Assembly (NCBI GenBank): GCA_965652295.1
Contig: CBFGTS010000012.1
Location: forward strand, 1 to 64,000
Origin: an uncultured Haloferula sp.
GTDB taxonomy: Bacteria; Verrucomicrobiota; Verrucomicrobiia; Verrucomicrobiales; Akkermansiaceae
Length of the DNA stretch: 64,000 nucleotides
Direction: 5' to 3'
The notes under the pieces were generated by a model that saw only the letters and a list, made by a program, of their open reading frames with translations, did not search any database and had not been told where the DNA came from. Below are positions 1 through 64,000 of the stretch, one piece after another. Positions within the stretch are counted from its first letter, which is position 1. Every line of letters starts with the position of its first letter. The position numbers and the translations under genes were made by a program.

Positions 1-55
1 GTGGAACTCGCTTGCGCCATGATCCTGCTCAACGCACTTTTGAGATAGCTTCTAG

Positions 56-352
56 AGACCAAGCAGGGCGTCAACAAACACCGCGACAAGTCCAGCCCCG
101 ACCAGCCGCTCCTCCCCGCCCTCGAAGCCGTCACCTCCGTCTCCCGCGGCCACGGCCAGCGCGGCAGCGCCGCCTTCGACAAGGCCCTCCACCCTCCCCG
201 AGCAAGTCGCCGCCATCCAAAAGCTCCTCCCCGCCCTAGGCTCAGATGCAGACGCCAGCGCCCTGGCCGCCGCCTTTGGCCGCCGCACCCCCGCCCGCAT
301 CCGCCAGATTGAAGAGATTCTTGAAACTCTCACCGCGTTGGGGAAACTCTAA
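56..352 (+). pseudogene. C-terminal remnant resembling the tail of MmeI-like (type IIL) class I SAM-dependent DNA methyltransferase-endonucleases
   Basis: Frame 2 reads ...RPSTLPEQVAAIQKLLPALGSDADASALAAAFGRRTPARIRQIEEILETLTALGKL* (TAA 350-352). This matches from memory the WPxxLPEQV...LETLxALG tail. In-frame stops at 20, 41 and 53, and no start codon. Confidence 0.5.
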
Positions 353-379
353 TCACTGAAACCACGCAACCTGCGCCTA

Positions 380-1774
380 ATGAGTGCTCCGAGTCGCGTC
401 CTTTACGAGCTCCACAATTCTCTCGAACCAATCGGCTTCGAGAACCTGTGCGTGGACCTTTTGGTCCGCGAAGGCTTCTGGCGCATTGTCCCCGGTGGAA
501 AGGTGCGGGATCACGGCCGGGATGCTGAGGTGCGCTTCTGGCTCGGTGAGGAGCCCGGAGCGCCGCGAATCGCATTCCAGTTCAGTCTGGAAGCAAGATG
601 GGAAGCCAAACTTAGGCGTGACATTTCGAAGATCACGCAGTTCTCGAGAACCGTCGAAGAAGTTGTTTTCGTTAGCAGCCGTTCGATATCCGTAGAAAAA
701 CAGGACAAGCTGCGCGCCGAGTTTCTCCACAGCCATGGCATCAGACTGCAGATCTTTGATGAAAGTTGGTTCCGAGCTCGGCTGGAGGAGGAGCACGCCG
801 ACCTCGCGCGGAAACATTTGCGAGTCGAGGTAAACGCCACGCCCGGCTACTACGCAACGATGGTGAGCCTCCATGATCTGACAGATGAAAACTGCATGGA
901 GCTGCTCCGGCATACGACGCCTGAAGCCCTGCGCGCGACGTTTCGATCTCGAACCCTCGCGGACCCGACATCCGTGGCCGCGTGGCGCGGCCTGGCGTCT
1001 GTCGCCGCGTATCAGCGCCAATACGATGCTGCTCTTCCCGCTATCGCCAAAGCACTCGAACTCTCAAATGACGAGACTGAGCGTCTGAATCTGACGATTC
1101 GCCGAGCTTTGATCCTTGCGGAGAAAGGGATTCAATCAAAATCACGTGTCTGCCTCAAGGAGGCTCATGCGATCCTTGCTCCCATCGCGAGCAACGTCAA
1201 ACGGGCGGTCGACCACTACAACTTGGGAAACATACTTGGGGCGCTAGACAAAGACCGGGAAGCAGAAGAGCACTACAGGCGATGCCTGACCCTCAAACCG
1301 GAGTACGCCCCCGCGTGGCACAACCTCGGAACCCTCATCGTTCGGCAGAAAGGCCGCCGTGAAGAAGGCCTCAATTGTCTGGACCGCGCCATATCCTTGA
1401 AACCCGATCTTGTACCGGCCTTATGCACCAAGGCGAACATACTCGTGATGACGGGCCCCAGTTGCGAGGAAGCTCTCGCCCTCATGGATCGAGCGTTTTC
1501 GATCGATCCAAACTTGGAAGAACGATGGCGACATGCAAGGTATTGGCGCTCGATGGCTCTCTGTCGTGAAGGACGGTTTGTTGAGGCTCATTCAGAAGTT
1601 CGCCAAGGGCTTGAGAGAGATCCCGACTGTCCGTTTCTTGAAAAGCTCGCAACAGACATTTTTTCTCACCTATGGCGCATCGATCCGGGACACCTTAAGG
1701 ATGCCGAAGAATTCTTTTCTCTGAGAATCGACCCTGAGAACAGAAACTATGGCGTCCTTAGTTGGGATGCTTGA
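380..1774 (+). CDS. Mrr-like restriction-endonuclease-fold N-terminal domain + tetratricopeptide repeat protein (probably the first part of a split gene)
   Basis: N-terminus FENLCVDLL..GGKVRDHGRDA..FQFS..WEAKLRRDISKI; TPR units such as AVDHYNLGNILGALDKDREAEEHYRRCLTLKPEYAPAWHNLG; visibly lower GC than the flanks. Confidence 0.75.
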   Translation: MSAPSRVLYELHNSLEPIGFENLCVDLLVREGFWRIVPGGKVRDHGRDAEVRFWLGEEPGAPRIAFQFSLEARWEAKLRRDISKITQFSRTVEEVVFVSSRSISVEKQDKLRAEFLHSHGIRLQIFDESWFRARLEEEHADLARKHLRVEVNATPGYYATMVSLHDLTDENCMELLRHTTPEALRATFRSRTLADPTSVAAWRGLASVAAYQRQYDAALPAIAKALELSNDETERLNLTIRRALILAEKGIQSKSRVCLKEAHAILAPIASNVKRAVDHYNLGNILGALDKDREAEEHYRRCLTLKPEYAPAWHNLGTLIVRQKGRREEGLNCLDRAISLKPDLVPALCTKANILVMTGPSCEEALALMDRAFSIDPNLEERWRHARYWRSMALCREGRFVEAHSEVRQGLERDPDCPFLEKLATDIFSHLWRIDPGHLKDAEEFFSLRIDPENRNYGVLSWDA

Positions 1775-2411
1775 CCTGCTTGATGCAGCAGGTCGGGGGC
1801 GTGAGGCGTGGCTAATTCTACAGCGCTTTTTGGATCTTAAGGAGCTTTCGATCGAAGCTGTGGCGTCGCGCATCCCTGTGACTCTTGCTGAACTGAGTGC
1901 ATCTTTTCGATATATTTCGATTTATCGAGAGTTCCGCGATGCAAACCCGCTGATCGATTACGCTCGCATTCTTGACGAGCTGACGCTCCATCCGCATCCT
2001 GATGTTCCCGAAATCCTTTATCATCTGCTCATCCCGACTTTCTCCGGGGCTTTCGACGCAATTGTCCAGAACAGCAGCCCGGGCGAACCGGTGGAGCGTC
2101 CCCTGAAGCTCAAAAGCATTTACACCAAAATCTCGCAGACGTTCGCTTCGTTCCGGGGTCATCTCGCGCATCCCTCCGCGATTCCGCCACAGGAGTCTCT
2201 ATCCGATTTGCTGGCAGGTTTGATGGTCGCCGGCGTAGATATCCCTTTGATTGAAGTATCAAGACAAATCGGATTCCTGAGCGGCATTGCGGGGGCGGAT
2301 ATTTTGGAATCTGATCGAGCCTTGATCGTAGCGGCATCCCGAGAAATACATGATGCTTGGGTTACGACATTGCTCGAGGATGTCACCGCAGCCTGGGGTC
2401 TTTTCAAGTAG
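1749..2411 (+). CDS. Hypothetical helical protein, possibly the frameshifted continuation of 380..1774
   Basis: 220-aa ORF in the +1 frame overlapping the upstream ORF by 26 nt; same atypical composition; no clear RBS. Confidence 0.55.
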   Translation: MASLVGMLDLLDAAGRGREAWLILQRFLDLKELSIEAVASRIPVTLAELSASFRYISIYREFRDANPLIDYARILDELTLHPHPDVPEILYHLLIPTFSGAFDAIVQNSSPGEPVERPLKLKSIYTKISQTFASFRGHLAHPSAIPPQESLSDLLAGLMVAGVDIPLIEVSRQIGFLSGIAGADILESDRALIVAASREIHDAWVTTLLEDVTAAWGLFK

Positions 2412-2427
2412 GTTCCCGTGAAACGGA

Positions 2428-3363
2428 TTACTCGAACTCCACCTTGGCCATGTCGGTGAGCTGCGCGTTGAGGGCTCGGAGGCGCTCTTCGGAGAAGACG
2501 GCCGGCCGGTCGGAGAGGTAGCCACGGATCAGCTTTTCGTTGAGGACCGCGACCGCGCCCTTGGCTTTGGCCGTGACGTACCAGCCTGGCAGAACGAGAG
2601 CGGCGGAGACCGGGATGTCCGTGCCATTGAGGGCGGTGAGCTTCTCGGTGAGCCAAGCGGCATTCCGGGAGGCCTGCTTGATGCCATGGGCATCGGCACC
2701 CATGGGGCGGGGAAAGTGGAGATGGACACCGTCGAAGACGACTTCGTGGTTCTTTTGTGTGGCCTGCTGGTCCGAGGGGAGCTTGGGCTTGCGGCGGGCT
2801 TTGGTCTCGAAGACGAAGACCCCGGCGGGGGTGAGAGCGACGTGGTCGATGTTCCACGGTTTGGCCCCGGGTCGCTTGACTTCCAGATCATGGAAGACGC
2901 GGAGGCCATCGGACGAGAGGCGGTCGAGCACCCCGCCGACGATCTGCTCGCCCTGAAGACCGAGCCTGTGGTTGGCGAGCTTTCGGAGGGTCTTGCGGAG
3001 AAGATGGAAGAAGACCGCAGTCCCGATCACTCCAAAACCAAGGCCGAGGGAAAGAAGGCCGGTTTGAACATAGAGGAGCCACGCCACGAAGCCGGCGAAC
3101 CCGACCATCGTCGTATAGAGAAGGAGATCCGCCATCAGGTGCTCGGTCCGGCTTTGGAGGCTCCAGCCCGGCGGGCGCGGCATGTCCTTGAATGGCCGGC
3201 GGCTCTTTTCATTCCGCACGCGGACCCATCGCCGCATCCAGAAAATGAGCCCGATGATGGGGAGACCGGGGAAGAACAAGAGGAACCAGAGGTTTTCAAG
3301 CACCGGAGAAGATCCTGCGAGGAAAGGACTCGGACGGGAAGAGCGAAGACCAGCCCGGGACAT
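2428..3363 (-). CDS. Membrane-anchored NERD (nuclease-related domain) protein; start uncertain
   Basis: Three hydrophobic segments followed by LGLQGEQIVG..RVFHDL..NIDHVALTPAGVFVFETKAR, the NERD signature. Confidence 0.8.
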   Translation of the reverse strand: MSRAGLRSSRPSPFLAGSSPVLENLWFLLFFPGLPIIGLIFWMRRWVRVRNEKSRRPFKDMPRPPGWSLQSRTEHLMADLLLYTTMVGFAGFVAWLLYVQTGLLSLGLGFGVIGTAVFFHLLRKTLRKLANHRLGLQGEQIVGGVLDRLSSDGLRVFHDLEVKRPGAKPWNIDHVALTPAGVFVFETKARRKPKLPSDQQATQKNHEVVFDGVHLHFPRPMGADAHGIKQASRNAAWLTEKLTALNGTDIPVSAALVLPGWYVTAKAKGAVAVLNEKLIRGYLSDRPAVFSEERLRALNAQLTDMAKVEFE

Positions 3364-3584
3364 GTCGCCACGACCCACAGTCGCGAGTGCATGGAGGCCG
3401 CCGACCGCGCCGCCAAGGAGCACGACGACTATCCTCTGCGCTACCTCCGGCTTGACCGACGGGTGGATGATCCCTCGAAGATCGTCGGAACGATCTTCGC
3501 CGGCGGGGAGATGGAGACGGCGATCAACTCGAACCTGGAGATGCGGTGAACAAGCCGTGCCCGGTGCTTCGGTCGGAGCACGAA

Positions 3585-3720
3585 GCGGTTCAGCATTTCA
3601 GAGCGCACCTCCGCATCCACAGTTCTTGGCGTCCTTGGCGACTTGGCGGTTCAACCAGCTCCGGAGGCTCCGGCAGCGTGGCTCATCTGTCCAAGCCGGC
3701 TGAAGACCGGCGCTCCGTAC
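3585..3720. repeat. Repeat-rich spacer A: GCGGTTCAGCATTTCAGA box, 3x CTTGGCG heptamer run, CAACCAGCTCCG box, REP-like hairpin
   Basis: Read directly: 3585-3602; CTTGGCG at 3625, 3634 and 3642; 3652-3663; GCCGGCTGAAGACCGGCGCTCCG near 3695-3717. Confidence 0.7.
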
Positions 3721-3748
3721 GACCGGGCCGGTGGGATTCGGAACCGCG

Positions 3749-4513
3749 TCACTCATCCCACCACGTCTGATCCTCGACGACCCAGAAACCGTGGCGTTTG
3801 ACGAACATTCCCTCACCGTGCACACCCGATAGGATCATTCCTTTTTTGCGGGATGCTCTCTCGAAACGGATGCGCTCGGGGGATAGACGCTCAAGGGTCA
3901 GGTCGAGCGTCGCGCCGCCATCGGGGAAAGCGGTCTCGTCCACCGCGAATTCGGTCGCGGGGTACTTCTCCCTCAAAAGGCTCAGGACGGATTCAGGAGG
4001 CGCGGCGCGATTGAAGCGCAAAAGGATCGGACCATCGAGTTCCGGCGGCAGAACCCCGTCGAACACCGGCCGCGGAATCCTCTCGATTTCGGGAGTGGTC
4101 CGGGCGTATTTCTCGAAGACCCGCCACATCTCCTCGCTTCTGATCCAACCAAGCGGAGTTTCTCCGCCCGCCTCCGCATAGGGATCGGCACCGGCGGCAA
4201 GCAGTACATCCGCTGACCGCGGTGCGTTGATATCGACGGCATCGTGCAGCAGGGTTGCCTCGCCCTCATCGGTCTCGTCGGCCCCTGCGTTCACGTCGAA
4301 CCCATCGAGGAGCAGGCGGGTGGCCTCCGGCAGGTCTGCCCGAACCGCCTCCCACAGTAGTTCCCTCCGCTCTTCCACCGGCAGCGCCGCCAGGCGGTCC
4401 TCCGGCACCGCCCGGTACCCGGCGAGAAATCCGAAGAAGCTGCCGACGACCACCCCGGCCACCACCGATGCCGCGATGACGCCGTATCGACGGACGTCCG
4501 TGTGCTCCTTCAT
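3749..4513 (-). CDS. Ankyrin-repeat protein with N-terminal membrane anchor
   Basis: LLDGFDVNA..ATLLHDAVDINAPRSADVLLAAGADPYAEAGGETPL; hydrophobic N-terminus. Confidence 0.8.
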   Translation of the reverse strand: MKEHTDVRRYGVIAASVVAGVVVGSFFGFLAGYRAVPEDRLAALPVEERRELLWEAVRADLPEATRLLLDGFDVNAGADETDEGEATLLHDAVDINAPRSADVLLAAGADPYAEAGGETPLGWIRSEEMWRVFEKYARTTPEIERIPRPVFDGVLPPELDGPILLRFNRAAPPESVLSLLREKYPATEFAVDETAFPDGGATLDLTLERLSPERIRFERASRKKGMILSGVHGEGMFVKRHGFWVVEDQTWWDE

Positions 4514-4556
4514 CCGGTTCAGGGTAAGGCTTTGCGGAGCGCTTGGGAAGCGGGGA

Positions 4557-4845
4557 GCGGTTTCAGCATTTCAGAATTCACTCCATCCAACCAGCTCCGT
4601 GGCTGTGGCATCCCTGCCGCAGGGCCCGCCCCAGCGGCTTCCAGCCGCGTCCCACGTAGCTGCGGCGGCTCGCCGCAGGCCGTTTCAGGAGCGGCTCGCT
4701 CCGAGTCCCTAGACCGGTTCATTGGTCATCAGCCACTGGTTCCGACCTTCCGACCTTCCGACCTTCCGACCCTCCCACCGACATCCGACAACAATCCATT
4801 CTCTTCCTCCGCGCCCCCTCCGCGACCTCCGCGTCTCTGTGTCAG
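4557..4845. repeat. Repeat-rich spacer B: GCGGTTTCAGCATTTCAGA box, CAACCAGCTCCG box, GT(A/G)G-type REP hairpins, (TTCCGACC)x4, CCTCCGCG run
   Basis: GTGG-CTGTGGCA-TCCC-TGCCGCAG 4599-4622; GTAG-CTGCGGCG-GCT-CGCCGCAG 4656-4678; TTCCGACC x4 at 4740-4771; CCTCCGCG at 4806, 4817 and 4826. Confidence 0.8.
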
Positions 4846-4891
4846 AACCCCACATCACTCATCCCTTGGGACAGGCTTGCGCGGGATCGGC

Positions 4892-5397
4892 TCAGAGGCA
4901 GCAATGCTTGTGTTTCTTCCCGCTCCCGCAGGGGCACGGCGGGTTGCGGGAGGTTTTCGGGGACCGGACGATGTTATCGGGCCTGATGGTCTAATGAGCC
5001 GGTGGTGGTCTTTGATCATGGAGGTCCACCGCTCGTCCAGAAGGTGGTTCATCAGGATCAGCATCCCCTCGCGAGAGACGCGGTCCGGACTCGCGAAATC
5101 GATGCTCACCCCGCTCATTTCCTCGGCCAAGTCGCGGTCCGAGGGGTCCGAGGACGAGCCCATCCAGCGCAGGTAGAACCTCGGGCTCTCCCAGCCGAAA
5201 TTGACCAGCGACACGAGTTGGCCGTCATGCATGACCTGGATGATCGTTTTTCGGCAGTCGCAGGCGCGGTCGGTGCAATAGGTATCAACGAAGGTGTATT
5301 CCCCGTCCGGCAGACGGGGGTCATCGGCGAGAACGATCGAGCGAATCCTGCACCCGGGTCCGAGAATCTCGCCTGCGGGCATGAAGGGCGTGATCAC
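4892..5397 (-). pseudogene. SEC-C zinc-motif protein with a frameshift before the SEC-C motif
   Basis: Main frame has LPDGEYTFVDTYCTDRACDCRK..FGWES. The -1 frame after about 4990 reads [32 protein letters not shown] (stop 4892-4894). Confidence 0.75.
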
Positions 5398-5470
5398 GAT
5401 TTGAGAAATTCGAGGACGTAGGGGTCCTTGATGAAGTCGCGGATGGAGGACTTGGCGGGTGGAGCTTCCC
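5394..5470 (-). pseudogene. Short fragment of a YhcG/DUF1016 (PDDEXK) family gene
   Basis: Reads SSIRDFIKDPYVLEFLKS*; IKDPYVLEFL is the hallmark DUF1016 motif (from memory); the rest of the gene is absent. Confidence 0.55.
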
Positions 5471-5612
5471 GTGTCGGTGGAAAAGACGTTAGGGATTGGC
5501 GAGAGGGAGACAAGCCGAACGGAGAGAAGTGTTGGGGGAACGTGGAAGCGGGTGGCAAACCGGTTTTCCGGCTGGGACGGCGTTGGGAAGATTGTCTGAA
5601 GGTGGAAAGGTG

Positions 5613-5735
5613 CCCGGCAGGATGCCGGCCACTGCCGGCGGGACGCCGGCGCTCCCCTACAAGACGCCGGCGCTCCCCGGGACACTTTGCCCCTCGCTCG
5701 AATTCGCGGCCATTCGCGTCGATTCGCGGTTCAAA
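5613..5735. repeat. Repeat-rich spacer C: GGAG-type REP-like hairpins and 3x ATTCGCG heptamer run
   Basis: GCCGGCGGGACGCCGGCGCTCCC and a second GACGCCGGCGCTCCCC; ATTCGCG at 5702, 5712 and 5722, ending GCGGTTCAA. Confidence 0.7.
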
Positions 5736-5827
5736 TCTTCTTTCCAGGCCGCGATCTCCGCTCATGACCCGATCCCCCAAGCGGGCCATTGCAGTCGTGG
5801 AATCGCCTGCCTAGCCTCGCGCCGAAC

Positions 5828-6589
5828 ATGCCCGCCACCACCTCACGCCCTGTCGGCAACAAGGTCCTCTTCATGGCCACGTGCCTGTGCGATGCCTTCT
5901 ACGACGAAGCCGCCCGCGCCTCGGTCGAAGTCCTGGAACGCCTCGGTATCGAGGTCGTGTTCCCGGAAAACCAGACCTGCTGCGGCCAGCCGGCCTTCAA
6001 CTCGGGCGATTGGAAGTCGTCCCGTAAGGTCGCGCGGCACACCGCCGAGGTCTTCGCGGGCGATCTGCCGGTGATCGTGCCGAGCGGCTCGTGCGCGGCG
6101 ATGAATTTCCACGGCAACCCCCTCCAGTTCGAGGAATGCCCGGACCCGGCGATCGACTCGCTGGCCCACCGCACCTGGGAAATCATCGACTACCTGGTCC
6201 ACGGCCTCGGCATCACCACCTGGGACGGCACTTTTGAAAAGCCCACCCGCGTCGCCTTCCACCGCTCCTGCCACACCCGCGGGACCCGGACCGGCGAGGC
6301 GGTGGGCGCCCTGCTGGCCTCGATCCGCAACGCCGAGGTCGTCGCCTTCGGCCAGGACGACCAGTGCTGCGGTTTCGGCGGCACCTTCTCCGTGACCTTC
6401 CCGCACATCTCCGGCCGCATGGGCTCGCTGAAGCTCGACCACATCCTCGCCCAGCAGCCCGACCTCCTGGTTTCCGCCGACATGTCCTGCCTGATGCACA
6501 TCACCGGCCTCGCCCGCGTCCAGGGCCGCCCGATCGAGCACAAGCACGTCATCCAGGTCCTCCGCGACACCCTGGCAGCCAAAAGCTAG
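5828..6589 (+). CDS. lutA: L-lactate utilisation Fe-S protein A (CCG domains)
   Basis: FMATCLCD, QTCCGQPAFNSG, PSGSC, HRSCH, CCGFGGTFSV, DMSCLMHI; first gene of a lutABC order. Confidence 0.9.
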   Translation: MPATTSRPVGNKVLFMATCLCDAFYDEAARASVEVLERLGIEVVFPENQTCCGQPAFNSGDWKSSRKVARHTAEVFAGDLPVIVPSGSCAAMNFHGNPLQFEECPDPAIDSLAHRTWEIIDYLVHGLGITTWDGTFEKPTRVAFHRSCHTRGTRTGEAVGALLASIRNAEVVAFGQDDQCCGFGGTFSVTFPHISGRMGSLKLDHILAQQPDLLVSADMSCLMHITGLARVQGRPIEHKHVIQVLRDTLAAKS

Positions 6590-6646
6590 GAGCGGGGACC
6601 ACCGCGCCTAAAGCCATCTACGATCCACCCTCTTCCATCCACCATC

Positions 6647-8041
6647 TTGATCACGCGCCAACCCATCGACGCCTACGCCCGCACGATCAGCGAGGAAAAG
6701 CAGACCTCGGTGATCACCGGCTCCACGGCCAGCACCGAGAAACGAAAGTCGGTCCTGTTCTCCGACTACGAGGACCCCAACGCGCTCCGCCGCCTGGCGG
6801 GAAAGATCAAAGACCACACGCTCCACCATCTCGATCGCTACCTCGAGCAGGCCGAGACCTCGCTGACGCGGAACGGCGTGAAGGTCCACTTCGCCGACAC
6901 CGAGGACGACGCCCGCAACGCGGTGCTTTCCATCCTCCGCGAACACGAGGTCACGCGGCTGACCAAGTCGAAGTCGATGGCCTCCGAGGAAATCCATCTC
7001 AATCCTTTCCTGATCGAGCACGGCGTCGAGGTGCTCGAAAGCGACCTCGGTGAGTTCATCATCCAGCTCGATGGCGACGAGCCTTCGCACATCGTCCGCC
7101 CGATCATCCACAAGAACCGCCGCGAGATCGCCCGCACCTTCCAGGCCGCCGGCATTGCGGAGGACTACAACGACGACCCCGAAACCATCACCCGCCGCGC
7201 CCGCGTGTTCCTGCGGGAGAAATACATGCAGGCGCAGGCGGTCATCACCGGCGGCAACTTCATTTCCGCGGAGAGCGGCCGCGTCGTGCTGGTCACCAAC
7301 GAGGGCAACTCGCGCTTCGGCATGGCGCCCTCGAAGCTCCACATCGCGCTGATCGGGATCGAAAAGATCGTCCCCACCGACCGCGACCTCGGCGTGTTTC
7401 TCAACCTCCTCGGCCGCTCAGCCACCGGCCAGCAGCTCACGGTTTACACCGAGTTCATCGCCGGACCGAAAGATGCCTCCCAGCCGAGTGGTCCCGAGGA
7501 AATGCACGTCGTCCTGATGAACAACGGCCGCACCGACGTGCTGGCCTCGAACTGCCGCGAGATCCTGCGCTGCATCCGCTGCTCGGCGTGCCAGAACGTC
7601 TGCCCGGTCTATCGTCAGGCCTCCGGCCACGCCTACCGCAGCCCCTACGGCGGCCCGATCGGTGCGGTGCTTTCGCCGCTGCTTTTCGGCGACCGCTTCC
7701 CGGCCCTGGCCGACCTGCCGAAAGCCTCCTCGCTCTGCGGCGCGTGCCACGAAGTCTGCCCCGTGGACATCCCGATCCCCGACCTGCTGCTGCGTCTGCG
7801 CGACAAGGCGAAGCGCGCGCACATCCCGCAGGCGGGCGACCTGCCCATGTCGCCCTTCGCCACCCTGGCCACCTCCCCTTCCCTCTGGCGCACCGCGATG
7901 ACCATGAGCAAGGCGATGAACCACCTGCCCATCGAAGTCGCCCCCGTCCGCCCGCTTCAGGACTGGCTCGGCCAGCGCACCCTGCCCCCCTGGCACGGCG
8001 GGGATTTCCGCAAGTGGATGAAAGGGCGCCGGAAGGGTTAG
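6647..8041 (+). CDS. lutB: L-lactate utilisation Fe-S protein B (LUD + 4Fe-4S)
   Basis: KSKSMASEE, ESDLGEFIIQL, PSHIVRP, TNEGN, CIRCSACQNVCP, SSLCGACHEVCPVDIPIP. Confidence 0.92.
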   Translation: MITRQPIDAYARTISEEKQTSVITGSTASTEKRKSVLFSDYEDPNALRRLAGKIKDHTLHHLDRYLEQAETSLTRNGVKVHFADTEDDARNAVLSILREHEVTRLTKSKSMASEEIHLNPFLIEHGVEVLESDLGEFIIQLDGDEPSHIVRPIIHKNRREIARTFQAAGIAEDYNDDPETITRRARVFLREKYMQAQAVITGGNFISAESGRVVLVTNEGNSRFGMAPSKLHIALIGIEKIVPTDRDLGVFLNLLGRSATGQQLTVYTEFIAGPKDASQPSGPEEMHVVLMNNGRTDVLASNCREILRCIRCSACQNVCPVYRQASGHAYRSPYGGPIGAVLSPLLFGDRFPALADLPKASSLCGACHEVCPVDIPIPDLLLRLRDKAKRAHIPQAGDLPMSPFATLATSPSLWRTAMTMSKAMNHLPIEVAPVRPLQDWLGQRTLPPWHGGDFRKWMKGRRKG

Positions 8042-8200
8042 GCGGGCTTTTTCGCCGCAGAGACGCAGAGGAAAGACAGGAAAACACAGAGTTATGGAAT
8101 ATCCGCATCGAGATCTTGGAGCCGCGCTGGATCGGTGGGGCGGGCTTTCTTCTTACCACGGAGGAACGGAGGAAGACGGAGACCACGGAGGAAAATGAAG
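8042..8200 (+). repeat. Two extra left-arm copies of the GxxExxY element (8042-8109 near-identical and including the first 5 codons; 8140-8197 divergent)
   Basis: GCGGGCTTTTTCGCCGCAGAGACGCAGAGGAAAGACAGG...TTATGGAATATCCGCATC occurs at 8042-8109 and 8236-8304; variant GCGGGCTTTCTTCTTACCACGGAGGAACGGAGGAAGACGGAGACCACGGAGGAAAATG at 8140. Confidence 0.9.
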
Positions 8201-8236
8201 GTTTTTCCACAAAGTAGCTGAACGCGATAGGATTAG

Positions 8237-8718
8237 CGGGCTTTTTCGCCGCAGAGACGCAGAGGAAAGACAGGAGAACGCAGAGGTTATGGAATATCCG
8301 CATCAGGAACTGACACACCGGATCATCGGGGCTGCCATCGAGGTGCACCAAGAACTGCGGCCCGGCCTTGACGAGAAGGTTTACGAACGGGCGCTGTGCA
8401 TTGAACTGGCAAAGAGAAACATCCCGTTCGAACAGCAGCCGTCCTACGACATTCACTATAAATCCCATTTCCTAGGCCACCTTCAGCCTGATCTGGTGGT
8501 GGACGGAAAAGTGATCGTCGATCCAAAATGCGTGACCGCTTTCACCCCCGCCCATGACGCTCAAATGCTGGGCTACCTCAACATCACACGCCTCGACCTG
8601 GCACTCCTCCTCAACTTCAAGGTATGGCCGCTTGGCAAGAGACGGATCGTTCGCACCATTCATTAAAACCTCTGTGACCTCCTGCCTTTCCTCTGCGCCT
8701 CTGCGGTAACCAAGCCCG
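8237..8718. mobile_element. Putative minimal element: GxxExxY ORF bracketed by 52-bp imperfect inverted repeats, inserted between lutB and lutC
   Basis: Left arm 8237-8288 and right arm 8667-8718 match at 43 of 52 positions by manual alignment; they abut the ATG (8289) and the TAA (8666) exactly. Confidence 0.6.
8289..8666 (+). CDS. GxxExxY family protein (PD-(D/E)XK-like fold)
   Basis: IIGAAIEVHQELRPGLDEKVYERAL (G-L-D-E-K-V-Y), PDLVVDGKVIVDPK, HDAQMLGYL, LLLNF. Confidence 0.93.
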   Translation: MEYPHQELTHRIIGAAIEVHQELRPGLDEKVYERALCIELAKRNIPFEQQPSYDIHYKSHFLGHLQPDLVVDGKVIVDPKCVTAFTPAHDAQMLGYLNITRLDLALLLNFKVWPLGKRRIVRTIH

Positions 8719-8730
8719 ACCCCACCCACC

Positions 8731-9339
8731 ATGTCCCGCGACACCTTATTTTCCAAGATCCGCTCCGCCCTCGAACCGATCGCCGACAAGGCCGGCCATC
8801 CGGGGTTTGAAAGCGAAGCCATCGTTTCCGACAGCCGGCTCACCGGCAGCCTCCACGAAGCGTTCGAGCGCAACCTGAAGGCGGTGAATGGCCGCTTCAT
8901 GGACTCGCCGACGAGTCTCATCACCTTCCTCAACGAGCAGGGCTGCACGCGGGGTTACTGTGACCCGGCGTTGATGGATGCCATTGGCAAGGCCCTCGCC
9001 GAGGCGGGGATCGAGGTGCTCACCCACTACGACCGCGCGAACTACGAGGACTACCGTTTCGGCATCACCCGCGCCACCGGGGCCATCGCCGAGACCGGCT
9101 CGATCATCCTCGACGACGCACTCACCACCGACCGCCTCGCCGCGCTTTCGCCGTGGGTCCACATCGCCGTGCTCAGTGGGGCGGAGATCCACCGCTCCAT
9201 CCCGGATGCCTTGGAAAACCTCGGCCCCAGCCGCAATGTCATCTGGGTCACGGGGCCATCCAAAACCGCCGATGTCGAAGGCATCCTGATCGAGGGCGTC
9301 CACGGCCCCGGCGAGCAGGTCGCCTACCTCATCGACTGA
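8731..9339 (+). CDS. lutC: L-lactate utilisation protein C (LUD domain)
   Basis: GAIAETGSI, HIAVL, VTGPSKTADVEGILIEGVHGP. Confidence 0.9.
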   Translation: MSRDTLFSKIRSALEPIADKAGHPGFESEAIVSDSRLTGSLHEAFERNLKAVNGRFMDSPTSLITFLNEQGCTRGYCDPALMDAIGKALAEAGIEVLTHYDRANYEDYRFGITRATGAIAETGSIILDDALTTDRLAALSPWVHIAVLSGAEIHRSIPDALENLGPSRNVIWVTGPSKTADVEGILIEGVHGPGEQVAYLID

Positions 9340-9387
9340 ATCCACCGCCGCAACTTCGTCCTCGCCCACGGGTTGTGGGCGTGAAGC

Positions 9388-10023
9388 ATGGAAGCAACCG
9401 CCCCACAGGCCGGGCTGTTCGAAATGGCGGAGCCCTCATCCCAGTCGATCGATCCCGACAACGAGCGCGACGTCGCCCTGATGGTGCGCATCGCCACGGG
9501 TGACGAGGTGGCGTTCCGCGCCCTCGTCGAGCGACACCAGCATGTGGTGGTGGGCATGATCGCCCGCATGCTCAACGACCCGATCGAGGCAGAGGACCTC
9601 GCCCAGCGGGTGTTTCTCCGCGTCTGGAAACACGCCAAACGCTGGAAGCCCGAGGCCAAGTTCACCACCTACCTTTTCACCATCGCCCGCAATCTCGTTT
9701 ACAACGAAAGCCGCCGGCGCTCGCGGAAACGGGAGGTTTCGTCCGACCAGCGCAGCGACGACTTCGGCGCGGAGACCGCGGCCGAGTCGCGGATCGAGCC
9801 CGATGCCGAAACGCTGCGCAACGAGATGCACGACGAGATCGACCGGGCCATCGCCTCGCTGCCGGAGAACCAGCGGGCCGCCGTGGTTCTCTACGCTTAC
9901 GAATCCCTGCCCTACGACGAGATCGCCCGGGTTCTGGGGACTTCGGTTTCCTCGGTGAAAAGCCTGATTTTCCGCGGTCGCACGACCCTCAGGGAGAAGC
10001 TGGCGCACTTTACGGGATACTGA
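9388..10023 (+). CDS. ECF RNA polymerase sigma-70 factor
   Basis: GDEVAFRALVERH, EAEDLAQRVFLRVW, FTTYLFTIARN, LPENQRAAV..YDEIARVLGTSVSSVKSLIFRGR. Confidence 0.92.
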   Translation: MEATAPQAGLFEMAEPSSQSIDPDNERDVALMVRIATGDEVAFRALVERHQHVVVGMIARMLNDPIEAEDLAQRVFLRVWKHAKRWKPEAKFTTYLFTIARNLVYNESRRRSRKREVSSDQRSDDFGAETAAESRIEPDAETLRNEMHDEIDRAIASLPENQRAAVVLYAYESLPYDEIARVLGTSVSSVKSLIFRGRTTLREKLAHFTGY

Positions 10024-10186
10024 GATCCATCCCCACCACTTTTCCCTTTTTCCCTTTTCCTCGTCACCCGCCCCTCCTGCCGGGCGCTCCCCACCCCCTT
10101 TCCGGGCTTGATCACCCTGCGCCGCCCCGCCCGGCGAAATTCCTTGGGCAGGCGTGCCGGGGCGTGCTCTCCTGCGGCAGGACGCG

Positions 10187-11203
10187 ATGAGCGAGAATTT
10201 CTACCAGAAAACCACCGCCGAACCGAAGAGCAGCTTCGATGTTTCCCTGCGTCCGCCGGTGTTCTCCGAGTTCATCGGGCAGGAGAAGATCAAGGAGCGG
10301 CTCCTTCTGATGGTCGAGGCCGCCGCCAAGCGCGGCGACGTGCTCGACCACGTCCTGCTCTCCGGCCCGCCGGGGCTCGGCAAGACCACCCTCGCCAACA
10401 TCATCGCCCGCGCTTCCGGGGCGCAGCTCCACACGACCTCCGGGCCTCAGATTGAGAAAGCGGGCGACCTCGCCGGCGTTCTCACCAATCTCCAGAAGGG
10501 CGACGTGCTTTTCATCGACGAAATCCACCGCCTCCACCCCGCGATCGAGGAGTATCTCTACCCAGCGATGGAGGACTTCCGGCTGGATATCATCATCGAC
10601 TCCGGCCCGTCCGCGCGCTCGATCCAGCTCAACCTGCCGCGCTTCACCCTGGTCGGTGCCACCACCCGCTCCGGGATGCTGACCGCGCCGCTGCGCTCGC
10701 GTTTCGGCCTGGTCAACCGGCTCGACTACTACACTCATGAGGAGCTCGCGCGGATCGTCGACCGTTCGGCCGGCCTGCTCGACATCCCGGTCACCCCGGA
10801 GGGTGCGCTCCAGATCGCCGCCCGCTCGCGCGGCACCCCGCGGGTCTGCAACGCGCTGCTGCGCTGGGTGCGGGATTTCGCCCAGGTCCGCGGTGACGGA
10901 ACCATCGACGGCCCGATCGCCGACCAGGCGCTGACCATGATCGAGATCGATGCCGACGGCCTCGATGAGATGGACAAGCGCCTGCTCGAAGCCCTGATCT
11001 ACAAGTTCCAGGGCGGGCCGGTCGGCCTCGGCTCGCTGGCGGTGGCGGTCGGTGAGGACGCCTCGACCCTTGAGGAAGTCCACGAGCCCTTCCTCATTCT
11101 CCAGGGCTTCCTGCAGCGCACACCCCGCGGCCGGATCGCCCTGCCCGCCGCCTACACCAAGATCGGCGCGGCACCGCCGTCCGGGCAAGCGAACCTGCTT
11201 TGA
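10187..11203 (+). CDS. ruvB: Holliday junction branch migration helicase RuvB
   Basis: [43 protein letters not shown]. Confidence 0.97.
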
Positions 11204-11276
11204 GAAAAGCGATACCTTGTACGGGGTAATCGCCCTCACCGGCGAATCCGGCGATGATGCCTGGGCTCTTCCCAAG

Positions 11277-13148
11277 ATGATGTTCCGCTATCTCGCCGCC
11301 CTTCTCCTCGCACTTCCGGCGTCTGCCCTGGAAACCCGGATGCGGGACGGCTCGGCGACCCTGCAGGACGACCTCCTGTCCGCTACCATCGCCAACCGCG
11401 ACGGCCGGATCGTCTCGCTGAAATGGAAGGACAAGGAGCTGATCCGCGGCGACCGGGGCTATTGGTCGCTCACCGGAAACTCCGGTCGCTCCCGGCTCAT
11501 CCGTTTCCCCGAACCCGCGACCGTCCGGATCACCGCCGATCCCGCGGAAAACGGCGGCAAGCTCGCCCGCATCAGCGTCGAATGCCCCGCCACGGGCCGC
11601 GAGGACGAGCTGCCGGTGGACACCACCTTCCACTACTGCCTCGTCCCCGGCGGCGCGGGCCTCTATCTCTACGCCGAGCTGCGCCACCCGGCGGGCCACC
11701 CGGGTTTCCGCCTCGTCGAGGGCCGCTTCGTCATCAAGCCGGACCCGGCGGTGTTCGACTACATCCACATCGACGACCGCCGCAGCAGGATCGCTCCGCG
11801 GGGCGAGGACTGGGATGCGGCGTCACCCTCCAACCTCAAGGAGGCGCGTCACCTCGAAACCGGCCTGCACGCCGGCCACGTGGAGCACAAGTACGGCTAC
11901 TCCGCCCTCTTCTCCGAATCCCCGGCCTACGGCTGGTGCAGTACCAAAGACAAGCTCGGCCTGTGGATGGTCCATCCCTCCTTGGAATCGATCGCCGGAG
12001 GACCCACCAAGCCGGAACTCACCGCCCACCTCGACGTCAACCCCGGCGGACGCCCGGTGCTGCTCAACATGTGGCACGGCAGTCACTACGGCGGCACGGT
12101 GCTGGAGGTCGATGAGAATGAAACGTGGTCGAAGGTCATCGGCCCCTTTCTCCTGCACGTCAACGAAGGCGCGGAGCCGGGAGCACTCGCCGCGGCAGCT
12201 CTGGAAACCGCGCGGCGTGAGAGTGCCGCATGGCCTTACGATTGGCTGGACTCCAACCTCTACGCCGCCGACTCCCGGCGCGAGGTCCGCGGCCGCATCC
12301 GTCCGCCTGTCTCATCGGACGCCGGTTCCGCCCCGCTGTGGGTCGGGCTCACGGCACCCGACTATGAAATCCGGGACCGGAAGCGGGCCACCGCCGTCGA
12401 TTGGCAGCGCGACGGCAAACACTACCAATACTGGACCCGCGCGGCGGCCGACGGGTCCTTCCGTCTGCCGTCGGTGCGCGATGGCGCCTACACGCTTCAC
12501 GCTTTCCAAGCCGGCGTGCTCGGCGAGTTCTCGCGCGCGGATGTCGCCGTCTCCTCCGACGCCGACCTCGGTGAAATGGAATGGGTCCCGGAGCGCGAGG
12601 GCCCGACCGTGTGGGAGATCGGCATTCCCGACCGTTCCGCCGCCGAGTTTTTCCATGGCGACCGCTATTGGAAGTGGGGCAGCTACTACGACTACCAGAG
12701 TTTGTTCCCCGACGACGTGGATTTCCATGTGGGAACGAGCAACTGGAAGAAGGACTGGTTCTTCTGCCAGCCGCCACGCCTGGACGAGGACGGGCGCGTG
12801 AAAGATCCCAGCACGTGGACGGTCCGTTTCGATCTCGATGAGAAGCCCGCCGACCACCTGCTGCGGATTTCACTCTGCGGCTATCGCGGCGGCGGGAACC
12901 TGCGGGTTTCCCTGAACGGCGCACCCATCGGCGAAACAGGCGTCCTGCCGGAAAACGGCGTGATGCACCGTGACGGCATCCGCGGCATCCAGCGCACTTG
13001 GTCTTTCCCGCTGCCCGCCGACCGGCTGCGGTCGGGCGAGAACCTCATCACCCTGCGCTCGCACGCAACAGAGTGGCACCACGGGATTCTTTACGACTAC
13101 CTTCGCCTCGAACGCCCGGAAGCCCCCGTGGCGGCGACCAACCGATAA
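11277..13148 (+). CDS. Rhamnogalacturonan endolyase, polysaccharide lyase family 4, secreted
   Basis: Signal peptide; VEHKYGYS, GGPTKPEL, WHGSHYGG, YQYWTRA, WEIGIPDRSAAEF, GILYDYLRLE. Confidence 0.85.
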   Translation: MMFRYLAALLLALPASALETRMRDGSATLQDDLLSATIANRDGRIVSLKWKDKELIRGDRGYWSLTGNSGRSRLIRFPEPATVRITADPAENGGKLARISVECPATGREDELPVDTTFHYCLVPGGAGLYLYAELRHPAGHPGFRLVEGRFVIKPDPAVFDYIHIDDRRSRIAPRGEDWDAASPSNLKEARHLETGLHAGHVEHKYGYSALFSESPAYGWCSTKDKLGLWMVHPSLESIAGGPTKPELTAHLDVNPGGRPVLLNMWHGSHYGGTVLEVDENETWSKVIGPFLLHVNEGAEPGALAAAALETARRESAAWPYDWLDSNLYAADSRREVRGRIRPPVSSDAGSAPLWVGLTAPDYEIRDRKRATAVDWQRDGKHYQYWTRAAADGSFRLPSVRDGAYTLHAFQAGVLGEFSRADVAVSSDADLGEMEWVPEREGPTVWEIGIPDRSAAEFFHGDRYWKWGSYYDYQSLFPDDVDFHVGTSNWKKDWFFCQPPRLDEDGRVKDPSTWTVRFDLDEKPADHLLRISLCGYRGGGNLRVSLNGAPIGETGVLPENGVMHRDGIRGIQRTWSFPLPADRLRSGENLITLRSHATEWHHGILYDYLRLERPEAPVAATNR

Positions 13149-13153
13149 GTTTG

Positions 13154-15691
13154 ATGAAACACCTTCTCTCCCTGCTGCTCTGCCTCGCCCCTCTTTCCGC
13201 CACCGAGCCCGATACCGCCAAACCCTGGACCCGCTGGTGGTGGCTGGGCAGCGGCGTCGATGAGAAGAACCTGACCCGCCAGCTCGAGAGTTTCGCCAAG
13301 GCCGGCATCGGGGGTGTGGAGATCTGCCCGATCTACGGGGCCCAGGGCTATGAAGACCGCGACCTGGATTTCCTCTCCGACGAGTGGATCGAAATGCTCG
13401 ACCACACCTCGAAGGAATGCGCGCGGCTCGGACTGGGGCTCGATCTGACCACCGGAACCGGCTGGCCATTCGGCGGTCCGTGGGTCGATGCCGAGCATGC
13501 CTCCCACACGCTCGTTCCGGTGAGAAAGGACGTCGCGGCGGGCGATGTCGTGCTGGAACTACCCGAGGGCCGGCTCGAGTGCTTGCAGGCATTTGCTGGA
13601 TCTTCGGACCCGGTCGACCTGCTTCCTTTCGTCAAGGACGGCGAGCTGCACTGGCAGGCACCGGCCGCATGCCGGATTCTCGGCATCGTCGCGAAATCCC
13701 CGATCCAGCAGGTGAAACGGGCGGCACCGGGTGCCGAGGGCAGCGTCGTCGACCCGTTTTCGCCGCAGGCGCTGGAGGCCTATCTCGCGCGCTTCGACGA
13801 ACCCCTGGCGAAGCTCAAAGCCCCTCAGCCGCGCGCCCATTTCCACGACTCCTTCGAGTACTACGGCGCGAACTGGACTCCGGGATTGCTGGCCGAGTTC
13901 GGAAAAAGACACGGCTATGACCTCGCCGACCGCCTCCCCGCCTTCTTCGGTGAAGCCGACGATGCGGAGAACGCCGAGGTCGCCCACGACTACCGCGAGA
14001 CCCTCGACGCCCTCCACCGCTCCTATCTTGAAACGTGGAACCACTGGGCGAAGAAGCACGGCTCGCTGACCCGCAACCAGGCCCACGGCTCGCCCGGCAA
14101 CCTGCTGGACCACTACGCCGTCGCCGACATCCCGGAGACGGAGATTTTCCGTCACGTCGAAGACCCGCAGATCCCGATGCTGCAATTCGCCGCCTCCGCC
14201 GCCCACGTCACCGGCAAGAACCTCGTCTCGGCCGAGTCGTTCACCTGGCTCGGCGAACACTTTCAGGTGGAGCCGGCGGCTCTCAAGACAGCCGCGGATT
14301 TCCTCTGGCTCGGCGGCGTCAATCACATCGTCTTCCACGGCATGCCCTACACCCCGGAGGACGCGGGCTGGCCCGGATGGCTGTTCTACGCCTCCACCCA
14401 CATGGGTGAACACGGCGGCCTGTGGCGCGATCTTCCCGCCTTCAACGACTACATCCGGACGGTGCAGGCCGGGCTGCAATCCGGTCGACCGGACACCTCC
14501 GTGCTGCTCTACTGGCCGGTCCACGACCTCTGGGCGAAGCCCGCCAAGGCCCTGCCATTGTTCACCCTGCACAACCAGCACGAGTGGCTCCACGGAACCT
14601 CGTTTCACGATGCCGCGATGAGCCTGTGGGAAAACGGCATCCCCTGCGACTTCGTTTCCGACCGGCTGCTGGAGCAGGCCAGCGTGCTCGATGGCGCGAT
14701 CGAACTCGGCGGACTTCGGTTCAAAACGCTCGTCGTGCCGGACCTCGAAAGGCTTCCGGAAGCCACCGCGGAAACTCTGGCGGAGTTGGCCGCCAAGGGT
14801 GCCAGCCTGCGTTTCCTCGGCAAGGTACCGTCCGCCCTGAGAGGACGGACCGAAGCCACGGATCCCGCCTCGCTCATTCCAGCACTTTCCGACGAGGGCA
14901 TTCTCCCTGAACCGATGAGCGCCCGTGACATCCGCTTCGTCCGCCGGGTCGACGGAAAAGAGCACATCTGGTTTCTCGTCAACCACGGCAAGGAACCGCT
15001 CGACGCCTGGATTCCGCTGGGCGTGCCTTTCAAGTCCGCCGTGTTCACCGACCCCTCGCGTCCGGACCGCAGCGGTGCCGCCGAAGTCCGTGATGGGACG
15101 ATCCATCTCCGTCTCGAGCCCGGCGAATCCCGCTTGATGCGATCCTCCTCCGAGGCCGCTGACGCTCCGGCCTGGCGCGATTTCCCCGCTGGCGCCGACG
15201 GCGAGGTCATCGCTGGGCCTTGGAAGATCGAGTTCGTCGAAGGCGGCCCCGATCTCCCGGAGAGTGCGGAAATGACATCGCTCGAGAGCTGGACGACTCT
15301 CGGCGACGAGGCGCGGAACTTTTCCGGCACCGCGCGCTACACCACGACCTTCACCGCGGACGCTGGCTGGTTCGTTCTCGACCTCGGTCAAGTTGCCGAA
15401 ACCTGCCGGGTCACCCTCAACGGTCAACCCCTCGGCTCGTCGTTTTTCCCGCCCCATCGCTTCGATGTCTCCGAGGCGCTGAAACAAGGCGAGAACACGC
15501 TGGAAATCGAAGTCACCAACCTCGCCGCCAACCGCATCGCGGACCTCGATCGCCGCGGTGTGGAATGGAAGGCGTTTCACGAGATCAACTTCGTCAACAT
15601 CGACTACGAACCCTTCGATGCCTCGGACTGGGAGCCGCTTCCTTCAGGTCTTCTCGGCCCCGTGCGCCTGCTCGGTTTCCCGACGAAATAG
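13154..15691 (+). CDS. Alpha-L-rhamnosidase, glycoside hydrolase family 106, secreted
   Basis: KPWTRWWWLG, GIGGVEICPIYG, TGTGWPFGG, FHDSFEYY, RNQAHGSPGN, SAESFTW, PSGLLGPVRL. Confidence 0.85.
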   Translation: MKHLLSLLLCLAPLSATEPDTAKPWTRWWWLGSGVDEKNLTRQLESFAKAGIGGVEICPIYGAQGYEDRDLDFLSDEWIEMLDHTSKECARLGLGLDLTTGTGWPFGGPWVDAEHASHTLVPVRKDVAAGDVVLELPEGRLECLQAFAGSSDPVDLLPFVKDGELHWQAPAACRILGIVAKSPIQQVKRAAPGAEGSVVDPFSPQALEAYLARFDEPLAKLKAPQPRAHFHDSFEYYGANWTPGLLAEFGKRHGYDLADRLPAFFGEADDAENAEVAHDYRETLDALHRSYLETWNHWAKKHGSLTRNQAHGSPGNLLDHYAVADIPETEIFRHVEDPQIPMLQFAASAAHVTGKNLVSAESFTWLGEHFQVEPAALKTAADFLWLGGVNHIVFHGMPYTPEDAGWPGWLFYASTHMGEHGGLWRDLPAFNDYIRTVQAGLQSGRPDTSVLLYWPVHDLWAKPAKALPLFTLHNQHEWLHGTSFHDAAMSLWENGIPCDFVSDRLLEQASVLDGAIELGGLRFKTLVVPDLERLPEATAETLAELAAKGASLRFLGKVPSALRGRTEATDPASLIPALSDEGILPEPMSARDIRFVRRVDGKEHIWFLVNHGKEPLDAWIPLGVPFKSAVFTDPSRPDRSGAAEVRDGTIHLRLEPGESRLMRSSSEAADAPAWRDFPAGADGEVIAGPWKIEFVEGGPDLPESAEMTSLESWTTLGDEARNFSGTARYTTTFTADAGWFVLDLGQVAETCRVTLNGQPLGSSFFPPHRFDVSEALKQGENTLEIEVTNLAANRIADLDRRGVEWKAFHEINFVNIDYEPFDASDWEPLPSGLLGPVRLLGFPTK

Positions 15692-15762
15692 GCCGCCGGT
15701 TTCTATCATACCCGGAAGGGGTATCGATGCCTCCCGCCCGGGTAGGCCAAGCTTCTTCCGGC

Positions 15763-17970
15763 ATGCGGGTTTTTCTGGTTTCACTGCTTCTCACCCTCGC
15801 CGCGATCGCAAAGCCGACGTTGTGGATCATCGGCGATTCCACCGTCCGCAATGGGACCGCGGAGCAGATGGGTTGGGGCGATCCGCTTGTGGCGGAGTTC
15901 GATCCCGCGAGCATCGAGGTGGTGAACCGGGCGATCGGCGGCCGCAGCAGCCGGACCTTTCTGACCGAGGGTCGCTGGGACGCGGTCCTCGCCAACATCC
16001 GCGAGGGCGATTTCGTGCTGATCCAATTCGGCCACAACGACGGCGGGGAGAAATTCACCAGCGACCGGCCGCGGGCGAGCCTCCGTGGCACCGGCGAGGA
16101 GACGGAAACCGGCGTGGTCGAAATGACCGGCGTCGAGGAAACCGTCCACAGCTTCGGCTGGTATCTCCGTCACTACTGCGAGACTGCGAAGTCCAAGGGA
16201 GCTCACCCGGTCGTGGTGTCTCTGATCCCGCGCAACAAACGAGACGACCAAGGTCGCATCCTGCGCAACACGACGAACTACGGAGGCTGGGCGAAAGAGG
16301 CCGCCGCCGCTGAAAACGTGCCCTTCATCGATTTTAACGAGATCCTCGCCACGCGCTATGACCAGCTGGGAAAAGAAGGCACCGACGCGCTGTTCGCGGC
16401 GCCCGACCACACCCACACCTCCCCGGCAGGCGCCGCTTTCAACGCCGCGGTGCTGGCCGGTGAGATCCGCAAACTGGAAGGCTGCGGACTCAAGGATCAC
16501 CTCCGCGATGCCGACTGCTGGCTGCCGCAGGTTTTCTCCGACCACATGGTTCTCCAGCGGGATGCTCCGATTCCCATCTGGGGCCGTACCCGGGCCGGCA
16601 GCGAGATCTCCGTCAGCCTCGCCGGCGAGACGGCCCGCACCACCGCCAATGCTTCCGGCCACTGGTTGGTCGAGCTCCCCGCTCTGCCCGCCGGGGGACC
16701 GCATACCCTCACCGTGAAGGCCGCGACCGAACGGAAGTTCTCCGACGTGATGATCGGCGAGGTGTGGCTCTGCTCCGGGCAGTCGAACATGGACTTCACG
16801 GTCGCCCCCACGGACAAGCGTCCATTTTCCGGCACCACGAACTGGAAGCACGAGGTCGCTGCGGGTGACGCCCCCGCCATCCGCATGTTCACCGCGGAAT
16901 GGACGATGCGGGAACTCCCCCAGCCCGATGTCGAGGGCACGTGGCGCGTGGCCTCGCCCGAGACCGTTCCGGATTTCTCCGCCGTGGCTTGGTTTTTCGG
17001 CCGCGACCTCCACGGCGAACTGAAGGTCCCCGTCGGCCTCATCACTTGCGCCTTCGGTGCAAGCACCGCCGAGGCATGGATCAGCGAGGAAAGGCTCGCC
17101 TCCGAGCCGGACCTCGTCCCTCTCCTCAAGGACTACGAGCGGAAGAAGATCCACTTCCGGGACCATCCCGAACTTTTCACCAAATACGGCGAAGACCGTA
17201 GCAAATGGCAGGCCGGCGGTTCCGAAGGTCGCCCGCCGCGCCACCCGAACCCGGTCATGGACCAGCACAACCCGGGAGTGCTTTTCAATGGCATGCTCCA
17301 CCCTGTGATCCCCTTCGGCATCCGGGGGGCCATCTGGTATCAGGGCGAGTCCAACGTGGGCACCCGGGATCTTTACCCCGCTTTGCAGCGGACGCTCATC
17401 GAGGACTGGCGCTCGCGCTGGGGGCGCGGCGAATTCCCCTTCCTCTTCGTCCAGCTCGCCAGCCACAACCAGGCATCCCGACAGCCCGCGGAGAGCCCGC
17501 TGGCCACGATGCGCGCGGCCCAGGCCACCTCGCTTTCCCTGCCCCACACGGGCATGGCGGTCGCCATCGACATCGGCGACGCCAAGGACATCCACCCGCG
17601 AAACAAGCAGGACGTGGCGCATCGGCTGGCGCGGCTCGCTCTCGCCCACACCTACGCCCGTTCCATCGAGCCCTGCGGTCCCACGATGAAAAAAGCCACC
17701 GTGGAAAATGGTGCCGTCCGTGTTACCTTTGACCACGTCGCCGAGGGCCTGATCGCCAAGGGCGGCGAACTCCGGCACTTCGCCATCGCCGGCACCGACC
17801 GGAAATTCATTTGGGCCGATGCCACGATCGCTGGTGACAGCGTCGTCGTCCGCCACCCGTCCATCCCCGAGCCCGCCTACGTCCGCTACGCGTGGGCGGA
17901 CAATCCCGCCTCCGCGAACCTCTGCAACTCGGAAGGGCTCCCCGCCGCGCCCTTCCGCACCGACCTCTGA
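15763..17970 (+). CDS. Tandem SGNH esterase: rhamnogalacturonan acetylesterase (CE12-like) fused to a sialate O-acetylesterase-like domain
   Basis: Domain 1: IGDSTV, NRAIGGRSSRTF, QFGHND, DHTH. Domain 2: GEVWLCSGQSNM, IWYQGESN, DIHP, VRYAW. Confidence 0.85.
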   Translation: MRVFLVSLLLTLAAIAKPTLWIIGDSTVRNGTAEQMGWGDPLVAEFDPASIEVVNRAIGGRSSRTFLTEGRWDAVLANIREGDFVLIQFGHNDGGEKFTSDRPRASLRGTGEETETGVVEMTGVEETVHSFGWYLRHYCETAKSKGAHPVVVSLIPRNKRDDQGRILRNTTNYGGWAKEAAAAENVPFIDFNEILATRYDQLGKEGTDALFAAPDHTHTSPAGAAFNAAVLAGEIRKLEGCGLKDHLRDADCWLPQVFSDHMVLQRDAPIPIWGRTRAGSEISVSLAGETARTTANASGHWLVELPALPAGGPHTLTVKAATERKFSDVMIGEVWLCSGQSNMDFTVAPTDKRPFSGTTNWKHEVAAGDAPAIRMFTAEWTMRELPQPDVEGTWRVASPETVPDFSAVAWFFGRDLHGELKVPVGLITCAFGASTAEAWISEERLASEPDLVPLLKDYERKKIHFRDHPELFTKYGEDRSKWQAGGSEGRPPRHPNPVMDQHNPGVLFNGMLHPVIPFGIRGAIWYQGESNVGTRDLYPALQRTLIEDWRSRWGRGEFPFLFVQLASHNQASRQPAESPLATMRAAQATSLSLPHTGMAVAIDIGDAKDIHPRNKQDVAHRLARLALAHTYARSIEPCGPTMKKATVENGAVRVTFDHVAEGLIAKGGELRHFAIAGTDRKFIWADATIAGDSVVVRHPSIPEPAYVRYAWADNPASANLCNSEGLPAAPFRTDL

Positions 17971-17992
17971 GCTGAGGTCTTTTTTCCAACCC

Positions 17993-20900
17993 ATGCTACC
18001 CCGACTTTTCCTCCTCCTCACCCTCCCGGGCCTCGCCCAAATCCCCGCATTCCCGGGAGCCGAAGGCTTCGGCGCGTACGCCAACGGCGGCCGTGGCGGC
18101 GACGTCTATTACGTCACGACCCTGAACAACAACGGCGCGGGTTCGCTCCGCGAGGGGCTCAACACCGCTCCCGCGTCCGGTCGCACCATCGTGTTCGCGG
18201 TCAGTGGCTACATCCCCGTGAACTCGGACACGAATTTCAATGTGCCGTCGAACGTGACGATCGCCGGTCAGACGGCTCCCGGCGATGGCGTCGGGCTCAG
18301 AGGCGGCCGGATGCTGGTCAGCGGCAGCAACGTGGTCATGCGGCACTTCCGCATCCGCCACGGCAGGAACGGGACGGGCGGCGATTGCCTCAACATCGCC
18401 AGCAGCGCCCACACCACCATGCTTGATCACATCTCGATGATGTTCAGCACGGACGAGAACTTCTCGTTCTTCAACAGCTCGGTGAACAACTTCACCATGC
18501 AGTATTCGAATACGGCCTGGGGCATGGAGCGCCACAACGCCGGCGGCCTCTGGGATCTGGAGAACGGCTCCTGCCACCACACGCTGTGGGCCCACCACCG
18601 GACGCGTAATCCCAAGGCACGGCCCAACGGCCTTCTGGAGTGGATCAACAACGTCACCTTCCACTGGCGCAAAGAACCCTTCATCATGGGCGACTCTCTG
18701 ACGCCCGCAGACTGGAAAGCCAACGCCATTGGTAATTACTATATTTCCATCGCTGATCCTGACGAGGACATCGGCCTGAAGAGCACCGCATTCGTCAAAG
18801 CAGAGGTCGCCTCGAACGGCATTCCGAATTTCTCTCTCCATCTCGCCGACACCCTGTTCGACAACAATGACAACGGCCTCGTCGATGGAACGGACCGAGG
18901 CTACGACATTGTTGCCGGCGCCGAATTCACCCCTGGCGACGCCGTCGATGACAACCGCTACTACAAATCGGCCACTCCATTCCCGGGCGCGTCCGGATCG
19001 GCCACCGTCACCCTTGACGACCCGCTCACGGCCTACAAGAAGGTCGTTTCCTCCGTCGGCCCGCTGCGGCTCGATGCCAACTACGGCGCCCCGCTTCGTG
19101 ACGAACTCGACGCCCTGCTCATCGACAGCGTGGTGAACCAGTACAGCGTGCTGGTTCAAAAGGACGGCAAGGTCGCGGGCGAGGATCCCACCCGGCCGAA
19201 CAACGGCGAGCAGCATCTCGCCGACGCCTACGGCATCACCAACAACGGCTTCGGCACGCTGAACGGAACCACACCGCCCACCGACACCGACCTCGATGGC
19301 ATGCCCGATTTCTGGGAGATCGCGCTCAATGGAAAGAGCGGGATCGCCTACAACGTCGTCTCGGACGATCACAACAACGTCTTCACCTCCGGTCAGCTCC
19401 CGAACACCTTCTTCCCCGCCGGAACGCCCACCGGTTACACCCTTCTGGAGGAGTATCTCCACTTCCTCGCGGTGCCCCACGCCTCGATGGCGAAGAACAC
19501 CGCGGAAGCTCCAGCGGCCCAGACCATCGATCTGGCAAGATACACGGACGCCTTCATCAACTCGCCGGCCTTCACGGTCTCGAACATCGAGAACGGAACC
19601 GTCCAGCAGTTCCTGTCGAACGGCACCACCCCCTCCGCCACCGGCCCGGTGGTGAAGTTCACGCCGACGACCGGCTTCGTGGGACGGGCCGGCTTTGACT
19701 TCAGCGTGACCGATGCCGACGGCAGCCAGTGGACCCAGCAGTTCGCCCTGCTGGTGACCAACAACGCCGCCCCGCGCGACCTGGTCTGGATCGGCGACGG
19801 CAGCTCCAACCTGTGGGACACCACCACACCGAACTGGCAGGATAGCTCCGGCTCGCCCGCGACCTTCGGCGGAGGAGGAGACACCGCGCTCTTCGACGAC
19901 CGCGGCTCGGCCTCGCCCGCGGTGAATGTCGCCGAATCCCTCTTCACCGGATCGGTTCTCGTGACCGGCACCCAGCCCTATACCTTTTCCGGAAGCGGCA
20001 GCATCGCATCCACGGGAGCGCTGACCAAGGCGAGCGACACCACCCTCACCCTGAATGTCCCCGTCACCACCGGCACCGGCACCTTCCTCAACGGCGGCCA
20101 GACCTTCCTCAACAACGGCGGAAACCTTTCCGGCGGAGCCATCAAGTTCACCGGTGGCAGCACCCTGACCGACAACACCGGCAGCGACTATTTCACGCTC
20201 TCCCCCGACATCGAGGTGAATGCCGGCGCGGTCGGAAACCTCAACCTCTCGTCCCGGATCAACCTCGAGGGTTCGCTCTCCGGCGGGGGCGTTTTCAACA
20301 TCTTCTCGCCCTCCACCCTCGGCTTCGAAGGACGCGCCTACCTTGACGGCGCGTCCGCCGGCTGCACCGGCACCGTCAACCTTTCCGGCGGAGCCACCGC
20401 GCCCGGAAACGGCGGCCGCATCGCCTTCCGCGCCCTCAGCGGCTCTTTCAACGGTTTCCCCAGCGCACGCGTCCACCTCGCCGGCATCGACCTGTTCACC
20501 AGCAACTACTCCAGCGGAAACACCTACTCGTTCGGCCAGCTGTCCGGCGATGCCAACTCACGCATTCGCGGGGCCTACAACCCCAGCGGCGCGACCACAC
20601 TCTCGATCGGCCACCTCGACACGGATTCGGAATTCGCCGGCACCATCACCGAAGGCAACGGAAGCACCACGATCCTTTCCAAATACGGCGACGGCACCCT
20701 CACCCTCTCCGGCGCAAGCAGCTACCTCGGCGACACCACCGTCCACGAAGGTGGCCTCCACGTCACCGGCTCGCTCGGTGCCACCGACGTCTATGTCGGC
20801 ACGGGCACCACCCTCAGCGGCAGCGGCCCGCTCGGCGACCTTCTCACGATCCAGCCCGGCGCCACCGTCTCGCCCGGAAACGCACCGGGCGCGGCGGGAA

Positions 20901-22807
20901 CCATAACCACCACCGGCGGGATCTACTTGAACCCCAGTACTTTGGTCTTCGATCTCTCGTCGAACCCGTCCTCCGGCAACGACCGCATCATCAACACCGG
21001 CGGCACCCTCACCTTCAACAGCACCGGCGGAAACCTCGGACCGGAGTTCGATTTCAACCTCACCGACAGCTATCTCTCCGCCGGCACCTACACCCTCATC
21101 AGCGGCGGCACATCCACCTCCGCTCCGGGCAGCCCGGTATTCACCCACAACCTTCCCTCCAACACCCGCCAGAGCTTTTCGCTCCAACGCTCGGGAGGAG
21201 GCAGCGCCGAGACCTACGTGCGCCTGGTCGTCAGCGGAACCTCCTCGGACCTCACCTGGACGGGATCCTCCAGCACCTGGGATATCGCGAACTCCACACC
21301 ATGGACCGGCGGTGCCGGCGGCGACAACCGCTTCTTCAATCTCGACCGCGTCCGGTTCACCGAATCGGGCCTGAGCCGCACCGTCTCCCTGGTTGGCACC
21401 TTGGAGCCCCAGAGCGTCGAGGTTTCCGATGACTCCGGCAGCTACACCTTCACAGGCAGTGGCAAGCTCGGCGGCACCGCATCACTGGTCAAGTCCGGCG
21501 GCGGCACACTCACGCTCTCAGGCTCCACCGCCCACAGTCACACCGGCGGCACCCTCATCAGCGGCGGCACCCTGATCCTCGGCAACACCACCGCCGGCCT
21601 CGGCGACGGCCTGGTGGAACTCGCCGGCGGCACCTTGCAGCTGCCCTCGTTCTCGACCTTCCTCGACCATTCCGTGCTCGTCACCGGCAACAGCGCCATC
21701 GCCTCGCCTTTCGCAGGCAACTCGACCCTCGTGGACTCCTACGATGAAACCCTGAGTTCCACCGGATTTCCCACGCTCGACCTCTCCGGCGTCACCGGCA
21801 TCCTCAGTTTGAAAGGGGCCATGGACGGCTTCGCCGGCATCCTCGATTTCGGATCGGGCTCCGGCATGCTGCGGCTGAACTCCGGCACCAGCGCCGCCGC
21901 GGACGTCAACAACGGCAGCGCCCAGGCCCATTTCAATCTCGGCAGCGCCGCCGGACGCCTTTCCAACCGGAACGGCGATCGCACCATCGACCTCGGCGCC
22001 CTTTCAGGCGGCCCGGCCACCGTGCTCCAAGGGAGACAATCCGGCTCCGGCAGCACCTCGACGACCTACCGCATCGGCGCGCTCAACCTGGACACCTGCT
22101 TCAACGGCACCGTCACCGAAGCCGGCGACCTCTCCGGGCTGCACCTCGTCAAGACCGGCACCGCCCGCTTCTGCCTCGGCGGCACCTCGGATTTCACCGG
22201 CACGCTGCTCGTCGAATCCGGCATCCTGGCCACTCCCGGATCGGTCACGCTCAGCGGATCGACGGAGGTGGAAAGCGGAGCCACCCTCGAACTCGATGGC
22301 GGCACGCTCGGCACCGCAGGCCTCCACATCGCTGAAGGCGCGAATCTCATTGGCCCCGGCACGCTCAACGGCGAACTCACCAACGACGGCTTCATTTCCT
22401 GCACGACCGGCACCCTCATGTTGAACGGCAGCGTCGTGAACAACGGCATCGCCCGCCTCACTTCCGGAGCGATCCTTTCCGCCGGCGGCGAGTTCCTCAA
22501 CAACGGCATCCTCGACCTGCTCACCGCCTCCGGCGAAATCCCGGACAACCTCGTCAACTCCGGCACCGTGATCGATTCCAGCGGCATGGAACTCACCGCC
22601 TTCGCCATTTCGGGCAACGACATCCAGCTCACCCTCGTCACCCACGAAGGCCACAGCTATCAGCTCCAGTGGTCCAACGACCTCGCCACCCCCTCGTGGC
22701 AGAACGTCGGTTCCGCGGTCGCGGGCGACGGCACCGCCAAGCCCTTCACCCACCCGGATGGCGCGACCGCCGACCGCCGCTTCTACCGTATCGTCGTCAC
22801 CCCCTGA
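17993..22807 (+). CDS. Pectate lyase (PL1-like) with autotransporter-associated beta-strand repeats and a C-terminal FYR domain
   Basis: PAFPGAEGFGAYANGGRGG, TIAGQTAPGDG, DHIS..STDE, RNPK, DTDLDGMPDFWE; repeats LxKxGxGTLTLSG; ends RRFYRIVVTP. Confidence 0.85.
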   Translation: MLPRLFLLLTLPGLAQIPAFPGAEGFGAYANGGRGGDVYYVTTLNNNGAGSLREGLNTAPASGRTIVFAVSGYIPVNSDTNFNVPSNVTIAGQTAPGDGVGLRGGRMLVSGSNVVMRHFRIRHGRNGTGGDCLNIASSAHTTMLDHISMMFSTDENFSFFNSSVNNFTMQYSNTAWGMERHNAGGLWDLENGSCHHTLWAHHRTRNPKARPNGLLEWINNVTFHWRKEPFIMGDSLTPADWKANAIGNYYISIADPDEDIGLKSTAFVKAEVASNGIPNFSLHLADTLFDNNDNGLVDGTDRGYDIVAGAEFTPGDAVDDNRYYKSATPFPGASGSATVTLDDPLTAYKKVVSSVGPLRLDANYGAPLRDELDALLIDSVVNQYSVLVQKDGKVAGEDPTRPNNGEQHLADAYGITNNGFGTLNGTTPPTDTDLDGMPDFWEIALNGKSGIAYNVVSDDHNNVFTSGQLPNTFFPAGTPTGYTLLEEYLHFLAVPHASMAKNTAEAPAAQTIDLARYTDAFINSPAFTVSNIENGTVQQFLSNGTTPSATGPVVKFTPTTGFVGRAGFDFSVTDADGSQWTQQFALLVTNNAAPRDLVWIGDGSSNLWDTTTPNWQDSSGSPATFGGGGDTALFDDRGSASPAVNVAESLFTGSVLVTGTQPYTFSGSGSIASTGALTKASDTTLTLNVPVTTGTGTFLNGGQTFLNNGGNLSGGAIKFTGGSTLTDNTGSDYFTLSPDIEVNAGAVGNLNLSSRINLEGSLSGGGVFNIFSPSTLGFEGRAYLDGASAGCTGTVNLSGGATAPGNGGRIAFRALSGSFNGFPSARVHLAGIDLFTSNYSSGNTYSFGQLSGDANSRIRGAYNPSGATTLSIGHLDTDSEFAGTITEGNGSTTILSKYGDGTLTLSGASSYLGDTTVHEGGLHVTGSLGATDVYVGTGTTLSGSGPLGDLLTIQPGATVSPGNAPGAAGTITTTGGIYLNPSTLVFDLSSNPSSGNDRIINTGGTLTFNSTGGNLGPEFDFNLTDSYLSAGTYTLISGGTSTSAPGSPVFTHNLPSNTRQSFSLQRSGGGSAETYVRLVVSGTSSDLTWTGSSSTWDIANSTPWTGGAGGDNRFFNLDRVRFTESGLSRTVSLVGTLEPQSVEVSDDSGSYTFTGSGKLGGTASLVKSGGGTLTLSGSTAHSHTGGTLISGGTLILGNTTAGLGDGLVELAGGTLQLPSFSTFLDHSVLVTGNSAIASPFAGNSTLVDSYDETLSSTGFPTLDLSGVTGILSLKGAMDGFAGILDFGSGSGMLRLNSGTSAAADVNNGSAQAHFNLGSAAGRLSNRNGDRTIDLGALSGGPATVLQGRQSGSGSTSTTYRIGALNLDTCFNGTVTEAGDLSGLHLVKTGTARFCLGGTSDFTGTLLVESGILATPGSVTLSGSTEVESGATLELDGGTLGTAGLHIAEGANLIGPGTLNGELTNDGFISCTTGTLMLNGSVVNNGIARLTSGAILSAGGEFLNNGILDLLTASGEIPDNLVNSGTVIDSSGMELTAFAISGNDIQLTLVTHEGHSYQLQWSNDLATPSWQNVGSAVAGDGTAKPFTHPDGATADRRFYRIVVTP

Positions 22808-22810
22808 TCG

Positions 22811-25800
22811 ATGACCTTCCGGAGACTCCTGTTTCTGCTCCCTGCGGCGCTGTCGGCAGGTGAACTGAAGATCGATATCAACCGCGAGGAAAAGAACCGC
22901 GAGATCCAAACCGAGACGGGTTACACGATGTGGAGCGGCGGCCAGTATGATGGAGGCACGACCGCCAGCGGCACCGCCGGCATCACCCGCTCGTTCACCA
23001 CCCTCAACGGGGAAAACGTCACGGTCACCTTTTCCCAAACCGCCGCCTCGGCCGCGGCGGGCGGCACCGGGATCAAGGGGATCTACTACAAGACCGGGGC
23101 GGAAGGCGACACGCCGCTGATCAGCGATGGCCTGACGGTCGATCCCCCGGATTTCTCCGCAGGCGGCCAGATCCAGATGAGCCTCACCGGCCTGTCCGCC
23201 GGCTCCCACACGCTGCTGACCTATCACAACGCCGCCGACAATCTCGCCGCCGGCTCGCTAGGGCCGATCGATGTTCACGTCAACGGAAGCCTCGCCATCG
23301 ACGACCTCGAGCAATCGATCCGCGCGGCCTCCACCGTCGAGAGCGCCCTTTCCTACATCGAGTTCACGGTCAGCGGGCCGGACGACACCGCCACCATCCT
23401 TTTCGCTGCCGATCCCACCGCGGGGGGCCCCGCCGTCACGATCCGCAACCCGATGATCAACGGCTTCGAAATCGACACACCCCATCTCCATCGAGCCGCT
23501 GGACACCCATCCCCCGCCAACGCCGATGGCCATGTCGATGCGGAGAGCGGCAGCGTCACCCTCTCGTGGACCGCCGCGCTCGCCGGCGACACCGTTTCCC
23601 GGGACATCTATTTCGGTACCGATTCCCAGTCCGTCCTCAACGCTACCCCGGCCTCGCCGTCGTTTCTCGGCAATCAGACCACCACCAGCCGTGTCGTGCC
23701 GGTGACCGATCCGCACGCCACCTACTACTGGCGGGTGGATGAAATCCATGCCGATGGCGAAACGACCAAGGGCACCGTCTGGTCCTTCCGTCCCCGCACC
23801 CTCGCCTTCCCCGGCGCGGAGGGATACGGGCGATTCGCCCGCGGTGGACGCGGCGGCCAAGTGGTGGCGGTCACGTCGCTGGAGGACTATGGCTCGGGAG
23901 ATCCACCCATCCCCGGCACCCTGCGTCACGCCATTGAGGAAGTCACCGGCCCGCGCACGATCGTCTTCGACGTCGCTGGTCTCATCACGCTTCAGCGCCG
24001 GCTCACGCTTTCCGACAACCAAGTCACCCTTGCCGGCCAGACGGCTCCCGGGAAGGGAATCTGCCTGCGCGGCTACGCCCTCGGCCTCAGCGGCTCGGAC
24101 GACACCATCGTCCGCTTCATCCGTAACCGTCCGGGCGACATCAGCGGCGCGACCATTGATGGCGGCGGGCTCGCCGGATGCGATCACAGCATCATGGACC
24201 ACTGCTCGATCAGTTGGTCGATCGATGAGGCGTTCAGCGGCCGTTCCGCGAAACACATCACCCTTCAAAAGACCCTCATCTCCGAAGCCCTCAACATCGC
24301 CGGTCACCAGAACTATCCCCCCGGCACCGAGCATGGCTACGCCGCGACCATCAGTGGCGGGATCGGCAGCTATCATCACAACCTCCTCGCCCACTGCGAG
24401 GGCCGTAACTGGTCGCTCGGCGGCGGCCTCGATGGCAACGGCGAGTATGCCGGGCAACTCGATATCCGCAATAACGTCGTCTACAACTGGGGCAACCGTA
24501 CGACCGATGGCGGCGCGCACGAGGTCAACTTCGTCAACAACTACTACAAGCCCGGCCCGGCGAGCACGATCTTCACCGCGCTCAACGCCCAGTACGACAA
24601 TTTCCCCGGCACGCAGCAGTACTACATGGCGGGCAATGTGATGCCCGGCCACTTCGGCACCGCCGATCAGGCCGCCGGGCGGACCACCGGCGGCTACGTC
24701 CCCACCACCTATCCGGTCTGGGTTTCCACACCGTTCTTCGATGCCCACGTCACCACCCACAGCGCCGAGGAATCCCTGCGGGTGGTACTTTCGGACGTCG
24801 GCTGCTCGCTACCTCTTCCGGACGATCACGACCTGCGGGTCATCGGCGAAACCCGCACCGGCACCTTCACTTACACCGGCCAAGGTCCCTACGGAGGCTC
24901 GCCCGGCCTGCCGAATTCCCAGGACGACGTCGGTGGCTGGGAAGACTACCCTGCCGAGTCCCGACCCGCCGCGTGGGATAGCGATCGCGACGGCATGCCG
25001 GATTGGTGGGAAGTGCTGCACGGAACCGACCCGGATTCCCCCGTGGGCGATTTTTCCGAGGCCAATGCAGATCCGGAAAACGACGGCTTCACCCGGCTCG
25101 AAGACTACCTGAACTGGATGGCCGGACCCCACGGCCACACGCCGGTCGATACGCCGCTTCTCATCGATCCCGCCCCCTTTGCCCTTGGCTTCAGCTCGCC
25201 GAGCTTTTCCATCGGCTCGGTCGGCAACGACAGCGCGACTCTGACGGGAGACGACGTGATCGAGTTCACGCCCGCCTCAGGTTTCGCCGGCCTTGCCGAG
25301 ATCGTGCTCCACATCTCCGGCGAGGGCGTCACCACATCCCGCACCTTGCACGTGTCCGTCCAGAACCACCCGCACCTCCTCGAACGGCGCTGGCGGGGCG
25401 GGGCGAACGACAACACATGGGACGCCACCACCCCCAACTGGATCAACGGCAGCTTGCTCTGCGCCTGGCAGGACGGCGGCATCGCCATCTTCGATTCGAT
25501 CGGAGAAAAGCATCCGGAGGTGACGGTGAACGCGGAGATTTCCACCCATGGTCTCGTTTTCCGCGGCCCCCGCTTCCGCATCTCCGGAGAGGGCATGATC
25601 TCGTCCGCCCATGGAGTCGAAACCCACGGCAACGTGTTCATTTCCGGCGGGCTCGGCCTCTCCGTCTCCGGCTCATGGATCAATCACGGCGACCTGGATC
25701 TTCTGACCCATACCGGCGATCTATCCGCCTCCATCACCCACCAAGGTTCCGCCACCCTCACTCCCTCCTCCGCGCTCCGAATCGGCTCGACCGAACGCTC

Positions 25801-25996
25801 CGGTTCGTTCGTCCACGTGTTCATGCTCCTCCCGGAAGGCCACACCTTTACCCTGCAGAAATCCACGAGTCTCTCGGCTTCCGATTGGACCGATGTCCCC
25901 GGACAGACCCGCAGCGGAACCGGAGCGGTGGAGTCGTTCACCGACACGGACTCCGCCGGGAAATCGGCCTTCTACCGAATCCGTGCCGAGCCATGA
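22811..25996 (+). CDS. Pectate lyase (PL1-like), multi-domain, with a C-terminal FYR domain
   Basis: AFPGAEGYGRFARGGRGG, LAGQTAPGKG, DHCSISWSIDE, HHNLLAH, DIRNNVVYNW, DSDRDGMPDWWE; ends AFYRIRAEP. Confidence 0.85.
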   Translation: MTFRRLLFLLPAALSAGELKIDINREEKNREIQTETGYTMWSGGQYDGGTTASGTAGITRSFTTLNGENVTVTFSQTAASAAAGGTGIKGIYYKTGAEGDTPLISDGLTVDPPDFSAGGQIQMSLTGLSAGSHTLLTYHNAADNLAAGSLGPIDVHVNGSLAIDDLEQSIRAASTVESALSYIEFTVSGPDDTATILFAADPTAGGPAVTIRNPMINGFEIDTPHLHRAAGHPSPANADGHVDAESGSVTLSWTAALAGDTVSRDIYFGTDSQSVLNATPASPSFLGNQTTTSRVVPVTDPHATYYWRVDEIHADGETTKGTVWSFRPRTLAFPGAEGYGRFARGGRGGQVVAVTSLEDYGSGDPPIPGTLRHAIEEVTGPRTIVFDVAGLITLQRRLTLSDNQVTLAGQTAPGKGICLRGYALGLSGSDDTIVRFIRNRPGDISGATIDGGGLAGCDHSIMDHCSISWSIDEAFSGRSAKHITLQKTLISEALNIAGHQNYPPGTEHGYAATISGGIGSYHHNLLAHCEGRNWSLGGGLDGNGEYAGQLDIRNNVVYNWGNRTTDGGAHEVNFVNNYYKPGPASTIFTALNAQYDNFPGTQQYYMAGNVMPGHFGTADQAAGRTTGGYVPTTYPVWVSTPFFDAHVTTHSAEESLRVVLSDVGCSLPLPDDHDLRVIGETRTGTFTYTGQGPYGGSPGLPNSQDDVGGWEDYPAESRPAAWDSDRDGMPDWWEVLHGTDPDSPVGDFSEANADPENDGFTRLEDYLNWMAGPHGHTPVDTPLLIDPAPFALGFSSPSFSIGSVGNDSATLTGDDVIEFTPASGFAGLAEIVLHISGEGVTTSRTLHVSVQNHPHLLERRWRGGANDNTWDATTPNWINGSLLCAWQDGGIAIFDSIGEKHPEVTVNAEISTHGLVFRGPRFRISGEGMISSAHGVETHGNVFISGGLGLSVSGSWINHGDLDLLTHTGDLSASITHQGSATLTPSSALRIGSTERSGSFVHVFMLLPEGHTFTLQKSTSLSASDWTDVPGQTRSGTGAVESFTDTDSAGKSAFYRIRAEP

Positions 25997-26060
25997 AACA
26001 CGCCTCAATGTCATCTCTGCCGGTCACCGGCCCGACCTGAAAACCACCTTTTACCAACCC

Positions 26061-29003
26061 ATGCGATACTCCTCCATCCGCCTTTTGGCACAGCTCCTTC
26101 TGGTGGCTCCGCTGCTGTTTCTGCCCCTCCTCGCCGGGAGGGACGCGCTCGATTTCAACGCAGACTGGAGGTGGCACGTGGGCGATGAGAAAACGGTCCG
26201 CGAGCCCGGATTCGACGATGCCGCATGGAAATTCGTGACCCTCCCGCGCGCGTGGAATGAAGACGATGCCTTCCGCGTGGACATCACCGAGCTCCCCACC
26301 GGCATCGCGTGGTACCGGAAAACCTTCACCGTCCCCGCCATCGGGGAAGAGAAGGTCTTCATCGAGTTCGAAGGAATCCGCCAAGGGGCCGAATTTTTCA
26401 TCAATGGCACCTCGCTGGGTTTCCACGAAGATGGCGTCACCGCGGTGGGCTACGACCTGACCTCGCACTTGGTCGAGGGTGCGAACGTCATCGCGGTGCG
26501 AACCGACAACGCGTGGGACTACCGCGAACAGGGCACCCGCCAGCGCTACCAGTGGAACGACCGCAATTTCAACGCCAACTACGGCGGCATCACCAAGAAC
26601 GTCCGCCTGCACATCACCGAATCTCTCCACCAGACGCTGCCGCTCTTCAACGGCCTCGGCACCATCGGCGTTTACATCCATGCCAGCGATTTCGACATCC
26701 CGGCCGGCACCGCCACCATTCACGCCGAGTCGCAGGTCCGGAACGATTCGGAAGAGCCCCGCACGTTCGGCTACGAGGTCGTGGTGGCGGAACAGGATGG
26801 CAGCCCCGTCGCGAAGTTCCGTGCGGATGAGGCTCTCACCCTCGCCCCCGGTGGGATGGGCACCGTCTCCGCCCACTCCCCGGTCTCGGGATTGAAATGG
26901 TGGAGCTGGGGATACGGCTACCTCTACGACGTCACAACTTCGCTCATCGTCGACGGCAAGGCGACCGACTCCGTCACCACCCGCACCGGCTTTCGCAAGA
27001 CCGCCTTTCAAAACGGCATGATCACCCTCAACAACCGGGTGCTCCAAATGAAAGGCTACGCCCAGCGCACCACCAACGAGTGGCCGGCCGTCGGACCTTG
27101 CGTCCCGCCCTGGATCAGCGATTTTTCCAACGGACTCATGGTGGAAAGCGGGGCCAACCTGGTCCGCTGGATGCACACCTGTCCCTCGAAACAGGACATC
27201 GAGTCGTGCGATCGTGTCGGCCTGATCCAGGCGATGCCCGCCGGCGACGCCGAGCGTGACGTCACTGGCCGCCGTTGGGAGCAACGCGTCGAAGTCATGC
27301 GCGCCTCCATCATCTACAACCGCAACAATCCCTCGATCCTCTTTTACGAAGGCGGAAACAACGGGATCTCGGAAGAACACATGGCCGAGCTGAAGGCCCT
27401 GCGTGACCAGTTCGACCCCCACGGCGGGAGAGCCGTCGGCTCCCGCAATATGCTCGACAGCCAGGTGGCGGAATACGGCGGCGAAATGCTCTACATCAAC
27501 AAGAGCGCCCGCATCCCCTTCTGGGCGATGGAATACTCCCGCGACGAAGGCCTGCGGAAATACTGGGATGAATTCTCCCCGCCGTTTCACAAGAACGGCG
27601 ACGGCCCACCCTACAAAGGCGAGCCCGCCCACGCCTACAATCACAACCAGGACTCCCACGCCATCGAGAACGTGCGCCGCTGGTTCGACTACTATGAATG
27701 CCGTGCCGGCACCGGTGCGCGCGTCAGCTCGGGAGGCGTGAACATCATTTTCTCCGACACCAACACCCACCACCGCGGCGAATCCAACTACCGCACGAGT
27801 GGAGAAACCGACCCCGTCCGCCTGCCGAAGGATGGATTCTTCGCCCATCAGGTGATGTGGGACGGCTGGGTGGACGTCGAAAACCCGCGCGCCCACATCA
27901 TCGGTCACTGGAACTACCAGCCCGGCGTGACCAAGGACGTCCACGTTGTTTCCTCCGCCAGCGAGGTCGAGTTGCTGCTCAACGGGAAATCCCTCGGGCG
28001 CACCAGCACGTCCGCTTACGCGTTCCTCTTCACCTTCCCAAAGGTCACCTGGCAACCGGGCAGCCTCGAAGCCGTCGGATACGACCATTCCGGCAAGGAA
28101 ATCTGCCGCGCGCAGCATGAAACCACCGGCGAGCCGAAAACTCTCAAGCTCACCGCCCACGTCGCGCGCGACGGTATCGGCTTCAAAGCGGACGGGGCCG
28201 ATCTGGCTTTGGTGGACATCGAAGTGGTCGATGCCAAGGGCCGCCGCGTGCCCACCGCCATGCATCCCGTTTCGTTTCACCTCGACGGCCCCGCGGAGTG
28301 GCGCGGCGGCATCGCCCAAGGCCCCGGCAACCACATCCTCGCAACCACCCTTCCGGTGGAGTGCGGGATCAACCGCGCGCTGATCCGCTCCACCACCACG
28401 CCGGGGACGATCAGCCTCACGGCTACCTCCCCCGGCCTGGAGTCCACCAAGCTCGAACTGACCAGCGTCGAGTCGAAGAAAAACACCGCCGGGTTGAAGC
28501 CATCGCTCACCCGCGGACCCACCCCTTCGACGCCTTCGTTCAAGCCAACACGGGTCTCCGTTCCCGTCGCCTCCGTCAACGCAGGCGACAACCAGGCCGA
28601 GGCGGTCCATGCCTTCGACGACGACGAGACCACGACCTGGCAAAACGGCAGCAAGGACGGCTCCGCCTGGATCGAGTTCACCCTCGAACGTCCCGCGACC
28701 TTGACGGAAGTCACCGCCAAGCTTCCCGGCTGGCGCACCCGCACCTATCCGCTCTCCGTTTCCATCGACGGCACCGAGGTTTTCCGCGGGACCACACCCA
28801 CCAGCCTCGGCTACGTGACCCTGCCCCTGCAACCCGTGGAAGGCCGTGTTGTGCGAGTGCAACTCGTCGGCAAAGGCGAGATCGAGGACGGCTTCGGAGC
28901 CATCACCGAGGTGGCGGACGCCGCGAACGCCGCCGATGGACCGCCCGTCGCCCCCGGCCGCCTCGGCATCGTGGAAATCGAGTTCCACGAGCCTGCTCCC
29001 TGA
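26061..29003 (+). CDS. Glycoside hydrolase family 2 (beta-galactosidase-like) with a C-terminal discoidin-like module
   Basis: DFNADW, GIAWYRKTF, KVFIEFEG, NYGGI, TGFR, RNNPSILFYEGGN, HWNY, AFDDDETTTW. Confidence 0.85.
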   Translation: MRYSSIRLLAQLLLVAPLLFLPLLAGRDALDFNADWRWHVGDEKTVREPGFDDAAWKFVTLPRAWNEDDAFRVDITELPTGIAWYRKTFTVPAIGEEKVFIEFEGIRQGAEFFINGTSLGFHEDGVTAVGYDLTSHLVEGANVIAVRTDNAWDYREQGTRQRYQWNDRNFNANYGGITKNVRLHITESLHQTLPLFNGLGTIGVYIHASDFDIPAGTATIHAESQVRNDSEEPRTFGYEVVVAEQDGSPVAKFRADEALTLAPGGMGTVSAHSPVSGLKWWSWGYGYLYDVTTSLIVDGKATDSVTTRTGFRKTAFQNGMITLNNRVLQMKGYAQRTTNEWPAVGPCVPPWISDFSNGLMVESGANLVRWMHTCPSKQDIESCDRVGLIQAMPAGDAERDVTGRRWEQRVEVMRASIIYNRNNPSILFYEGGNNGISEEHMAELKALRDQFDPHGGRAVGSRNMLDSQVAEYGGEMLYINKSARIPFWAMEYSRDEGLRKYWDEFSPPFHKNGDGPPYKGEPAHAYNHNQDSHAIENVRRWFDYYECRAGTGARVSSGGVNIIFSDTNTHHRGESNYRTSGETDPVRLPKDGFFAHQVMWDGWVDVENPRAHIIGHWNYQPGVTKDVHVVSSASEVELLLNGKSLGRTSTSAYAFLFTFPKVTWQPGSLEAVGYDHSGKEICRAQHETTGEPKTLKLTAHVARDGIGFKADGADLALVDIEVVDAKGRRVPTAMHPVSFHLDGPAEWRGGIAQGPGNHILATTLPVECGINRALIRSTTTPGTISLTATSPGLESTKLELTSVESKKNTAGLKPSLTRGPTPSTPSFKPTRVSVPVASVNAGDNQAEAVHAFDDDETTTWQNGSKDGSAWIEFTLERPATLTEVTAKLPGWRTRTYPLSVSIDGTEVFRGTTPTSLGYVTLPLQPVEGRVVRVQLVGKGEIEDGFGAITEVADAANAADGPPVAPGRLGIVEIEFHEPAP

Positions 29004-29096
29004 TCCGAAGCCTCGGATTCCGCCTCACCAACGGAAAATCGTTTCCCCCCTTCCCCCTTGCCTCACCGCGCGGCAGGACCCAGATTCGCCGCCGAT

Positions 29097-30101
29097 ATGA
29101 GCGTTGAGCACTCTCAAACCCCGGTCTGCATCGCCGGCACCGGCAGCTACGTTCCCGAGAAAATTCTCACCAACGCCGACCTGGAGAAGATGGTCGACAC
29201 CTCCGACGAATGGATCGTCACCCGCACCGGCATCCGGGAACGCCGCATCGCCGCGCATGGCGAATTCACCTCCCACCTCGCCACCAACGCCGCCCGCAAG
29301 GCCCTGGAGCAGGCCGCCATTGATCCGGCCGAGATCCAGCTGATCATCGTCGCCACGATCACGCCGGACACCCTCACCCCGGCCACCGCCTGCTACGTCC
29401 AGCAGAACCTCGGCGCGTTCGGGGCCGTGGCCTTCGACATTTCCGCCGCCTGCTCCGGTTTCCTCTATGCGATGAAGATCGCCAAGCGCCTGATTTCCGA
29501 CGGTGCGTTTGAAAACGCCCTGATCATCGGTGCCGAGAAACTTTCCTCCTTCGTCAATTGGGACGACCGTTCGACCTGCATCCTGTTCGGCGATGGCGCG
29601 GGTGCCGCCGTCCTGAGGAAGGCATCAGGCCCCGAGGAGGGCGACATCCTCGCCACGGAAATGGGCACCGACGGCCGCCAGACCCACCTTCTCAACATCC
29701 CCGGCGGCGGCTCCGCCTGCCCGATCACCATCGAGAACGCCGACAAGCGCCTCGCAACCATGTCGATGCTCGGCAAGGAGGTCTTCAAACACGCCGTGAC
29801 CCGCATGAAGCAATCGGCGGAGAAAGTCATCGAGCGCTCGAACCTCAAGCCCGAGGACATCGCCCTCGTCATCCCCCACCAGGCGAACCTGAGGATCATC
29901 GACGCCATCGCCGAACGGCTCGACATCCCCTACGACCGCGTTTTCACCAACCTCCAGAAATACGGCAACACCTCCGCCGCCGCGGTCGCCATCGCGCTTG
30001 ACGAAGCCCACCGCTCCGGCCGGATCAAAAAGGGCGACCACATCGTCCTCGTCGTCTTCGGTGCCGGCCTCACCTGGGCCGCCGCGGCCATCCGCTGGTA
30101 A
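29097..30101 (+). CDS. fabH: Beta-ketoacyl-ACP synthase III
   Basis: [53 protein letters not shown]. Confidence 0.97.
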
Positions 30102-30133
30102 AGCACCGGTCCCCGGTCAAGAGATCCGCGCCG

Positions 30134-31996
30134 ATGTCCTACCGCACCTCCCCCGCCGATCTCGAAGGCCTGCCGCCCGGCGTGCCGCACATCGTCGGCA
30201 ATGAGGCGGCGGAGCGGTTTTCCTTCTACGGCATGAAAGCGGTGCTGGCCGTGTTCATGGCCAGCTACCTGCACCTGATGGATGGCACGCCCGGCACGCC
30301 GATGCACGAAGCGGAGGCCACCGAGAAGGTCCACCTTTTCAACACCGCCGTCTATTTCACCCCCTTTCTCGGTGCGCTGCTGAGCGACATCTTTCTCGGG
30401 AAATACCGCACCATCATCCTGCTCTCGATCGTCTACTGCGCCGGTCACGCCGCCCTGGCGCTGATGGGATCATTCGGCCATTCCTCGTGGTGGCTCTTCG
30501 CCGGTCTCGGGCTGATCGCGCTCGGTTCCGGCGGCATCAAGCCCTGCGTTTCCGCCCACGTCGGCGACCAGTTCGGCTCGCGCAACGCCCACCTCCTGCC
30601 GCGCATCTTCAACTGGTTCTATTTCTCCATCAACATCGGCGCGGCCGTCTCGATGGCCCTCACGCCCTGGCTGCTCGAATGGTACGGGCCCCATTGGGCC
30701 TTCGGCGTCCCCGGCGTACTGATGGCCATCGCCACTTTCGTCTTCTGGCTCGGCCGTCACCGTTTCATCCACGTCCCGCCCGCCGGCCTCGCTTTTTTCC
30801 GCGAACTCTTCTCCGGCGGCGGTTTCGGCACCCTGCTCAAACTCGCCCCGCTCTACCTTTTCGTGGCGGTCTTCTGGGCCTTGTTCGATCAAACCGGCTC
30901 CACCTGGATTTTCCAGGCGCAGGACATGGACCGGCATTTCCTCGGTCACCAGTGGCTGCCCTCGCAGGCCCAGTCCATCAACTCGGTCTTCGTTCTCACC
31001 TTCATTCCGCTTTTCGCCTACGGCCTTTATCCACTCATCGACCGCGTGTGGAAACTGACGCCCCTGCGGAAAATCGGACTCGGCCTGTTCATCATGGTCT
31101 CCTCTTTCGCCCTCGTGGCCCTGATCCAGGAGTGGATCGACCAAGGACAGCGTCCCAACATCGGCTGGCAGATCCTCGCCTACGCGCTGCTCACCGCTTC
31201 GGAGATCATGGTGTCCATCGTCGCGCTGGAGTTCGCCTACACCCAGGCACCCAGGACGATGAAGTCACTCGTGATGTGCTTCTACCTCGGGGCCGTCGGC
31301 CTCGGAAACCTCGGCGTCGCCGCCGTGAACCACTTCATCATGGTCCCCGAACCCGCCCGCCAGCAACTGGACGAAGCGCTCTCCCGGCTTCCCGACGACT
31401 GGCGCGATTCTCCGGAAAACGTGGTGCTGCCCGGGCATGACGGACTCACCGGCACCGGCGACGATTTCGTCGCTCATCTCCACAAAGGCCAGCTGCACTC
31501 CCTCGAAATCCCCGGTCACGAGTCACTCCGCCAAACCGCCAACCGGATCCTCGAGCTGGCTGCTGACGGCCGCTCGCTCGCCGAGTTGGAGAACTCCCTC
31601 GATGCCGGCACCGACCCGTGGGGAAACCCGATCCGTCTCCAGATCCAGAATTCAAGCACCGCACGGCTCGCCAGCGCCGGCCCCGATCGGAAGGAAAACA
31701 CCCGATGGGACCAAGGTCTCATCCTGACCCTTCCCGACCCTTCCACCGCTGCCCCGTCCGCCTCATGGACCGACCGCCTCCATCCGGCGGAGCCGTGGCT
31801 CGAGAAGCGCAAGCGCGAGATCGCGGCCGGCGACGAATTACGGGACGCGGATGAGTTCACCTGGTTCGTCGGCGGCCAATCGAAACTCGAGGGTGCGGCC
31901 TACTTCCATTTCTTCACCTGGCTCATGCTCGGCACCGCCGTGGGTTTCATTCCCTTCGCCCTCCTCTACCGCCCGCGCACCCAGCTCCAGGACTGA
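30134..31996 (+). CDS. Proton-dependent oligopeptide transporter (POT/PTR2, MFS) with a large soluble insertion before the last TM helix
   Basis: [57 protein letters not shown]. Confidence 0.9.
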
Positions 31997-32015
31997 TCCG
32001 GCTTCACGCGTCGTC

Positions 32016-32822
32016 ATGCTCACCGATTCCCACTGCCACCTCGCCTCCCACAAGTTTCCCGCCGACGAACTTCCTGGCCTCGTCGCTCGCGCCCGCGAAG
32101 CCGGCGTCACCCGCCTGATCTCGCTCGCCACCTGCCTCGGCGACCTCCAGCCGAATCTCGACATCGCCTCCGCCCACCCCGGCATCGCCTGCTGCCTCGG
32201 CATCCATCCCTGCGACGTTCATCATGCGCCGGATGACATCATCGAACAGCTTCGCCTTCACCTCGGTCATCCCAAGGTCGCCGCCATCGGCGAAACCGGA
32301 CTCGACTACTACCATCCGGCCCCCGAAGGCTGGAGTGAGTCCGACTTCAGGGCGCGCCAGAAATCCCTGCTTGATGCCCACTTCCTGCTCGCCGCGGAAG
32401 CCGGGCTGAATGTCGTCATCCACACCCGCGACCGCAGCGGCGACGCCTCGTTTCAAGACGCACTCGATGTCTATCGGCACCATGCAGACAAGGTCCGCGC
32501 CGTGTTCCACTGCTTCATCAGCACGGCGGAAAACGCCCATGCCGTGATCGACCTCGGCGGCCTCGTTTCCTTCGGCGGCGTTGCCACCTTCAAGAACGCC
32601 AACTCTGTCCTCGATCTCGCCGCCGCACTGCCACCAGCCTCCTTCATGCTGGAAACCGACTCCCCCTACCTCGCCCCGCACCCTCACCGAGGGGAGCGGA
32701 ACGAACCCTCCATGGTTTCCGTCATCGCCCACCGCATCGCCGAAGCCCGGCGCGAAACTCTTGCGGAATTAGCAACCCATACCACGCAAACGGCCATCGA
32801 CTTCTTCAGGGGAATTGAATAA
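32016..32822 (+). CDS. tatD: TatD family deoxyribonuclease
   Basis: DSHCHL, GIHP, AIGETGLDY, IHTR, FHCF, LETDSPYLAP..RNEP. Confidence 0.93.
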   Translation: MLTDSHCHLASHKFPADELPGLVARAREAGVTRLISLATCLGDLQPNLDIASAHPGIACCLGIHPCDVHHAPDDIIEQLRLHLGHPKVAAIGETGLDYYHPAPEGWSESDFRARQKSLLDAHFLLAAEAGLNVVIHTRDRSGDASFQDALDVYRHHADKVRAVFHCFISTAENAHAVIDLGGLVSFGGVATFKNANSVLDLAAALPPASFMLETDSPYLAPHPHRGERNEPSMVSVIAHRIAEARRETLAELATHTTQTAIDFFRGIE

Positions 32823-32888
32823 ATCGTCCCCCGGGTGTCGTTCTCTTCAACAAACCGGCCGCCAGAGAACCCGAACCCCTACGCTACG

Positions 32889-33317
32889 ATGAATCCAACC
32901 ATCCGCCTCATTGCCCTCGCCGCCGCCTCCGCTGCCGCCACCTCGTGCGGCATGTTCAAGAACGACGAGAACTACGATACTTCCAGTGGATACGATACCT
33001 CGGATCCCTACGGTGTACCCTCCTCCGGAGGCTACGAGACCGCACCTTACCAGGATGTGAACGCACCCGCATCCGATCCCACCTACGGCAGCGCCGCCTA
33101 CGAGGAAGCCGCCCCCACCCCGACACCGACCCCTCCGTATTCCGCTCCGGCCGCCTCTTCCTCCGGCTCCAGCCACACCGTCGTCCGCGGCGACACCCTC
33201 TGGGGGATCAGCAGAAAATACGGCGTGACCATGGACGCCATCCGCGCCGCCAACGGCATGGCCGCGAGTGAAACCAACGTCCGCCTCGGTCAGAGCCTGA
33301 CCATCCCCGGCCAGTGA
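32889..33317 (+). CDS. LysM domain lipoprotein
   Basis: Lipobox-like AATSC; C-terminal HTVVRGDTLWGISRKYGVT..IRAANG..GQSLTIP. Confidence 0.9.
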   Translation: MNPTIRLIALAAASAAATSCGMFKNDENYDTSSGYDTSDPYGVPSSGGYETAPYQDVNAPASDPTYGSAAYEEAAPTPTPTPPYSAPAASSSGSSHTVVRGDTLWGISRKYGVTMDAIRAANGMAASETNVRLGQSLTIPGQ

Positions 33318-34258
33318 TCCGCCACGTCGGCATCGCCCTTTTCCTCGCGCTCGGGTCGCTGACCCGCGCCGAGGAGACCGCCGCCGACCTCAGCCTCCGC
33401 GGTGCGGTGGACCTGATGCTTTCCGAGCGCGAGTCGCGGGAAGCGCTCGAGGACGCGATCGACCGCGCACGCAAGCTCGGCGCCTCCGATCAATCCGTGC
33501 TCGAGGCCCGATTCCTCTTCTCCGTCGACCGGCGGGACGACAGCGTCATCGCCGACCTCGCCCCCCAGTTCCTGGCCCGCAAGGACAGCTTCAAAATCGA
33601 GGACTCCGAGATCTTCGGCGTCCGCGAGGACTGGCTCGCCGTCGTCGAATACACCCAGGCCATCGCCTGCCTCAAAAAGCAGGACAAGGCCGGCTTCAAG
33701 CAACACATCACGGAAGCCTTCTGGCTCAGCCCGCGGCAAGGTGCCGCCTTCGCACCGCACATCGAACGCCTCCGCCTCAATGAGGCGATGAAAGACCTGA
33801 AAGTCGATTTCAGCACCGCGCTGGAAACCCTCGATGGCACCACCACCACACCCCGCGATGTCCTCGGAGATCGCAAGGCGCTGTTCCTCCACTTCTTCTC
33901 GCCCTGGAGCCGCGAGTGCGAGGAAAGCCTGCCGGATTTCATCAAGCTCGCCACCTCACTTGAAAAGGCCGGCGTCGCCGTCATGACCATCATCGGAGAA
34001 CCGGACGCCGATACCCGCGCCGACACCGACGCTCTCCTTTCCAGCCTCAAATCGAAGCCCGCTGGCACTTGGGTCACGGACCGCACCCAGCGCCCCCTCT
34101 CCGTCGCACTCCGGGTCCAGTCCGCACCTACGATGGTTCTCGTGGATCTGGATGGCTCCATCCTTTTCAACGGCCACCCGAGCGAACGCGAGCTGTGGGA
34201 CGCCATCGGCAAGGTAGCGCCGGAGTTCGAGCGCCCTGCCAGCGCGCCGACCCACTGA
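33314..34258 (+). CDS. Exported TlpA-like thioredoxin-fold protein with SxxC in place of CxxC
   Basis: Signal peptide; LFLHFFSPWSRECEESLP; VQSAPTMVLVDLDG. Confidence 0.75.
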   Translation: MIRHVGIALFLALGSLTRAEETAADLSLRGAVDLMLSERESREALEDAIDRARKLGASDQSVLEARFLFSVDRRDDSVIADLAPQFLARKDSFKIEDSEIFGVREDWLAVVEYTQAIACLKKQDKAGFKQHITEAFWLSPRQGAAFAPHIERLRLNEAMKDLKVDFSTALETLDGTTTTPRDVLGDRKALFLHFFSPWSRECEESLPDFIKLATSLEKAGVAVMTIIGEPDADTRADTDALLSSLKSKPAGTWVTDRTQRPLSVALRVQSAPTMVLVDLDGSILFNGHPSERELWDAIGKVAPEFERPASAPTH

Positions 34259-34408
34259 CCGCCGACTGCCCAGCTACGCCCTCCGCCGTAGCATCCCGCT
34301 GGCAACGGCAGCCGCCGTAGTTAACTTTTTCTGAATATCGGCACAATTAAACTTGACGGAAGGGTGTAGTACTAGCTTTATGGTCGATAAGAAAAACATC
34401 GACCTCCG

Positions 34409-35038
34409 ATGCCAGCGACACCATCCAATCTCGAACTCCAAGCCCTCTCCGTCCTCTGGCATGAGGGGCCCTCTACTGTGGGTGACGTACTGAACGCCCT
34501 GCCGGACGGAAAAGACCGGGCCTACACGACGGTTCTGTCCGTCATGCAAAGCCTCGAGCGCAAGAAACTCGTCAAGCGGTCCCGCACGGGCCGGGCCCAT
34601 GTTTACGAAGCCGCTCACAGCCAATCCCAGATTGCAGGCAAGGCGACGGGCGAATTCCTCACAAACGCTTTCGGAGGACACCTCGGTGAGGCAGTCCTCG
34701 CGCTACTCTCCGCCGGCACATTGACGCCGGAAGAGAAATCCAACATCGAACGCGAACTAAAACGACACAAAGCCATGCCTGCCAAAAAGACGACCAAGAA
34801 GGCCGCCAAAAAGGCCGCCAAGAAAGCGCCTGCCAAGAAGGCGGCGAAGAAGGCCCCAAAAAAGGCCGCCAAGAAGGTGACGAAGAAAACCGCCAAGAAG
34901 GTCGCGAAAAAAGCGGCCAAAAAGGTGGCCAAGAAAGTCGCCAAAAAGGCACCGAAGAAAGCTGCGAAGAAGGTAGCGAAAAAGGCCGCCAAGAAGGCTC
35001 CGAAAAAAGCCGCCAAAAAGGCCGCAAAGAAAAAGTAA
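34409..35038 (+). CDS. BlaI/MecI/CopY family regulator fused to a histone-H1-like Lys/Ala-rich tail
   Basis: SNLELQALSVLW, AYTTVLSVMQSLERKKLVKR..AHVY; from Met at 34775, repeats of KKAA/KKVA/KKAP to the stop. Confidence 0.85.
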   Translation: MPATPSNLELQALSVLWHEGPSTVGDVLNALPDGKDRAYTTVLSVMQSLERKKLVKRSRTGRAHVYEAAHSQSQIAGKATGEFLTNAFGGHLGEAVLALLSAGTLTPEEKSNIERELKRHKAMPAKKTTKKAAKKAAKKAPAKKAAKKAPKKAAKKVTKKTAKKVAKKAAKKVAKKVAKKAPKKAAKKVAKKAAKKAPKKAAKKAAKKK

Positions 35039-35110
35039 CCTTCCCACCCAGCGACAGATTCGTCACCTCGCCGTGATCGGACTGTTCGCGTCGGTAGATG
35101 TTTTTTGAGA

Positions 35111-35139
35111 GGCGAAGGGCGCGAGCCCTTCGCCTTTTT
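35111..35139 (+). terminator. Rho-independent terminator
   Basis: GGCGAAGGGC-GCGA-GCCCTTCGCC-TTTTT; perfect 10-bp stem with a GNRA loop. Confidence 0.9.
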
Positions 35140-35202
35140 CATGCCTGCCGGACGCCTTCCGCGTGTCGGTGGAATGAAATTCAACGGCCCTCAAAAAAGC
35201 AT

Positions 35203-35231
35203 TTGCATCCCCTCGGATCGCCTCCTAGCCT
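35203..35231 (+). promoter_or_regulatory. Sigma70-like promoter of tRNA-Val
   Basis: TTGCAT-17 nt-TAGCCT, preceded by an A-tract. Confidence 0.6.
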
Positions 35232-35274
35232 CCGGCCTCCTTCGCGGCAGGGGCTCTCAAAAGCTCCGACCTAG

Positions 35275-35349
35275 GCGCGGTTAGCTCAGCGGTAGAGCAC
35301 CACCTTGACACGGTGGGGGTCACTGGTTCGATCCCAGTATCGCGCACCA
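35275..35349 (+). tRNA. tRNA-Val(GAC)
   Basis: Acceptor GCGCGGT/ATCGCGC, D arm TAGCTCAGCGGTAGAGC, anticodon loop TTGACAC, GGTTCGATCC, encoded CCA. Confidence 0.97.
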
Positions 35350-35407
35350 TCTCTCCCAATCGGAGAGATCACCGATCACCCATCGCAAGCCGCGGACATG
35401 TTTCCCC

Positions 35408-36265
35408 ATGTCGAGTCCAGCACCCAGTTCCCGACACCTTGCCACCCTTGTTCGCCTGCTGGATGACGAAACTCCGGAAGTCCGGGCGTCCGTCGCACGC
35501 GAACTGGAATGCTACGACGGCGACGTCAGCGATTGGCTCACTTCGCTTCCCAGCCCCCTCACCCCCACCGAGCGAACCACGCTCGGCCGCTTGCTCCGCC
35601 CCGCACGACGTCGCCGGCTGGAAGCCGACTGGATCGTCCCAAGCCGTGGTCGTGGCGCGCTCGATGATGACTGGGAAGCCGCCGAAGCCTTGCTCAGAGC
35701 CGTTTCCGATTTCCTGCATGACGGCGTTTCCCTTCGCCAGCCTCTCGGAGATGCGCTCGATCTTCTCGCCGAGGAAGCCGAGGCAACGTTCACCTCTGCG
35801 GGTGAGTGCGGAATGTGCGCCTACCTGCTCGAGCGTCATCTGAAAAGCGACCCGGCCGCCGACCTGGTTCCCGAGCACTATGACCTTGCAGCCTTGGCCG
35901 AGGGTGCTGCGGGAAATTCGCTCGGCCTCGGAGCGGTGCTGCTACTGGTCGGCCACCGGCTCGGTGCCAACATGCGCGGCGTCGACTTTCCGGGCGTCTT
36001 CTACCTCGTCATTCCCGATCCCCGGCAAGGGCATCTCACCTTCGATCCGGCGTCCGGTCTCCAGCCGGTCGATTCGGAGACGCTCACCCGCCGCGTGATG
36101 CGCGCCTCCCCGGCGCTGCGGGAAAAGCTCCGTCTGCCTTTCACCGCAGGCGATCTTGTGCTCCGTTTCACCGAGGACATCGAAGCCGCCTTCGCAGTGA
36201 ACGACGAACTCGAAGACGCCGAGCTTTTCGGTCGTCTCGCGGAAAGCCTGAGGGCACCTCGATAG
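35408..36265 (+). CDS. SirB1/transglutaminase-like superfamily protein (degenerate)
   Basis: LVRLLDDETPEV N-terminus; GNSLGLGAVLLLVGHRLG..GVDFPGVF..FDP. Confidence 0.6.
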   Translation: MSSPAPSSRHLATLVRLLDDETPEVRASVARELECYDGDVSDWLTSLPSPLTPTERTTLGRLLRPARRRRLEADWIVPSRGRGALDDDWEAAEALLRAVSDFLHDGVSLRQPLGDALDLLAEEAEATFTSAGECGMCAYLLERHLKSDPAADLVPEHYDLAALAEGAAGNSLGLGAVLLLVGHRLGANMRGVDFPGVFYLVIPDPRQGHLTFDPASGLQPVDSETLTRRVMRASPALREKLRLPFTAGDLVLRFTEDIEAAFAVNDELEDAELFGRLAESLRAPR

Positions 36266-36274
36266 GCCAACGCC

Positions 36275-37348
36275 TCAGACTTCGCCGTCGGGATACAGCT
36301 GATGATACTTGATCGCCTCGACCGCGACAGCCGCCGCCGTCCCGAACAGGCTTTCCTCCGACACCGTTCTCGGCACCTGGGCCACCGGCCGGGCAAGCCC
36401 CATGATCAAAGGGCCGAAATTCACCGCCCCCGCGCAGTGTTGCAGCATCTTCAGCGAAATATGGGCGGCATCGAGGTTGGGAAAAATCAGCACATCGGCC
36501 GAGGCACGGTCGTCGGAGTTCGGCAGTTTGATCTCCGCTGCCTGGGGATCCAAGGCGACGTCCGCCTGGACCTCGCCCTCGATCCAAAGGTCGAATCCCT
36601 CCTGCGTCGCCTGCTCCCGGGCTCTTGCCGCCGCGGCCGCGACCTTCCTGGCCGGTCCGGTTCCAGCGGACCCCTTGGTGGAGTGACTCAAGAGCGCGAC
36701 CCGTGGCCTCCGTCCAAGCATGTGGCGGGCAAGCTTGCCGGCCTCCACGGCCATCGCCGCCAGTTCCTCCGTGGTCGGCTCGGGAATCATCCCGGTGTCC
36801 GCCAGGAACAACAACCCGTCACCACCGAAATTGCTGAGGTGCGGCGCGGAAAGAACCGTCACCCCGAAAAGCTTAGGCACGTCCGGCAAAGGCTTGATGC
36901 TCTGGATGACCGCCCGGAAAAGCGCCGCCGGAAGAGAAGCATTCCCGCCCACCATCGCATCCGCCTGGCCATACTGGATCATCAGCGACCCGAAGACGGC
37001 AGGCTTGGAAACAATGGTAGCGACGTCATCCGCCACGCTGCCCCGGTATTTCAGGATCTTTTCGAACCGCTGACAAAAGAGCGGGAAGTCCGACGCCGTG
37101 GCCGGATCGAGAAGCTTGACGAAGGTGAGATCGACTCCCTCCTCCGCCGCCATCTCCCTCATCCGCTCGATCTTTCCCAACAAAATGGGAACCACCGCCT
37201 CGGCTTTCACCAGTCTCTCCGCCACGCGAAGAACCCGCGGATCCTCGCCATCGCTGAAAACCACCCGTTTCGGGTGCCGTCTGAGCTGCGCGATCAGCGG
37301 ATCGGTGAATCGAGCGACAGCTTGAGCTTGGCTTGTGTCAGGGTTCAT
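36275..37348 (-). CDS. pta: Phosphate acetyl/butyryltransferase (PTA_PTB family)
   Basis: KRVVFSDGEDPRVL, FLADTG, PRVALLSHSTKGS, EGEVQADVA, LIFPNLDAAHI, GPLIMGLARP. Confidence 0.8.
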   Translation of the reverse strand: MNPDTSQAQAVARFTDPLIAQLRRHPKRVVFSDGEDPRVLRVAERLVKAEAVVPILLGKIERMREMAAEEGVDLTFVKLLDPATASDFPLFCQRFEKILKYRGSVADDVATIVSKPAVFGSLMIQYGQADAMVGGNASLPAALFRAVIQSIKPLPDVPKLFGVTVLSAPHLSNFGGDGLLFLADTGMIPEPTTEELAAMAVEAGKLARHMLGRRPRVALLSHSTKGSAGTGPARKVAAAAARAREQATQEGFDLWIEGEVQADVALDPQAAEIKLPNSDDRASADVLIFPNLDAAHISLKMLQHCAGAVNFGPLIMGLARPVAQVPRTVSEESLFGTAAAVAVEAIKYHQLYPDGEV

Positions 37349-37416
37349 CAAAAATATCGGGCGGTCCCCGCAAAAGATAGGGCCCGTTAGGAAACCGCCG
37401 CAACCCTGAAACCACC

Positions 37417-38211
37417 TTGCCTGCCGACTATCACACTCACACCCCCCTTTGCCGTCACGCACAGGGCGAGCCCGAGGCTTACATCGACCAGGCTCTGGCG
37501 GCCGGCCTGAGCGCCTTCGGGATGTCCGACCACGCGCCAGCCCGGCCGGAGCCGTTCGATGACTGGCGCATGTTCGAGCGCGAGCTGCCTGAATATTTCC
37601 AACTCATCGAACGCGCCCGGAACCACGCCGGCAGCCGGATTCCGGTGCGCGCCGGGCTGGAATGCGACTGGCTGCCTGGCTGCGAGGCCTGGATCGAGGA
37701 ACTCGCGGCACGCTACGAGTGGGACTACCTCATCGGCTCGGTCCACTACCTCGACTCCTGGGATTTCGACAATCCGAAGTGGCTCGGCCGCTGGGCGGAG
37801 GCCGATATCGAGCAGGTCTGGGATCACTATTGGGAAACCTACGCACGCATGGCCCGCAGCGGGCTTTTCGACATCCTCGGGCACGCCGACCTCATCAAAA
37901 AGTTCGCCTACCGGCCCGGTGGCGACCTCCGACGCTTCTACGATCCGGCCATTCAGGCCATCGCGGACTCGGGCAAAGCCATCGAGCTCAATACCGCTGG
38001 CTGGCACAAGCCCTGTGCCGAGGCCTACCCGAGCGACGAATTCCTCACCCTCGCCCACTCCGCCGGTATCCCGCTGGTGATTTCCTCGGATGCCCACAAG
38101 CCGGAAGAAGTGGCGCGGGATTTCGACAAGGCGATCACCCGCGCCCATTCATGCGGCTATCGGCAGACCGCTCTCTTCGAGAAACGTCAGCGCACCTCCG
38201 AAGCCGTCTAA
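37417..38211 (+). CDS. Histidinol-phosphatase, PHP (HisJ/HisK) family
   Basis: DYHTHTPLCRHA, SDHAP, GLECD, DYLIGSVHY, GHADLIK, ELNTAG, SSDAH. Confidence 0.88.
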   Translation: MPADYHTHTPLCRHAQGEPEAYIDQALAAGLSAFGMSDHAPARPEPFDDWRMFERELPEYFQLIERARNHAGSRIPVRAGLECDWLPGCEAWIEELAARYEWDYLIGSVHYLDSWDFDNPKWLGRWAEADIEQVWDHYWETYARMARSGLFDILGHADLIKKFAYRPGGDLRRFYDPAIQAIADSGKAIELNTAGWHKPCAEAYPSDEFLTLAHSAGIPLVISSDAHKPEEVARDFDKAITRAHSCGYRQTALFEKRQRTSEAV

Positions 38212-39554
38212 TCGCCTTCGACGGCCCGCACGATCTCGCCAAAAACATCCTCCGCCGAACCCACCTCGCCAGCGGCTCCGAGAATCACCGGCTGCAAGTC
38301 CGGCTCCACCTTGTCACGACCATGGGAGCCTTTCACCAGTGAGGCATCCAGCGGGATCACCTCCAGCAAGCCGCGCAGCCCCAGCTTTTTCCTCATCAGG
38401 AACTTCGCGATCTCCCACTTCGGGACCTTGAGCGTCGGATCCAGAAACAGCTCCGCCGGATCGTAGCCCGGCTTGCGATGAATATCGATCGTCCGCGCGA
38501 AGTCGGGTGCCTTCGCATCGTCTTCCCAGTAATAGTAAGTGAACCAGGCGTCCGGCTCGGCGATGACCACGAAATCCCCGCTGCGATCGCCATCGATGGA
38601 CCCGCGCACCTCCTCGACCCCATCCAGGTTTTCCAGAAATTCCCGCAGCTCCGCCGTCGGCCCTTCCATTGAATAAACATGGGCCACCTGATGGTCCGCC
38701 ACCGCGAAGACTTTCGAGCCGAAAACATCCAAGGCCTCCCGGCCAAGCTCGTCCTTCACTTGCAGCCAACCCTGTTTCCGGAACTCCCGATTCAAATGGA
38801 TGGGGCGCCGCACCGACCCGATCCCATACTCGGAAACCACCAGGATCTTCACGCCCCGCTGCTCAAGAAACTCGATCAGATCGCCGGCCACACGGTCGAT
38901 TTCCTCCAGCTCAAGCCGCGTCTCCGGCGCATCGGGACCCACCTTCTGCAGGCAGTAGTCCAAGTGCGGCAGGTACACCAACGACAGGGTCGGCCGCGCC
39001 TTCTCCTCCGCCCATCTGGCTGCCGCCGCAATCCATTCCGAGGCCGCGATACCCGCCGCCGGCCCCCAAAAGGCCGGGAAGGGAAACGGTCCGAGTGCCT
39101 CCTTCACCTCCTCCCGCCACCCCATCGGCTGGGTGTGGATGTCGAACACCTTCCGCCCGTCCGCCGGATAAAGCGGGCGCGGCGTCATCGCGAAATCCGC
39201 CGCGGTCGCCATGTTGTACCACCAGAACAGGTTCGCGCACGTGAACGCCGGGTGACGCTCCTTCAGCACCTCCCACACCTTCCTGCCGCGGACCAAGCGG
39301 TTGCTCTGCTTCCAAAACCGTACTTCGGCCGATTCCCGGTCATACCACCCGTTCCCTACAATCCCGTGCCCGGACGGCGGCAGCCCGGTGAGCATCGACG
39401 ACTGGGCCGTACATGTCACCGCCGGAAAAGCCGGCGGAAACGACCGACAGCCCGCCCGCTCCGCGAAACGTGACAGCTTCGGAGTGCCCTCTCCCATCAA
39501 GGATCGGGAGAGCCCCACCACGTTGATCACCGCCACTCGCTGCACAGGCACCAC
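38208..39554 (-). CDS. Alkaline phosphatase/nucleotide pyrophosphatase superfamily protein (EboF-like)
   Basis: VINVVGL, FPAVTCTAQS, HGIVGNGWY, YLPHLDY, SEYG, DIHRKPGYDP, KGSHG. Confidence 0.8.
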   Translation of the reverse strand: MVPVQRVAVINVVGLSRSLMGEGTPKLSRFAERAGCRSFPPAFPAVTCTAQSSMLTGLPPSGHGIVGNGWYDRESAEVRFWKQSNRLVRGRKVWEVLKERHPAFTCANLFWWYNMATAADFAMTPRPLYPADGRKVFDIHTQPMGWREEVKEALGPFPFPAFWGPAAGIAASEWIAAAARWAEEKARPTLSLVYLPHLDYCLQKVGPDAPETRLELEEIDRVAGDLIEFLEQRGVKILVVSEYGIGSVRRPIHLNREFRKQGWLQVKDELGREALDVFGSKVFAVADHQVAHVYSMEGPTAELREFLENLDGVEEVRGSIDGDRSGDFVVIAEPDAWFTYYYWEDDAKAPDFARTIDIHRKPGYDPAELFLDPTLKVPKWEIAKFLMRKKLGLRGLLEVIPLDASLVKGSHGRDKVEPDLQPVILGAAGEVGSAEDVFGEIVRAVEGD

Positions 39555-39702
39555 CGTTCTTCAACGCCGCCGCCAGAGCGAGGGGAAATCACATTCCTGC
39601 TGTTCATTTTTTTGTGAACTTTGATCCGCTTCAGCTCATCACCATTGCTCGGTTTGCTTATTTTCTCATTGCGTGTTCATATTTTAGTGAACACTCTCCG
39701 CC

Positions 39703-41055
39703 ATGAAGCTTTTTGGAACGGACGGCATTCGGGGACGGGCGAACGAGTTTCCCATCACCCCGGAGGTGGCGCTGCGTGTGGGCCAGGCGGTGGCGCAAGT
39801 CCTCCGCGCCAAGGGTCAGCGGGGAAACCGGGTCGTCGTTGGCAAAGACACCCGGATCTCCGGTTACATGCTCGAAACCGCCCTGACGGCAGGCCTGGTT
39901 TCGTCCGGCATGGACGTCTACCTCCCGGGCCCGTTGCCGACCCCGGCCATCGCTCACCTGACCAAGTCCATGGGCTGTGCCGCCGGCATCATGCTCACCG
40001 CCTCGCACAATCCGTTCGAGGATAACGGGCTGAAAATCTTCGGCCCCGACGGCTTCAAGCTGAACGACGAGCTCGAATCACTCATCGAACGCCACATCCT
40101 GGGCGAGGAGGGAGACGCCCCCGCCGTGCCGCCCGCCCGGATCGGCAAGGCCCATCGCATCGACGACGCCCGCGGCCGCTACATCGAGTATGCCAAGCAC
40201 ACCGCCGATAATATTCCGCTCCACGGGCTGAAGATCGTCGTCGATTGCGGACATGGCGCCGCATGGTTCATCGCCCCGCTCATTTTCCGGGAACTCGGGG
40301 CCGAGGTCATCAAGACCGGTTGCACTCCGGATGGGATCAACATTAACGACGGCTGCGGCGCGCTTCATCCCGAGCACGCCGGCCAGCTCGTCCGCGCCCA
40401 CGGGGCCGACCTCGGGATTTCGTTCGATGGCGACGCCGACCGCGTGATCTTCACCGACGCCACCGGCACCGCTGTCTCCGGCGACCGCATCCTTGCCCTC
40501 AGCGCGCTCGCCCTGAAGGAGCAGGGAAAACTCAAGGGCAACACCGTCGCCGTGACCGTGATGAGCAACCTCGGCTTGCATGAGGCGATGCGGAAAAACG
40601 GCATCAAAACCATCACCACCCCAGTGGGTGACCGCCACGTCATCGAGGCTCTTCGCGAAAACGACCACTCCTTCGGCGGCGAAAACTCCGGCCACCTCAT
40701 CTTCGCCGACCACGCGACGACCGGCGACGGCATTCTTTCCGCCCTGCAAGTGCTCGGCATGATGAAGCGCCGCAGCGCCACCCTGGCCGATCTCGCCAAT
40801 TGCATGACCGAGTTTCCCCAGAAACTCATCAACCTCCCCGTCGCCTCGAAGCCACCGCTTGAAACCCTGCCTGAACTCACCAAGGCCATGTCCGAAGCCG
40901 ACGCCACGTTCGGAGACGAAGGCCGGCAGCTGATCCGCTACTCCGGTACGGAAAACAAGATCCGCATCCTCGTGGAACACCGCGACGCCGCCACCGTCGA
41001 GGAATGGATCGGCCGCTTCATCCGCGTGGTCCAACAAGAACTCGGAGCCGCCTGA
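39703..41055 (+). CDS. glmM: Phosphoglucosamine mutase
   Basis: FGTDGIRG, GKDTRISG, TASHNP, FDGDADR, GGENSGH, RYSGTE. Confidence 0.96.
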   Translation: MKLFGTDGIRGRANEFPITPEVALRVGQAVAQVLRAKGQRGNRVVVGKDTRISGYMLETALTAGLVSSGMDVYLPGPLPTPAIAHLTKSMGCAAGIMLTASHNPFEDNGLKIFGPDGFKLNDELESLIERHILGEEGDAPAVPPARIGKAHRIDDARGRYIEYAKHTADNIPLHGLKIVVDCGHGAAWFIAPLIFRELGAEVIKTGCTPDGININDGCGALHPEHAGQLVRAHGADLGISFDGDADRVIFTDATGTAVSGDRILALSALALKEQGKLKGNTVAVTVMSNLGLHEAMRKNGIKTITTPVGDRHVIEALRENDHSFGGENSGHLIFADHATTGDGILSALQVLGMMKRRSATLADLANCMTEFPQKLINLPVASKPPLETLPELTKAMSEADATFGDEGRQLIRYSGTENKIRILVEHRDAATVEEWIGRFIRVVQQELGAA

Positions 41056-41111
41056 CCTGTCAGTGGCATGACCGTCCCGGTCATGCGCCCCTGTCGCCCG
41101 AACCCACCGCC

Positions 41112-41924
41112 ATGCCCGTCCTCCTCACCCGCTCCATCCCCGATTTCCCCATCGGCAACCTCCCGCTCCGTGACCACCACGCCGGGCTGGACTCAAGATG
41201 GGCACTCCACCCGGAAGCGTGGATCTCCGCCAGCGATCTCGAACTACTAGAAGCGTCCGAGAACGCCACGTTGATCGACACCGATGGCACCCCGCTCGCA
41301 TGGTCCGGCGCGGAGCCCTCGCACGCCACCGTCACCGCCGCGGCCTCGTTTCTGATCCGCCACTCCTGGAATCTCATCCGCGCCAACGAACTCTACGTCG
41401 GATCGCTCGATGAACGCCAGATCGAGGGCGACGTCCACCCTCTTGCGGTCATCGAAGGCAGTGTACGGATCGGTCCCGGCACCCGCATTCTCCCCGGTGT
41501 CTTCATCGAAGGCAACGTCGTCATCGGAGCCAACTGCAAGATCGGTCCCAACTGCTACATCCGCGGCAACACCTCGATCGGCGACCACTGCCACGTCGGC
41601 AACGCGGTCGAGATCAAGAACTCCATTCTGCTCTCCGGCACCAATGTCGGGCACCTCTCGTACGTCGGCGATTCCATCCTCGGCGGGAAGGTCAACTTCG
41701 GTGCCGGCACCGTGACCTCCAACCTCCGCCACGACGGCAAAAACCACCGCACGCTCGTCGACGGCGACCTCATCGACACCGGTCGGCGCAAGTTCGGCAC
41801 CATCGTCGGCGACGGCGTCCACACCGGCATCAACACCTCCATCTATCCCGGCCGCAAGCTCGGACCGGGTGCCATCACTCTTCCCGGGGAAATCGTCAAC
41901 CGCGATCTCCCATCCACCATCTAA
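41112..41924 (+). CDS. GlmU-type glucosamine-1-phosphate N-acetyltransferase (left-handed beta-helix only)
   Basis: Hexapeptide repeats; GPNCYIRG, GNAVEIKNS, HLSYVGDS, NFGAGTVTSNLRHD, TGRRKFG; lies between glmM and glmS. Confidence 0.8.
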   Translation: MPVLLTRSIPDFPIGNLPLRDHHAGLDSRWALHPEAWISASDLELLEASENATLIDTDGTPLAWSGAEPSHATVTAAASFLIRHSWNLIRANELYVGSLDERQIEGDVHPLAVIEGSVRIGPGTRILPGVFIEGNVVIGANCKIGPNCYIRGNTSIGDHCHVGNAVEIKNSILLSGTNVGHLSYVGDSILGGKVNFGAGTVTSNLRHDGKNHRTLVDGDLIDTGRRKFGTIVGDGVHTGINTSIYPGRKLGPGAITLPGEIVNRDLPSTI

Positions 41925-41950
41925 CATTCACCATCTACCATCTTTCCAGC

Positions 41951-43792
41951 ATGTGCGGCATCGTCGGATACATCGGTAAAGCTTCGGCTCCCTCCATTCT
42001 CATCAACGGCCTCAAACGCCTCGAATACCGCGGCTACGACTCCGCCGGCCTCGCCATCGTCGAGGACGGGCGCATCATCGTCAGCAAGGCACCAGGCAAG
42101 GTAGCCTCGCTCCACGAAAAAGCCCGTGCCGACTGGCCCGCGGAGCGCTTCGCCACCTGCAACACCGGCATCGCCCACACCCGCTGGGCCACCCACGGTC
42201 CTCCGACCGAGGTCAACGCCCACCCCCACCTCGACCAGAGCGGTGACATCGCGCTGGTTCACAACGGCATCATCGAGAACTACCGCGCCCTCCGCGCCCG
42301 GCTCGAAACCAAGGGCCATCATTTCTACTCGGAGACCGACACTGAAGTCCTCTCCCACCTCATCGGAGATTGCTACAAGGGCGACCTCTTCCAGGCCGTC
42401 TGCGACGCGCTCCACCAAGTAGAGGGAACCTTCGGCATCGCCGCCATTTCCGCCACGGAGCCGGGCTGCATCATCACCGCCCGCCGTGGCAGCCCCATCG
42501 TCATCGGCGTGGGGGATGGGGAAACGATCGTCGCCTCCGACGCGTCCGCGATCATCTCCCACACCCGCCAGGTGATCTACCTCGAGGACAACGACATCGC
42601 CGTGGTCAAGGCGGACAAGGTGGAGATCCGCGACCTCGATCGCATTCCGGTCACCCGCGAGGTCGCCGAGCTCGGGTTCGACGCCGAGGCGGCGGAAAAA
42701 GGCGGTTTCGAGCACTTCATGCTCAAGGAGATCCACGAGCAGCCGGACGCCCTGCGCAACGCCATCCGCGGCCGGTTGGATTTCAATCTCGGTTCGTCCG
42801 TCCTCTCCGGAATGGGCACCTCCGCCCGCGACCTCGCCGAGATCCAGCGGGTGGTGATGGTCGGTTGCGGCACTTCGCTCCACGCCGGACTCGTCGGGGA
42901 ATACGCCTTCGAGGACCTCGCCGACATCCACGCGGAAGTCCAGCAAGCGGCCGAGTTCCGCTACCGCAATCCCCTCATCACCCGCTCCGATCTGGTCGTC
43001 GCCATTTCCCAATCCGGCGAAACGGCCGACACCCTCGCCGCCGTGCGTGAAGCCAACCAGAAGGGCGCCTTCGTCATGGGCCTGTGCAACGTGGTCGGCT
43101 CCACCATCGCCCGCGAAACCGGCCGCGGCGTCTACCTCCACGCCGGCCCGGAGATTTCCGTCGCTTCCACCAAAGCGTTTACCTGCCAGGTCGTCGTGCT
43201 GCTGATGATGGCGCTCAAGCTCGGACGCTGTCGCAGGTTTTCACGCGACGAAGGCATCCGCCTCGGCCGCGAGATCGAACGCCTGCCGGAGCTCGTGGAG
43301 AAAACCATCGCCCAGAGCGATCGCATCGCGGAGATCGCCAGGAATTACGCGGATAACGATCACGCCTTCTTCATCGGCCGTGGCTATCTCTACCCCGTGG
43401 CGCTCGAGGGCGCGCTCAAGCTGAAGGAAATCTCCTACATCCACGCGGAGGGCTACCATGCGGCCGAGCTGAAGCACGGCCCGATCGCCCTGCTCGTCGA
43501 GGGCACCCCGGTGATCGCGCTCGCGAACGACATCGCCGGCAAGGACAAGACCCTCGGCAACGTCGAAGAGTGCCGCGCCCGCGGTGCCCGCATCCTCGGC
43601 GTGATCACCGAAGGCGATACTGAAGCCGCCGAGTTCATGGACGACTGCATTGAGGTCCCTGCCTGCCACCCCTTGGTGGCCACCATTCCGACCGCCGTCG
43701 CCCTGCAGCTGCTCTCCTACCACATCGCCCGCCACCGCGGCTGCGAGATCGACCAGCCGCGCAACCTCGCCAAATCGGTCACCGTCGAGTGA
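41951..43792 (+). CDS. glmS: Glutamine--fructose-6-phosphate aminotransferase
   Basis: MCGIVG, LEYRGYDSAG, HTRWATHG, SQSGETADT, VASTKAF, EGALKLKE, PRNLAKSVTVE. Confidence 0.97.
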   Translation: MCGIVGYIGKASAPSILINGLKRLEYRGYDSAGLAIVEDGRIIVSKAPGKVASLHEKARADWPAERFATCNTGIAHTRWATHGPPTEVNAHPHLDQSGDIALVHNGIIENYRALRARLETKGHHFYSETDTEVLSHLIGDCYKGDLFQAVCDALHQVEGTFGIAAISATEPGCIITARRGSPIVIGVGDGETIVASDASAIISHTRQVIYLEDNDIAVVKADKVEIRDLDRIPVTREVAELGFDAEAAEKGGFEHFMLKEIHEQPDALRNAIRGRLDFNLGSSVLSGMGTSARDLAEIQRVVMVGCGTSLHAGLVGEYAFEDLADIHAEVQQAAEFRYRNPLITRSDLVVAISQSGETADTLAAVREANQKGAFVMGLCNVVGSTIARETGRGVYLHAGPEISVASTKAFTCQVVVLLMMALKLGRCRRFSRDEGIRLGREIERLPELVEKTIAQSDRIAEIARNYADNDHAFFIGRGYLYPVALEGALKLKEISYIHAEGYHAAELKHGPIALLVEGTPVIALANDIAGKDKTLGNVEECRARGARILGVITEGDTEAAEFMDDCIEVPACHPLVATIPTAVALQLLSYHIARHRGCEIDQPRNLAKSVTVE

Positions 43793-43811
43793 TGGACGGC
43801 GACATTTCCGT

Positions 43812-43955
43812 CAAAAAACAAATCCCCGGACGTTAGTGGGGGTCACCAGCGTCCGGGGACTTTTATTCGGGGGAATGGGCTTCCTTTGCTAATTGGGGGG
43901 ACAACAGGAAGCTTGGCGTCTTCGTGAATCACCTTGGTGCCTCGCGAAGACGGGC
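43812..43955 (-). ncRNA. Candidate small RNA: four hairpins, three with C-rich loops, ending in an intrinsic terminator
   Basis: Stems 43917-24/43945-52, 43879-85/43906-12, 43864-68/43873-76 and 43823-32/43850-59; T-rich tail on the minus strand at 43813-43822. Confidence 0.5.
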
Positions 43956-44064
43956 GAACCATGACCCCTGACTCGCGTCCGTGCATTACGTGATCGCGTA
44001 GCCAGCCTCTCCCGCGCGTCTCGGAGGGCTTGTCGTCGGCGGTCGATCCGTCACGATGGCGGCG

Positions 44065-44874
44065 ATGCATGGCTATCTGGATCTCCTCCGCGACGTTTTG
44101 GAAAATGGCGAACGCCGCGCCGACCGCACCGGAACGGGCACTCTGTCCGTCTTTGGACGTCAGGCCCGCTACGACCTGCGGGAAGGCTTTCCCTGCCTCA
44201 CCACCAAGAAGCTCCATCTCCGCTCCATCATCCACGAGCTGCTCTGGTTTCTGAAAGGCGAGACAAACATCGCCTACCTCAAGGAAAACGGCGTCCGCAT
44301 CTGGGACGAATGGGCTGATGAAAACGGTGACCTCGGCCCGGTTTACGGTCGCCAATGGCGATCGTTTCCAAGCCCCGACGGGCGGCATGTCGACCAAATC
44401 GCGGAGCTCGTCCATGGTCTGCGCGGCGACCCGCATTCGCGCCGGCATCTGGTCGTAGCCTGGAACCCCGGCGAGATGAACCGGATGGCTCTGCCGCCCT
44501 GCCACTGCCTGTTCCAGTTCTTTGTCCACGAGCCGGACTCCGACCGCCCGGGCCTTTCCTGCCAGCTCTACCAGCGCTCGGCCGATCTCTTCCTCGGCGT
44601 GCCCTTCAACATCGCCTCCTACGCCCTGCTCACCCTGATGCTCGCCCGGATCTGCGGCTACGAGGCCCGCGAGTTCATCCACACCTTCGGCGACCTCCAC
44701 CTCTATTCCAACCACCTCGAACAGGCCCGCGAACAACTCAGCCGCGAGCCCCGCAAGCTGCCCGTGATGACGATCAACCCCGAGGTGAAGGAACTCGACG
44801 ACTTCCGCTTCGAGGACTTCGAGCTGACCGGCTACGATCCCCACCCGCACATCAAGGCCGATGTCTCCGTTTGA
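44065..44874 (+). CDS. thyA: Thymidylate synthase
   Basis: [50 protein letters not shown]. Confidence 0.97.
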
Positions 44875-44875
44875 A

Positions 44876-45352
44876 ATGAAACTCATCGCCATCGTCGCCA
44901 TGACGTCCGAGCGGGTGATCGGCCGCAACGGCACCCTGCCTTGGCACCTCCCCGAGGACCTCGCTTTCTTCAAGCGCACCACTTCCGGCCATCCCATCGT
45001 CATGGGACGCACCACCTTCGAATCCATCGGTCGACCGTTGCCGAAACGCCGCAACATCGTGCTCACGCGCGACCCCGGCTGGCAGACTGACGGGGTCGAG
45101 GTGATCCACTCACCCGAAGAGCTCGGTCGACTCGGCCTCGAGGGCGACGTCTTCATTATCGGCGGCTCACAGGTCTACGCCGCGTTCCTGCCGGAGATCG
45201 ACGAAATGCTCGTCTCCCACGTGCATCACCCCCACCCCGGCGACACCCATCTACCGGAGTTCGAATCCCGGTTCAGCGAGCCTGAGATTCTCGAAACCCA
45301 CCCCGGTTTCGAAGTCCGGCGCTACCAGCGCAAGCGTACGCTTGAAACTTGA
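44876..45352 (+). CDS. folA: Dihydrofolate reductase
   Basis: IGRNGTLPWHLPEDL, MGRTTFESIGRPLPKRRNIV, IIGG. Confidence 0.96.
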   Translation: MKLIAIVAMTSERVIGRNGTLPWHLPEDLAFFKRTTSGHPIVMGRTTFESIGRPLPKRRNIVLTRDPGWQTDGVEVIHSPEELGRLGLEGDVFIIGGSQVYAAFLPEIDEMLVSHVHHPHPGDTHLPEFESRFSEPEILETHPGFEVRRYQRKRTLET

Positions 45353-45377
45353 AAGCTGACACGAGAGAGTCCCGCGC

Positions 45378-45758
45378 ATGGCCCAGTCCTTCGAGCTTAC
45401 CGGAACCCTCAAACAGCTTTTCGACGTCCAAACCTTCTCCAGCGGATTCACCAAGCGTGAGTTCGTAGTGGAAGTCCCCGACGGCAACTACCCCCAGATG
45501 GTGAAGTTCGAAATCGTGAAGGACCGCATCAGCCAGCTCGACGGCTTTTCCGTGGGCGATGAGGTCAAAGTCGCCTTCGACATCCGGGGCAACGAATACA
45601 AGGAGCGCTTCTACGTGAACCTCAACGCCTGGAAGCTCGAGCGCACGGGTGGAGCACCCTCCGCTTCCGCCCCCACCGACACCTCGGACCGCGCCCCCAG
45701 CTCTCTCGACTCGTCCTTCGATAACGAGCCGGACGAATCCGACGAGATCCCGTTCTGA
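45378..45758 (+). CDS. DUF3127 family OB-fold protein with an acidic SSB-like tail
   Basis: FTKREFVV, YPQ, FDIRGNEY..YVNLNAWK; ends DEIPF. Confidence 0.8.
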   Translation: MAQSFELTGTLKQLFDVQTFSSGFTKREFVVEVPDGNYPQMVKFEIVKDRISQLDGFSVGDEVKVAFDIRGNEYKERFYVNLNAWKLERTGGAPSASAPTDTSDRAPSSLDSSFDNEPDESDEIPF

Positions 45759-45934
45759 GTGGCGCAAACCTCCAGGTTTGTGAGAGGAACGCTCGTCTGC
45801 GACGGGCCGCCCTCCGTCAGGCTTCGCCTACTCTGCTCCCCTCCGCAGCCCAAGCAACAAAACGATTGGAGAGAGAGACGCGGCCCTCTCGGGCAGGCCG
45901 CTGGCCCACCCACGCTGGCCCACCCATCCTCTCC

Positions 45935-47185
45935 CTATCCAGAGGATCGCGCCACTTCCTCCACCGAGCGTCGGATCAAATCCAACGCGCTCTGACTCAC
46001 CGCGCGTTTGAAACCCTTGCGATCGCGCGGGTGGAGCTGGTGATGCACCACCGTCTCGCTTCCTTTGCGAGCGAGCGCAACAAACACGGTGCCCACCGGC
46101 TTCTCTTCGCTGCCGCCGCCGGGTCCGGCGATGCCGGTGACAGAGACAGCCACGTCCGCTCCCGAAACTCGCAAAGCGCCCTCCGCCATCTGACGGGCCA
46201 CCGTCTCGCTCACCGCGCCATGCGCCGCGAGATCGGATTCGGACACTCCCAGCTCGGCGATTTTGGCTGCGTTCGCGTAGGTCACCCAGCCATGCGTCAG
46301 CACCTCGCTGGCTCCGGGCACATCGGTGATGCGGCTGGAGATCAGCCCGCCCGTGCAGCTTTCCGCCGTGGCAAGCTTGAGCCCCAGCGAGGCGAGGCGT
46401 TTCACCACGACTTCTTCCAGGCTTTCCCCTGCTTCTGAAAAGCAATCCGCGCCGAACTCCGCCATCACCCGCGCCCGCCCTGCTGCAATCGCAGCGCTGT
46501 GCCCGATGAGCCGTACGTCCACTTCCCCCAGGCGCGCGCAGTAGCCGACTTCCAGGCCGTCGATTTCCGCCAGGTCCGCATCCACCCCCTGATGCAGGTC
46601 ACTCTCCCCGACCCGCGAGAAGGTCATCTGCAGCATGCTTTCCGTCCTGACCCCGCCCGCCAGCGCCCGCAGCTTCGGGACGACCTCGGCCTCCCACATC
46701 GGGTAAAGTTCCCGGGGCGGCCCGGGCAACAGGATGAGCGCACAATTCGCAGCCCCGTTGAGCCTCGGCGGGATATAGATCCCGGGTGCCGTCCCGTTCG
46801 GATTCGGCAGCACCTCGGCTCCTACCGGAACCTGGGCTTGCTTCCGGTTGTCCGGTGCCATCGGACGCCCGCGCTTCGCGAAAAACGCCTCCAGGGAGCG
46901 CAGAGCGGCCTCGTCCTCGATCAGCTCGATCCCGGCGACCGCCGCCGCCGCCTCTCGCGTGATGTCATCGCTCGTCGGCCCCAGCCCCCCGGTCACGATC
47001 ACCACGTCAGCCCGGCGCACGCACTCCTCCAACGCTCCTCGGATCGCTTCACCGTCCGGCACCGTGACCTGTCGGGAAACCCGCAGCCCCAGCTTGAACA
47101 GCTCCTGGCCCATCCATTGCCCGTGGGTGTTCAGCCGGGTTCCCAGCAGCAGCTCGCTGCCGGTATTGAGAATCTCGATCTTCAC
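45935..47185 (-). CDS. cinA: CinA family competence/damage-inducible protein (NMN deamidase)
   Basis: GSELLLG, TGGLGPTSDDIT, PGPPREL, AESCTGG, TGIAGPGGG..KPVGTV. Confidence 0.93.
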   Translation of the reverse strand: MKIEILNTGSELLLGTRLNTHGQWMGQELFKLGLRVSRQVTVPDGEAIRGALEECVRRADVVIVTGGLGPTSDDITREAAAAVAGIELIEDEAALRSLEAFFAKRGRPMAPDNRKQAQVPVGAEVLPNPNGTAPGIYIPPRLNGAANCALILLPGPPRELYPMWEAEVVPKLRALAGGVRTESMLQMTFSRVGESDLHQGVDADLAEIDGLEVGYCARLGEVDVRLIGHSAAIAAGRARVMAEFGADCFSEAGESLEEVVVKRLASLGLKLATAESCTGGLISSRITDVPGASEVLTHGWVTYANAAKIAELGVSESDLAAHGAVSETVARQMAEGALRVSGADVAVSVTGIAGPGGGSEEKPVGTVFVALARKGSETVVHHQLHPRDRKGFKRAVSQSALDLIRRSVEEVARSSG

Positions 47186-47236
47186 GCCGGGTTTCCTACG
47201 CCAACCCGCGGCCATGTCCACTCCCGGACCAGGGAA

Positions 47237-47593
47237 TCACTCCCACTCGACCGGCTTGGCATCGCCCCACAGGCGCTCAAGACCGTAGTAGTCCCGCATT
47301 TCCTCGTGCATCACGTGGACCATCACATCGATGTAATCCAGCACCACCCAGCGGGTGTCGGCCTTGCCTTCCGCATTCACCGGCATCGCGCCGGTCCAGT
47401 CCTTCACGTGGCCCCTCACATCCCGCAGGATCGCACGCAGGTGGGGCATCGAGGAACCCGAGCACACCACCATGAAGTCCGTGAGCGACGAAAGCCCGCG
47501 CAGGTCCCAGACGCGGATGTTCTCCGCTTGGATTTCTTCGGCCGCCTTGGCGCATGCCACGGCGAGGTCTTTTCCTTTCGCTTCCTTCGTCAT
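47237..47593 (-). CDS. rsfS: Ribosome silencing factor
   Basis: DFMVVCSG, WVVLDYIDVMVHV..RDYYGLERLW. Confidence 0.93.
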   Translation of the reverse strand: MTKEAKGKDLAVACAKAAEEIQAENIRVWDLRGLSSLTDFMVVCSGSSMPHLRAILRDVRGHVKDWTGAMPVNAEGKADTRWVVLDYIDVMVHVMHEEMRDYYGLERLWGDAKPVEWE

Positions 47594-47645
47594 TTTCAAA
47601 ATTTGGAACAGCCTACGATCCGATCGGACCAGAGCCAGTGAAATC

Positions 47646-48341
47646 CTAGTCTTCCTTTTTCTCCCACACCCGGTTCCTCAGAGCCTCGGCCGCCGCGCGT
47701 GCTTCGGCTTCCTTCTTGCTCTTGCCGCGCCCCTGCGCCAGCTCGAGCCCGCACCACGCGACGCGTGCTTGGAACACCTTGCGGTGGTCCGGCCCGCTTT
47801 CGCTGAGAATTTCGTATTCCGGAGCCTCCGGACGCAATGCCTGGAGGCTTTCCTGCAACTCGCCCTTCGGGTTTTTCTCCTCCGGACTCCCGGCCAGCGC
47901 CTCGATCTCCTTCTGGAAAAGCCTCAGCACCAGCTCGCGCGCCGCATCGAAGCCGCCGTCCATGTAAACCGCTCCGATCAGTGCCTCGAAGGCATCCGCG
48001 AGGGTCGAGGTCCGGCGCCTTCCTCCGGTCGCTTCCTCTCCCTTACCCAAAAGCACGTAGGCTCCGAGGTCGATGGTCAGCGCGAATCTCGCCAAAGCCC
48101 GCCGGGAAACCAACCGCGAACGCAGCTTCGTCAGGATCCCTTCCGGAAAGTCCGGGAACATGCGGAAAAGGTCTTCCGTGAGGATCAGCTGGAGGACCGC
48201 GTCGCCGAGAAACTCAAGCCGCTGGTTGTCGAAATGCGGCCGCCTGGACTCATACGCCAGGCTCGGGTGGGTCATCGCCTCCGCCAGCAGGAAGGAATTG
48301 CGGAATTTGTAGCCGAGTCGGCTCTCGAGATTGTGCTCCAT
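47646..48341 (-). CDS. rnc: Ribonuclease III
   Basis: NQRLEFLGDAVL, LADAFEALIGA, dsRBD KGELQE..GPDH..SKKEAE. Confidence 0.96.
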   Translation of the reverse strand: MEHNLESRLGYKFRNSFLLAEAMTHPSLAYESRRPHFDNQRLEFLGDAVLQLILTEDLFRMFPDFPEGILTKLRSRLVSRRALARFALTIDLGAYVLLGKGEEATGGRRRTSTLADAFEALIGAVYMDGGFDAARELVLRLFQKEIEALAGSPEEKNPKGELQESLQALRPEAPEYEILSESGPDHRKVFQARVAWCGLELAQGRGKSKKEAEARAAAEALRNRVWEKKED

Positions 48342-48400
48342 GGTCTAGATCGGCCCATCGCCTCTTCCTCCCGGAACCCAGGGGTTCCCGATGGAAAAGG

Positions 48401-48477
48401 TGGGGTGACCGACGGGACTCGAACCCGCGACAACCGGAATCACAATCCGGGGCTCTACCAACTGAGCTACGGTCACC
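48401..48477 (-). tRNA. tRNA-His(GTG)
   Basis: Minus strand GGTGACCGTAGCTCAGTTGGTAGAGCCCCGGATTGTGATTCCGG...GGTTCGAGTCCC...CCA, including G-1. Confidence 0.97.
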
Positions 48478-48567
48478 GTTACTTTCGGCGGCCGGGAGAC
48501 CTATGTTGCCTTTTCCTCTTTGGAAAGAGAAAAAACCCATGCAGCCTGAAACTTTTTCCCTCTCGCC

Positions 48568-48864
48568 ATGGAAGAACCCCACCGCCATCCCATCACATCC
48601 GAGCTGGACCTCCACACCTTCCGGCCCAACGAACTCGGCGACCTCCTGCCGGAGTATTTCCACGAATGCCTCAGCCACGGTATCCGCTCCGTCCGCGTGA
48701 TCCATGGCAAGGGCACCGGCACCCTGCGCGAAGGCGTCCATGCCCTGCTCCGGCGGTTACCCGAGGTGGAGACGTTCCACTACCCCGCCACCACCGGCGG
48801 CTGGGGTGCCACCCAGGTCATCCTGCGCGAGCCATCAGCCAGCACAGGTCCGACAGGCGATTGA
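48568..48864 (+). CDS. Stand-alone Smr domain protein
   Basis: ELDLHTF, VRVIHGKGTGTLR, GGWGAT. Confidence 0.9.
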   Translation: MEEPHRHPITSELDLHTFRPNELGDLLPEYFHECLSHGIRSVRVIHGKGTGTLREGVHALLRRLPEVETFHYPATTGGWGATQVILREPSASTGPTGD

Positions 48865-49342
48865 AATACCGCAGCACCTCGCCGGGCACCGGCTCGCCCG
48901 CTTCGTGCAACTCCCAGACCCTGCGCTCCGCCCGGCGGGCGATCGCACGGGCGAAATCCAATCCCGCCTTCGCCATCGACCCCTCCGCGCCCGGCCGCGC
49001 CCAGCCTTCGAAGCAAATGTTCCGCTGCTCGAAATCCGCCGCACGCTCCTCCAACCAAGCCAGATCCTCCGGACCCACCTTGTCGAAACCCTGGCGGTCA
49101 TACCTTTCCGCATCCTCCGGCAAACACGCGAGCTGACCCATCAAACCCACCAATTTCGCCTGCACCCGGTCGACGATCTCCTCGACCTCCGCCGAGAGCC
49201 CCGCCGCCCGACCCAGACCCAACGCCGAGTTCAGCTCATCGATCGCCCCCAGCACCTCTGCCCGCAGGCAGGTCTTGCTCATCCGCTTGCCAAAGAGCAG
49301 GTCGGTCTCGCCCTCGTCACCCCGTTTCGTCACGATCTTCAC
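48818..49342 (-). CDS. PduO-type cob(I)alamin adenosyltransferase
   Basis: TKRGDEGET, GAIDELNSALG, RRAERR, YFNRLSD. Confidence 0.88.
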   Translation of the reverse strand: MKIVTKRGDEGETDLLFGKRMSKTCLRAEVLGAIDELNSALGLGRAAGLSAEVEEIVDRVQAKLVGLMGQLACLPEDAERYDRQGFDKVGPEDLAWLEERAADFEQRNICFEGWARPGAEGSMAKAGLDFARAIARRAERRVWELHEAGEPVPGEVLRYFNRLSDLCWLMARAG

Positions 49343-49411
49343 CGCCGCGAGCTAACACCCGCCGATCCGCCTTTCACAATCTCCATTCCGCCATTCACCC
49401 TCCTTCCCCCG

Positions 49412-50149
49412 ATGAAGCTCGCACGACTCCACGACGGTCCTGAGATTTTCCACACTCTCCAAGGCGAGGGCGTCTCCGTCGGCACGCCCGCCATCTTCGT
49501 CCGCACCTCCCGCTGCAATCTTCACTGCCGCTGGTGCGATACCGACTACACCTGGAACTTCACCGGCACGCCATGGCAGCACGACCGCGGGGTGAAACAC
49601 GACAAAGCGGCGAGCACTTTCGAGATCTCCCCCGCCTCGCTGGCCGAAAGGCTCGCCAGCTTTCCCTGCCGCCACGTCGTTCTCACCGGCGGCGAGCCTC
49701 TGCTGCAGCAGGATGAGCTGCTCGAAACCATCCATCTCCTGCGCGAGCTCGATCCATCGTGGACCTTCGAGGTGGAAACCAACGGCACGCGGGTTCCCGC
49801 TCCGGCATTCGATGCCGCCATCGCGCAGTTCAATGTGTCTCCCAAACTCGCCCACTCCGGCATGGACGAAGTCCTTCGGATCGTCCCCGCCGCGCTCCAA
49901 CACTTCGCCCGCCACCCCCGCGCCTGGTTCAAATTCGTCGCCGCCAGCCCCGCCGACCTCGCCACAATCGAGGAACTCGCCGCACGGTTCAACCTCCCGC
50001 CGGACCGCATCGTCCTCATGCCGGAAGGACGCACCGCCGCCGGGCTCGACCGAATCTCCGCCGACCTGGCCGCCGCCGTGCTTGAGCGGGGCTGGCGATT
50101 CAGCGACCGTCTCCACGTACGCCTCTGGGGCGATCGACGCGGCGTCTGA
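49412..50149 (+). CDS. queE: 7-carboxy-7-deazaguanine synthase (radical SAM)
   Basis: EIFHTLQGEG, CNLHCRWCDT, LTGGEP, EVETNG, NVSPK, RLHVRLW. Confidence 0.9.
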   Translation: MKLARLHDGPEIFHTLQGEGVSVGTPAIFVRTSRCNLHCRWCDTDYTWNFTGTPWQHDRGVKHDKAASTFEISPASLAERLASFPCRHVVLTGGEPLLQQDELLETIHLLRELDPSWTFEVETNGTRVPAPAFDAAIAQFNVSPKLAHSGMDEVLRIVPAALQHFARHPRAWFKFVAASPADLATIEELAARFNLPPDRIVLMPEGRTAAGLDRISADLAAAVLERGWRFSDRLHVRLWGDRRGV

Positions 50150-50200
50150 AGAGTCCCGCAACTTCGCGCCCGGCACCGGGTTTTCTCCACCGACGACACC

Positions 50201-50578
50201 ATGAAACGCCAGCACGACCCCCTCGAAAACGATCCCATTTGGGATCTCCTCCGGCAGTCGCCTGCCCGGCAGGCGGGGCCGCGTTTTCTCGACGACACTC
50301 TCCGCGCAGCCCGGCTCGCCCAGCCGGATCCATGGTGGAAAAAAATCGCCCTCCCCCTCACCTTCAGGGTCCTGGCATCAGGGGTTACCGCCGTGGCGCT
50401 CACCTTCGTGCTCCTTCACAATCCGCCGCAGCCCGTCGGCCGGGGGGCAGTCATCGTCACCACCCAGGATTCCCTCGAAGTGCTCGATGAACACCTCCGC
50501 ACCGAGGCCATCGAAATCGCCGCGGACAATCCGGCCGATTTCACCGATGCCGAGCTGGTCAGCCTGATCGCTTTCTGA
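50201..50578 (+). CDS. Hypothetical single-pass membrane protein
   Basis: Coding-like ORF with one TM segment in an operon context. Confidence 0.65.
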   Translation: MKRQHDPLENDPIWDLLRQSPARQAGPRFLDDTLRAARLAQPDPWWKKIALPLTFRVLASGVTAVALTFVLLHNPPQPVGRGAVIVTTQDSLEVLDEHLRTEAIEIAADNPADFTDAELVSLIAF

Positions 50579-50590
50579 TTCCTCGGGGCC

Positions 50591-51217
50591 GTGATTCAGG
50601 CCCTCATTTTCGATCTCGACGGCACCTTGGTCGATTCCCTCCACGGCATCGCCGCGGCCCTCAATGCCGCCCTTGAGGAGGCCGGCCTGCCTCCTCACGA
50701 TCTCGACGCCATCCGCGGATTTGTCGGCAATGGATCGCTCGAACTCGCCCGCCGCTCCCTGCCCGATGGCAGTCGCGTGACCGCCGAGGCTCTCGAACGC
50801 GCCTTCCGCCGCCACTACACGACCACCTGGCGGTCCGGCACCACGTTCTATCCCGGCATTCCCGAAATGCTGGCCGCGCTGAAGGACCTGAAACTCGGGC
50901 TTTTGTCCAACAAGCCCCATCCGTTCACCGCCGAGATCGCCAGACATCTCTTCCCGCCGCGCTGCTTCGACCGCGTTCTCGGTCACAGCGATGATTTCCC
51001 GCGAAAGCCCGGACCCGATTCGACCCTCGCGATTCTCTCCAACTGGGGAATTCCGCCTCAGAACGCCCGCTTCGTCGGAGATTCCTCCATCGATCGCGCC
51101 ACCGCCACCGCAGCCGGCGTTCCCTTCATCGGCGTCACCTGGGGCTATCACCACGGTGCCGATCTCGGCCCTGTCACCGCCTCCCATGCCGGTGAGCTGC
51201 TATCCCTGCTCCGCTGA
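50591..51217 (+). CDS. HAD family hydrolase (phosphoglycolate phosphatase-like)
   Basis: FDLDGTLVDS, LSNK, KP, VGDS..D, VTWGY. Confidence 0.9.
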   Translation: MIQALIFDLDGTLVDSLHGIAAALNAALEEAGLPPHDLDAIRGFVGNGSLELARRSLPDGSRVTAEALERAFRRHYTTTWRSGTTFYPGIPEMLAALKDLKLGLLSNKPHPFTAEIARHLFPPRCFDRVLGHSDDFPRKPGPDSTLAILSNWGIPPQNARFVGDSSIDRATATAAGVPFIGVTWGYHHGADLGPVTASHAGELLSLLR

Positions 51218-51362
51218 TTCGCTGATTCTCAGCGACCCCCGGGAATGCCGCGATTTCTTCAAGATCAGCATGGCATCCTCGGAAAATCTGCTTCAATGTC
51301 GAAGGTGGATAAGGCGGATGAAACCGCCGTCCATTCACCTGAAACCAAAACGAATAAAAGCG

Positions 51363-51950
51363 ATGCAAACAGAAAACGTGAACCTGCCCATTACGGTGAC
51401 CGTCCGCCATGAAACCGTGACCGATTCGCTGCGGGAATACGCCCAGAAAAAGATCGAGGGACTCCACCTCGACTACCCGCGCATCATCGAGGCCAAGGCC
51501 ATCCTCGACGTCCAGAAGAACCGTCACATCGCCGAAATCATCCTCTTCTGCGCGAACCACATCGTCATCGAAGCACACACCGAAGGTTCCGACATGTACG
51601 CCGCCATCGACGAGACGATCGACAAGATCGCCCGCCGCATGCGCAAGCAAAAGACCCGCCTCATGAAAAAGCGGAGGCCGCATCGCAACGAGTCCATCCG
51701 CTACATCGACGAAAGCCATTTCGACGAAACCGCCCTCGATCACCCCGAGGAATCCGAATTCGATCCCGTGCCCTTCATCGTCCACAAGGAACGCTACGGC
51801 ATCCGGGAAATGTACAAGGAAGACGCCGTCATGGAGCTCGAGCTCACCGACCGTCCCTTCATCCTCTACAAGAGCGCCCGCCGCGGCTGTCTGACGGTCC
51901 TCTGGCGCCGCAAAGACGGCGAATACGCCGCGATTGATGTGAATTCGTAA
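51363..51950 (+). CDS. hpf: Ribosome hibernation promoting factor, long form
   Basis: VTDSLREYAQKKI, DMYAAID..KIARRMRKQK, C-terminal VLWRRKDGEY domain. Confidence 0.9.
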   Translation: MQTENVNLPITVTVRHETVTDSLREYAQKKIEGLHLDYPRIIEAKAILDVQKNRHIAEIILFCANHIVIEAHTEGSDMYAAIDETIDKIARRMRKQKTRLMKKRRPHRNESIRYIDESHFDETALDHPEESEFDPVPFIVHKERYGIREMYKEDAVMELELTDRPFILYKSARRGCLTVLWRRKDGEYAAIDVNS

Positions 51951-51979
51951 GAGGCGTCCAGCCCCTTCAGATCCTCTCA

Positions 51980-52013
51980 GGCCGACTCCCTTTCCGGGAG
52001 TCGGTCTTTTTTT
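51980..52013 (+). terminator. Rho-independent terminator
   Basis: GGCCGACTCCC-TTTCC-GGGAGTCGGTC-TTTTTTT. Confidence 0.88.
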
Positions 52014-52032
52014 GCCCACTTCTTTTTCCTAC

Positions 52033-52060
52033 TTGACGGTATACTTATGAGGTATACATT
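52033..52060 (+). promoter_or_regulatory. Sigma70-like promoter overlapped by a palindromic operator candidate
   Basis: TTGACG-16 nt-TACATT; GTATAC-TTATGAG-GTATAC at 52039-52057. Confidence 0.6.
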
Positions 52061-52076
52061 GCCGTTCACATTTCAC

Positions 52077-52658
52077 ATGCACCTTTCCAAGAAAGCCGAG
52101 TACGCCCTTCGCGCCATGATCCACCTCGGAATCGCCTCCGAGCTTGGCTTGGCGAATGTATCCGGCGTCGAGTTGGCTGAGGCGAATCGTCTGCCGCTCA
52201 AGTTCGTAGAACGAATTCTTCAGGAACTTCGCGGTGCCGGTCTGGTGGAGACCAAACGTGGCAAAACTGGCGGATATGCTCTAGCCAAGTCTGCCGACTC
52301 GATCGGCATCGGTGATCTGGTCCGGCTCATGGACGGGCGCCTCGCCCCGATCTGTTGCGCCAGCGAAATCGCCTACCAACGCTGCTCGTGCCCGGACGAG
52401 GATCACTGCGGCCTCCGCATGCTGATGATCGATGTCCGCAATGCCATCGCCAATATCCTCGACCGCTATTCCCTCGCTCAGGTCGTCGAAGTCACCCTGC
52501 GGAAAATGCGACGCGATGGCGTCACGCCTCCTTTCTCCCACCTACCATCCGGTCTGGATTCAATTGAGAGTTCGAAACGTCGCGCCGATCCCGCCGACGG
52601 CTTCCTCGCAGGGCTCTCCCAAATCGCCACCCGCCATGACACCGAGAACGCCGAATGA
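52077..52658 (+). CDS. Rrf2 family transcriptional regulator
   Basis: SKKAEYALRAM, KFVERILQELR, KRGKTGGYAL, LAPICC..CSCPDEDHCGLR. Confidence 0.92.
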   Translation: MHLSKKAEYALRAMIHLGIASELGLANVSGVELAEANRLPLKFVERILQELRGAGLVETKRGKTGGYALAKSADSIGIGDLVRLMDGRLAPICCASEIAYQRCSCPDEDHCGLRMLMIDVRNAIANILDRYSLAQVVEVTLRKMRRDGVTPPFSHLPSGLDSIESSKRRADPADGFLAGLSQIATRHDTENAE

Positions 52659-52830
52659 TTCTCCTCCTCTGGGTGATCCCGAAGCCGAGAGCTGGCTGGA
52701 GATTGTCCGGGAAAAAGTTTCCCGCCTGAAGTTCGGCTCCGTCCAGATCACGGTCCACGACGGACGCGTGACCCAGGTCGAAAGCCTCGAACGCACCCGC
52801 TTCCCTGCCAAAGGAAAGACCGGGTACTGA
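52636..52830 (+). CDS. YezD/DUF2292 family small protein
   Basis: LKFGSVQITVHDGRVTQVESLERTR signature; sulfur-locus context. Confidence 0.85.
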   Translation: MTPRTPNDSPPLGDPEAESWLEIVREKVSRLKFGSVQITVHDGRVTQVESLERTRFPAKGKTGY

Positions 52831-52929
52831 TTCCAACCATCACTTTACCGCCTGCCGCACGAGCGGAGGCCTTCATCCCACTCTGCGAACGCCCACCGGA
52901 CCACCGGAGACGGACGCTTTGCAGAAAAC

Positions 52930-54183
52930 ATGAACATCCAAGACCCCAACGGTCGTACCACGCCAAGCCGCGAGGCATCACCCTCACGCTCCCACCCAAA
53001 AGTCCATCGCCACGTCATCGGCCGGCTCCGGCTGCCGAGACACGCCGCGCTGGCATTGCTGGGAGCATCCACCACCACCCTCCCAGCCTATGATTTCCTC
53101 GGCACACCCACCGCCGGGGAAAGCGAAACGTTTGATGCCTTTTGGAGCGGCTTCACTCTCTACAAAAATGGAGAAAACCCGGTCCTTCAGGAGTTCAAGC
53201 TACGCGGGCGGTATCAGGGGCAATATTACGATGTCGATGCCACCCAGGGATCGGATAGCGACTGGGAAGACCGGCGGTCCCGTGTGGGCTTCGACGCCAA
53301 GCTCTTCGACTCACGCCTCGAAGTCAGGGCAGATTTCCAGAGCAACAACGGTTTCCTCGATGCCTACGATGGCCTCGTCGATGCCTACCTGCGCTGGAAG
53401 GCCACCGACTCCATTTCAATCACAATCGGCCGGACCAAGCCGTTCATTGGCTACTACGACTGGCTCCAGTCGACCAACACCCAGCCGACCTTCGAGCGCT
53501 CGCAGATCTTCAACCAGCTCGCCGTTGATCGCGCCACCGGCCTCACCTTCGAAGGAGTGCGCGGAGCATTCTCCTGGCAGGCCGGAGTGTTCTCGAACTC
53601 CGTGGATCCCGACCACAACAGCTTCTCCGACGCCTTCGGTGAGTTCAACGCCTCGTGGAGCCTTTCGCTGGGCGGCGGCTACGACTTCTCCCGTAGCACG
53701 GGGCTTGGAAAATCCGAACTGCACGTCAACTGGCTGCATACCGACCGGGATGCCGATAGCAACCTGCTCAACCGCTACGAGGATATCATCTCCGCCACGC
53801 TCTGGCTTCAGGACGGACCGCGGAGTCTCGTGGCCGAAGGCTACTACGCCACCGGAGGTTTCGGGGCCGATGGAGACGTGGTCGGCGGGTTTCTCCAAGG
53901 AACCTACGACCTTATCCCCAAGCGGCTGCAACTCGTCGGCCGCTACTCTTTCGCCCACGGCGATGGACCGGCCAGCCTGCGAGGCCAACGCCGCTACGAA
54001 GCCACCGTCTCCACGGCCCGGGGCGACAGCTACCAAGCCCTCTACCTCGGCGCACAGTACTTCATCCACGGCGACAAGCTCAAGCTCCTCGCCGGTGGCG
54101 AATACGCCTCCCTCTCCGGTGGCGCTCCCGGCCGCGACTACGACGGCTTCACCTGGCTGTCCGGGGTCCGCTTCTCCTTCTAA
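52930..54183 (+). CDS. Outer-membrane porin (OprO/OprP-like), probably for sulfate
   Basis: Amphipathic beta strands, DAYLRW, TFERSQ, terminal RFSF; upstream of sbp. Start may lie further downstream. Confidence 0.75.
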
Positions 54184-54200
54184 CCATTTCCCTCATCGCC

Positions 54201-55220
54201 ATGAAACGAAACCAGTTTTTCCTCCTGTTATCCGTCCTCCCCATCACCCTCGGCCTGCCCGGTTGCGAGTCGAACGACTCCCATGGTGACAGTGCGGAAC
54301 TCCTCAACGTCTCCTACGATCCGACCCGCGAACTCTATGTCGAGTTCAACGAACTTTTCGCCCGGCATTGGAAGGAAAAAACCGGCCAGACGGTCGAGAT
54401 CGAGCAATCCCACGGCGGAGCCGGCAAGCAGGCCCGCGCGATCATCGACGGCCTTGAGGGCGATGTCGCCACCCTCGCACTCGCTTACGACATTGATGCG
54501 ATTGCGAGTGAAACCGGCATCATTCCGGCCGATTGGCAGACACGGCTGCCCAATAACAGCAGTCCCTATACGTCCACGATCGTCTTCGTGGTTCGGAAAG
54601 GGAACCCGCAGGGCGTCAAAGACTGGGACGACCTGATCCGTCCCGGCATCCAGGTCATCACGCCCAATCCCAAGACGTCCGGCGGAGCACGCTGGAACTA
54701 CCTCGCCGCCTGGGCCTACGCCAAACGGGCTGGAGGCGGCGATGAAGCGGCGGCGAAGGAATATATCCGCACCCTCTTCAAGAATGTCCCGGTGCTCGAT
54801 ACCGGCGCACGTGGCTCCACCACCACCTTCGCCCAGCGCAAGATCGGCGACGTGTTCCTCTCATGGGAAAACGAAGCCTTCCTGATCGAGAAGGAGTTTC
54901 CCGGCGAAACGGAAATCGTCGTCCCCTCCATCAGCATCCTCGCGGAACCGCCGGTCACACTACTCGACAAGAACGCCGCAAGGCACGGCACCACCGAGAT
55001 TGCCACGGCCTATCTGGAGTTCCTCTACACCCCGGAAGCGCAGGATCTCATCGGCAAACACTACTACCGCCCCCGTAGCAAGGAGGCCGCTGCCAAATAT
55101 GCCAGCGTTTTCCCGAACCTGAACCTCGTCACCATCGATGAGGAGTTCGGAGGTTGGCAGAAGGCGCAGACCACCCATTTCGCGGATGGCGGCGTCTTCG
55201 ACCAGATCTACGAACGATGA
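54201..55220 (+). CDS. sbp: Sulfate/thiosulfate ABC substrate-binding protein (lipoprotein-type signal)
   Basis: [53 protein letters not shown]. Confidence 0.93.
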
Positions 55221-55269
55221 ACCTCCCGGGCGGGAGCCGATCCAGCTCCCACCCGCACCCCTCCTCGCC

Positions 55270-56085
55270 ATGACTCGACGTGTCATACCCGGCTACGGGC
55301 TCTCGCTCGGCATCACGCTGGCTTTCCTTTCCACCGTCATCCTGGTTCCGCTTGCCGCCCTCTTCATCAAGGCGGCCGGGCTGGGCCCCTCGCAGTGGTG
55401 GGACATCCTGCACCCCCCCCGCGTGCTCGCCGCGTTCCGCCTTACCTTCGGGGTCAGCGCCGCAGCCGCCGGCGTCGCGGCGGTCTTCGGGCTGCTCGTG
55501 GCATGGATACTCGTCCGCTACCGCTTTCCCGGGCGTCGGCTGCTCGATGGCATGGTCGATCTCCCCTTCGCCCTGCCCACCGCGGTGGCAGGCATCACCC
55601 TGGCGCAGCTCTATGGCCCGAATGGATGGATCGGTGAAGCACTCGCCGCCATTGGCATCCAGGGGGCATACAGCCCGTTCGGCGTGTTCATCGCCCTGAC
55701 CTTCATCAGTTTCCCCTTCGTCGTTCGTACGGTGCAGCCCGTACTCGAGGACCTCTCGCCGGAGCGGGAGGAAGTCTCCGCCACCCTGGGTGCCAGCCGC
55801 TTCACCACCTTCCGACGCGTCGTGCTGCCCGCGCTCGTGCCCGCACTCATCACCGGTTTCACCCTCGCCTTCGCCCGGGCCATCGGGGAATACGGCTCGG
55901 TCGTCTTCATTTCCGGGAACCTTCCCTTCAAGACCGAGATTCTTCCCCTGCTCATCATTGGTCAACTCGAGCAGTTCCACTACGCCGCCGCGTCGGTGAT
56001 CGCCGCCGCGATGCTGGTGGTCTCCTTCGCGCTTCTCTTCGTCATCAACCTCCTGCAACGCCGCCTCGCAGCCCGCACCCACTGA
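55270..56085 (+). CDS. cysT: Sulfate ABC permease CysT
   Basis: VDLPFALPTAVAG, PFVVRTVQPVL, GEYGSVVFI. Confidence 0.92.
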   Translation: MTRRVIPGYGLSLGITLAFLSTVILVPLAALFIKAAGLGPSQWWDILHPPRVLAAFRLTFGVSAAAAGVAAVFGLLVAWILVRYRFPGRRLLDGMVDLPFALPTAVAGITLAQLYGPNGWIGEALAAIGIQGAYSPFGVFIALTFISFPFVVRTVQPVLEDLSPEREEVSATLGASRFTTFRRVVLPALVPALITGFTLAFARAIGEYGSVVFISGNLPFKTEILPLLIIGQLEQFHYAAASVIAAAMLVVSFALLFVINLLQRRLAARTH

Positions 56086-56089
56086 GACC

Positions 56090-56929
56090 ATGGCCCGCCG
56101 CCCCGTCACCACCGAAGCACCGCTCACCCGCGCCCTCCTCATCTTCGGAGCCGTGGCATTTCTCGGGTTGTTCCTGCTCATCCCACTGGGGCTTGTTTTC
56201 GTCGAGGCCTTCCGCCGCGGCTGGGACGTGTTCGCCTCCTCCCTCACCGATCGCTATGCCCTTTCGGCCATCAGGCTGACGCTTCTCGCCGCCGCCATCG
56301 CCGTCCCGCTCAACACCCTCTTCGGCCTCGCCGCCGCCTGGCTCATCACCAAGTTCCGTTTCAAGGGCCGCGCCTTCCTGCTCGCCCTGATCGACCTGCC
56401 CTTTGCCGTTTCCCCGGTCATCGCCGGGCTCGTGTGGGTGTTGCTCTTCGGTGCCCGCGGCTGGTTCGGTCCGCTGCTCGCCGAGCACGACTTCCGGATC
56501 ATCTTCGCCGTCCCCGGAATCGTGCTCGCCACCATGTTCGTCACCTTTCCCTTCGTCGCCCGCGAGCTGATCCCTCTCATGGAAATGCAGGGAACCGACG
56601 AGGAGGAAGCCGGCGTGACCCTCGGAGCCGGCGGCTGGCAGATCTTCCGGCGCGTGACGCTTCCGAACATCAAATGGGGCCTGCTCTACGGCATCCTCCT
56701 CTGCAATGCCCGCGCGATGGGCGAGTTCGGGGCCGTCTCGGTCGTTTCCGGCCACATCCGGGGAAAAACCAACACGCTGCCGCTCCACATTGAGGTCCTC
56801 TACAACGAATACCAGTTCAGCGCCGCCTTTGCCGCTGCCACCCTTCTCGCCCTGCTCGCGCTCGTCACCCTCGGACTCAAGTCCCTCTTCGAGCACCTCC
56901 TCGGCCACTCCAGCTCCATCCGCCACTGA
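56090..56929 (+). CDS. cysW: Sulfate ABC permease CysW
   Basis: [37 protein letters not shown]. Confidence 0.92.
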
Positions 56930-56931
56930 TC

Positions 56932-57933
56932 ATGTCCGTCTCCATCCAGAACATTCACAAAACCTTCGGCAGCTATCATGCGCTCGATGATGTATCGCTG
57001 GAAGTGCCCGATGGCTCGCTCACCGCCCTGCTCGGTCCCTCCGGTTCGGGGAAAACCACTCTCCTCAGAATCATCGCCGGGCTTGAGTTCGCCGACCCCG
57101 GTTCCGGGCGGATCCTGTTCCATGGCCACGACGTGGCAAACGTCCCCGCCGGTCAACGTGGAGTCGGTTTCGTCTTCCAACACTACGCCCTCTTCCGCCA
57201 CATGAGCGTGGCCGACAACATCGGCTTCGGTCTCACCGTGTTGCCTCGTGCCCAGCGTCCCACGAAAAGGGAGATCCACGACCGCGCCCTGGAGCTCCTC
57301 AAGCTGGTCAAACTCGAGGGCCTCCACGACCGCCGCCCCTCCGAACTCTCCGGCGGCCAGCGCCAACGCGTCGCCCTCGCCCGTGCCCTGGCCATCCGTC
57401 CAAAGGTCCTCCTTCTCGACGAGCCCTTCGGCGCGCTCGATGCCCAAGTGCGCAAAGACCTCCGCCGCTGGCTGCGACATTTCCACGACGAGATCGGCCT
57501 CACCACCCTGTTCGTCACCCATGATCAGGAGGAGGCGCTCGAACTCGCCGACCAGGTCGTCGTCATGCGCAACGCCCGCATCGAACAATCCGGCCCGCCC
57601 CAGGAAATCTACGATTCACCTCGTACTTCCTTCGTTTACGAATTCCTCGGCGCGGTCAACAAGCTACCAGGCGACCGCTACGTCCGGCCGCACGAGATCG
57701 AGCTGAAATTCGCCGCCGAGGAAGGTGTCGATTTCACCGGACGTGTCAGCCATCTCTTCGTCGCCGGACCTTTCGCCCGTCTCAGCGTCGTTCCCGAGTC
57801 CGGACCGGCCCGGGAAATCGAAGTCTGGGCCACCCGCGACAAGATCGAGGAAATGGCCGTGAGCCACGGTGATGTCGTGGGCCTCCATCTTCCGCCAATC
57901 CGGAAAGCCGTCCACCCGGAACAACGCACCTGA
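56932..57933 (+). CDS. cysA: Sulfate ABC ATP-binding protein CysA
   Basis: [47 protein letters not shown]. Confidence 0.93.
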
Positions 57934-57997
57934 CCGCACTTGCGATCGGCGGACGGAGGCCCAGCATTCCCGCCGCCCCGCCCACCCGGTTCCCGCC

Positions 57998-58810
57998 ATG
58001 TCCATCCTCCTCCTTTGCGTCTTCCTCGGAGTCACGCACCTCGTCTCCACCCTATCTTACGGTGTCCGGATCGCAGGAGCGCGGACCGGCAGGATCGCCT
58101 TCTGCCTGTCCCTCTTCAACCTGCTCGTCCTCGTTTCCCGCAGCGCCAACACCCTGCTCACCCCGAGCCTTTCCAAACGCGTCGAATCCCAGCTCGATGG
58201 CTCGTCCGCCACCCTCGAGGCCGACTTCCACTGGCTGATCACGACCGCCACCCTGGCCACCATCCTCGGCCTCATCGCCATTCCCACGTTCCAGCGGTAC
58301 ATCTCCTCGATGGTCTCCGCCTTCGATCGATTCCCCTCGATCGGCCGACTCACCGTTCACGCGTTCAGTCCCGCGGGTTGGAGCGCGCTGCACACTTCCT
58401 GGACGATTCCCTCCTTGGGAAACCTCTCATCTTTCAAAAGCGGGATGCGTCTTCCGTGGAGCGTCTTTTTTCTCAATGTCGGTGGCACCGCGCTCCTCAC
58501 CACCGGGGTGCTCAGCTCCCTCTACGCCGGCGTTTTCGCTCCCGAACTGCGTATGACCACCGGTCAGCTCTCGGCCGTGGTCAATTTCGCCGGGACGATC
58601 CTGCTCTTCGCCTTCGTCGATCCCTACCTCTCTTACATCACCGATTCCGCCGCGGCGGACGGGGCGGACGCGGATGCCGGCGATACCCAACTTCGCGCCG
58701 CCGTGCTCGGCATGGGGCTCAGTCGTGTCCTTGGCACGGCACTTTCCCACTTCCTCCTCGTCCCCGGTGCCAAGCTCGTTGCCTGGATCGCCCATCTCAT
58801 CCCAGGTTGA
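57998..58810 (+). CDS. Amj (DUF2837) lipid II flippase family protein
   Basis: HLVSTLSYGVRIAGARTGRIA..SLFN..VSR, GVLSSLYAG..PELRMT..LSAVVN..TILL..FVDP. Confidence 0.75.
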   Translation: MSILLLCVFLGVTHLVSTLSYGVRIAGARTGRIAFCLSLFNLLVLVSRSANTLLTPSLSKRVESQLDGSSATLEADFHWLITTATLATILGLIAIPTFQRYISSMVSAFDRFPSIGRLTVHAFSPAGWSALHTSWTIPSLGNLSSFKSGMRLPWSVFFLNVGGTALLTTGVLSSLYAGVFAPELRMTTGQLSAVVNFAGTILLFAFVDPYLSYITDSAAADGADADAGDTQLRAAVLGMGLSRVLGTALSHFLLVPGAKLVAWIAHLIPG

Positions 58811-58813
58811 CTT

Positions 58814-59269
58814 TCAGATCCGCGGATCAAAGCGGAACTCGATCGGGTCCCCCACCGTCATGCGAACAGCGGAGGCATGCAGCGGGTTGACCAGACACAC
58901 CGACTCCTTCGGGATGATCGTGCTCGGCAGTCGTAGCGCGAGCTGCCCGCCCTCGCGAAGCCACGCCTCGCCCAGCCGCCGGGCTCCCACGGACGAGGGA
59001 AGATTTCGCCAGTCGCCCGGCAGACTCTCCACCCGCACGTCCTCGACCAGTTCGTCCGGCACCGCTACCTCCAAGATCCGCCAGTCCAGCCTCAGCAGCT
59101 CGCGCGGCGCATGCACCAACACTTCCAGCGCCGCCAGCGATCGGGATTCCGCCAGATAGACAGCCGACAAGCCAGGGGGATTCCAACGGCCGCCCGCCAG
59201 CCGCGCGCCTTCGCCACTCATCGCACTGGCGGCCCAGCGCGCCTGCACCAGCCGGAAGAACGTCGCCAT
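58814..59269 (-). CDS. RES domain toxin (NAD+-consuming)
   Basis: SGEGARLAGGRWN, YLAES..ALEVLVH, LRLPSTIIP..LVNP; R, E and S residues present. Confidence 0.9.
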   Translation of the reverse strand: MATFFRLVQARWAASAMSGEGARLAGGRWNPPGLSAVYLAESRSLAALEVLVHAPRELLRLDWRILEVAVPDELVEDVRVESLPGDWRNLPSSVGARRLGEAWLREGGQLALRLPSTIIPKESVCLVNPLHASAVRMTVGDPIEFRFDPRI

Positions 59270-59272
59270 GAG

Positions 59273-59704
59273 TCAGCTGAAAATGCCGTGTTCCAACCGC
59301 ATCAGCAGCGCCTCCACCTCACGGGCACCGATCTCCGTGTCCGCGAAATCCAGTGGGCATTCTCCGTGAAAAGCCACCGCCGGGGCCGACAGCCACGACC
59401 GTGCACCGTCCTCCCCCGCAAAGGTCTCACTGGCCCGCGCGAAAAGCCGCATGTAGCGCACCAGACGATCCGATTCCGAGCGATCCAAATGCCCCGATTT
59501 CTTGCGTCGGTGAAGTGTCGCTCGCGACATCCCGAGCAAGCCCGCCAGCCGCTCCTCGGTGAGATCGAGCAACCGCCGGGCCGCATGAAACTCCGACATC
59601 GAAAGCCCTTCGCGCACCCGCTCCACGACATAGGCGGCCTCAGGCTCCCGCACGATCGAGTCCTTCATGTCCGGCACATCCAGATACGAAACCTTCTTCT
59701 TCAT
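59273..59704 (-). CDS. Xre/MbcA/ParS family antitoxin
   Basis: HTH LLGMSRATLHRRK, ESDRL, ARSWL..PLD..GAREVEALLMRLEHG; directly upstream of RES. Confidence 0.9.
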   Translation of the reverse strand: MKKKVSYLDVPDMKDSIVREPEAAYVVERVREGLSMSEFHAARRLLDLTEERLAGLLGMSRATLHRRKKSGHLDRSESDRLVRYMRLFARASETFAGEDGARSWLSAPAVAFHGECPLDFADTEIGAREVEALLMRLEHGIFS

Positions 59705-59734
59705 ACGGATCAATTTATCCCTCCACCTGAAACA

Positions 59735-62700
59735 TCACAAGCGTTTTCCCCCGATTTCCACCCACTCTCCCAGCTTCGTGCTCAGCAACAGGCAGGTGAC
59801 CTCCGCCTGCGGGTAGATTCCCTTCACCACCCGCCGATACGCCTCCACCTGCCCGGCGTATCGCTCACGAAGCTCCTCCGCCGTCGTCACCGCATCGGTC
59901 TTGAAATCGATTACCTCGACCCGCTGCCCGCCATCGATGACATGCAGCCGGTCGATCACGCCGCTCAGCCATTTCCCCTCCACGATCGCCTCCACCGGCT
60001 GCTCACGGAAGAGCGCCACCTCGCCCCCCCGCCGCTCGAATCGGGCACGGATCTCCGGCACCCCTAGTAGTTCGCGCACCGCCATCGCACCGTCTCCTGC
60101 CGGAAACCGCGGTTCCTCCTCGTCCAGCCAACCGATCGCCTCGAACGCCGCGTGTACCTCACTGCCGAACTTCCGACCCGTCGCCGACGCCACCACCTTT
60201 CCCTCGACTGGCTTTTCACCGCTCGGCGTCGAGCGAGAGCGCAGTGCCTTCGGCCGCGCAAGCATCGGTGGGGGAGCTCCCGCCACCACTTCGCGCCGGG
60301 GAAGAGCGTCCAGCCATCCCGCAGCCCCGATTTCACACATCACGCCCGCTTCACGCCCATCCACTCCGCAGGCCGAACGCACCAACTCCGCAGACGACGC
60401 CCACGGACCCTTGTCACGCGATCCCGAAACTCCGGGCAGCACCACATAAAGCCCGCGCTTCGCCCGCGTCAGCGCCACATAGAGCAGGCATAGCGCCTCA
60501 TAGCGCTGCGCCTCTCCCCAGCGCTCCTCCGCCTCACGCAGCGCCGGGACCTGCTGGCGCACCCATTGTGCCGGCGGTTGCAGCAACCAGTCCGGCCCTG
60601 CCGCGATCTCGAACTTGCCCGCGTTCGGCACCTGCTCGTCGCTGATCTCCGGCAGGATCACCACATCGAACCCAAGACCCTTCGCCTTGTGCATCGTCAT
60701 CACCTGCACCGCGGCCGATCCCGGTTCCTGCGCGACTTCCAGCTTCTCGATCGCCAGCAGCGCGTCACGTGGTCCCCCGCCACCTTCCGCATCAAAGGTC
60801 TCCAACGCACGGATCACATCCATCGCCCGGCCGTGGCCGAAATCGGAAAGCGTTTCCCGCAATGGTGCCACCAAATCCTCAAGCATTCCTCCGTATCCCT
60901 TCGCTTCGACTTCCGTCAGCAGGCCCTCCCAACGCGCCTGCCAGAACCCGCCGAAGCGCACATCGAGCTCCGCCACAAGCGGCGACATCGCCACCACCCC
61001 ACGCTCCATTCCATCCGCCGGATCCGCCAGCCATGCGATCAGAGCCCGCAGAGCCACGCCCACGGCGTGATCCTCAGTCGGCCGACGGCGTCCCTCCTCG
61101 ATCACTTGAAAACCCGCCTCCCGCAACCGGTCGGCCAGCGCCACCACCTGATCGTTCGTCCGCACCAGCACGCCGCAGCTCAGTGCCTTTTTCCCAGCAC
61201 CGATTTCCTCCAGCAGCCCCACCACCCGCTCGTAACGCAGCTCGCTTTCCTTGCCCTCCGTCACCTCCACACGCACGTAGCCGCTCAGCGATGCATCGGC
61301 CGGTTCATGCCTCTCCCACCCCGCCGCCCACCGATTCGCCAGTCCGGGCCCGAACGCTTCGCGGATCCCGGCATCGTTACCGCCCACGCGGTTCACGAAG
61401 TCCAACACCGCTCCGCACGAACGCCGCGAGACCGGCATCGACTCCGGGCTGAGGCGGAAGTGATCCCGCACCACGTCGAACAAGCGCACGTCGCCACCCC
61501 GCCAACCGTAGATCGCCTGCTTCGCGTCACCTACCACGAACATCGTAGATGCGTCGTCGCTCGCCGCCTCCTCGATCCACGGCAGCAGGCCGTTCCACTG
61601 CGCACCACTCGTGTCCTGAAACTCGTCCAGCAGCCAATGGTCGTAGCGTGCGTCGAGGCGAAAATCCACCGCCTCGCGCCGCAGCCGACCCGCTTCGGTT
61701 TTCAACCACTCGCCCATCAGCACCTTCACATCGTCAAAGCCCAGCAAACCCCGCCGTCGCAGCTGCCTCTCGCAGGCCGCATCGAACTCCGCCACGATCC
61801 GCAGCACCGCCCGCGTCCGCTCGACCGCCGCCGCCAGCTCGCACCCGACCAGCAGCCTCATCAAATCCCTCAACCGGTCCTCGAAAACCGGCCCCATCGC
61901 CACCTCCTTGTAGTGCTTCAGCACCAGCACCTCATCGCCGCGCCACTCCAGCATCCCCTTCAGAAAGCCCGTCGCGCCACCCAACGAACCGCTGCCGATC
62001 GTGTGCTTCTCGAAAGTTACCAGCGCCTTCTCCATCGCTTCGCCCTGACCCTTGCGCGTCCACTCCACATCCTGCGCCGCCGATCTCAATCCACCCACCC
62101 GCTTCGCCTTCTCCCTTTCCCACTCCTCCACCTCCGGCAGATCGCCGAACACCCGAGCCAACCCTTCGTCCAAAGCCGCGCCGTGCTCCCGCCATTTGTC
62201 CTGCCAAGCGTCGAAAAAACCCAGCAGCAGCTCCACCACCGCCTTCTGCTCCCGCCCCATCGTCGCCCGGCGGAAGGCCGCGAGAAACTCCTCCGCATCC
62301 TCGTCCCACATCGCATTCCCCACCAGTCCGCCGAGCAGGGCATCGAGCTTCGCCCGTCGCTGCGGCCCCTCCAACAGCTCGAAGCTGCCACCGGTCACAC
62401 CGAGTTCGTACTGGAAACCTCGTACCACCCGGGTGAAAAAACTGTCCATGGTCCCCAGCGCCAGCCGCGGCAGCGCGCGCACCACCTTTTCCAGCACCTC
62501 CATCGGCTCGAACGGACCGCCCAGCGCGTCCTCGATCCTCGCCCGCTCCGCTGGATCCAGCGCCGCCTTCGCCAGCTTTTCGAGCACCGCATCCGCGAAC
62601 TCGCCCGCCGCCTTGCGGGTGAAAGTCAGCGCCACGATCCGCTCAGGATCGACCCCCGCCCGCCCCACCAGGCCGATCACCCGGTTGCTGAGTTGATAGG

Positions 62701-62755
62701 TTTTCCCCGACCCCGCCGAGGCCCGGATCATCAGGTTTTTACTCAGAATCTTCAT
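59735..62755 (-). CDS. UvrD-type helicase-nuclease (AddA-like)
   Basis: ASAGSGKT, LTFTRKAA, LDEFQDTS, VGDAKQAIYGWRG, MTMHKAKGLGF, LYVALTRA, C-terminal GVIDRL..IDFKT. Confidence 0.9.
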   Translation of the reverse strand: MKILSKNLMIRASAGSGKTYQLSNRVIGLVGRAGVDPERIVALTFTRKAAGEFADAVLEKLAKAALDPAERARIEDALGGPFEPMEVLEKVVRALPRLALGTMDSFFTRVVRGFQYELGVTGGSFELLEGPQRRAKLDALLGGLVGNAMWDEDAEEFLAAFRRATMGREQKAVVELLLGFFDAWQDKWREHGAALDEGLARVFGDLPEVEEWEREKAKRVGGLRSAAQDVEWTRKGQGEAMEKALVTFEKHTIGSGSLGGATGFLKGMLEWRGDEVLVLKHYKEVAMGPVFEDRLRDLMRLLVGCELAAAVERTRAVLRIVAEFDAACERQLRRRGLLGFDDVKVLMGEWLKTEAGRLRREAVDFRLDARYDHWLLDEFQDTSGAQWNGLLPWIEEAASDDASTMFVVGDAKQAIYGWRGGDVRLFDVVRDHFRLSPESMPVSRRSCGAVLDFVNRVGGNDAGIREAFGPGLANRWAAGWERHEPADASLSGYVRVEVTEGKESELRYERVVGLLEEIGAGKKALSCGVLVRTNDQVVALADRLREAGFQVIEEGRRRPTEDHAVGVALRALIAWLADPADGMERGVVAMSPLVAELDVRFGGFWQARWEGLLTEVEAKGYGGMLEDLVAPLRETLSDFGHGRAMDVIRALETFDAEGGGGPRDALLAIEKLEVAQEPGSAAVQVMTMHKAKGLGFDVVILPEISDEQVPNAGKFEIAAGPDWLLQPPAQWVRQQVPALREAEERWGEAQRYEALCLLYVALTRAKRGLYVVLPGVSGSRDKGPWASSAELVRSACGVDGREAGVMCEIGAAGWLDALPRREVVAGAPPPMLARPKALRSRSTPSGEKPVEGKVVASATGRKFGSEVHAAFEAIGWLDEEEPRFPAGDGAMAVRELLGVPEIRARFERRGGEVALFREQPVEAIVEGKWLSGVIDRLHVIDGGQRVEVIDFKTDAVTTAEELRERYAGQVEAYRRVVKGIYPQAEVTCLLLSTKLGEWVEIGGKRL

Positions 62756-64000
62756 CGCTCCACTCGTTGGGTTCCATCACCAGGCTCTCCAGCTGGCGCC
62801 CCACGGCCAGCGCCTTGAAATCATCGTGGTTCACCTTCTCTGCCGGCGGCCAGAATGCCCCCGCCGTCACCTGCTCCAGCACCCACGCCGCACAGGCCCG
62901 TGCGGATTCCCGCTGTTCTTCATCGAAGTCGCCCCACCAGCTCACGTCGCATTCCCCCTCGCTCGCGCCGAGCACGTAGTAGCCCATCGCGCCGATCTCA
63001 CCCAAAGCCACCGCATACAAAGGCACCTGGAGGTCCTTCCACAGATGCTCCGTCGGGCTTTTCGATCGCCCGGAAATCACCTGCACCCGGGCAGCCTCCA
63101 CGCCATCAAGATGCGTCGGAATCCGCGTCGCGGCGGTCACGCGGGTCAAGTGCGAGGTCCTCACCTCCTTGCCGCTCAGTTTGGCAAAGGTCTTGTAGTC
63201 GAGCACCCGCAGCTCGCCATCGCGCTCGTCGATCCGGTCCACCGTGCCCCGCACCGTCACGCCGGCGATCTCGATTTCGAACTTCTTCTCCACCTCCTTC
63301 ACCCGCCAACCTTCCACCTGCTCCTGCGCCTGCCATGCCGAAAACCAGCCCAGCCGTTGCTTCAGGCTCTCCGCCTGCATCCGCGCCGCCAGCGGGATCC
63401 GCTCGCCGAATCTCCGCCGCAGCAGCGTTTCCACCTGGCCTTCGAAATACTCCCTCAGCGCCTCGACCTTGCTGAAATCCCGCGCCACCGGATCATTGCC
63501 CCACGTTTCGAGAACCTCATGCGCGACCGTTCCGAAATCGCGCGAGTTCCACTCGACCCGCTCCGGCTCTGCGGCGCTCATGCCCAGTCCGTGCTTCAAA
63601 TAGAACCGGAACGGGCAGGCAAGGTAGTCCTTGAAGGCGGAGACCGACAGACTGCGCTTACCGTCCTTTACCCGCACCTCCCGCCGCTCCGGCCGCCAAC
63701 GCCAGTCCACCTCGAACGCCACTCCCGCGTCCGGTGGCTCCACGCCTTGGAAAAGCAGCTTCACCCGCCGCGCCAGCTCCTCGCCTTTCGCCGCCAGCAA
63801 CAGACGCGATGGCAACAGTGCGTCGCCATCGCCCCCGGATTTCGCCAGCAGGAGGTCCACCCGTCCGCCCGTGCGCCGCGCCTCGATCACCGACCGCAGA
63901 ACGAACGCATCCCGCGCACCCCGCTGCGCCTCCGTGCCCAGCCCGAGGCGCTCGCGCACCCCCTCCGCCAGCCACGGATTCGCCCCCCCCGGCGACGGCA
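62739..64000 (-). CDS. AddB-like PD-(D/E)XK nuclease, 5' part outside the window
   Basis: PSRLL, SVSAFKDYLACPFRFYL, GTVDRID..LDYKT, QVPLY; overlaps the start of the AddA-like gene. Confidence 0.85.
   Translation of the reverse strand, partial: PSPGGANPWLAEGVRERLGLGTEAQRGARDAFVLRSVIEARRTGGRVDLLLAKSGGDGDALLPSRLLLAAKGEELARRVKLLFQGVEPPDAGVAFEVDWRWRPERREVRVKDGKRSLSVSAFKDYLACPFRFYLKHGLGMSAAEPERVEWNSRDFGTVAHEVLETWGNDPVARDFSKVEALREYFEGQVETLLRRRFGERIPLAARMQAESLKQRLGWFSAWQAQEQVEGWRVKEVEKKFEIEIAGVTVRGTVDRIDERDGELRVLDYKTFAKLSGKEVRTSHLTRVTAATRIPTHLDGVEAARVQVISGRSKSPTEHLWKDLQVPLYAVALGEIGAMGYYVLGASEGECDVSWWGDFDEEQRESARACAAWVLEQVTAGAFWPPAEKVNHDDFKALAVGRQLESLVMEPNEWSDEDSE

What the first reader, a model, noticed from the sequence alone, without database searches (positions are those of the whole stretch)
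8237..8718. GxxExxY gene forms exactly the loop of a 52-bp inverted repeat, wedged inside lutABC: candidate minimal mobile or self-processing element
Seen: the left arm (8237-8288) ends on the base before the ATG and the right arm (8667-8718) starts on the base after the TAA. The arms match at 43 of 52 positions, and several mismatches would be G-U/G-T wobbles on one strand or the other. The unit separates lutB from lutC, which are normally adjacent. Known: GxxExxY proteins are uncharacterised PD-(D/E)XK-like proteins and are not classified as transposases. Inference: this is a 482-bp nuclease-plus-hairpin element. It may spread by acting on its own arms. Alternatively it may fold in the lut mRNA into a long stem that hides its own SD-like AGGAG/GAGG and could be an RNase III substrate, analogous to rRNA intervening sequences.
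Basis: partly seen in the sequence, partly recalled or inferred. Interest (0 to 1): 0.82.

Follow-up and report, generated by a model that had tools for sequence, protein, structure and literature searches.

The report
Site-faithful hairpin nuclease cassette in lutABC
A small nuclease-like gene wrapped in mirror-image repeats sits in the gap between two lactate-use genes, and its close relatives occupy, lose and swap that same gap between related bacterial species, which suggests a selfish gene that homes to one fixed gene junction.

Summary
In detail: 43/52 arms abut a GxxExxY gene (8289-8666) between lutB and lutC. The insert is larger than reported (8042-8718): two extra left-arm units lie upstream and are present in independent DNA runs.

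It is not a roaming element. All 15 lut-located homologues fall in one clade, and the genome's two other GxxExxY lineages also keep to one junction each. Among 77 lutB-lutC junctions, 19 carry the cassette (at least 9 state changes); others are empty, hairpin-only or relics. In a sister genus, cassettes are 96-100% identical between hosts whose lutB is 84-91% identical, twice with edges within about 12 nt of the cassette ends. The closest hosts carry cassettes only 60-71% alike.

Arms match within each cassette, with no mRNA-strand wobble bias (171 vs 171), so the RNA-stem idea is unsupported. The gene is under purifying selection and has a PD-(D/E)XK fold.

Best reading: a junction-specific, homing-like selfish cassette (0.45); nuclease activity is untested. 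This scan reported the gene-plus-arms class on other DNA at least 12 times. Not found in print in nine searches.

The parts
5828..6589 (+). lutA-like gene (CCG domain); start taken at the first ATG of the ORF
   Evidence: ORF 5789-6589; Pfam PF02754
6647..8041 (+). lutB (host gene, upstream)
   Evidence: TIGR00273 E 7e-132, 440.3 bits against a cut-off of 444.8; LUD, Fer4 and LutB_C domains
8042..8139 (+). Unit U1: duplicate left arm A1 (8042-8091), a 16-nt copy of the gene start (8094-8109), and a spacer that resembles both a decayed gene 5' end and the outer flank of the dispersed repeat family
   Evidence: 96% identical to A3; distal spacer scores above 299 of 300 shuffles on a gene-start profile; present in X3, X6 and X10 contigs
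8140..8235 (+). Unit U2: diverged left arm A2 (8140-8190, CACGGAG words), then an ATG at 8195 and a probable decayed gene 5' end
   Evidence: Alignment; 8 of 300 shuffles reach its score; best match is a dispersed genomic arm at C16:89382
8237..8288 (+). Left arm A3: outer GC clamp, T-run, tandem CGCAGAG-type words
8289..8666 (+). GxxExxY gene, 125 aa, PD-(D/E)XK fold with intact putative catalytic residues (E29, D68, D78, K80, Q92, Y96)
   Evidence: dN/dS 0.05-0.22 in 13 measurable pairs; GC3 67% against 87-91% in lutB and lutC
8667..8718 (-). Right arm (inverted copy of the left arm)
8719..8730 (+). C-rich leader of lutC; also present in cassette-free alleles, so host sequence
   Evidence: L002 and L003 junctions
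8731..9339 (+). lutC (host gene, downstream)
   Evidence: PF02589

Best explanation
A junction-specific, homing-like selfish cassette. SHOWN: one GxxExxY lineage has lived in the lut(/metY) operon across several Verrucomicrobiota genera. It is repeatedly lost, leaving empty sites or hairpin relics. In a sister genus it is passed between species at the same junction as a unit. Its two arms are kept alike within each cassette with no strand bias, and its protein is under purifying selection with a nuclease fold. INFERRED: when DNA from a relative enters the cell, the nuclease cuts or nicks the cassette-free or relic-bearing allele at or near the junction, and repair copies the cassette in. Shared outer arm ends give the short homology that explains near-precise edges. 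INFERRED: the arms are homogenised at the DNA level (template switching or conversion between inverted repeats), and errors of the same process make the extra arm units seen at 8042-8235 and seed gene-free hairpins. Folding the gene out of the lut mRNA may soften polar effects but is not the engine.
For: Clade of 15 lut-located genes plus two after metY, SH-aLRT 92. 19 of 77 junctions filled, at least 9 changes on the lutB tree. Insert vs lutB/lutC identity: L113/L149 100 vs 86/97; L029/L157 98 vs 89/83; L154/L159 97 vs 85/86; L030/L154 98 vs 90/88. The closest hosts differ: L154/L157 lutB 93, insert 65; L113/L114 lutB 90, lutC 96, insert 60. AU tests reject 4 of 4 cassette-defined clades on the lutB tree (p 0.012, 0.044, 0.021, 0.0005) and 2 of 3 host clades on the insert tree. 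Control: windows at 95% or more in lutB/lutC occur in 3 of 120 host pairs, against cassettes at 95% or more in 7 of 66 pairs. Empty alleles of 15 and 23 nt lie inside the cassette-rich clade (L151, L163). The other two lineages in this genome are junction-faithful: carA|purA 6 of 39 loci including the top 3; hisS|aspS the top 7 of 80. Arms match self better than cross: 50.6 vs 24.3, 0 of 100000 permutations. dN/dS 0.05-0.22. Fold matches are PD-(D/E)XK nucleases.
Against: No activity, target or expression is shown. The swap signal comes from relatives in one sister genus, not from this genome's own lineage; no empty allele of this strain was seen in four DNA runs. The 7 near-identical pairs are three cassette types, so about five events. 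AU groups were named after seeing the trees, and most hosts are MAGs. Two swaps show almost no flanking co-conversion, unlike classical double-strand-break homing. No swap signal in the carA and hisS sets (distant hosts, low power). Three four-helix-bundle genes in this genome have the same arm architecture with no nuclease domain, so the architecture does not need a nuclease. Close homologues also sit at lutA|lutB (L038) and after metY (L115, L047, L056), and the carA-type family occupies many other junctions, so site fidelity is not absolute. GxxExxY and LutB distances still correlate (Mantel rho 0.45, p 0.017, 14 rows), so much of the history is vertical.
Confidence: 0.45

Rival explanations
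1. Passive passenger on recombinogenic arms. Hairpin repeats at operon junctions capture and exchange cargo genes (GxxExxY, four-helix bundle) by host recombination within the arms. The protein does not drive spread and is kept for another benefit, such as cutting foreign DNA.
For: Same architecture around non-nuclease four-helix-bundle genes. The lutB-lutC gap holds hairpins of several unrelated word families. Near-precise swap edges fit crossover in shared arm ends. About 60 arms are dispersed in the genome, 13 as gene-free convergent pairs.
Against: It does not explain why each GxxExxY lineage keeps to one junction when arms of its word family lie elsewhere in the genome, nor why the cassette is swapped more often than lutB windows.
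Confidence: 0.28
2. IVS-like RNA element. The arms pair in the lut mRNA, RNase III (or the protein) cuts the stem out, and this RNA-level tolerance is the main role of the arms.
For: Long stem predicted around the gene (duplex -81.6 kcal/mol). Build like ORF-bearing 23S IVSs, which RNase III excises (PMC4990558, abstract). The arms fill the stop-to-start gap in most lut cassettes.
Against: No excess of mRNA-strand G-U pairs: 171 vs 171 (144 cassettes); 57 vs 73 after dereplication (57 cassettes, p 0.19). The sense duplex is not more stable than the antisense one (65 vs 70). Some cassettes put the gene outside a closed hairpin (L150, L184; several loci). No Rfam match at the arms.
Confidence: 0.15
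3. Minimal roaming transposon with terminal inverted repeats, as first proposed.
For: Terminal inverted repeats, low GC, patchy presence, gene-free hairpin families dispersed in the genome.
Against: One copy per lineage per genome: the three paralogues are only 39-43% identical and sit in different arms. Nearest homologues are at the same junction. No target duplication is visible against empty alleles.
Confidence: 0.07
4. A functional accessory of lactate utilisation that co-resides with lut.
For: Long residence in the operon and purifying selection.
Against: Missing from 58 of 77 lutB-lutC junctions. Same build at carA|purA, hisS|aspS and other unrelated junctions. Foreign codon usage.
Confidence: 0.03

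Closest known systems
Free-standing homing endonuclease genes of T4-like phages (seg/mob; intronless homing; PMC2988022, passages read)
   Same: Single nuclease gene in the intergenic gap between conserved genes; fixed position; present/absent alleles; transfer between relatives with co-conversion in some events.
   Different: Bacterial chromosome rather than phage; 125-aa PD-(D/E)XK protein, not GIY-YIG or HNH; obligate inverted word-array arms; some swaps with almost no co-conversion; cleavage untested.
ORF-bearing 23S rRNA intervening sequences (e.g. helix-45 IVS with S23p; PMC4990558, abstract read)
   Same: ORF in the loop of a long stem; fixed site; acquired horizontally, then inherited vertically.
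   Different: Lies in an mRNA junction, not rRNA; the ORF is under purifying selection rather than decaying; no RNA-strand signal in the arms; excision untested.
REPIN-RAYT systems (bioRxiv 10.1101/2021.07.10.451892, abstract read; PMC3733652, passages read)
   Same: A long-resident enzyme gene flanked by inverted repeats, with gene-free doublets of the same words dispersed in the genome (true for all three GxxExxY word types here).
   Different: The enzyme is not an HUH/Y1 transposase; the arms are tandem heptamer arrays, not GTAG/CGTC-tagged palindromes; the gene is exchanged horizontally at its site.
ShiLan homing insertion element (PMC11855218, abstract read)
   Same: Non-splicing insertion with a small nuclease and homing-like history.
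   Different: ShiLan is intragenic, in phage, encodes HNH, and no arms are described in the abstract.

Membership tests
GxxExxY protein family (TIGR04256 / PF13366) | HMM score above the curated cut-off | tested here: met
   130.8 vs 35 bits; 124.2 vs 22 bits
PD-(D/E)XK nuclease superfamily | Fold and conserved acidic/lysine active-site residues | tested here: met
   Model pLDDT 95.5. Best matches Cas4 SSO0001 Z 8.0 (rmsd 3.5, 101 aligned), BpuSI 7.7, Hjc 6.5. E29, K80, Y96 invariant and D68, D78, Q92 at 90% or more in 46 sequences. Subfamily not resolved.
Free-standing homing endonuclease gene | Fixed intergenic position with filled and empty alleles in relatives | tested here: met
Free-standing homing endonuclease gene | Horizontal transfer at the site with co-conversion of flanks | tested here: inconclusive
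   Transfer shown in relatives. Co-conversion in three pairings (about 40-85 nt left, 0 to over 200 nt right) but almost none in two.
Free-standing homing endonuclease gene | Site-specific cleavage of the nuclease-free allele | not testable with these tools
   needs an assay
Free-standing homing endonuclease gene | GIY-YIG or HNH catalytic domain, as in the T4 seg/mob genes | tested here: not met
   Only PF13366 / TIGR04256 hit
ORF-bearing rRNA IVS | Located in an rRNA gene | tested here: not met
   Between lutB and lutC; no Rfam rRNA match in 5000-10000
ORF-bearing rRNA IVS | ORF enclosed by a long terminal stem | tested here: met
ORF-bearing rRNA IVS | Excision from RNA by RNase III | not testable with these tools
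   No RNA holder listed
REPIN-RAYT | HUH tyrosine transposase (RAYT) as the cargo | tested here: not met
REPIN-RAYT | Gene-free doublets of the flanking repeat dispersed in the genome | tested here: met
   13 convergent pairs among 60 arm hits; all three word types have dispersed copies
Insertion sequence / MITE | Target-site duplication and near-identical copies at unrelated sites | tested here: not met
   Single copy of this lineage; no duplication seen by eye against empty alleles

The most novel reading that the evidence does not exclude
GxxExxY cassettes are a separate class of chromosomal homing elements. Each lineage owns one operon junction. The short gene-free hairpin left there after gene loss is both the nuclease's target (as an extruded cruciform or single-strand hairpin) and the landing pad for precise re-entry. 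The filled allele protects itself because 378 bp separate its arms. The dispersed gene-free hairpin families would be non-autonomous by-products of the same enzyme.
Probability: 0.25. Interest if true: 0.87.

Novelty: new variant of a known kind. Interest (0 to 1): 0.68.

Why it matters
PF13366/GxxExxY is a widespread family of unknown function with many noted transfers (PMC3424549, table row read). This locus turns 'flanked by repeats' into a testable life cycle, with natural filled, empty, hairpin-only and relic alleles of one junction and recent swaps whose edges can be mapped. If homing is confirmed, free-standing homing would extend to bacterial housekeeping operons, driven by a 125-aa nuclease small enough to be useful as a tool, and it could explain a large class of intergenic hairpin repeats.

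Tried and rejected
Assembly artefact for the upstream arm units: rejected.
mRNA-strand wobble bias: not found.
Expression or excision: no RNA holder listed, so untested.
Empty allele in this strain's population: no joint skipping the cassette in four contig sets; contigs do not show absence.
A back-joint 8707 to 8249 with 11 foreign letters in X10 (table 5c) could look like a circle junction. It was seen once, at 88% likeness, in a metagenome, and back-to-back arms are common in other organisms, so I did not use it.
Homodimer prediction: no answer, score 0.00; not evidence either way.
PDB sequence search with the 46-row profile: 0 hits at E up to 10. Fold searches do not single out Hjc-type junction resolvases over other PD-(D/E)XK enzymes.
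Rfam: one chance-level hit at 5614-5661, none at the arms. No sigma-70 promoter or terminator pattern in 7900-8900.
The duplex-energy cross test used windows that cut some right arms; it was replaced.
The double-change count (102 cells vs 27.5 in permutations) is biased upward because arms were cut out by their self-match; it is given only as illustration.
The host tree had a truncated L001 row; it was replaced.
I ran no control of ordinary genes for flanking inverted repeats, only shuffles and direct-orientation scores.
Swaps in the carA and hisS lineages: not seen.
GTAG/CGTC REPs: no mention of these words in the main text of PMC3733652.

Full report
OBSERVATION. The inverted repeat is there exactly as described: arms 8237-8288 and 8667-8718, 43 of 52 complementary, abutting the ATG and the TAA of a 125-codon ORF. 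The ORF is a GxxExxY protein (TIGR04256, PF13366), and its neighbours are lutB and lutC, with a lutA-like gene upstream. The host is a Verrucomicrobiota bacterium; its CarA and PurA are 94% and 93% identical to those of a Haloferula record. The insert is larger than reported. Between the lutB stop (8041) and the reported left arm lie two more left-arm units of about 97 nt. U1 has an arm 96% identical to the reported one plus the first 16 nt of the gene. U2 has a diverged arm followed by an ATG. Both spacers resemble decayed gene starts (1 and 8 of 300 shuffles reach their scores). The U1 spacer also resembles the outer flank of the genome's dispersed repeat family, so the order of events is open. 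Contigs from other studies carry the same structure.

THE ARMS ARE A FAMILY TRAIT. The genome has three GxxExxY genes. The other two lie at carA|purA and hisS|aspS, each inside inverted arms made of different tandem words (neighbours named from their translated sequences, by recall). Of 68 GxxExxY loci, 63 have flanking inverted repeats scoring above all 30 shuffles (six duplicate loci and one contig-edge locus dropped). A larger set gave 152 of 181 at a stricter score. Each of the three word types also occurs gene-free in the genome. An iterated profile of the lut-type arms finds 60 hits, 45 at E up to 0.01, with 13 convergent gene-free pairs. Three four-helix-bundle genes (TIGR02436) have arms of the same build with other words (seen by eye).

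THE LINEAGE IS TIED TO THE JUNCTION. The nine best of 62 homologues found with the window protein all lie in a lut operon. In a 70-row protein tree, all 15 lut-located genes plus two that follow metY form one clade (SH-aLRT 92, quick tree, 121 columns). metY lies inside the lut operon in several relatives. I examined 77 loci with lutB followed by lutC, drawn from family and genus searches. These were not all hits: I fetched 60 further lutB regions from the 129 genus hits and 40 of 42 remaining lutC hits, and dropped duplicates and loci without both genes. Nineteen carry the cassette directly at the junction, needing at least 9 changes on the lutB tree. Of the other 58, 47 have gaps under 400 nt, 16 of them 40 nt or less. 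The rest include gene-free hairpins of several word families, and relics such as L002 (the closest relative) and L178. L150 and L184 have a closed hairpin, then the gene, then a right arm, a mirror image of the extra arms in the window. The carA|purA lineage keeps its junction in 6 of 39 loci, including the top three; the hisS|aspS lineage keeps it in the top 7 of 80. Fidelity is not absolute: L038 sits at lutA|lutB, and other members of the carA-type set cluster at other shared junctions.

THE CASSETTE IS SWAPPED AT THE SITE. Among 171 pairs of 19 filled alleles, seven pairs have inserts 96-100% identical while lutB is 84-91% identical; they belong to three cassette types. Conversely, the closest hosts often carry different cassettes (L154/L157: lutB 93%, insert 65%; L113/L114: lutB 90%, lutC 96%, insert 60%). 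Difference maps put the edges within about 7-12 nt of the cassette ends for L157 and L159. They show flanking tracts of about 40-85 nt on the left and 0 to over 200 nt on the right for L030/L154, L113/L149 and L029/L153. AU tests reject all four cassette-defined clades on the lutB tree and two of three host-defined clades on the insert tree (groups chosen after seeing trees). As a control, 300-nt windows of lutB or lutC reach 95% in 3 of 120 host pairs (634 windows), two of which involve the lutC stretch next to a swap; cassettes reach 95% in 7 of 66 pairs (L153's lutC was too short to window). Slow evolution cannot explain this, because the same cassette is far more diverged than its flanks in other pairs. 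Limits: about five events, one sister genus, mostly MAGs. At deeper levels the gene follows the host (Mantel rho 0.45, p 0.017; the window's gene groups with the other same-genus gene). No swap signal was seen in the more distant carA and hisS sets.

ARMS: CONCERTED, BUT NOT RNA-BIASED. With fixed windows, a left arm matches its own right arm better than others (mean 50.6 vs 24.3; own arm ranks first in 10 of 16; 0 of 100000 permutations). Mismatches that would be G-U on the mRNA equal those that would be G-U on the other strand (171 vs 171 in 144 cassettes; 57 vs 73 in 57 dereplicated ones), and sense duplexes are not more stable. This fits DNA-level homogenisation and removes the wobble argument; it does not exclude an mRNA stem.

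PROTEIN. dN/dS is 0.05-0.22 in the 13 pairs with dS under 2. The model (pLDDT 95.5) matches PD-(D/E)XK nucleases: Cas4 SSO0001 Z 8.0, BpuSI 7.7, Hjc 6.5, all in the range that shows a common fold only. Foldseek ranks SSO0001 and lambda exonuclease first. E29, D68, D78, K80 and Q92xxxY96 are conserved; reading the last as the RecB/Cas4-type motif is my recall. One of 15 lut copies (L121) has lost K80.

MECHANISM. Shown: junction fidelity, repeated loss, unit exchange between species in relatives, concerted strand-neutral arms, and a conserved nuclease fold. Inferred: the nuclease breaks the empty or relic allele and repair copies the cassette in, using flank homology or the shared outer ends of the arms (0.45). 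The main rival is passive exchange through recombinogenic arms, favoured by the non-nuclease four-helix-bundle cassettes and the near-precise edges (0.28). RNA excision as the main role gets 0.15, a roaming transposon 0.07 and a lut accessory 0.03.

COMPARISON WITH KNOWN SYSTEMS. It works most like free-standing homing endonuclease genes of T4-like phages (PMC2988022, passages), is built like ORF-bearing rRNA IVSs (PMC4990558, abstract) and has dispersed partners like REPIN-RAYT (bioRxiv 2021.07.10.451892, abstract; PMC3733652, passages). It fails a defining test for each, so it is filed under none.

LITERATURE AND NOVELTY. 'GxxExxY' occurs in 3 papers, 2 listed. I read the passage in one, which only notes a gene near a reverse transcriptase, and saw only the listing of the other. 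PF13366 is listed as unknown function with multiple transfers (PMC3424549, table row). Searches listed nothing on arm-flanked GxxExxY cassettes (listings only; two returned no papers). The library lacks most subscription papers. I read no supplements, and those of preprints are closed, so a description could lie there. This scan has reported the gene-plus-arms class on other DNA (12 findings; 11 mention homing). A look-up for same-site exchange with co-conversion returned none, though one note reports movement between species of an in-frame form. I rate it a new variant of a known kind, interest 0.68.

Noticed in passing
window 5690-5728 (- strand): A solo arm of the CGCGAAT word family (the word that flanks this genome's carA|purA GxxExxY gene) lies about 100 nt upstream of lutA.
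   Followed up: partly
window 5397-5486 (- strand): A short stretch recalls a YhcG/DUF1016 fragment (recalled resemblance); Pfam gave no hit.
   Followed up: partly
G000 C28:7452-7778, C7:152233-152559, C1:86531-86848 (L140-L142): Three four-helix-bundle genes, each inside inverted arms of other word families, at operon junctions.
   Followed up: partly
G000 C6:25867, C9:70164, C10:69495, C11:1510, C21:58797 and others: A family of gene-free hairpin elements of about 250 nt with 25-27 nt loops, often beside arms of other word families; several copies lie at contig ends.
   Followed up: partly
G000, e.g. C3:67, C4:228991, C5:240772: A dispersed CGCAGAT-word arm family with no matching GxxExxY gene found in this assembly.
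   Followed up: no
L010 and L020, lutB-lutC gap: An unrelated element of about 165 nt with its own terminal inverted repeat fills the same junction, in two tandem copies in L010.
   Followed up: no
L121, between the GxxExxY gene and lutC; L193: metY is reduced to an internally deleted remnant inside the lut operon.
   Followed up: no
window 7200-9400, run X10: One contig joins the right-arm end (8707) back to the left arm (8249) with 11 other letters between; origin not established.
   Followed up: no
window 2428-3423 (-): A NERD-domain nuclease gene with N-terminal hydrophobic segments.
   Followed up: no
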